Of a stretch of DNA of 64,000 nucleotides, positions 1 to 64,000 are shown piece by piece. Origin of the DNA: Lingula anatina (taxonomy: Eukaryota > Animalia > Brachiopoda); the NCBI GenBank assembly GCA_051362555.1, contig CM120645.1, positions 17,112,001 to 17,176,000 of the forward strand. Reading direction: 5' to 3'. Each line of letters opens with the position of its first letter. The first letter of the stretch is position 1. The notes below the pieces were generated by a model, which was not told the origin of the DNA, made no database searches, and was given only the letters and a program-made list of their open reading frames with translations. A program made the position numbers and the translations under genes.

Positions 1-1110
1 TGTTGTACGTGCTGTGCTTCTGATTCATGCACATTGTTTCGTTATCCTTAAACAGCAAAATATAAAAGTCATTGCATGTTAAATCATCTTTACTCCTTCA
101 TGTAGAGGTGGTCTTTGACTATCTGGTGTTTTCATTTTCTAGTTGCAAATTCATCTTTACAGCCACTGTTTTCATGCTGACTTCATGGGACTCTATTATT
201 GTGTGTGTTCCTGTCCTGCCCAATAATGATTGAGGACAATATTGAATTACATTTTGAACTGTTCATTGCTGGTCAATCTTAATTGATGGAAATAAACCAG
301 CTATGAATAGCTGTGAATAGAAATATACTTGAAGTCTGCAACATTACATCCATTCATGAATGACATTGGCTATGTTTTGCATGGTCTTTTCTTTCTCAGC
401 AGTTTCCATTTACTAATGTTTAACTGATGATTTTATCTATTTGACTGTATTGTTCCTTTGGGCCAAACTGATTTTCTGTATGTGCATACACAATTTTTAC
501 TACTTATACTCAACCATGTGAATGGACTGAAAAATTAGTTATTTTTCTGATTAATTGGTGTTTCAGTAAATATACTGAATAAATATGATCAAGGTACCAC
601 CCTGTAAGTATAAACCTATATTTCTGCATTATTATAGCTTACAATATTTTAAAGACACAGTTTTGAAAGTTGATAATTGTGTGTGTGCTCATGATTCAAG
701 TTTCAAGAGCTCACATAGTGTTATCAGTTATCAATGAAAATGATTTGCTACATATCATATCAGCAGTGAAAATACGAAATATAGAAAAAAAAGGTCATGC
801 AGATTACACAATGAAGAGAATGAGACTGCGCCATCATTGACAGACCTAATCATTTTGTTCATTCAGGTGAGCCACCATTAATATATTTGTATGTGCCTAG
901 AATGGTTTTGGTATTCAGAGGATTCACTGGGATTATGCCTGATTTTCCAGGTCTTGTCAATGCATAGTGAGGGGTTTGCTGTAAAGTTTTACTCCTCAGC
1001 ATTATATGTCTAGGAATAATACAAAATCTCTTGAGGAATTCTGTCATCCATTGCTGCACTCAGTGATTGATTATTTCCAATTGAAAGTCCATACACACAC
1101 TCACTATGTT

Positions 1111-1115
<5 letters not shown>

Positions 1116-1168
<53 letters not shown>
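1116..1168. repeat. (TA)n microsatellite
   Basis: Uninterrupted TA run. Confidence 0.95.
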
Positions 1169-1171
<3 letters not shown>

Positions 1172-3540
1172 TCTTTTATTCAGCAACTCCCATGCTACCA
1201 TACCTTGTAATGGCTTCTCTCCCACTCTTCTTACAAATTGAAAAAGCTTAATTCATGATTCATTGACTTGCACACACACACACACACACCCAACCCCCCA
1301 AAAAGCCCTTAGTACATTATTGGCTTCTTTTTTACTGCTGGCCCATACCATGAAAATGAATTTCAATATTTTTTTGACTCCCATTGAAAACAGGCAAGAA
1401 TCCATGCGTGGATGAGGTTACCTTTCTTACAATAAACGATGAAACTATAGGCACTAAAAATATGGACTTAGAAAGCAATACAGAAAAGACATGCAGTGAA
1501 TGTTGAATTCCTCCTGTTGTGCAATGGACTATATTAGATGACTAAATTACATGAATTTTAAATTATTACTACCAAACTCTACTTTCTTGTCTGCCATTAT
1601 TTCTAATCCCACTTTCTTCCAAATCCTCAAAAAAATTTTTTTCTGGGATGATCCCAAATGAATATATGAATGTTAACCATTTAACTCCAGGGTTCCTGAT
1701 GCTTTACAAGTTCCATTCATTATTGATTATGTAGGTTTGCTCCTAAGAAATCACCATCCACAGAAAACTATATGGCCAAAATTTAGTGAATGACATACAA
1801 TGTGAGCTGCTTGCTGGCTGTTTCAAGTTTTCAGTGTTGCTTTTAGCAAATTAATGGAACATCTATTTCCTTGACTTGATACAGTGCAGGGTTGGCTGCC
1901 TGAATTGAAAAACTTAATAATAAGCTGAAATTGTGATGGATGAATTCTGTTGTTCACTAAAAATAAGCCTTAATTGAGGAATTTATATGCACTAACATTT
2001 TTTGGAAAAGAAACATTTTCAGTTTAATAGATTAAAAAAAAGTCGATGTTTTGTTATGTAGCATCCTTTGTAAACAAAATGTTACTGATGTGACTTTCAC
2101 TTCCTTTTCCAAAATAATTCTGTCATGTCATATGGAAAATGTATTTTTTCCGAGTCAGTAATTTGTAGGAAATTAATATCAGTGTCAGTGGTTCTTGGAA
2201 CTCGATTAGTCTGGGTTTGTTGGGGAAAACATTTAAGGATAAGAAAAGAGAGACATTGACTTCATTATGAAAACAGCCTTCCTTTCATGGGAGTGTTTGG
2301 AGCCTGATGTCATGGACTAATCTGCTAGCCTATCTCTCTCCTTTGCTGACCTGTGTCTCATACAAGTAGGGCAGATATATTGTGACCTCAGATTTTTCTT
2401 TGACCTTTACCAAGAATCATATACGGAAGATTTACATTGATTTGTCATTTGAGAAGATTTACACTAATCTTGGTAAATTGGAATTTGATCAAATTTGATG
2501 TGGATGGAATGACACATAGTTGTTATATTTTCAGTAGGAAGCAGAGCAAAGGGTCATCCCTTTCCTTGTGGTTGCTTGTCCCTGTTTCTTCTGTAGATAT
2601 TTATTCTGTAAGGTCCATTGTGTTAAAAATTGCTGTAAGGTGTGTATGATCATAATTAAAAAAAAAAAACAATATCTGAATAGTAAAATAGAAATTCTAT
2701 ATGAATTTTCCCAATTTTATAAGTTGTGGCAGATAGTTTTTTCATAAATCATTTGAAAGATCTGAGATGTGGTGCCATGTCAATTTCTTTGTGTATGTGT
2801 TTAGTTTTAAAAAATGGAAAAATAGTACTTAGGTCAAAGTTTGATTTACTTCGTAAAGAACTTAAATTTGGGCTTATTTGAGAGAACTATCGAGCCTCTT
2901 GCTTGTACATCAATTTGCAGAAATGAAAAATTACATGTATGTCTTGAGAAACATTGTTCATAAGATCACCATGCTTATTATTCCATGCTGCTTCTGTCTT
3001 TCTTCTGTTTGGCTTATAAATTGATATAGCATTTCCAATTCATTAAAATGATGCAGCTTAGTCAACCTTTATGATTTCATTTATTTCTGAAAACATTTGA
3101 TATCTTTCTCCATTAACACATGGAGGACAGATCATAAAGAACAATGATGCCAAGGATTAAGGGGCTTATTAACTCATCAGTAGATGTAATAAGCCACCTT
3201 TATTATTATTTTTTTTTTTTTTGGGGGGGGGGATGCAATGGCATGTGCTGTGTTAGGGAGCAGGAGGGTCCTACTACACTTCATATGAAAAAAAACACAA
3301 CTTTAGCCAACCTTACAGAAGTACAAGTAATTAATAGAAAGTTAAATGTTTTTCATTCTTTTACTGATATTTTAATATAGATGGGCAAGATATAGTAATT
3401 TGCAATCCAGAAATCCATTTGGAACACATTTTGTTTATGATAGAAATGCATTTTCAATAGATATATATTCATTCTCACCCTTGAAAAAAATCAAAGGGGA
3501 ATAAAGAATTAAAGAGGAAGCAGACACATTGTGTTAAGAA

Positions 3541-4395
3541 ATTATGACAGTATCCTCCTGGTAGCCAACTGATATTGTGTAGCTGGCTAGTGGTCAGATA
3601 TGACAGTGTCTCCTTGGTAACCAACTGATATTGTGCAGCAGGCTAGTGGTCAGATATGACAGTATCTTCCTGGTAGTCAACTGATATTGTGTAGCAGGTT
3701 AGTGGCCAGATAAGACGGTATCTTCCTGGTAGTCAACTGATATTGTGTAGTAGGCTGGTGGTCAGATATGACAGTATCCTCCTGGTAACCAACTGATATT
3801 GTGTAGTAGGCTAGTGGTCAGATATGACAGTATCCTCTTGGTAACCAACTGATATTGTGTAGTAGGCTAGTGGTCAGATATGACAGTATCCTCCTGGTAA
3901 CCAACTGATATTGTGTAGCAGGCTAGTGGTCAGATATGACAGTATCCTTCTGGTAACCAACTGATATTGTGTAACAGGCAAGTGGTCAGATATGACAGTA
4001 TCCTTCTGGTAACCAACTGATATTGTGTAACAGGTTAGTTGTCAGATATGACAGTATCCTCCTGGTAACCAACTGATATTGTTTAGCAGGCTAGTGGTCA
4101 GATATGACAGTATCCTCCTGGTAACCAACTGATATTGTGTAGCAGGCTAGTGGTCAGATATGACAGTATCCTCCTGGTAACCAACTGATATTGTGTAACA
4201 GGTTAGTTGTCAGATATGACAGTATCCTCCTGGTAACCAACTGATATTGTTTAGCAGGCTAGTGGTCAGATATGACAGTATCTTCCTGGTAGTCAACTGA
4301 TATTGTGTAGCAGGCTAGTGGTCAGATATGACAGTATCTTCCTGGTAGTCAACTGATATTGTGTAACAGGCTAGTGGTCAGATATTACAATATCC
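3541..4395. repeat. Minisatellite, 56-bp unit, about 15 copies
   Basis: Unit gatatgacagtatcctcctggtaaccaactgatattgtgtagcaggctagtggtca recurs every 56 nt (e.g. 4101, 4157) with point variants and no spacers. Confidence 0.95.
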
Positions 4396-6989
4396 CCCCA
4401 CTGTAGCCACAGTGATTTGCTTTTTGAAACTGGATTTATATTGACTGTTGACTTTAAAATCAGATAAAAAGGATGAAAGTTGTGTTCTTTTTTCAAGCTT
4501 ATATTTTTCTCATCATCCTCTTTCAAGACTAGTTTTTCTTTTTCATCTAACTGATTATAAAAAGGGAGAGCATCAATGAGAAATATAAATATAATAAAAA
4601 AAATTATGTAGTGCAGACTTAATTATTAGTCTCATACTAAGTAGAAAATGTTTATTTAATTCTGTTTTTAATAATACCTCATTTTTTATATGCATACTAA
4701 ATTTTGAAAAGATGGGGATTTGCTGAATTTGGTATGTGGCTAAAGGAGAAGGGAGATCATTCTATTCCCAAGTAAGTGAAGCAGGCCTATTGGTGGCTCC
4801 CTATATATAACCATACTTAAAGAATAGAGGATTATTGATAAATTGTCACTTCTCCCATTTTTATACATCCATCAAAGTTATTGTATGTAGAGCATAGACA
4901 ATACTGCTGTTGTGCACAGTGTGATCAATAGGCTTCCGGCTGGACAATATCGATGTCACTGGCGGTGCAGGCTTCATATATTGGGACATGCACTGGCAAT
5001 TTTCACATTAGCACCACTACCGTATGGACCAGGTTGCCATGGAAATCTAGGTGGAAATGAGCCTTTGCTATTAGGGGCCGAGGTGTTTGATTGTTTTATT
5101 GGATAGAAGGTGACTGGAGCAAGCAGGCCGGGTCCACAGGTAAATTGGCCAGGAAAAGTGTCTTGGAAGGATTTCATAGAAATAAGTTTATCACCACATG
5201 TTTAGATTTATGATTGAACTGATTAAGGATTATTGAATTTTCTTAACCAGGCTAGGTGAAATATTTTAACCCCATTGATCATGTTCATTATTGCAAGACC
5301 AGTGACGTGAGTTGTTTGAAGAAATCCAGTCCAGGAAAAGAGGTCTATTCCCCAGAGTATGGGTTAAAAAGCTTCTACTTTGATATGAGCACTGATGGCT
5401 TCTCTGATGGCAGTAGCCAGTGTTGTAGGATTGTTCACAACCTGTTTTGAAATATGTGAAAAGTGCATTTGTGGTTCTCTGTGGGTGTAGTGTTTATACA
5501 TGCATTGTGAAAAATCAGCAAAGATTATTTTTTTAAATTTTCAGTATATTTTGTGGTATTTACAGGTATTCTGGTGAGTTGTAATAGTCTTGTTTTATCA
5601 GTCAAGCCATATTTCTGTTTTTTTTTAAACATAAAACTTAATTAAAATTAAGATTTGCTATACTAAAGGAGTTGATTGGTTAAATTGAATACAGACCAGT
5701 TTTTAAAGGATGTACAGCTGAGAGAAAAAATATTATTAACTTTTACTGGTATAAAGATTAATCTTCCTGAAAATATCAGTAATTTCGGCTTCTATTTGTG
5801 TTGGAGAATATGCTTGCCATTAGAGCCTAGATGCATCATCTCACCCTTCACTTGTCCAATAAACTTGAAGTGGTCTGGAAGGTGATACCAGTGTTCAGTT
5901 TCTATCATGCTTATACCAACATGCATCTCTGCACCTGTGGTATTGTTTAATTGGTCCTCAGGATGTGGAAATGTCACAAAAGTAACAGGATATACAACTT
6001 TTGATCAGACAATATATATAGTAGGGTGGACTATCTCCATAAAATGGCAACCAGCAGGGTACCAGCATCATAGCACTTGCAATAAGCATTTTTTTTTTTT
6101 TTTTGATATGTTATGTCAACAGTAAAATAAAACCTAATATGTATGAGGAAGGGGAATGTGGACTCACTTTATTGAGGGAAGGTGTCTAAGTAGATTAATT
6201 ATTTTAGCCATACATATTTTTGAGCTATTGCCCATGAATAACTTAGTATGGTCATCATTTGGAGGAGACAGAAATGAGTTTTTATTCATGGCAGCATGGT
6301 TTTAATCTTTTAAAAAAGTGCTGAGAGAAGGTGCACACAAGAAGAGTCGTCTTGCATGTGCTGTGAGTTGAGATAATTGAATTATGTCATGGATCACAGC
6401 TGCCTTCTTTGACAACAACCTGTAGAGCAGCTACATGATCACTGCAGTGAGGGAAGAACTGGATTTGAAGGCAGTCCTTGACTGAGTTTCTCATGTCTTG
6501 GATCGCTCCTTGCCAAATAACTATGTTATCACTACACTCCAGAATAACTCAGTGATGCATTTGCTAGAAATTTTATGCACTAGTTATAACACTGGTATTA
6601 TGTTTGTGATACTGTATATAAAGCATCAAGCAATTGATACCTATTTTGTTCAGATGCATTGAAGAGAGAGGCTGGATTTTGGTCTGTCTAACTCTATTTC
6701 TCCACAAACTGTGATGATTGACACTTTGAGACAATTTTTAAAAAGTGTCCTTAAACCTGACACAAACTGAGTCCATTTGTAAACAGTGTTCCTGACATCT
6801 GGCAGACACAGGAAGCTACCACACTAACTGGAAATATTGACTACCACTTCTGTGCACTCTTCATTTGTTATCTAAATATCATTTAATAGGTAACTTCTTA
6901 TATTTTCCCTCTTCAGATTCCATGCCCAGGTCTGATGCAGCTGTTTAAAGTATTATAAAAACCCTGTCAGGACGTTGTAACCAGCAGCC

Positions 6990-33776
<26,787 letters not shown>

Positions 33777-36758
33777 AGAAAGTGTCACTTTTAGGAACTG
33801 TGTTATAAACTGTTATAGTTAAACTGGTATTTATTAATGTAGTTCTGATAGAACTATGGCTGTATTTCTTGAATTTGAAATTGAAATTGATGAGGAGCAG
33901 AGGAAGCAGTTTGATGATTAATTTAAGGTAATAAGAAGTATCTTGCCCCATGTAAACTCATACCTGTAGCATGTAGATTTTTACAAACTTTTCTTGTGTA
34001 GTGTTTATTGTGTCTTGTATGTGTTATAATAACTTTGTAATCTAAGATTATATTTTGAGAAGATTATCTTGACATCAAGTTATTGATAAAAAAAGTGGTA
34101 GCTTGACCAGAAAGTTAGTTTAATAAATTATGAAAACAGGTATTTAAGCAGCATCAGAGTGGGCATGTCTCTTTTCATCCTTGGACTCGAACATTTTTGA
34201 CCCAGGATGAGCAGTAAATAATATATTGCATGTCTCTGTAGGGAATATGAAAATAATGGAAAAATACACAGGTGAATTGTGTAAAAAATAAGATTTATTG
34301 TTTTCTGCTTGTCTCAGATAAAATGCCCAGCCTGGTCAAAACTACAGTGAATATAAAATTAGCACTGGCACTGTATTGGTAAAAAGTTTTGACAGAAGTA
34401 TAAACAGAAAGGACTTTTGTCATCAGAATGGGCATGAATCAGCCGTTCTTTTTAGATAGAGTGCATCATAAAGTTTGTAGTATTTATTATGAGATGCAGT
34501 TGAAGTGAATGGTGCAGGTGATCAGCATATACATTTTTCAGGTCTTCTGTGTATGAAGAGTGATGTGAATGCCATCATTGCCATGGGATCTGTTACTGTA
34601 GCACACAAGTAAAAACCAAGTTATAAAGACTTACTAATTTTACAACAGTTGCACCTATATTTATTAGCACAAACATTAAACTGACTATTAAGATAATTAT
34701 AATATAGCTGATATTAAGATGAATAAGTGTTGAGAAATGTTTTATTGACTGTTTACAATATTACTTACTGACAAGAAAATTGTATCATATTTGATAGGGA
34801 TATCTGTCAAGATAAACTGTATATCGTAATAATGTTAATTGTGTTTTACTATGTAATTATACTAGTACATTATATTGTTGAAATATATTTTATAATGATG
34901 TTTGAAATAGATATAACCATGAGATCGGTATTACAGAATATTGTGTTGGTGCGATGGATATGTGCAGCCAGCTTCATGCAGTGTGCTTTATAAGTGAATA
35001 TTTTGGGTGCCTACTCGTACCAAAGTCACATTCAAGTGGTGAAAACTATCAGATTTTATGAAAGAAAATGTGCAAGCATTATTATTGAAGTCAAAGCATG
35101 CAATGGTCTGACATTGAAGTAATAGGTGATGAGTGGCACTGTCAAGACTATTTAAAGTGAATGGTGACCATATGTACACATACTTATGTGCAGGGCCGCT
35201 AATGTTTCTTAGATTCCATATGTGTTAATTGTTTGTCATATTTTTACAGTAGAACTGTACCTATATATGTAAAAGAAAAGTCGCAAGTCAGAATTGCACT
35301 GAATATCTGTAGAACTGTATATATAGACTTACATGTAGATGTTTTACAATTGGCTTATTTTTTATCAACAAAAACCTACCAGTAGCAATTGCACTGGCAT
35401 ATATTTAGGATAAACTACTGAAAATGTAGCCTCTAACATGAAGATGCTGACATAAGAGGGAAAACCTACAAAATAAATGCAGGTTGTACTGGTATTTGAA
35501 TAACTTTTTCACAAGAGCACAATCAGTAAATTACTGGAAGAAAAAAAAACTTCAGAGTTGTGATATGGAAATTGAGTGTTGAATGATATATACTTTGTTA
35601 ATGTAAAATAGGAATGTTTTTATAATGTGTAATAACCTGAATTTGTCATTTAATTTACCAAAGGAAAGGACATTAATGCCAGTAGTACACTAAGCTCGCC
35701 TAGATTGTAAAAAGGTTCAATGTATTTCACCAGTTGAACTGCAAATAATAACTCTGCTCTTGTTGTATGTCATCTGCAGACACAATTTAGACCCAGGATG
35801 TTTTTGTTTAAACTGGCAATAACGCACTTGTATTCATAAGGTCCTTTCCATGAATGTGTCTCGTCTGTTAAATTGTTTTCTTATATTTACATATTTACAG
35901 ATTATTTGAAAGAGAGCCCTCCCTAGTAGTAAACACAGCTTCATAAATTACACTTCAAACCACACTAAATCAATAATTTATATTATTGAGGAAAGTTAAC
36001 ATGTTGCTTATTTTTGTGTTACAAGGAATACTGGTATAAATAGTAACTAATTGATGTGAACTTAAAATAAAAACTAAAAATAAAAAATATTGAAATTTTA
36101 TCTTTACCGGTGTTATATTTCTCATTTTTCATGACCAAGAATTTTATAGAATAGCTAACGAATATACCACGCGGAAAAAACGTCCACTCAATTACAGTTT
36201 GGCAAAATTTCATTTAATAATACAACGAGAAACATAAGACATGCATTTTAAACATAATTCGGTTGTTTTGTACTTTGAATTCAGGAGGGTTATGAGAAAT
36301 GTGTTGTTCGGAAAAAATAATAATTGCAATATTGATGTCATTTACACCTTCCAAAGTTGCACCCATTTGGAGTTTTCTTCATTCATTCATTCATTCCATG
36401 ACTTCAGAACTGAAGCGCAAGGTCTTTTAATCACTCTATTTTTCTCTTATTTCCGCTAAGATTTCTCGTCCCATCTTTCTTTCTGAATAGTATACCTTCA
36501 TACATAAGAAATCCCGTTTTTTCGTACCCAGTACGTGCGCTGGCGCCTGTAATTTGACGTTCAGTAGTGTGCGAGGTGTGTTGCGGCGATTTTTTGCCCA
36601 ATTTATGTACGTATACGTTTATTTTACACAATCGAACATCGTATGCTAGTAGAACTTTTACAGCCAGCGTATTCGCTTACGAGATATCTATGTTAATAAT
36701 ATGCACAATAATGACATGGAAGGCAGTGCATGTACATATGAAACTCTGGGAGCACTAA

Positions 36759-36988
36759 AGCCTAGATTACATTTGAAATGCGGTACCCGGACGGTGCACG
36801 TATACTGCCCGTAATACCCTTTTCGTACGGCGTCTGAACGGAGGTGGCCGTGCGAAATCGCACGGAATCTTACGGATTTAAGGCCGTGTAATGTAGGCAT
36901 ACTCGGCGTAGCCCGTAGCTCATTACGATTAATAAAACCGTATGATAAATTTCATCGCACGGCGTCCGTGTAAATGTAATCTATAGGT
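36759..36988. mobile_element. Short MITE with ~17-bp TIRs
   Basis: agcctagattacattt ... aaatgtaatctataggt; TAA/TTA flanks; CpG-rich (tacgg/ccgta) interior. Confidence 0.6.
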
Positions 36989-37340
36989 TTAAAATACACC
37001 TTCCAAGAATGTTAAAACTGGTATTGTTTAATCAAAAGCTGTAAATATTGACACGTTCCTGAATACTCGTAGACAAAGAGTTGGTGGAAGATTTTCCAAT
37101 GTGTTGGTGAAAGAAGAAACAACAGTCACAGTACATGTACTAACACGTTCATATGGTGAAATCACAGATAAACGACCTATCTCACATCACAGTCCCTTTA
37201 AAAATTATACCCAAATATTGAAATAACTTGCTTAGCATGATATGCACCGTATAAATAAGAGTAAATCAGTTATACTCTAAGGGGAATATGTCTGTGAAGG
37301 GTACTTCAATTTGACAACCACACTCCTCGTAGATGTCATC

Positions 37341-38450
37341 TCATGAATATTTCATTGCGTGCTTTTTAGAATTGAAAACATCCTTTTGTTGTAGTAAATT
37401 ATTGTATCGATCTTCACATGCTTTCACTTTCTCAATAAAGTAATCACTTCTCTGTATACTCTCCAAAAGATCTGCTTGCACAAGGCAGGTGTCTTGGAAA
37501 CGTGACGCATGTTCCTTTGAGAGACTTCGGAAACTTCCGTCAGCAACCGAAAACAATCGAACATTCGCTACGCTGTCATCTTCTGTGACTCGGATGTTGT
37601 CGTCAAATAGAATGTGTTGCACAGACGTATCGTGGAGATTTATCCACAGAGGTTTTCCTTTGCTGTAATGATACCCATGGTTTTGCCAGTTGGCGAAATC
37701 GTCCACAAATGCGCGAATTCCCCCACCTTCGCTAAGTATTGAATAGATTTGATCCTCAGACGATAGAGTCACATCACATTCATTTCTTTGGCCTTTTAGC
37801 TCGAAGTTTTCACCATTTCGTAGTATAGCACCTGGTTTCGTATGCACCTTTAGCGGCAGTGGATGTGGGAAATCAGGGTGTAAACCGCCAGTGAAAAGTT
37901 TAATGCACTCCAAAACGTTTGCTGCATCCATGCCATAGGTTCGGAGGACCACGCAAAAATCTCTTCCTTGTGAGTAAAGAGTAGACAAGAGATTGAAGAA
38001 AGACGGGAGAAGATAGTGGTATCTCTTACCGTTCGTCCCATGCATGTAGAACGCAGCTTTGACGTTACTGTGTTTTCCATGCGTCCACTCCAAGAGACGG
38101 AGGTGCTTGTCGAAAAAAGTAGAAAATCGCCGACCTAGTTCAACCTGAGTGAAGTCACCTGTAGCTTGTCGCAGGAGAAGACGATCATATGGCACTTTAA
38201 CGAGCTCCTTCTCTAGATATTTGTAGTACGTGACACAGTCCTCATTAGGGGGGTCCAGGGAAGGGGTGTCACTGACCCACGTCCACTCCCCTGTTTTGTC
38301 GTCTTCCTTCCCCCATGTGACGCCAGTTAGATAGGAATTCAAAGCCTGTTCTACATTGATGTTTGTGACGGAGTCCGCGACGAGAATAGTGTTCCGTAAA
38401 TCGAAATGGAGCACCAGTTTCCTACTGTTATGTGCAGACATGAATTGCAT
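37341..38450 (-). CDS. Uncharacterised single-exon 369-aa protein with HAD-superfamily-like motifs
   Basis: Long clean ORF in otherwise ORF-poor DNA; N-terminal hydrophobic strand followed by HFDLRNT (motif I-like), VVLRT (motif II-like), ILFDDN (motif IV-like). Family assignment is inferred from motifs only. Confidence 0.82.
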   Translation of the reverse strand: MQFMSAHNSRKLVLHFDLRNTILVADSVTNINVEQALNSYLTGVTWGKEDDKTGEWTWVSDTPSLDPPNEDCVTYYKYLEKELVKVPYDRLLLRQATGDFTQVELGRRFSTFFDKHLRLLEWTHGKHSNVKAAFYMHGTNGKRYHYLLPSFFNLLSTLYSQGRDFCVVLRTYGMDAANVLECIKLFTGGLHPDFPHPLPLKVHTKPGAILRNGENFELKGQRNECDVTLSSEDQIYSILSEGGGIRAFVDDFANWQNHGYHYSKGKPLWINLHDTSVQHILFDDNIRVTEDDSVANVRLFSVADGSFRSLSKEHASRFQDTCLVQADLLESIQRSDYFIEKVKACEDRYNNLLQQKDVFNSKKHAMKYS

Positions 38451-39775
38451 TTAATTCAGAGGTAAACTAAGCGTGATACGACAGCGCATTCCCTTTCATA
38501 AAGCTTTCGTTTTCCTTTAACATGCTTGGTTACATGATTGAAACTCACTGTTGAGAACCCCAGAATCCCGATTTTACTGTTTCTTTCCTCGTTTCCTTTG
38601 CCCAGGCTTCTCAGGAACACAGGTCCACGTTAACAAACCGTGGCGCGTGGAGTGAATGTTCTACGTGCATATTGACCCACACGGAGGGGTTATTGATTTA
38701 AGGTTAGTTTACGGCTTATAGCCAAGGCCACTATTTGTCACACAAATATTACATTCCAAAGTGGAAGTGTGTCTCTCGCCGAGATGAGTGGGCTCTGAAT
38801 TCCAGGGAATCTGCTCTGAGCATCCATCAGCAACACTTCATCAGCAACACTTCATAATATAGTTTTACTAGGCTAGCAACCCATGATTGAAAATTTTTGA
38901 TTGATTGGCGAGGACTAGCTTTCCTGCGAATGATTCCCTTGCGCGTGCGTCATTCGACTTATACCTGTACAAAGGTTTTTACTGAGGGGGTTAATATGTT
39001 TTTCTAAGAGATCCTTGTATATGAGGGATCAATATGATCGAGCGAAATGTTTTGTGCGCTGGAAAGCATTTAATTCCTCGAGATTTAATATTTTACATCT
39101 GAATTAAAACTGTAATACCAACTGTAGTATTATGCTTATTTTCAGATTAGAATTTACAAGTGAACTGAAGAAATCCCATGGCCGGGTATCAAAAAGCGTG
39201 AAAAGTGACGAAGCAAACTACTCGCTACAGTGTGTGTGTGTGTGTATATGTGTGTGCGTGTGTGTGTGTGTTTGTTTGTTTGTTTGTTTGTTTGTGTGCT
39301 GGGGGGGGGGGGGGGGGGGGGCTCTCATGGCGTCAACCTTATCAATAAAATAAATATGGGTACAACTTAACCGGAGCCAAAAGTCTTGAAAATACCATCC
39401 TTTCTAGGGCTGAAGTTCACCACACTTCGGTTTACTTTAACCTTAAGAATATGTTTGTTGGTCCTGGGGTATCATGTAAATGCATGCACATGTATCGCCA
39501 ATACCACCTTGTGCACCTGTTTAACTTTTGTAATTAAAGCGTTAAGTTTACTTAGAAGAGGAATATTCAATTACCGCAACATCGCAAAAATTCTATAGAA
39601 TAATGAAAAACTTTAAATAACTATAGAATGTGCATAACTCGGCATCAAATTCCAGTAGAATGGATCATTCAAAAGCTCTCTCGAAGACCTGAAAGGTAAA
39701 CCTATGAAAACACCGTTTGGTATAAAGCAGTCCCCTAACTCCACAACAAATAGAGTGACATACTTGCCGTACATG

Positions 39776-40652
39776 GGTATCAGGACAATCCCCCCCCCCC
39801 GGACAATTCCCCCCGGACTATTCCCCCAGACAATTCCCCCCCCGGACAATTCCCCCCAGGACAATTCCCCCCCGGACGATTCCCCCCGAAGAATATATAT
39901 ATTTATACAAATATAAAGTAAAGAGTACAAAGTTCAAATCTTTTCATCCATTTTCTGAATATTTCTTAGTGTTATGATGCAAATCAAGGATAGATAATAT
40001 TAATTTTATTAAACAATTTATTTTCATGGAGTACATGAAATTTTCGACATAGAAGTACAGAACATTTTATTAAACATCTGATCAAAGTATATATATCTCC
40101 AGGTAAAGGAGGGGTAAACAGACGATCTCACTCATCCAGGTAGCCCTTTGATGAATTAACTGTTACTTTAAATTGCTTTATCCCCCCCCCCCCTTGATTC
40201 AGTAAGTCTTGAATCAAGGTGCATCTCTAGGGAGAGGTGGGGTAAACAGATTTTCTCGCTTATCCAGGCATCCCTGTGACTATTTGTCACTTTTAATTGC
40301 TTGACCACCACCCACAACACAAAGATATTTATAAAATATCTGTTTACCTGTTCATCTGTTTACCCCACTTTTACCTGAAGGAAAGGTGGTTATACTTCGA
40401 TTAGATACTTAATAAATCTTCCTGTACTTGTACTCAATGAAAAGGGAATTTGTTTTAAAATGGTTTGTCCATGATGAAGTTACATTATCACACCAAAAAT
40501 ATTAAGAAAATTGATGAAATGTTTTAAAATTTACACTTTCTACTTTATATTTGTATATAAATATATATTTCTTGGGGGGGAATCGTCCGGGGGGGGGGGG
40601 GATTGTCCTGGGGGGGGGGGATTGTCCGGGGGGGGGGGATTGTCCTAGTATC
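39776..40652. mobile_element. Foldback / Mutator(MULE)-like non-autonomous element with long TIRs
   Basis: Ends ggtatcaggacaat and attgtcctagtatc; ggacaattccccc repeats on the left mirror gggggattgtcc repeats on the right; inverted homology continues for more than 200 bp; 9-bp flanks ccgtacatg / acttacatg match 7 of 9. Confidence 0.75.
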
Positions 40653-43355
40653 ACTTACATGTACCACTGAAACGATTTGGTACTTTAATAAGGACTACCT
40701 TTAATACATATATTCATGTACCGGTATACATGCAAATGTTTGCCAGAGCATATTTTTCACACCATGACAGAAGTGCACTGACTACATACAGTTTCTACAT
40801 GTACAAGACAAGATGACAGAAAAATATATTGTTCAATAAACCCAAATACGAGACACGACGCTTACAAACTGTAAGAAAGAAACCCATGATTTGGGGAAAA
40901 AACAAAGATGAAGATATAAAAAGCCCCAACTGCAAAAAGAACAAGGAGAATAATCAAAGGGGGTATTGAAGGTGAAATGCATTACCTCCTGCATTGTCCC
41001 CAGTACAATGGGTACAGGCAAAAATTTAAGGAACCTTAACTTTTATAACGAGGTCATAAGATGAAGCCGCCCTCAAGTAATTAACAAAATTGATGACAGA
41101 CGGAAATCAATGACTTATCGTCTTCTAGCCACCCTAGAATCACTAAAATGTGATATGATAATATCAGTTTCTTTTTAAGGTAAATAACGCTATTCTTTTC
41201 ACGTCTTCATCCACATTCCAGTCTACTATGTCCATAGTCAGCCTGTATAAGGGAACCTTTGTCCTTTTTATTACATTTTAAATATTCTATAAAAACACCT
41301 GTTCTTATTTTGTACTATGAAAAATCATTGTATTTAAATAGTTCATAGCCTCTAAATTTTGTGCTTGTCATGGTGTTACTATTATTATAAGAGTTTGCTA
41401 TGAAAACAAGTTGATTGACTTAAGGCGAACAGTGTGTGTTGGCCTCTTTATTCACCCCTTGCCCAATAACGAATTCGATTTTAGAATCGTCACTGGACAA
41501 GGAGAGAAAAAGACACTGACGCCCACTCGAATTTTTGTTATTGTATTATAGGAAGTAGTGATAAGCCGGAGACTTGGCGTGGGCGACGAATACCTCTTTA
41601 ATGCCTCTTTAAAAATTTTTCGCGTGGGTTTTGAACAATAGACTTCCTTCATCCTAGTTGCTGATAACGTGAGAGTGCCAACACAAAGTGGGTGGGTTTT
41701 AGAGTCAGTTTTTTAAAATTAAGATTATTTTAAACACAACAGTGGTTTCGAAGACAACAATACTTTATTAACCTGCTCGCGTTCGTACACGTCTCGTTTT
41801 TTTTTTTTTGTTTTTTTTTTTTGCAGCCGTCCTTAACACAAAGAGCCTTGATAATGGAGAGTATTGTTCATTCAGATAGTAGTGCCATATTATGTATATA
41901 CCCAACCAACAGTTCATCACTATAATTATAATAATATGTAAATGATTAGTTTTTACTTTTTTCGTTTTGAGAAAACAATTGGAAATCACTCTTTTATAGT
42001 ACAATTACCTGAATTATAAAAGTGAAATAACCTTATGCATTTTGAGTAAATTACTATAATCTTGTGAATTTTTAGTTTGCATTATTCAAACTAAAAAAGA
42101 AGGAAATCTTGTCAGAGCCAAAATACTTGAAGTTTTAGTTGTGCTTATATATTTCACAGTCATATTTGACAATTTTGACAATTAGAACGCGGGCTGGACA
42201 CCATCTATTTAAAGGAAACACAACTGCAATTATAACTTAAACTACAAAGACTTATAATTGTATCGAGTTTTAATTCCAATAAAATCACCTCCTTTTTTAT
42301 TTTAAATACTCATACTTATCACTGAATGTCAAAATTCTCGTTACATCCTACAGTATATTTGTAAGACATCCTAAAAATATCATATGTTAGATTGTTATTG
42401 TACCTTTGGAATTTGAACGAGACTGTACATGAAAGTGGCTTCTAGAAAAAATCGATCATGATTCAACTTTCAAATAAATTTCTTTCGGTACACTGTAGTA
42501 TAGAAGCGTGGGCCATCGACGTCAGTTATTTCTTCATGTTTACATGTTAAAAAATGACATGTGCTCTTCATCTTTGATGGCAATCAGAATGAAAAAAATG
42601 TCTTTGAGTCCCCTTGTTCTCACGTTAAACTCCCCCAGCTGCTCATGAGTGACTTGCCTCATAGATTAACATTGCATTAGTTTAACGGCTAGTAATGACA
42701 CACTACTGGGTACCACTAGCACACTCGGGGACAGGACACTATGCTCAAATACTGAGAAAGATATAGTGGGATATTTATGTTTTTTCTCCATTTCGCAAGA
42801 TGATTTATGTTGACGTTTCACCAGTGATAAGCACATAGCCACTTCAATACCCACTTAGTTCAAGTTTATCATTTGTACATGTATGTATAGACTAACATTA
42901 CACATTTATTTCCATGCTTTAGCCGAGGAAACGCGCAAAATAACATGGCTAAACGCAAAAGCTTATGCACGGAAAATAATAAAATAAAATAAATAAAGAA
43001 ATACATGACAATCAATTAATGGTGAAGAATAAGTAATAATGAATATTTCCACAGCCTTAAAACATTTGGTGAATTCACTTCGTAGACTCATCTAACCTTA
43101 TTTTCAGACAAAATAGACTAATGATTGGATTCAGGTAGATTGCGCACAATGTTCAATACTTGTTCGTTTATTCACTCAGCTTTTCATACCCATTGTGTGT
43201 GTCCTCTTAAATGAGGTCATATAGATTGCGATCGAGAGGCTACCGACAAAAAATTGGGGGTCTGGCCATGTTTGTTTTATTTTTTTTAAAAGTGAAACTG
43301 ACTGATATGTTGTCTTCCATAAAACACAGTTTTCATGGGTTTTGAATCCATCTAA

Positions 43356-43586
43356 GACTGCATTCCCACAGATTTTAGCTCGATCTATTCCTGTGGAGAG
43401 TCTCACTAGATTACCGTCAGCTTAGCTAGATTACTGTCAGCTTAGCTTAGGTGTCTGTCCCACCTACTAAAAGCTGTAAGGGGGTAATTAACTTTTATGC
43501 GCGCTCGGCTGACAGCAATTTAGCGCGAACCCACAGGGAGTTAGGTCGATCCGGATGGATCGATCTAAACCTCTGGGAATGCACTG
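43356..43586. mobile_element. MITE family A copy, present only in duplicate unit 1
   Basis: TIRs gcattcccacagattttag and ctaaacctctgggaatgc; TAA/TTA flanks; empty paralogous site at ~56485. Confidence 0.85.
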
Positions 43587-43748
43587 TTAGTGAACGAAAT
43601 ATGCGTTACGTTAAAGACTTTGTTGTACTGGTATTATAGAATGTGGGAGACTGCTTCATTACTTTGTTCTCAGTTGGGGCAGGGAATCATATCGATATAA
43701 ATTGTGTCCGCTGATTGTTACAAAACCTTTGATATAGCTGGTCGTAGC

Positions 43749-44000
43749 CAGTGGCGGATTTAGGGATGTGTCAGGGGGGTCCTGATCCCCCCCTTCGACT
43801 TCTGAAAACCAATGGTTCCCTCTTGAAATTAGGATTTTGACTAGCGGAACCATAGTTCTAAACCGTACCAAATGGCACCGTTAAAATACCAAAAATTTTC
43901 ATTGCCTTTCAGCGAGCCCCGAACCCCAGGCCAAGGGGGGGAGGAGGGTCGGTTTTGCATGCACGGACCCCTCCTTCAAATAATCCTGGATCCGCTCCTG
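43749..44000. mobile_element. MITE with CAGTGGCGGAT-type termini
   Basis: cagtggcggatttagg ... cctggatccgctcctg; gtagc on both flanks. Confidence 0.6.
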
Positions 44001-45746
44001 GTAGCGATGACAAATAAACAATTCCAAGTTACAGAATTGGAACAAATGCCCAAGAAATAAATACCCCGAGTTGCAAATATAAGCAGAACGAAAGGCAATG
44101 TTGCACTGGTAATAACCAGCCTTTTGGTTATTCAGGTCCCTCTTTTGTTATTCACCAGCAAGTCAGATGAGACAGGCAGATATAGTTTTCTGCTACATAG
44201 TTTATTTAACTGCAAGACTCAGGTCTCTACAACTTTAATTGTGCCTGTCCATCTCGATTACTTATATAAAATTATATTAAATTAAGACTTCCATCAATTA
44301 CAGATTGCATTTTAAATGAACTTTTTTTCTAGCTGACATGCAAATTGCAACCTACATGTATACATTAAAGCTAAAATTCACTTGTTTGAACAAATATGCA
44401 AATCAGATACATGCAAATCACATTCAACTGTAACTACTATAAAGGGTTTGCTACAACGTGTACATTTATGCCCCAGTAAGTGGCCCTAGCAGTTACAAGG
44501 CGAATTTTGTCCAGCAGATTTGAAGGATTATGATGTGAGTTGCGTGGATGTTGTGTGGTTTTGCGTTCTTCTTTGGGTGGCCAAGGAACTGTCTGTAAAA
44601 CCTTCCAGCGGCATGGCACAATGCAATACATGCCACCAGGTATCAGCTCTGGTCGTGCCCGTAAGATAAGCGCCATCGAGGATCGTGTACTCAACTAATG
44701 TTTTGTTAAAAGCATCTCTCCTGACGGACAGATGTCATTCATCAAAATCCTGGTTTCCTAGTGCCAAGGAGAAATCCTTAGATTTGCCTTTTGACCCAAC
44801 ATGTCGTTTGGAGGCATGTCTTGTATCTTCATCATCACGTTGATGGTAGATTGTGTTCGCTGTTAAGCTCGTGAGGTAGCCTATATTTGCTGAAGGCTGT
44901 GTGGAGGAAAAGGTTGTTTACGGTGGTGTGCGACTCCGTGCTCGGATTGACTTTCACTTTGGGGTTGAACCAATCTGGTGATCATGAAGGAAAGGGTAAA
45001 TGCTGACGTTTGTAGGGAGGTCCTGTCAACAGAAATTGTGTCATATATGTTAGTGCCTGCCGTAACTTCATTGACACATTCACCTCATACATGTAATGCG
45101 CATACACACCAGGCAACAATTCCTCAGAGAATAGGAAGTTATTTAAATCACAGATGTGCACGTGCTGCTTCATTTTACGTACTAGATTTTCGACTCATAC
45201 ACTTTGCAATGCATGCATTTAATTGTACTTGTAACTGCAATTAATTATCTCCATTCCCGGTTTTGTCGAATGTCATTTTTAGCGTTTGTGTCCTCTCCTA
45301 CTTTAACCATATTTAGCAATCAATTGTTATATTCTTGGAGAGACCAATAAAGCGTTGGCAACCATTGCTCTACTTTGTTTGTGAAGTAAACGGTAACTAC
45401 AAAGATCGATGTATTTCAAATTACTGAAAAGGAAGAGGGTATATCACAAAAATAATTCGGAAAGAATTTGACCAGTAAAAGTTTTTAGAAGTTTTGCCAA
45501 ATGGTAGAAGAAGAAGTTTTTTACTCAAGTTTGGAACCACGTGGCATTTTACGAAACTAAAAACGTTATTATACGGCGAGATAACAGTGGCCCAACAAAA
45601 CACATTAATCAAGTCAGTAAAGGAAACTAGATACAAGTATAGGTAGACTTTACCTACGCGAAACAGTCAACACACTGTGATCATCTTCGATATCTGCCGT
45701 CGTGACGAAATTAATTTTGATAGTCCTAACTCAACTGCAGAGGGGT

Positions 45747-45760
45747 GTCACCGAGGCAAC
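45747..45760. promoter_or_regulatory. RFX X-box-like motif GTCACCGAGGCAAC upstream of TM-PARP copy 1
   Basis: Fits the GTNRCC-N(0-3)-RGYAAC consensus; about 105 nt upstream of ATG 45865; positionally conserved in copy 2. Confidence 0.45.
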
Positions 45761-46857
45761 ACGACGCTAGTAAACCCTGTAAAGCGGAGGATCGTCTACC
45801 TCTCCGTTATTTAGGGCATGTGACAAAACCGAGCTTCTGCGTCCTGATATACCGACACTGCATCATGGCGAATTCAACAACAAACGAGACAAACGGGACC
45901 CTAGTAGGCAACATTACGACGTTGTCAACATGGTCGAGTAGTGAAACTACCACTGGCAGTTATTTCACAGCAACCGATCTCGGGGACGTCCATTCACCAA
46001 AGAATTATTCCAAATACTCTTTGGAAACTTACACAACTATCTACTGGTCAGGTAGGTTAACTTTAATTGTAAAACCGTTTAAATGAATTTTTGATATTAA
46101 TTAACTGTTTATATTCGTAAGAACCCAGTGATATTGTCTAATTGTTTTTATTTCCGGAGACGATAATTTTTGCCAGCTGTAAAGTGCACATTATTTTTTG
46201 ATCGGGTCATTAGTTACAGGTACGCTATCATACAGTGAGCATTTATATTTCCTGAACACAAAGCAGCATTTGGGGTTTCGTAGCAACGCCGTGATCAATG
46301 ATCTGCCTTTTTTGGTCAGAAAATGTTCTTGTTCCACAGGTTATGAGATATGCAACATATTCATCGAGTAATTGACTTGTTATATAAGATTTGATAATAA
46401 TATTTGTGGTATCTGTCGTATACAGCCTGTCTTTGTAGACAAGAAGGTTGAACTTATTAAAACTTCGTCATTTCAAAATGGCCGTTTTCTACAGACACAG
46501 TTAAACCACTGAATGTCTTTTAACTAAGTATCCGTAAAAAAACTTTATAGAGCAAAATCTTTGTCTATTACATCAGAAGTTTTATAGTTCAAAACTGTCT
46601 TCTAAAACGTACAAAATATGCAATACCGCACTACATGTACACCTTGCGTACTTTCACTTTTGACCAGCTTTTTCGATGTAAATGCTAACATATTGATTTG
46701 TGAGATTGATCATTGATAAGTGCTGTGTCAATAATATTTTTCATTGCCATTGGTTACCTTGCTATCGGTTAACCGTGCTGGCAGTGGATAAAAGGTTGTT
46801 AATTAGTTAACAGGTTCAAATAACATTTTGATTACCCCTTTTTAATTTCTAATTAAT

Positions 46858-47965
46858 AATAAGTTTATTTGAGCACTAAATGATGTGAATACATTTGCAG
46901 GCTCTCTAGACTACAATATTTACACAATATATATATATACAATTATATATGTTTACATATGTAGTATGTTAAATTATACATGTGTTAATGCAAATTATGC
47001 TATAATATTAATTAATTAAGCTATTCACAGCATTGTTGACAATAAGTGGCTGTGATATACTAGATCTCAGGTGAACTATGTATTTTAACAGCAGTCTTTA
47101 CAAATTCTGCTATTACTTTGAGACTTTTATGACAGGGTGGATTAAGGAGAATTGACAATATCTGATCACTGTCATCTAGACCCACTACACTGATTTTCAG
47201 TAGTTCATCATGCATTCGTTGCCTCTCAACAGTGTATCTTGTGCATTCTGTGAGGAAATGTTTTTCATCCTCTACACAGTTGCAAGCTTTACATTTTCTC
47301 TCATCAAGTGGAGTTTTAGGGTTTGTGTATCGGCCCCTTTCTATTGCTAGTTCGTGGTCACTTAGTCTAATTTTTGCTAGTGTTTTGATATCTAAGGGGG
47401 AGACACTCATTTTGATGTAATTTTCACATTCATAAGATTTTTTAATTGTTTTGTATGTCCTTAATTTGTTTGAGGTCGAACTATTTAATTCCTGCCAAAA
47501 GAGTTTTTCGATTTTTATGTTCAATTTTTCTACTAGGTTTTCTATTTGATGTAATTTCTTTGGTGGGTTGTTATCTTTGGAGAAACCCCAACAATTGTGA
47601 AAAGATTGGATGGATTCTGTCCATGTGTTTCCCTTTGTATCTTGCTCAAGATTGTACATTTGCTTTACAATTCTATTATTTGGCAGTTGTTCCAGTCTAA
47701 GACTATATCTTTGGACAAGTTTGGCTATAGTTGGAAAAATAGGGTACCTGCCGAGCTCGGCTCTAGACATGGTATTGCTAGCATGCTTTCTTAGACCTAG
47801 AATCCATTTGCAAAACTTTAAGTGTACCTGTTCGAACGGCATTTTATTAATCTTCTTCAGAGACATGTTATTCTGTTTAAGTATCTCCTGTGACCAGACC
47901 TCACAACCATAAAGCAAAATTGGTTTGATAAGTTTGTCAAATTAGATTATTAAGATTATTAGATT
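46858..47965 (-). mobile_element. 5'-truncated non-LTR retrotransposon (LINE ORF2 C-terminus, RTE-X/CR1-L2-like)
   Basis: ORF 47060-47917 has LYGCEVW, HLKFCKWILGL, ELGRYPI, LRTYK, RLSDHELAIERGRY and CxxC...EDEKHFLTEC. The 3' end on the minus strand has AATAAA followed by a short TTA tail. Absent at the paralogous site ~58870. Confidence 0.88.
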
Positions 47966-48385
47966 ATTAATTAGAATATAATAAAACAAAAGAGTGTTCC
48001 GGGAAAATCACGACGATCTCCTATGTTCTCTTGCGAGATTTTCGATATGTTCCACATTTTGAGCAGTATAAAAGCTGTGCATCGTCTGCAGTCGTCGCCA
48101 GAAGGGAGAACTTAACGTGCGGCACTGAAATAAATTTCTAATTCCTATCTTCCTTTTATCCTGTCGGTAGCCTCTCACTACCTTTGCTGTAAAACATAGG
48201 GAATACTGATGAGACTTCCTAGTTTTCTTATGATTTTGTAGGTGAAACATCCAGGCTATGATAAAGGGCAGTTTAAATCTGGTACTGTTGAAAATGAAAG
48301 CTTCCTGTGTAATGAGACATTTATACGGCCAAATAAATGATTTTTTAGCATGAATTACGTCCTAAAAAGAATTATATTAATTTTA

Positions 48386-48596
48386 GTATTCCCAGAGCTT
48401 TTAGATCGATCTATCCCCGCGGGGAGTCTCACTAGATTACTGTCAGATAATCTGGCTTAAATGTCCGTCCCGCCTACTACAAGCTGTAAGGGGGTAATTA
48501 TCTTTCGTGTCCGTTCGGCTGACAGCTATTTAGCATGAACCCCCAGGGAGTTAGGTCGATCTAAAGTAGATCGATCTAATCTCTGGAAATGGGGTC
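48386..48596. mobile_element. MITE family A copy, present only in duplicate unit 1
   Basis: attcccagagcttttagatcgatcta ... gatctaatctctggaaatggggtc; empty paralogous site at ~59290. Confidence 0.85.
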
Positions 48597-49144
48597 TAAG
48601 CTTGTCAAAGAATTCTCCATTTGCATTTAAAGCTTTTTTCGTTTTGGAACGTGGCCGAGGTTTCTTGTCATCTCACCCTAGAAAATACAGACTTGACATT
48701 TAATATGGAATATTTCAGTTTCGAAGGTACATGTATGCCTAGGTAAAAATGCGTTATTTTTTTCAAAAACTCCAATCTCATATAAGATTTGTGAATGGAG
48801 AAGTGTGAAGTCAGGTGTTTCGCTACCAATTAACTGACTTCCATGTCTGTTGCGCTGATACGTTATGTAATATGCAGTGATTTAATTGGGCAGTGTTCCT
48901 TTGGGCTGCTCAAAGCTTGGCTTAGTCAAATCTTGGTTCTGTCAAAAAAGTATCCATATGTCGGCAACTACTGCATAGAAGAATTTGAAATTGTGCATGC
49001 AAGCGGTCAGTTTTGCAATGCGTAAAATGAGCTAAGTCGTGCTTTACAAATTTGTTGATCTGTGGCAGAATGGCGCGAAAAAGACGGACATTACCAGACA
49101 GATTATAGCGCCAAATGGAACGGTCCCCGCAGTTTTATAGAGTA

Positions 49145-49940
49145 ATGCCCAGACTTAAGTACCCACAAATAAGCCACGCCCAATGTATCGACATCTCACC
49201 AAAGGGTACAGGACTCACTGTCCTTCAGGATATGTTGCTGCAACTAAACAAAAACCACCCAGTCCGTTCAGAATGAGGGGTAAATTGCCACCAAAATGCA
49301 TTTTTCAAGGCCTTTAGCGAACACCAAACTGGTTTTAGCAGCTTAGAATACCAGACGACCTCCGAGGTACCAACTGTAAACAGCAAAACATCGTCGTCTG
49401 TTTCTCTAATGAATTGGGGGCCATGACCGTTTCTGGGTAGAACACTGAAACCGCGTGGCTTTATTTATTGAGATCAGATTTCACCTGTACGGCCCAACTA
49501 GTCAATACAGAGTTTACAGACATCCAGAAGAGGCGAACGACGAAGCATGTGCCGCGTCTAAAGTACATCGGGTCATTGACAGCGTCAGTATTTGCCAAAA
49601 CACCAATGGTAGTCGTCTACGAAAATCCGAACCAGATCAAATAAAGGAATAATCTGGGAACCACTTGACTATCATTTGATAGGGGACACCTTAGGAACAA
49701 TTTAAGGTTGCACGGTGAGTTTGCCGGTTCACATAGAGCACTTTTAATAGCAGATAACTTACAGAACCATGAGAATGAGCAGCTGCCCTGGTCATTAAAA
49801 TTGCTACATTTGAACCACATAGACAATATGTGGGTAGGCCATTACTCGCCTAATCAACGGCCTACATGTCCTACAGCAAAACTGGACCAAATTGGACATT
49901 TTTTGACCGATTTCTGGAATGTTATTCCAGATTGAACTCT
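49145..49940 (+). mobile_element. Decayed Tc1/mariner transposase remnant inside a ~1.9-kb insertion (~48700-50635) unique to unit 1
   Basis: Fragments MPRL, ALFIEIRFHL...RVYRH, HRALLIADNLQ and LPWSLKLLHLNHIDNMW resemble Tc1 motifs (FSDESRF, RVxR, HxA, LPWPxxSPDLNPIExxW); interrupted by stops and frameshifts. Confidence 0.65.
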
Positions 49941-52900
49941 AAAAAATTATCCCAAGGAATGCCTTGCCGCTTCAGAGCGCTGGTAACAGCCAGAAGAGGC
50001 CAAGCGTAACAGCGACCGTTGCTATGACTAGACATGAGGGTCCTTAGTAGAGCGTGAAACTCTTTTACAGACGATAATTTGGAAAATATGGAGATCCAAA
50101 ATATCTCTTTTAATGGATGTCGTATGACATAGAATAGGCAATGTATTTCTGTTTGCTTCACTGTCGAATTCAATCTATGAACTGATGCAACCATGACATC
50201 AAAGAGATAATATAAAGTTATTAAAACAAGATTTTAATCTTTATTTTCATTTATCAGTCAGCAAAATGGGAAAAAACTGATGAAAAATGATTTGGAAAAA
50301 ATATTCCATATTAATGTTAAGTCTGTATATTAAAGGGACAATAACTGTTCATTTTGGCCAAAAAATGAATTTTCCTGGAGTAAACAGCAATTTTCCCATA
50401 CTTTCCAATGGTTAATGAATCCATTTCTACATTCAAAGTTAGTCCCTGTTTTTTTTCTAAAAAGTTTGTTTTTTTGTAATAATCTCTTAAGAGATTATTA
50501 CAGCGTATAGCCATCTATGGAGGTCACGATGAGGCCGGTTGACAAGGTCAGATATCAGAATAATAACTTTGACTGCCGTTTTTGTGGTAAAACAGAATAA
50601 ATTATATTTCTATGAGTTGTTTACAATGTTTTTATTCCTAACATCACTTGTACTTTTAGCTTAATTAAGACAAACTTTAGCCCATTTTACATCATTAGAA
50701 ATCTTTGTTTGAAAATAAATTTGTGTTCTAAATTTCTATTGAATATGAAAAATAGATTCATCATGCCCTTGAATAATTTTTGCCTTTGCAGTATCGGCAT
50801 CTTCTCTAATGTTTGTTCTACTCGCATGTCTGCCTACAAACGTACAGGAAAAGAAAAAAGTAAGTAGCCATAACTAGTTTCTGTTTTTAAAGTAGAAGTA
50901 GAAAAAGAAGTTGGATATTGGATACTGTTTCCTTATGATAAGCCATTCATAAAATGTGCTTTAAATACAAAACATTGCGTACTTCATTTATATTTGTCAC
51001 TATCGCAAATACTAGTCATTAAATGCTCTCATTTTTATTGTGAATTTCTTGAATCGGATACAATTGATAATTCTTCTGTTTCACAGTAAAATACATCCTG
51101 GTTTGACGAGGGAGAACTCCATGGCCAGCAGAACATCAGTGGAAACAGATGAAGATGGATACTTGTACGTGTGGTCTGTTAATCATTAACCCATTGGGTA
51201 TTACTCATGTACAAAACATTGTGCTCTATATTTACATTTGTCACTATCGCAGATACTAGTTAAATACTCTCATTTTTATTGTGATTTTTTTCAATCGGAT
51301 AAAATTGATATTTCTTCTGTTACACAGTGATATACAACCTGGCTTGACGAGGGAGAACTCCATGGCTAGCGAAACATCAGTGGACATAGAAGAAGATGCA
51401 GACTTGTGCGTGTGGTCTGTAAAGATACTCGTGGGTATAGAGCGTCCTCTTTTGGTGGATATGTTCAAATGGGCAGGCGTCTGTAATTTATGTTTGGGGC
51501 TATTGCTGGCGATTCCTGCAAGATATGCATTAATTCCGCTCCTTCTGTATGACGTATCACAAGCGATACACCTATGTGTGTTGTACATGAAAAAGATGGA
51601 CAACGAGGACAAAGATGCTGCATTTCAAGATGTAAAACGCGTTCATCTTTCGTATACACTTCTTGCTGGATTTCCCGCTGGATCAGCGGCAAAGATTCTT
51701 GGTGCACTCTGGCTGGACGGAATATGGGACAGTTGGGGCTATTCAGATTTTGGTTTTACTATTCTCTTCACACCTCATACAACCCTTATTCTGATTGCTG
51801 CACCAATTGTGTTTTTCACATTTTGCTGCGCATGTTGCAAGTGCAGTGAATCAGAACCGTGTAAAGACAGAAAGTTTTTGCTGATTTGCTGTTTGCTATA
51901 TGTCATCTTTAGCTTATTGTGGCTTGTTGGAGCGGGTTTGATGATATCAAGTTCCCCATACGACAACGGTATTGTCCACCAGATAAGTGCTGCCATCTAT
52001 ACAATCATACTGCAGGCTATAAACATGGACCTTCCATTGGCCGTTGGCTTTGCTTTTGTTTTTGGTGCCTTTTTCCTTTATGCGATCATACTGTTCCTGT
52101 ATGTCGCCAACAATGGTAAGTTGTCAAAGTATACGGATAAGGTTAAAATAAGGTATTTATTGTTTCTACAACAGCCCTGTAGTCAAGCGTTTTTTTCTTT
52201 CATTTTTTTTGTACTGGCGATTAAAGCATGTTTACATTTCTTCGAGCTGATGTGCTGAAAAGTGAAATGAATTTTATATGAAATTTGGTAGGATTTGATT
52301 AAAATGCATTATCATTTATCCATGGATTCTTTATTCCAGGTAGACTATTCAAAGTTGTTCCCGAATTCTCAGATGCCTGGTGTTTTGGTTGGTCGGCAGT
52401 GATACTGGTTTACTTCCTTGACAACCCTGGTTACATCAGTTCGTTGTATATTAAGGTGTATGCCATGTTACCGTTGCTGTTCTCCTGCCTTATAGGTCTA
52501 ATATATGATGTCTACAGAATATTTCGTATGGCCAGAAAACGACAAAAGATGTTGGCGGAATACGCAGGTAAAAAAACGACAATTTTATCATCTTAAGCTA
52601 CTATATTCTCTGTAGACACTCCCTGTTTACATAAACATAAGTAGCGTATTGGCAAAGCGTTTTACCTCTTTTACATAATTAATTGCTATTTTTCACTGCG
52701 TTTGAATTGAGTAATTTTTTTAATTAAAAATTTGTAGAAAATTAACAATTTTTGAAAAGAAAGATTCAAATCAGTTATTCACAAGAACAAAGATATTTGC
52801 AAAAAAAAAAAAAAAAAATGAATTTTCCTTTTCTCATCATGGGGAGGAAGAAAATTTATGGACAGTTGACGTCACCGACCAGATTTGGGACGAGATCAGT

Positions 52901-55900
52901 CATATGATGAGAGAGTCTTGGGCTAAAGAAAAAATGCTTATCCGCGGAAGAGACAATAGCGATCTACATCACACTGATTTTGAGATAACGAAGATACTGC
53001 GTGTCGAGAACCCCCGAGTGAAGAGCCAATATTTTTGCAAATTACAAGACATATCCAGGAAATGTGCACGAAATCCCATGGACAGAGTGCCATGGATGCA
53101 CGCCTATACGTACCAGCTTTCCGAAATCTTAAATGAGCGTCTTCGAAGTGAACTGAATGAATACTATTTTTTCCACGGGACGAGCACAGATGCTGCTAAA
53201 GGAATATGTGCCAAAGGGCTGGATATTAGTGTTGCAAGCGATACTGCTGCTTTTGGAAAGGGCATTTACCTTGCAGAAAATTCCTCGAAGTCGGACCAAT
53301 ATGGAAGAATAAGTAAGACCGCCATTTGTCTACAACTTTAATAGAAAAATGGCCAAATAGGTGACACCATATCGTTATTCAAAAATGCAATTTGTAATGA
53401 TGATACATCATACGTATAACTGAAATATGTATTGACGAAACTATTTAAACGGGACGTGCCCTTTGAGCGTGTCGAATAAGAAAATGTTGCAATTTGGCTG
53501 ATGGGAATCTGATCCTGATCTTACGTATCATAGAATAAACGTTTTGACATTTACATTGGTCTTTAAGGAAACTGCCAACAGCATTAGAGCGCCAAGCTTA
53601 AAGAGACTTTGGTATAATAAGATGATATGTATATTTTGTATGAAGCTCGAGGGAGAGAAAATTGAATAGTTCCGTTCTGAAATGAAATGTTAAAACCTTT
53701 ACTTTATGTAACACCGGTTTTGTATTTTTCAGATAAATACCGCCGCGGAAGAAAAGGACTAAAAATGTTCCTTGTTCGAGCCTGCCTCGGTCGACCATAT
53801 CTCACACGTGAAATAAAACAATTCCCTTGGCCTCCGTGTACTGTTAAAGGCTGCATGCGAGTCTCATGCAACCACACCAGACAATTTGACTCTGTGATAG
53901 CAGAAATTCCCAAAAAATTGTACAGGGAGTTTGTTATTTTCGACAAAAAAATGTGCTATCCTGAATACATCATCACATACAACAGAAAAAAGTAGTGTAT
54001 CCAAACGACTTAAACGACTTAATTCAATATTCGGTGAAAAGTCTGTTTTATTTCTATTCCGAGGTTCCTGACTTTGCTGCTGACTGAGAATGCGTCAAGG
54101 TACACAAAGAGAGGTATAGTTTCATTCGAAAGAAGTACGGGGAAAAGTGGTTTAGTTTAGACTATTGAAAATGGGCGTTACTAAAGGAACGAAGACGATA
54201 TTAACTCTAATGGTAGGATTAACATTAATTTTAATTTATGTGGTTTAACAATATATATACATGTATAATGAAATTTGGTAATCCAAAATATGCAGTTTCA
54301 AGACAGACTGGGGACATTTGCACTTTTATATTTGATGACAAAAATATCGAAAAAGGAAAATGTATACATGATATTTAATGTGAGGGCATATAATGGAGAG
54401 CAGTATATTTGTAAAACTTTCTCTCTTTTCCTGTAATGAAACACCCGGATGTATTCAAAGGTGCAGGTCCATGTATTTTACGCGACATACTTAATAATAT
54501 GATTGTGGTGATGATGAAGGATTGACCAATTTTGTAAGCATTATCAAACCAATTGCGTAAAGTGTAACTGTTTGTTGAGGTCCATTGAAGACGTGTGGAA
54601 AACGCATTCACTTACATACTGTGTTATTATAATCAGTCAACAATATAATCATTCACTTTGTTTCGGCCTTGCATGAATATTTATCATTCTCTGTGTGGGT
54701 ATGCCTGAGACAAATGTATATCTAAAATCTGATAGGTAGAAACCCTCACCTATTTACTATTGCATATCAATTAGAATGTCAATTAGTTGCTGCCACTGTG
54801 GCATGCATATAGATACCCTGTAGATAATGTGTATACAAACCGAGTTCTTGTACATAATAAGGGGACTTAAGATTTGGAACTGAAGATGTGAGGGTGTTGT
54901 TATATTTCCTGTCCTATGCATCAGTGACAAGTGGAATTTCAGAAGAACCTGGACAGGGAGTATCATGGAACCCTACATGTTTGTGATGAATTGTGTACAT
55001 ATGTTGTGGTATTGGGAACTCTCATTATAAGGCATGGACTTACTAACGTATATATCTGTATATCCACTGAAGATTTAGAGTTGCGTCTTATTTATAGCTT
55101 AATAAAGTTTTGTATTACTGTGATGATGATAAAGATACTTTCATATTTACTGACCGCTTATTTTTCAGTTCATTACTGTGCTTGCAATAATATCCATAGG
55201 ATCCAAACATGTTTCAAATAATGACCCATCGGACAATAAACCATATCGGACTATAAGCAATGAGCAATGAATTCATACCCCACCTTTGCAAACGCAAACC
55301 TTTAAAATGCTCGGTGCAGCCCAAGTCGTGTGACCTTTCATAATTCCATCACAAGTGCTTTTAAATTAAAATTTTTTAGCAGCATCTAGTTTGCCTTGAT
55401 TATATACAAGGTGAATTAAAAAAAGCAAATATAACAGGTCCATGCATGTCTCTCTCTTATTTTGACAGTAATATAAACTTGCTAGTTTCAGTTGTTCTCT
55501 GTATCGGAGATCTGTACGATAACAATCAGAATGAAAAAAATGTTTACTTTTCACGACCCATATTCATAGATTTATATTGCATTAGTTTAACGGCCAGTGA
55601 TGACACATTTACTGGGTACCACTAGCACACTCGGGGACAGGACACATGTACCGGGAAAGACATAGTGGGATATTTACGTTTTTTCTCCATTTCCGGCGAC
55701 ATCCTTGGGACTCAGTAGTACCTGTAAAAACCATACAGAGTGTTAACGCTTCATTGGGACTACAATGGTTAATCCCGGTTTTACTATAGGCTCAGAAGGG
55801 CATATAAAATTACGTGTTGTTTCGCTAGTTATGTTGCTCATACAAAGATTCTTCCTGGAAAGCAACATTAACCTTTAACTTATGTCGACGCGAAAAAGAT

Positions 55901-57756
55901 TTTAGTTACCGTTTCAACAGTAATAAGCACATACAGTACCCACTTAGTTCAAGATTAGTTCATTCTTAGTTCATTTGTACGTGTATGTGTTGACTAACAT
56001 TACACATTTATTTTCATGCTTTAGCCATAAAATAACATGGCTAAACGGAAGAGCTTATAAAATAATAAAATGAAATAAAGAAAGAAATACAAGACAATCA
56101 ATTAATGGTGAAGAAGAAGTAATAATGAATATTTCCACAACCCTAAAACATTTGATATATTTACTTCGTAGACACATCTAACCTTATTTTCAGATAGAAT
56201 AGACTAACGATTGGACTAGGTAGATTGCACACATTGTGACTATGAATGTTCAATACTTGTTCGTTTATTCAGTCAGCTTCTTGGCCTTTTCATACCTTAT
56301 AAATACACTCATAACCTCGCACTCATTGTGTGTGTCCTCTTAAACGAGGTCATGAAGTTTGCGTTCGAGAGGCTACCGACAAAATAAAAAAGGGGTCTCG
56401 CCATGTTTTTTTTTTCATTTTTTATGGTACAATTTACTCATATGGTGTCTTCCATAAAACACGACTTTCATAGGTTTATAGTCCATTAAAGTGATGGAAA
56501 TATGCGCTACGTTGAAGACTTTGTTGTATTGTAGAAAAAGGGTGACAGCTTAAGCGCTTTGTTTTCATTTTCAGATGGCAACAAGTCATCAAAATCCTGG
56601 TTTCCGGAGAAACAGTCAACAGCATACTCCTTAACTGTGGCCTAACAGTCCTTAGATTTGCCTTTTGATCCAACATGTCATTTGGAGGCATGTCTTGTAT
56701 CTTAATCATCGTGTTGATGGTATATTGTGATCGCTGTTAAGCTCGTGAGATATTTGCTGAAGACTGTGTGGTGGAAAGTGTTGTTCACCTGTCAGTCATA
56801 TGGCAACTGGCCGCGCGTAGGAAAATATTCAGAATTATATTGAGGTTGAACCAATCTGGTGATCCAGAGGAAAAAGTAAATGCTGACGTTTGTAGGAAGG
56901 TTAGTAGCCAGAGATACATTTACAAACTGGTTAAGTCAGTACCTCAAAGGACTGACGACGTCATAAAGCTTCGTGGCAGCCACATGAGATCATATACCAA
57001 ATATATTATTACTCACCAGAAGTAATACAAATGGAGAAAGTTTCACAAATGTTGAAAGTCTTTTGTTAAAACCAGAAAGTATAGCAAAGCATTAATATGC
57101 AGGTTGACTTATGTATTTTATCAAAGTTTCAACTTATTTAAACCACAGATGCACATGTAATACATATACAGTATTTTGTTAAAATGCTACATCATTTTAC
57201 GCACTAATTTTTGGTTTCATACATTTTGCAATGCATGCATCTAATTGTACTTGTAACTGCAAATGATTAACTCCATTCCCGGTTTTGTCGAATGCCATTT
57301 TTAGCGTTTGTGTCCTCTCCTACTTTAACCATATTTAGCAATCAATTGTTATATTCTTGTAGAGACCAGTAAAGCGTTGGCAGCCATTGCTCTATTTTGT
57401 TTGTGCATCAACGGTAACTATACAGATCGATGTATTTCAAATGACTGAAAAGAAATAGGGCATATCACTAAATTAGTTCGGAAAGAATATGACCAGTAAA
57501 AGTTTTTAGAAGGTTTGCCAAAACACTGAACACAATTCCAAAGGAGAAAAGAGATTATTTACTCAAGTTTAGCATTTTACGAAACCAAAAACGTTATCTA
57601 TACGTCGAGATAACAGTGACCCAACAAAACACGTTAATCAAGGTAGCCAAGGAAACTAGATACAAAAACAGGTTGATTTTATCTACGTGCAGTGATCATC
57701 CTCGATAGCTGCAGTCGTGACGCTATTAATTTTGACTATCTCAACTGCAGAGATGT

Positions 57757-57770
57757 GTCACCTTGGCAAC
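57757..57770. promoter_or_regulatory. RFX X-box-like motif GTCACCTTGGCAAC upstream of TM-PARP copy 2
   Basis: 14-bp imperfect palindrome fitting the X-box consensus, about 97 nt upstream of ATG 57867, followed by a TGACG half-site. Confidence 0.5.
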
Positions 57771-57866
57771 ATGACGCCAGTTAACCCTGTAAAGCGGAGG
57801 ATCTGAGTTTACCTTTCCGTTATCTAGGGCCCCATCTGACAAAACCGGGTCTCTCGACACTGCATC

Positions 57867-60800
57867 ATGGCGAATTCAACAACAAACGGGACAAACGGTA
57901 CAAACAGGACCTTAGTAGACAGCGTTACGACGTTGTCAACTTGGTCGATTAGTGAAACTACCACTGACAGTTATTTCACAACAACCGGTCTCGGGGACAT
58001 CCATTTACTTGTCCCAACCATGAATTATTCCAAGTACTCTTTGGAAACTTACACAACTATCTACTGGTCAGGTAGGTTAACTTTAATTGTTAAACCGTTA
58101 AAATGAATATACGGTACAAATTAACTGTAAATATTCGTAAGAACCCAGTGATATAGTGGAATTGTTTTTATCATCGGACAGGAGATTTTTGTCAACTATA
58201 GAGCACACATTATTTTTGATCGGGTCATTAGTTACAGGTACGCTTTGATACAGTGAGCTTTCTTATTTCCTGAACACAAAGCGGCATGGGGCTGTTTAAG
58301 ACATTTGGGATTTATAAGCGATGTCGCGATCAATGATAAGGGTATCTCTACCTCTTCTGGTCAGAAAATGTCTTCGCTTCACAGGCTTTGAAATATGCAA
58401 CACGTTCATCGACTTGTTATATAAGATTTGATAATAATATTTGGGGTAGGCCTATCTGTCGTATACAGCCTGTCTTTGTAGACAAGAAGGTTGAACTAAT
58501 CAAAACTTCGTCATTTCAAAATGGTCGTTTTCTATAGACACAAACCACTAGATGTCTTTTAACTAAATATCCGTAAAACTTTATAGAGCAAAATCATCAC
58601 CGCCTAATTAAATCAGAACTTTAAGTTTTATTTTTCAAAACTCTCTACTAAAACGTACAAAATGCGCAATATCGCACTACACCTTGCCTACTTTCACTTT
58701 TGAGACAGCTTTTCGATGTTAATGCTAGCATATTGATTTGTGAGATTTTGATAAGTGCTGTGTCAATATTATTTTTCATTGCCATTGGTTACCTTGCCGG
58801 TTAACTGTGCTGGCAGTGTATTCATTAGTTAATAGTTTCAAATAAAACATCGATAAACCCTTTTCATTCTAATTAGAATACAATAAGTGTTTGGGGAAAA
58901 ACACAACGATGTCGTATGTTCTCTTGCGAGCTTTTTTGACGGTTTGTTCCACATTTTGCACAGTACAAAAACTATTTATCGTCTGAAGTCGTCGCCAAAA
59001 GGCATATGTATCCGAAAGGGGGACTTAACGTGGCTTACCTGCTGGTCTAGTTGATTCCGCACTGAAATAAAACTCCTGTCTTTTTTATCCTGTCGGGAGC
59101 CTCTCACTACCTGTGCTGTAAAGCAAAGGAAATACTGATGAGGCTTCCTAGTTATGATTCTGAAAGTTAATCATACTGGCTATGATAAAGGGCTATTAAA
59201 ATCTGGAAATGCAGTGTCCCTTTGTGGCAAGACATTTATAAACGATTTTTAAGGATGAATTACGTCATAAAAAGAATTATACTAGTTTAGGCTTGTCAAA
59301 GAATTCTCATTTTGCATTTAAAGCCTTTTTTCATTTTGAAACGTGACTGAGGTTTCTTGTTATCTCATCCAGGAAATATATTGATATATTTTTCTACCAT
59401 CACTTGTGCTTCTATCTTAATTAACACAAACATTAGCCTATTTTACATAAGGAATTATTGTTTGAAAATAAATTTGTGTTCTAAATTTGTATTGAAATGG
59501 AAAAATAGATTCATTACTACCCTTGAATATGTTTTGCTTTTGCAGTATCAGCATCTTCCCTAATGCTCGTTTTACTTGCCTGTATCTGCCTCCAAACTTA
59601 CGTTTACAGGAAAGGAAAAAAGTAAGTAATTATAACTAGCTTCTGCTTTTAAAGATCTTTTTGGGTATTATTCATGTACAGAACATTGTGTACTACATTA
59701 ACATTCGTCACCATCTCAAATACTAGCCGGTAGTTAAATGCTTTCATTTTTATTGTGAACGTCTACAATTGGATATATTTGACAGCTTTTCTATTACATA
59801 GTAAAATATATGCTGGTTTGACGAGGGAGAAAACCATGGCCATCAAAACATCAGTGGAAATAGAAGAAGATGAAGACTTGTGCGTGTGGTCTGCAAAGAT
59901 ACTCGTGGAGATAGAGCGGCCTCTATTGGTGGATATATTTAAATGGGCAGGCGTTTGTGCTTTATGTCTGGGGCTATTGCTGGCGATTCCTGCAAGATAT
60001 GCATTAATTCCGCTACTCCTGTATGACGTATCACAAGCCATTCACGTATGTGTGTTGTATGTGAAAAAGATGGAAAACAAGGACAAAGATGCTGTATTTC
60101 AAGATGTTAAACGCGTTCATCTTTCGTATACACTTCTTGCTGGATTTCCCGCTGGATCAGTGGCAAAGATTCTTGGCACACTGTGGCTGGACGGAATATG
60201 GGACAGTTGGGGCTATTCAGATTTTGGCTTTACTATTCTCTTCGCACCTCATACAATCCTTATTTTTATTGCTGCACCAATTGTGTTTTTAACATTTTGC
60301 TGCGCATGCTGCAAGTGCAGTGAATCAGAACCGTGTAAAGACAGAAAGTTTTTGCTGATTTGCTGTTTGCTATACGTCATCTTTAGCTTATTGTGGCTTG
60401 TTGGAGCGGTTTTGATGATATCAAGTTCCCCATACGACATACATGGTATTGTCCATCAGATAAGTGCTGCCATCTATACAATCATAGTGCAGGCTATAAA
60501 CATGAACCTTCCATGGGCTCTTGGCTTCGCCTTTGTTTTTGGTGCCTTCTTCCTTTATGCGATGACACTGTTCCTGTATGTAGCCAACAATGGTAAGTTG
60601 TCAAAGTATATAATTATTGTTTCTAGAGCAGCCTTATACAAGCGTTTTTTATTTTTGTAATGGCGATTTAAGCATGTTGTTTATTTTTCCTAGAGTTAGA
60701 GATGATGAGCTGAACAGTGAAATGAACTTTACATGAAGTGTGGATAACTGGATTAAAATACATTCATCATTTATCCATGGATTGTATATTCCAGGAAGAC

Positions 60801-62590
60801 TGTTGAAAGTTATTCCTGAGTTCTCAGATGCCTGGTGTTTTGGTTGGTCGTCAGTGATACTGGTTTACTTCCTTGACAACCCGGGTGACGTCAGTTCGTT
60901 GTCTATCAAGGTGTATGCCATGTTTCCGTTGCTGTTCTCGTGCCTTATAGGTCTAACGTATGATGTCTATAGAATCTTCCGTATGGCCAGAAAACGTCAA
61001 AAGCTTTTGGAGAAAAGAAAGATACAGCAAGATGAAGCGAATCAAGTGACAGAAATGGAAGTACAAGCACCAGATTATTGGGTTAATTTTCAGGATGATT
61101 TTAAGAAATGTGCAGGTAAGGGAACTATTTTTTTACCATCTAGAACTGCTGTATTCTTTCTAGGCATTCCCTGTTTACATAAATATAAGTAACGAATTGC
61201 AAAGTTTCATATCCCATGTCCTCCCTAATATACACTATTGCATTTTTCACTACGTTTAAATTGCGTAAATCAAATTTACATTTTTAAAGAAAGAATCAAT
61301 TATACATAAGAACACAAACATTTTCATAGAGTATCAAAATCATGTTCGTCATCTTGTAGGGGAGGAGGGAGGGGTCATGACAGTTGAAATCGGCGGCCAA
61401 ATACGGAAAGAGGTCAAACATATGATGAAAGAGTCTTGGTCTAAAGAAAAAATGCTTATCCACGGAAGAGACAGCGTTGGTTTACATCACACCGATTTTA
61501 GGATAACGAAGGTAGAGCGCGTCGAGAACCCTCGGCTATGGAGCCAGTATTTTTGCAAATTACAAGATTTATCCAGGAAATGTGCACGAAATCCTATTGA
61601 CAGAGCGCCGTGGATGCACGCATATACGGACCAGCTTTCCGGTATCTTAAATGAGCGTCTTCGAAATGAACTGAATGAATACTATTTTTTTCACGGGACA
61701 AACACAAATGTTGCTGAAACAATATGTGCCACTGGGCTGGATTTTAGGATTGGAAACGAGGGACTCTTTGGAAAGGGCATTTACCTTGCAGAAAATTCCT
61801 CGAAGTCGGACCAGTATGCATGGCTAAGTAAGACCGCCATTTCCTACAACTTTAATAGAAAATAGGTGACCCTATATTGTTGTTTAAAATTATATTTTGT
61901 AATGAAATTACGTCATACGAATAACTGAAATATGCATTGACAAAACCATTTAAACAGGAATTGCCTTTTGATGGTGACAAGTAACTAAAAGCTTTGATGT
62001 GGCTGAGTGAAAATTGATCCTGATCTTACGTACATAATAAAATAAACATTTTGACATTTCCACTGGTCTTGTTACGCTGATTGTATAAATAGTATTTATT
62101 TTCTGGGCTTGTAAAATACCTTCTACTTTCTGCTCACGTTGGAATAAAATTATTTATCTATCTATATAGCAAGCCGTCACAAGCATCGGAGAGGCAACCT
62201 CAAATAGACTTGGGTATTTTGAGCTGATATGTATATTTATATGTGGAGAGGAAGAGCAAACTGAGTAATTGTGCTCTGATATGAAATGTTAAAACCTTGA
62301 GATTATATTAACCCTTTTTGTATTTTTCAGGTGCGACAGACCGCGGAACAAAAGGATTAAAAATGTTCCTCGTTCGTGCCTGCATCGGTCGACCATATCT
62401 CACACGTGAGAAGAAACAATTTCCACGGCCTCCTTGTACTGAGAAAGGCTGCATGCAAGTCGTATGCAACCATACCAGTCACTTTGATTCCGTGATAGCA
62501 GACGTTTCCAATATGTTGTACAGAGAGTTTATTATTTACGAGAAAACAATGTGTTATCCTGAATATATCATCACGTACGACAGAATATAG
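57867..62590 (+). CDS. Multi-pass transmembrane protein with C-terminal PARP catalytic domain, copy 2 (intact, 706 aa). Exons 57867-58071, 59546-59621, 59802-60592, 60795-61115, 61360-61827, 62331-62590
   Basis: All introns are GT-AG with matching phases (1,2,1,1,1); total 2121 nt. N-terminal NxS/T sequons; about 8-10 hydrophobic segments; PARP motifs RVENPRLW, NEYYFFHGT, FGKGIYLAENSSKSDQY, MFLVRACIG, FDSV, YREFIIY, CYPEYIITY. Confidence 0.87.
59802..60592 (+). CDS. TM-PARP copy 2 exon 3 (main multi-pass membrane region)
   Basis: Within ORF 59755-60660; catag acceptor, gtaagt donor; closely similar to the copy 1 exon at 51328-52115. Confidence 0.85.
61360..61827 (+). CDS. TM-PARP copy 2 exon 5 (PARP catalytic domain, His and Tyr motifs)
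   Basis: Encodes FFHGT and FGKGIYLA; tgtag acceptor, gtaaga donor. Confidence 0.9.
62331..62590 (+). CDS. TM-PARP copy 2 exon 6 (PARP C-terminal part with catalytic Glu position)
   Basis: Encodes MFLVRACIG...FDSV...YREFIIY...CYPEYIITY-stop; tttcag acceptor. Confidence 0.9.
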
Positions 62591-64000
62591 TATTGAATCC
62601 AATTTAAACGACTTAATTCAATATTCGGTGAAAAGTCCCTTTGATTTCTATGCCAGAGCTTCGTGACTGCGAGAATGAGAATGCGCCAAGATGCACAAGG
62701 GGACGTATAGCCTCAACCGAATGACGTTAGGGGAAATACAAGGTGGTTATACAAGGTGCATTGAAGAAAGCAAATATAACAGGTGCATGGCTCGCAATAT
62801 GGCAGTAACAACAAATTGCTAGTTTCATTGGTTCTCTATAGCGAATGATTACCCCAGGTGTCTGCACTCATTGACACCACCTCTCGATTTTTCACCGAAT
62901 GATTGACAAGTGGCAACCAAAACAGGTCAATTGACATCAATTAAGTTGTTCATTTCATCATCATTGCATTTAAATTGTTCTGCTCCTCCTGGACCCCGTA
63001 ACTCAAAAGCATCGCGCATTGCGACCGAGCGCAAGCGTCTCGATTCCATAACTAGCCCTGTTGTCGCTTACGACAACAAGTTGCAATTACGGTCGTATCA
63101 GTAGTCATCTTTGTTTTGTTATGCAAATGATTTGCTCAGTATATATACGGCCAGCAGTAGTTCTGGGCGCGGCCACGTTTGTATTTGACGAGCAGAAGGC
63201 TCAGGTCGCCAAGTATCAAGATTTTGTGTAGTCACTTCGGCAAAATCTGTGGATCACCATCGGGCGGGAAAAGCCACATTTCTCTGTACGTATTGTTAAC
63301 TATTTGCACAATGTATATGTAAAAGCGTAAGTCGTTTTTGTCTAGCCAAATTTATAGTATGCACAACATTTCCAGTTTCTTATAATTTTAATTATATTTA
63401 ATTAATTAATTAAAATTAATTATTTCTTTTTATATTTGTATTCAGTTTATATTATATTTGTGTATTTTTATATAATCAGTTTGGTGTTTATATTTCATTA
63501 TTTTGTTATTTTAGTATCACCATGTCCATGTCAGTGTATGTGCGTGAATAAAGGTGTGAACATTTTCCCGTTGTTTGTGTTCGTTTGGCGTGGGATCCGC
63601 AACAAGTACTCGACACATATAATACACTGCGGCCTCTATGTGATATCGTTATTCGCAATGCCCGATGCTTTCCAGTTACGGGGCCCTGTTTTTTTTTTTT
63701 TTTTACTCTGCTCTAGTATATGTAATTACTACATGATCAAATGTAACTATACTGCATATCTTTGACTGTGAAAAAAAAAGCCTTTTTGTGGCTGTGAGGT
63801 GTGTTTCTGCCCGAATATCATCTGTCTGATAACAGTGGCATTAAACATTAAAAAACATTTATAAAACTAGAAGTAAGAAAGGATAAAAATTAGGGTAGAA
63901 TAAAAAAAACGAATGTTTATATATAATTTTCTTTTAAAAATGAAGCTAATTAATGAAGCTTAAGGCAAAATAAAAATTACATTACAGCCATGGAAATACC

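Follow-up and report, generated by a model that had tools for sequence, protein, structure and literature searches.

A spliced gene of the brachiopod Lingula anatina joins a predicted nine-helix membrane domain to a PARP catalytic domain

The animal PARPs characterised so far are turned on by broken DNA, RNA, ubiquitin or assembly into filaments. A stretch of 64,000 nucleotides from Lingula anatina (the window; contig CM120645.1, coordinates below being counted from its first letter) raises the question of whether a PARP may also be coupled to a multi-helix membrane domain, and hence to a signal that arrives through a membrane. A preliminary description of this DNA had joined six phase-compatible exons into one such protein of 706 residues, and this assembly stands. 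The exons are as follows.

57867..58071, + strand, exon 1: start codon; N-terminal tail, rich in Ser and Thr and bearing five N-glycosylation sequons, predicted outside or luminal
59546..59621, + strand, exon 2: predicted TM1 (residues 70-88, 59548-59604), then a basic cytosolic exit
59802..60592, + strand, exon 3: predicted TM2-TM7; Cys cluster at the cytosolic end of TM5; conserved R133, D138, D169, Q172, K216, D224, H244 and GFP-x-G motif; C263 and C266 invariant
60795..61115, + strand, exon 4: predicted TM8-TM9; basic cytosolic helix; P-x-Y-W element (61070-61081), N-terminal to the catalytic domain
61360..61827, + strand, exon 5: first part of the PARP catalytic domain, with H576 (61692), Y606 (61782) and K613 (61803)
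62331..62590, + strand, exon 6: second part of the catalytic domain, with the insert C656-C661-C666-H668 (62435-62473), E686 (62525) and the stop codon

All six exons have AG/GT (GT-AG) borders, with phases 1,2,1,1,1, and encode 706 residues and a stop; an in-frame stop at 57837 lies upstream of the start codon. The RefSeq protein XP_013381232.1 ("uncharacterized") is the same at 705 of 706 residues, and XP_013395278.1, of equal length, differs at 20. RNA reads were collected from seven of nine same-species runs. In four runs (57700-62750) they cross every junction, including the one that links membrane and PARP exons: 13 reads at intron 1, 19 at intron 2 (and 4 with variant letters), 8 at intron 3 (60592/60795; 10 more with one variant letter), 7 at intron 4 (61115/61360) and 14 at intron 5, counts to which alleles or paralogs contribute, since reads were accepted from 90% identity. 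The junctions of introns 3 and 4 are those for which the preliminary description had asked for RNA evidence. Coverage in intron bins is close to 0, and the stranded run X6 places the transcript on the + strand. The reads are short and none covers the whole message. Expression is patchy, with 256 reads in X6 and none in X4 and X5, runs with the study code of X6. Among the classified coding read variants 24 of 38 are silent (from 40 of 169 variants listed). The brachiopod gene is real and spliced, with a membrane domain and a PARP domain in one product; we found no description of this product in the literature.

The membrane domain had been described as 8-10 hydrophobic segments. A polytopic layout is supported, and the number can be refined to nine predicted transmembrane segments. 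Hydropathy and strictly alternating K/R-rich loops place the N-terminus outside and the PARP domain in the cytosol, as had been proposed. In three divergent homologs the predicted inside and outside loops contain 28 versus 2, 22 versus 3 and 14 versus 4 K+R residues, so that the nine segments with alternating charge hold at identities down to 27%; for the protein studied here the split is the most extreme among 252 possible. The clustered N-terminal sequons of the preliminary description are all present (NST3, NGT7, NGT10, NRT13, NYS53). Of 371 positions in the membrane domain, 53 are the same in all three homologs, and some of these are charged or polar and lie within predicted helices: R133, D138, D169, Q172, K216, D224, H244 and D414. 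This is more than a plain anchor needs. The GFP-x-G motif, which is helix-breaking, sits in TM4.

To what family does this domain belong? No match was found in Pfam or NCBIfam, nor any among PDB sequences at E up to 10, and searches of these three collections linked it to no transporter, channel or enzyme family. Pattern matches in metagenome contigs (93) and viral contigs (39) yielded no confirmed case. Prominin, Fig1, YabQ and 7tm_3 gave weak Pfam matches far under cut-off. The likeness to a GPCR that the preliminary description had seen is not supported: there are nine predicted segments, no 7tm family rises above cut-off, and the best of them, 7tm_3, reaches E 0.02 and 15 bits, against 33.5 required, over 33 residues. 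A GLW-C-C first loop is the claudin signature; it is absent here, there are nine segments and not four, and the profile of an oyster claudin-like module gave E 3.4, so a claudin/PMP22 tetraspan was rejected. Structural models, meant for comparing the bundle with XK scramblase, GPCR and channel folds, were of too low confidence to inform on the fold, with mean pLDDT of 38 for a single-sequence AlphaFold2 model of XP_013395278.1 and 37 for an 8-row model of a PARP-less paralog. With the latter, Foldseek gave a best E of 0.075 (TM 0.26) and nothing at E up to 0.001, and VIA-align found generic helical bundles, the best (Z 8.5) being a three-helix bundle. ESM Atlas leads to TMEM185A (0.84) and TMEM117 (0.80) were dropped, these language-model scores lying in the chance range and structure TM values going no higher than 0.30; neither TMEM185A/TMEM60 (PF10269) nor TMEM117 (PF15113) was matched in Pfam.

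A HMMER scan of 1.84 billion representatives with the membrane domain returned four matches: two PARP-fused Lingula paralogs, one PARP-less Lingula paralog (P0084/P0087; 425 residues, 44% identity) and the protein P0085, the only homolog in that scan from beyond the Lingula records. P0085 is 27% identical and has the same membrane-plus-PARP layout in one 647-residue frame on a contig of 2,603 bases. Its membrane part aligns over 392 residues (25.8%, E 2e-16) with 78 bits, compared with at most 10.5 in 300 local shuffles. The existence of the PARP-less form shows that the membrane domain has a job independent of the enzyme. The window itself contains a further copy upstream, which the preliminary description had overlooked.

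45865..53995, + strand, tandem paralog (copy A): matches RefSeq XP_013381233.1 at about 99% identity and has the same exon plan

Copy A has a shorter linker and an intact H-Y-E. Its exon 2 is 68 nt long, not 76, which puts exons 1-2 out of frame with exon 3. With this disrupted N-terminus, and with a third paralog model, P0002 (510 residues), that is without TM6-TM9, the family also tolerates decay. Between the tandem copies the membrane exons are the better conserved part, with 84-88% identity against 73% and a dN/dS of 0.35 against 0.44. Positive selection was looked for between these copies and none was seen, dN/dS being below 1 in all five exons compared; the gene is under purifying selection.

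The enzyme domain had been called a PARP catalytic domain of the H-Y-E type, and it bears this out. PF00644 is matched with E 3.5e-17 and 63 bits (cut-off 26.7), and H576, Y606 and E686, together with K613, align with tankyrase-2. PDB scores are split: the best match of the single sequence is PARP12 (E 4e-11), which has Tyr and Ile at the positions of E686 and K613, and the best match of the group's profile is tankyrase-2 (E 2e-26), from which the insert C656-C661-C666-H668 is missing in the alignment. By its sequence the catalytic domain belongs to a mollusc/brachiopod PARP group that carries this Cys/His insert and has members in oysters, mussels, snails and Lingula. His is kept in 38, Lys in 36 and Glu in 33 of 39 group proteins, some of them partial. 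The APDYW linker singled out by the preliminary description is present; it is not private to this protein, being the P-x-[YHW]-W element that stands ahead of the catalytic domain in 31 of the 39.

The N-termini of the group are interchangeable. Macrodomains occur in 8 of 30 members, ubiquitin in 1 of 30, and others have claudin-like or other membrane modules, such as a single hydrophobic segment (P0032) or an ectodomain plus four helices; relatives in the group have been auto-named PARP11/14/15-like. In marine invertebrates, exchangeable N-termini of this kind have been read, in the account cited, as immune effector shuffling (PMC8195603). The oyster claudin-like PARPs found here (XP_062597376.1; the cluster of XP_065944684.1) share with the Lingula protein an N-terminal membrane module, a C-terminal enzyme, H-Y-K-E, the Cys/His insert and the P-x-Y-W element. 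Their module has four helices, a GLW..C..C loop and sub-threshold claudin-clan Pfam matches; homology to the Lingula membrane domain was looked for and not found (E above 0.2; 0.2 bits). In PARP-domain trees of 34 and 28 rows, built without partial proteins, near-duplicates or human sequences, the Lingula copies form one clade (99-100/98), the oyster claudin-like forms a separate one (98-100/98-99), and P0085 a long branch. Neither grouping P0085 with the Lingula copies (p-AU 0.44) nor grouping Lingula with the oyster forms (p-AU 0.24) was rejected, and these trees did not settle origins.

Comparison with known PARPs sheds some light on what is new. PARP16/ARTD15 is given in the cited account as the sole human PARP with a transmembrane anchor, as the preliminary description had stated, and its catalytic domain is likewise cytosolic (PMC3372510). 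PARP16, a clade 6 mono-transferase, has one C-terminal tail anchor and H-Y-Y, whereas the Lingula protein has nine predicted N-terminal helices, H-Y-E and the catalytic domain at its C-terminal end. With tankyrase-1/2 (clade 4) it shares H-Y-E and an ENSSKS-x-QY segment, but it has no ankyrin repeats or SAM domain (no Pfam match at E up to 0.5), and the tankyrase Cys/His segment after QY is absent, a different insert occurring later in the domain. The likeness to PARP12/14/15 (clade 3) comes from the PARP12 match and the macrodomain-carrying relatives. Clade 3 proteins typically vary in their N-termini (PMC4245714), and most of them are described as having lost the catalytic glutamate (PMC2964712); the Lingula protein differs in keeping E686, and a Pfam scan of it matched neither WWE nor CCCH finger nor macrodomain. 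Perina et al. 2014 (PMC4245714, section 3.1.5) mention, in one sentence each, a transmembrane domain in an Amphimedon PARP12-like protein and in clade 3 PARPs of Rhizaria, a mention that the preliminary description had passed over. In these the transmembrane region is N-terminal and the PARP domain comes after it; they are likened to the Lingula protein by description only, helix number and function not being given; no sponge or rhizarian protein is named among the four scan matches. None of the findings that would have spoken against the preliminary description (separate genes, a non-cytosolic PARP domain, an already characterised family) was encountered.

What might such a protein do? Our preferred reading, held tentatively, is that one 706-residue chain combines an unclassified nine-helix membrane domain with a cytosol-facing PARP and acts as a membrane sensor that turns on ADP-ribosylation. 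There being no signal peptide, TM1 is predicted to act as a reverse signal anchor, the tail to carry its glycans on the outer side, and the long basic helix that follows TM9 to bring the enzyme into the cytosol. The conserved polar residues within the membrane may make up a site for binding or gating. Arising outside, in an organelle lumen or in the bilayer, a cue would alter or cluster the helix bundle, and the clustered PARP domains would then spend NAD+ on modifying themselves as well as proteins nearby. They might build chains, given that neither the glutamate nor the lysine shared with tankyrase has been lost. The triad alone is no guarantee of this, as PARP3 and PARP4 are listed as mono-transferases despite H-Y-E (PMC9189837). 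The PARP-less paralog could partner the fused protein, act as a decoy or represent the ancestral state. Both sensing and enzymatic activity are properties that we infer; the setting is likely to be defence or stress signalling.

Other readings must be weighed against a sensor. The membrane domain may be a transporter, channel or intramembrane enzyme, with the PARP in an accessory role, either regulating it or marking proteins close by. The stand-alone paralog agrees with this, and the intramembrane charged and His residues and the GFP-x-G motif fit a pore or an active site no less than a pocket for a ligand; yet the family searches came back empty and the fusion is conserved in P0085, the most distant homolog, and we consider this reading rather unlikely. 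Similarly unlikely is that the domain does no more than hold a constitutive ADP-ribosyltransferase at an organelle, in the manner of the PARP16 tail anchor at the ER (PMC3372510). Several unrelated membrane modules on one PARP group, P0032 with its single segment included, suggest selection for location, but nine helices with conserved polar residues, better conserved than the enzyme, are an excess for an anchor.

It is improbable that the PARP domain serves instead as an NAD+/ADP-ribose-binding module, non-catalytic or weak, through which the membrane domain is gated from inside. PARP9 and PARP13 are described as inactive PARP domains (PMC9189837) and the Cys/His insert could alter the active site; against this, H, Y, K and E have all been retained, in this protein and group-wide. 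That two neighbouring genes were joined artificially is hardly credible: although the junction between membrane and PARP exons has few reads and the message is not covered by any long read, the RefSeq model agrees, every junction has reads, and the matching layout recurs in the tandem copy and in the single frame of P0085.

A bolder form of the sensor reading, which we regard as doubtful, is that this is an undescribed nine-helix receptor family coupled directly to a chain-building PARP, and one of several independent membrane recruitments of an overlooked H-Y-E PARP group of molluscs and brachiopods, the others being the claudin-like oyster forms and the ectodomain with four helices. The narrow known range of the membrane family and the low-confidence fold models limit the present weight of the finding. 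The gene nevertheless establishes a membrane family that has no known relative, and it brings to light a PARP group in which input modules keep being swapped, a matter of interest for invertebrate immunity and for the evolution of poly- and mono-transferases. Because several membrane helices and an intact catalytic domain share a single chain, the passage from a signal across the membrane to ADP-ribosylation becomes testable with one construct. If the bolder reading is true, these "receptor ADP-ribosyltransferases" would be an animal class comparable with the receptor kinases and the receptor guanylyl cyclases.

Canonical splice sites and compatible phases link all six exons of the gene, whose translation gives 706 residues with a single terminal stop. 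The preliminary description had read them as one multi-pass membrane protein fused to an H-Y-E PARP domain; that observation is real and was correctly read, and the Lingula anatina RefSeq model XP_013381232.1 differs at 1 of 706 residues, which assigns the window to this brachiopod or a very near form. This record is called 'uncharacterized protein' in RefSeq and carries an automatic PARP label in UniRef. An exon 3 query returned three proteins from 3,034 candidates, each a RefSeq Lingula anatina model. RNA from four runs confirms all five introns, with 13, 19, 8, 7 and 14 exact junction reads for introns 1 to 5. Additional variant-bearing junction reads fall at intron 2 (4) and intron 3 (10), so that the suspected junctions 60592/60795 and 61115/61360 have 8 (plus 10 variant-bearing) and 7 exact reads. 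Depth across the gene was zero in runs X4 and X5 and almost nil in X1, whereas X6, which shares a study code with X4 and X5, placed 256 reads on it. Expression is therefore sample-dependent.

The PARP assignment also held. The catalytic domain scores 63 bits against PF00644. Single-sequence PDB matches were split between PARP12 (E 4e-11) and tankyrase-2 (E 2e-10), and a 21-row profile slightly preferred tankyrase-2 (2e-26 vs 4e-25). Tankyrase-2 matches H576, Y606, K613 and E686, whereas PARP12 has Tyr in place of K613 and Ile in place of E686. The H-Y-E triad (H576, Y606, E686) is intact. The lysine (K613; PARP1 K903) presumably has a part in chain elongation, for which our literature search gave no confirmation. 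A C-x-C-x-C-x-H insert within the domain (62435-62473) is a candidate zinc site; 29 of the 39 proteins checked carry it, and the aligned tankyrase-2 lacks it. In the accessible portions of two papers, elongation requires the catalytic glutamate (PMC8421145), which alone is insufficient (PMC9189837).

By domain the protein is a PARP; by architecture it falls in no named PARP subfamily. The available text of PMC3372510 agrees with the earlier statement that PARP16 is the sole human PARP with a transmembrane segment, namely a tail anchor. Perina et al. (PMC4245714), in the part available, describe a sponge protein that has a transmembrane domain at its N-terminus, ahead of a PARP domain, and rhizarian PARP proteins with a transmembrane domain. 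'Transmembrane' is absent from the main text of Citarelli et al. (PMC2964712), as far as accessible. PMC8195603 treats the PARP domains of immune proteins from bivalves and cnidarians as effectors that vary; the accessible text of that paper does not describe this membrane-plus-PARP layout, nor do those of PMC9503650 and a fungal PARP preprint (10.64898/2026.07.25.740670) describe such a fusion. Our search, mostly of the main texts of open-access papers, found no paper on this gene or any multi-pass PARP. Novelty may be affected by supplementary data: the tables of architectures in PMC8195603, a paper that includes Lingula, and the PMC4245714 tree.

The membrane domain has no family coverage in Pfam, NCBIfam or PDB sequences; two structure predictions were of failed quality, and searches by fold were uninformative. 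Judged by sequence comparison, it belongs to no known family. A HMMER profile of exon 3 matched four of 1,835,955,588 representatives. Two are Lingula paralogs with a fused PARP; one is the Lingula protein XP_013400356.1 (425 aa, 44% identity; twin XP_013413663.1), which has the membrane domain without PARP. The fourth, P0085, is a 647-aa record at 27% identity that also has the membrane-plus-PARP layout. Its alignment (392 residues, E 2e-16) scores 78 bits, against 10.5 at most in 300 shuffles; the match is genuine. The fusion is conserved down to 27% identity. All three divergent homologs are identical at 53 of 371 positions, including R133, D138, D169, Q172, K216, D224, H244, C263, C266, D414 and G208-F-P-x-G212.

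The 8-10 hydrophobic segments first proposed are refined to nine by hydropathy averaged over three divergent homologs; the multi-pass character stands, as a prediction.

Predicted membrane segments (residues; hydropathy)
TM1: 70-88
TM2: 135-153
TM3: 161-179 (weak)
TM4: 205-223 (weak)
TM5: 246-264
TM6: 277-295
TM7: 334-352
TM8: 363-381 (weak)
TM9: 395-413

Weak segments score 1.2-1.3. Lys+Arg alternate from loop to loop, with inside vs outside counts of 28 vs 2 in the 706-aa protein, 22 vs 3 in P0084 (the PARP-less type) and 14 vs 4 in P0085; equally extreme splits number 1, 2 and 15 of 252, respectively. This alternation predicts, by simple scales rather than a topology program, an N-out, C-in protein. 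Such an orientation would make the PARP domain cytosolic, as the preliminary description had supposed, and the Cys cluster likewise. The predicted orientation fits the sequon-rich N-terminal tail.

Upstream lie a tandem copy and several other features.

Other features of the window
9234-32294: novel-type protein kinase C gene (Pfam PKC_C2, C1 and kinase matches)
9234-9551 and 9508-9960: its near-duplicate tandem C2-domain exons, possibly mutually exclusive
37341-38450, minus strand: intronless 369-aa ORF without a family in Pfam or NCBIfam; it has FDLRNT at the N-terminal end and FDDN late in the sequence, which we take to resemble HAD-type motifs
45865-53995, plus strand: tandem copy A, part of a duplicated block
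47060-47941, minus strand: 293-aa ORF in intron 1 of the copy A region, no Pfam match; motifs presumably like the C-terminal part of LINE ORF2
48300-50800: strongly transcribed repeats within copy A intron 1

Exon 2 of copy A is 8 bases shorter than that of the gene, so its exons 1-2 are out of frame with exon 3; the RefSeq start is an internal Met. The start of its exon 3 is partly duplicated (about 51087-51180), its exon 5 acceptor is shifted and its linker is shorter, with the triad nevertheless intact. Its RNA is of low depth, in run X7 only. dN/dS between the gene and copy A is 0.35 for membrane and 0.44 for PARP exons; selection between the copies is purifying, with the membrane part better preserved, and these ratios gave no arms-race signature in either set of exons.

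Searches with the PARP domain kept 8 of 275 and 35 of 7,998 candidates, the named members coming from oysters, mussels, a freshwater mussel, snails and Lingula. Thirty-one of 39 proteins checked contain a P-x-[YHW]-W element; 8 of 30 members have an N-terminal macrodomain and one of 30 an N-terminal ubiquitin. Oyster clusters (P0004, P0005, P0010, P0011, P0053, P0062) fuse a claudin-like four-helix module, its claudin-clan matches sub-threshold, to an H-Y-E PARP, and we found no literature on them. P0032 has one N-terminal hydrophobic segment. P0024 (664 aa) has a signal-like segment, a Cys-containing ectodomain matching no Pfam family and four hydrophobic segments, after which comes a PARP of the same type; no other layout in the group is as receptor-like. 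Relatedness of these other modules to the Lingula membrane domain is not detectable, which suggests that N-terminal modules joined PARP by separate fusions; trees give no proof.

That the fusion is an artefact is barely credible; the 61115/61360 reads connect the PARP exon with a stretch missing from copy A. It is very doubtful that the PARP domain is a non-catalytic gate; its triad is complete. A membrane domain acting as a plain tether seems rather unlikely. One acting as transporter, channel or enzyme, with PARP as accessory, is unlikely too, if marginally less so. The reading we tentatively prefer, at somewhat under even chances, is that of a sensor: a polar intramembrane site would detect a cue, clustering or conformational change would switch the enzyme on, and the enzyme, by ADP-ribosylating itself and its neighbours, might relay a defence or stress signal.
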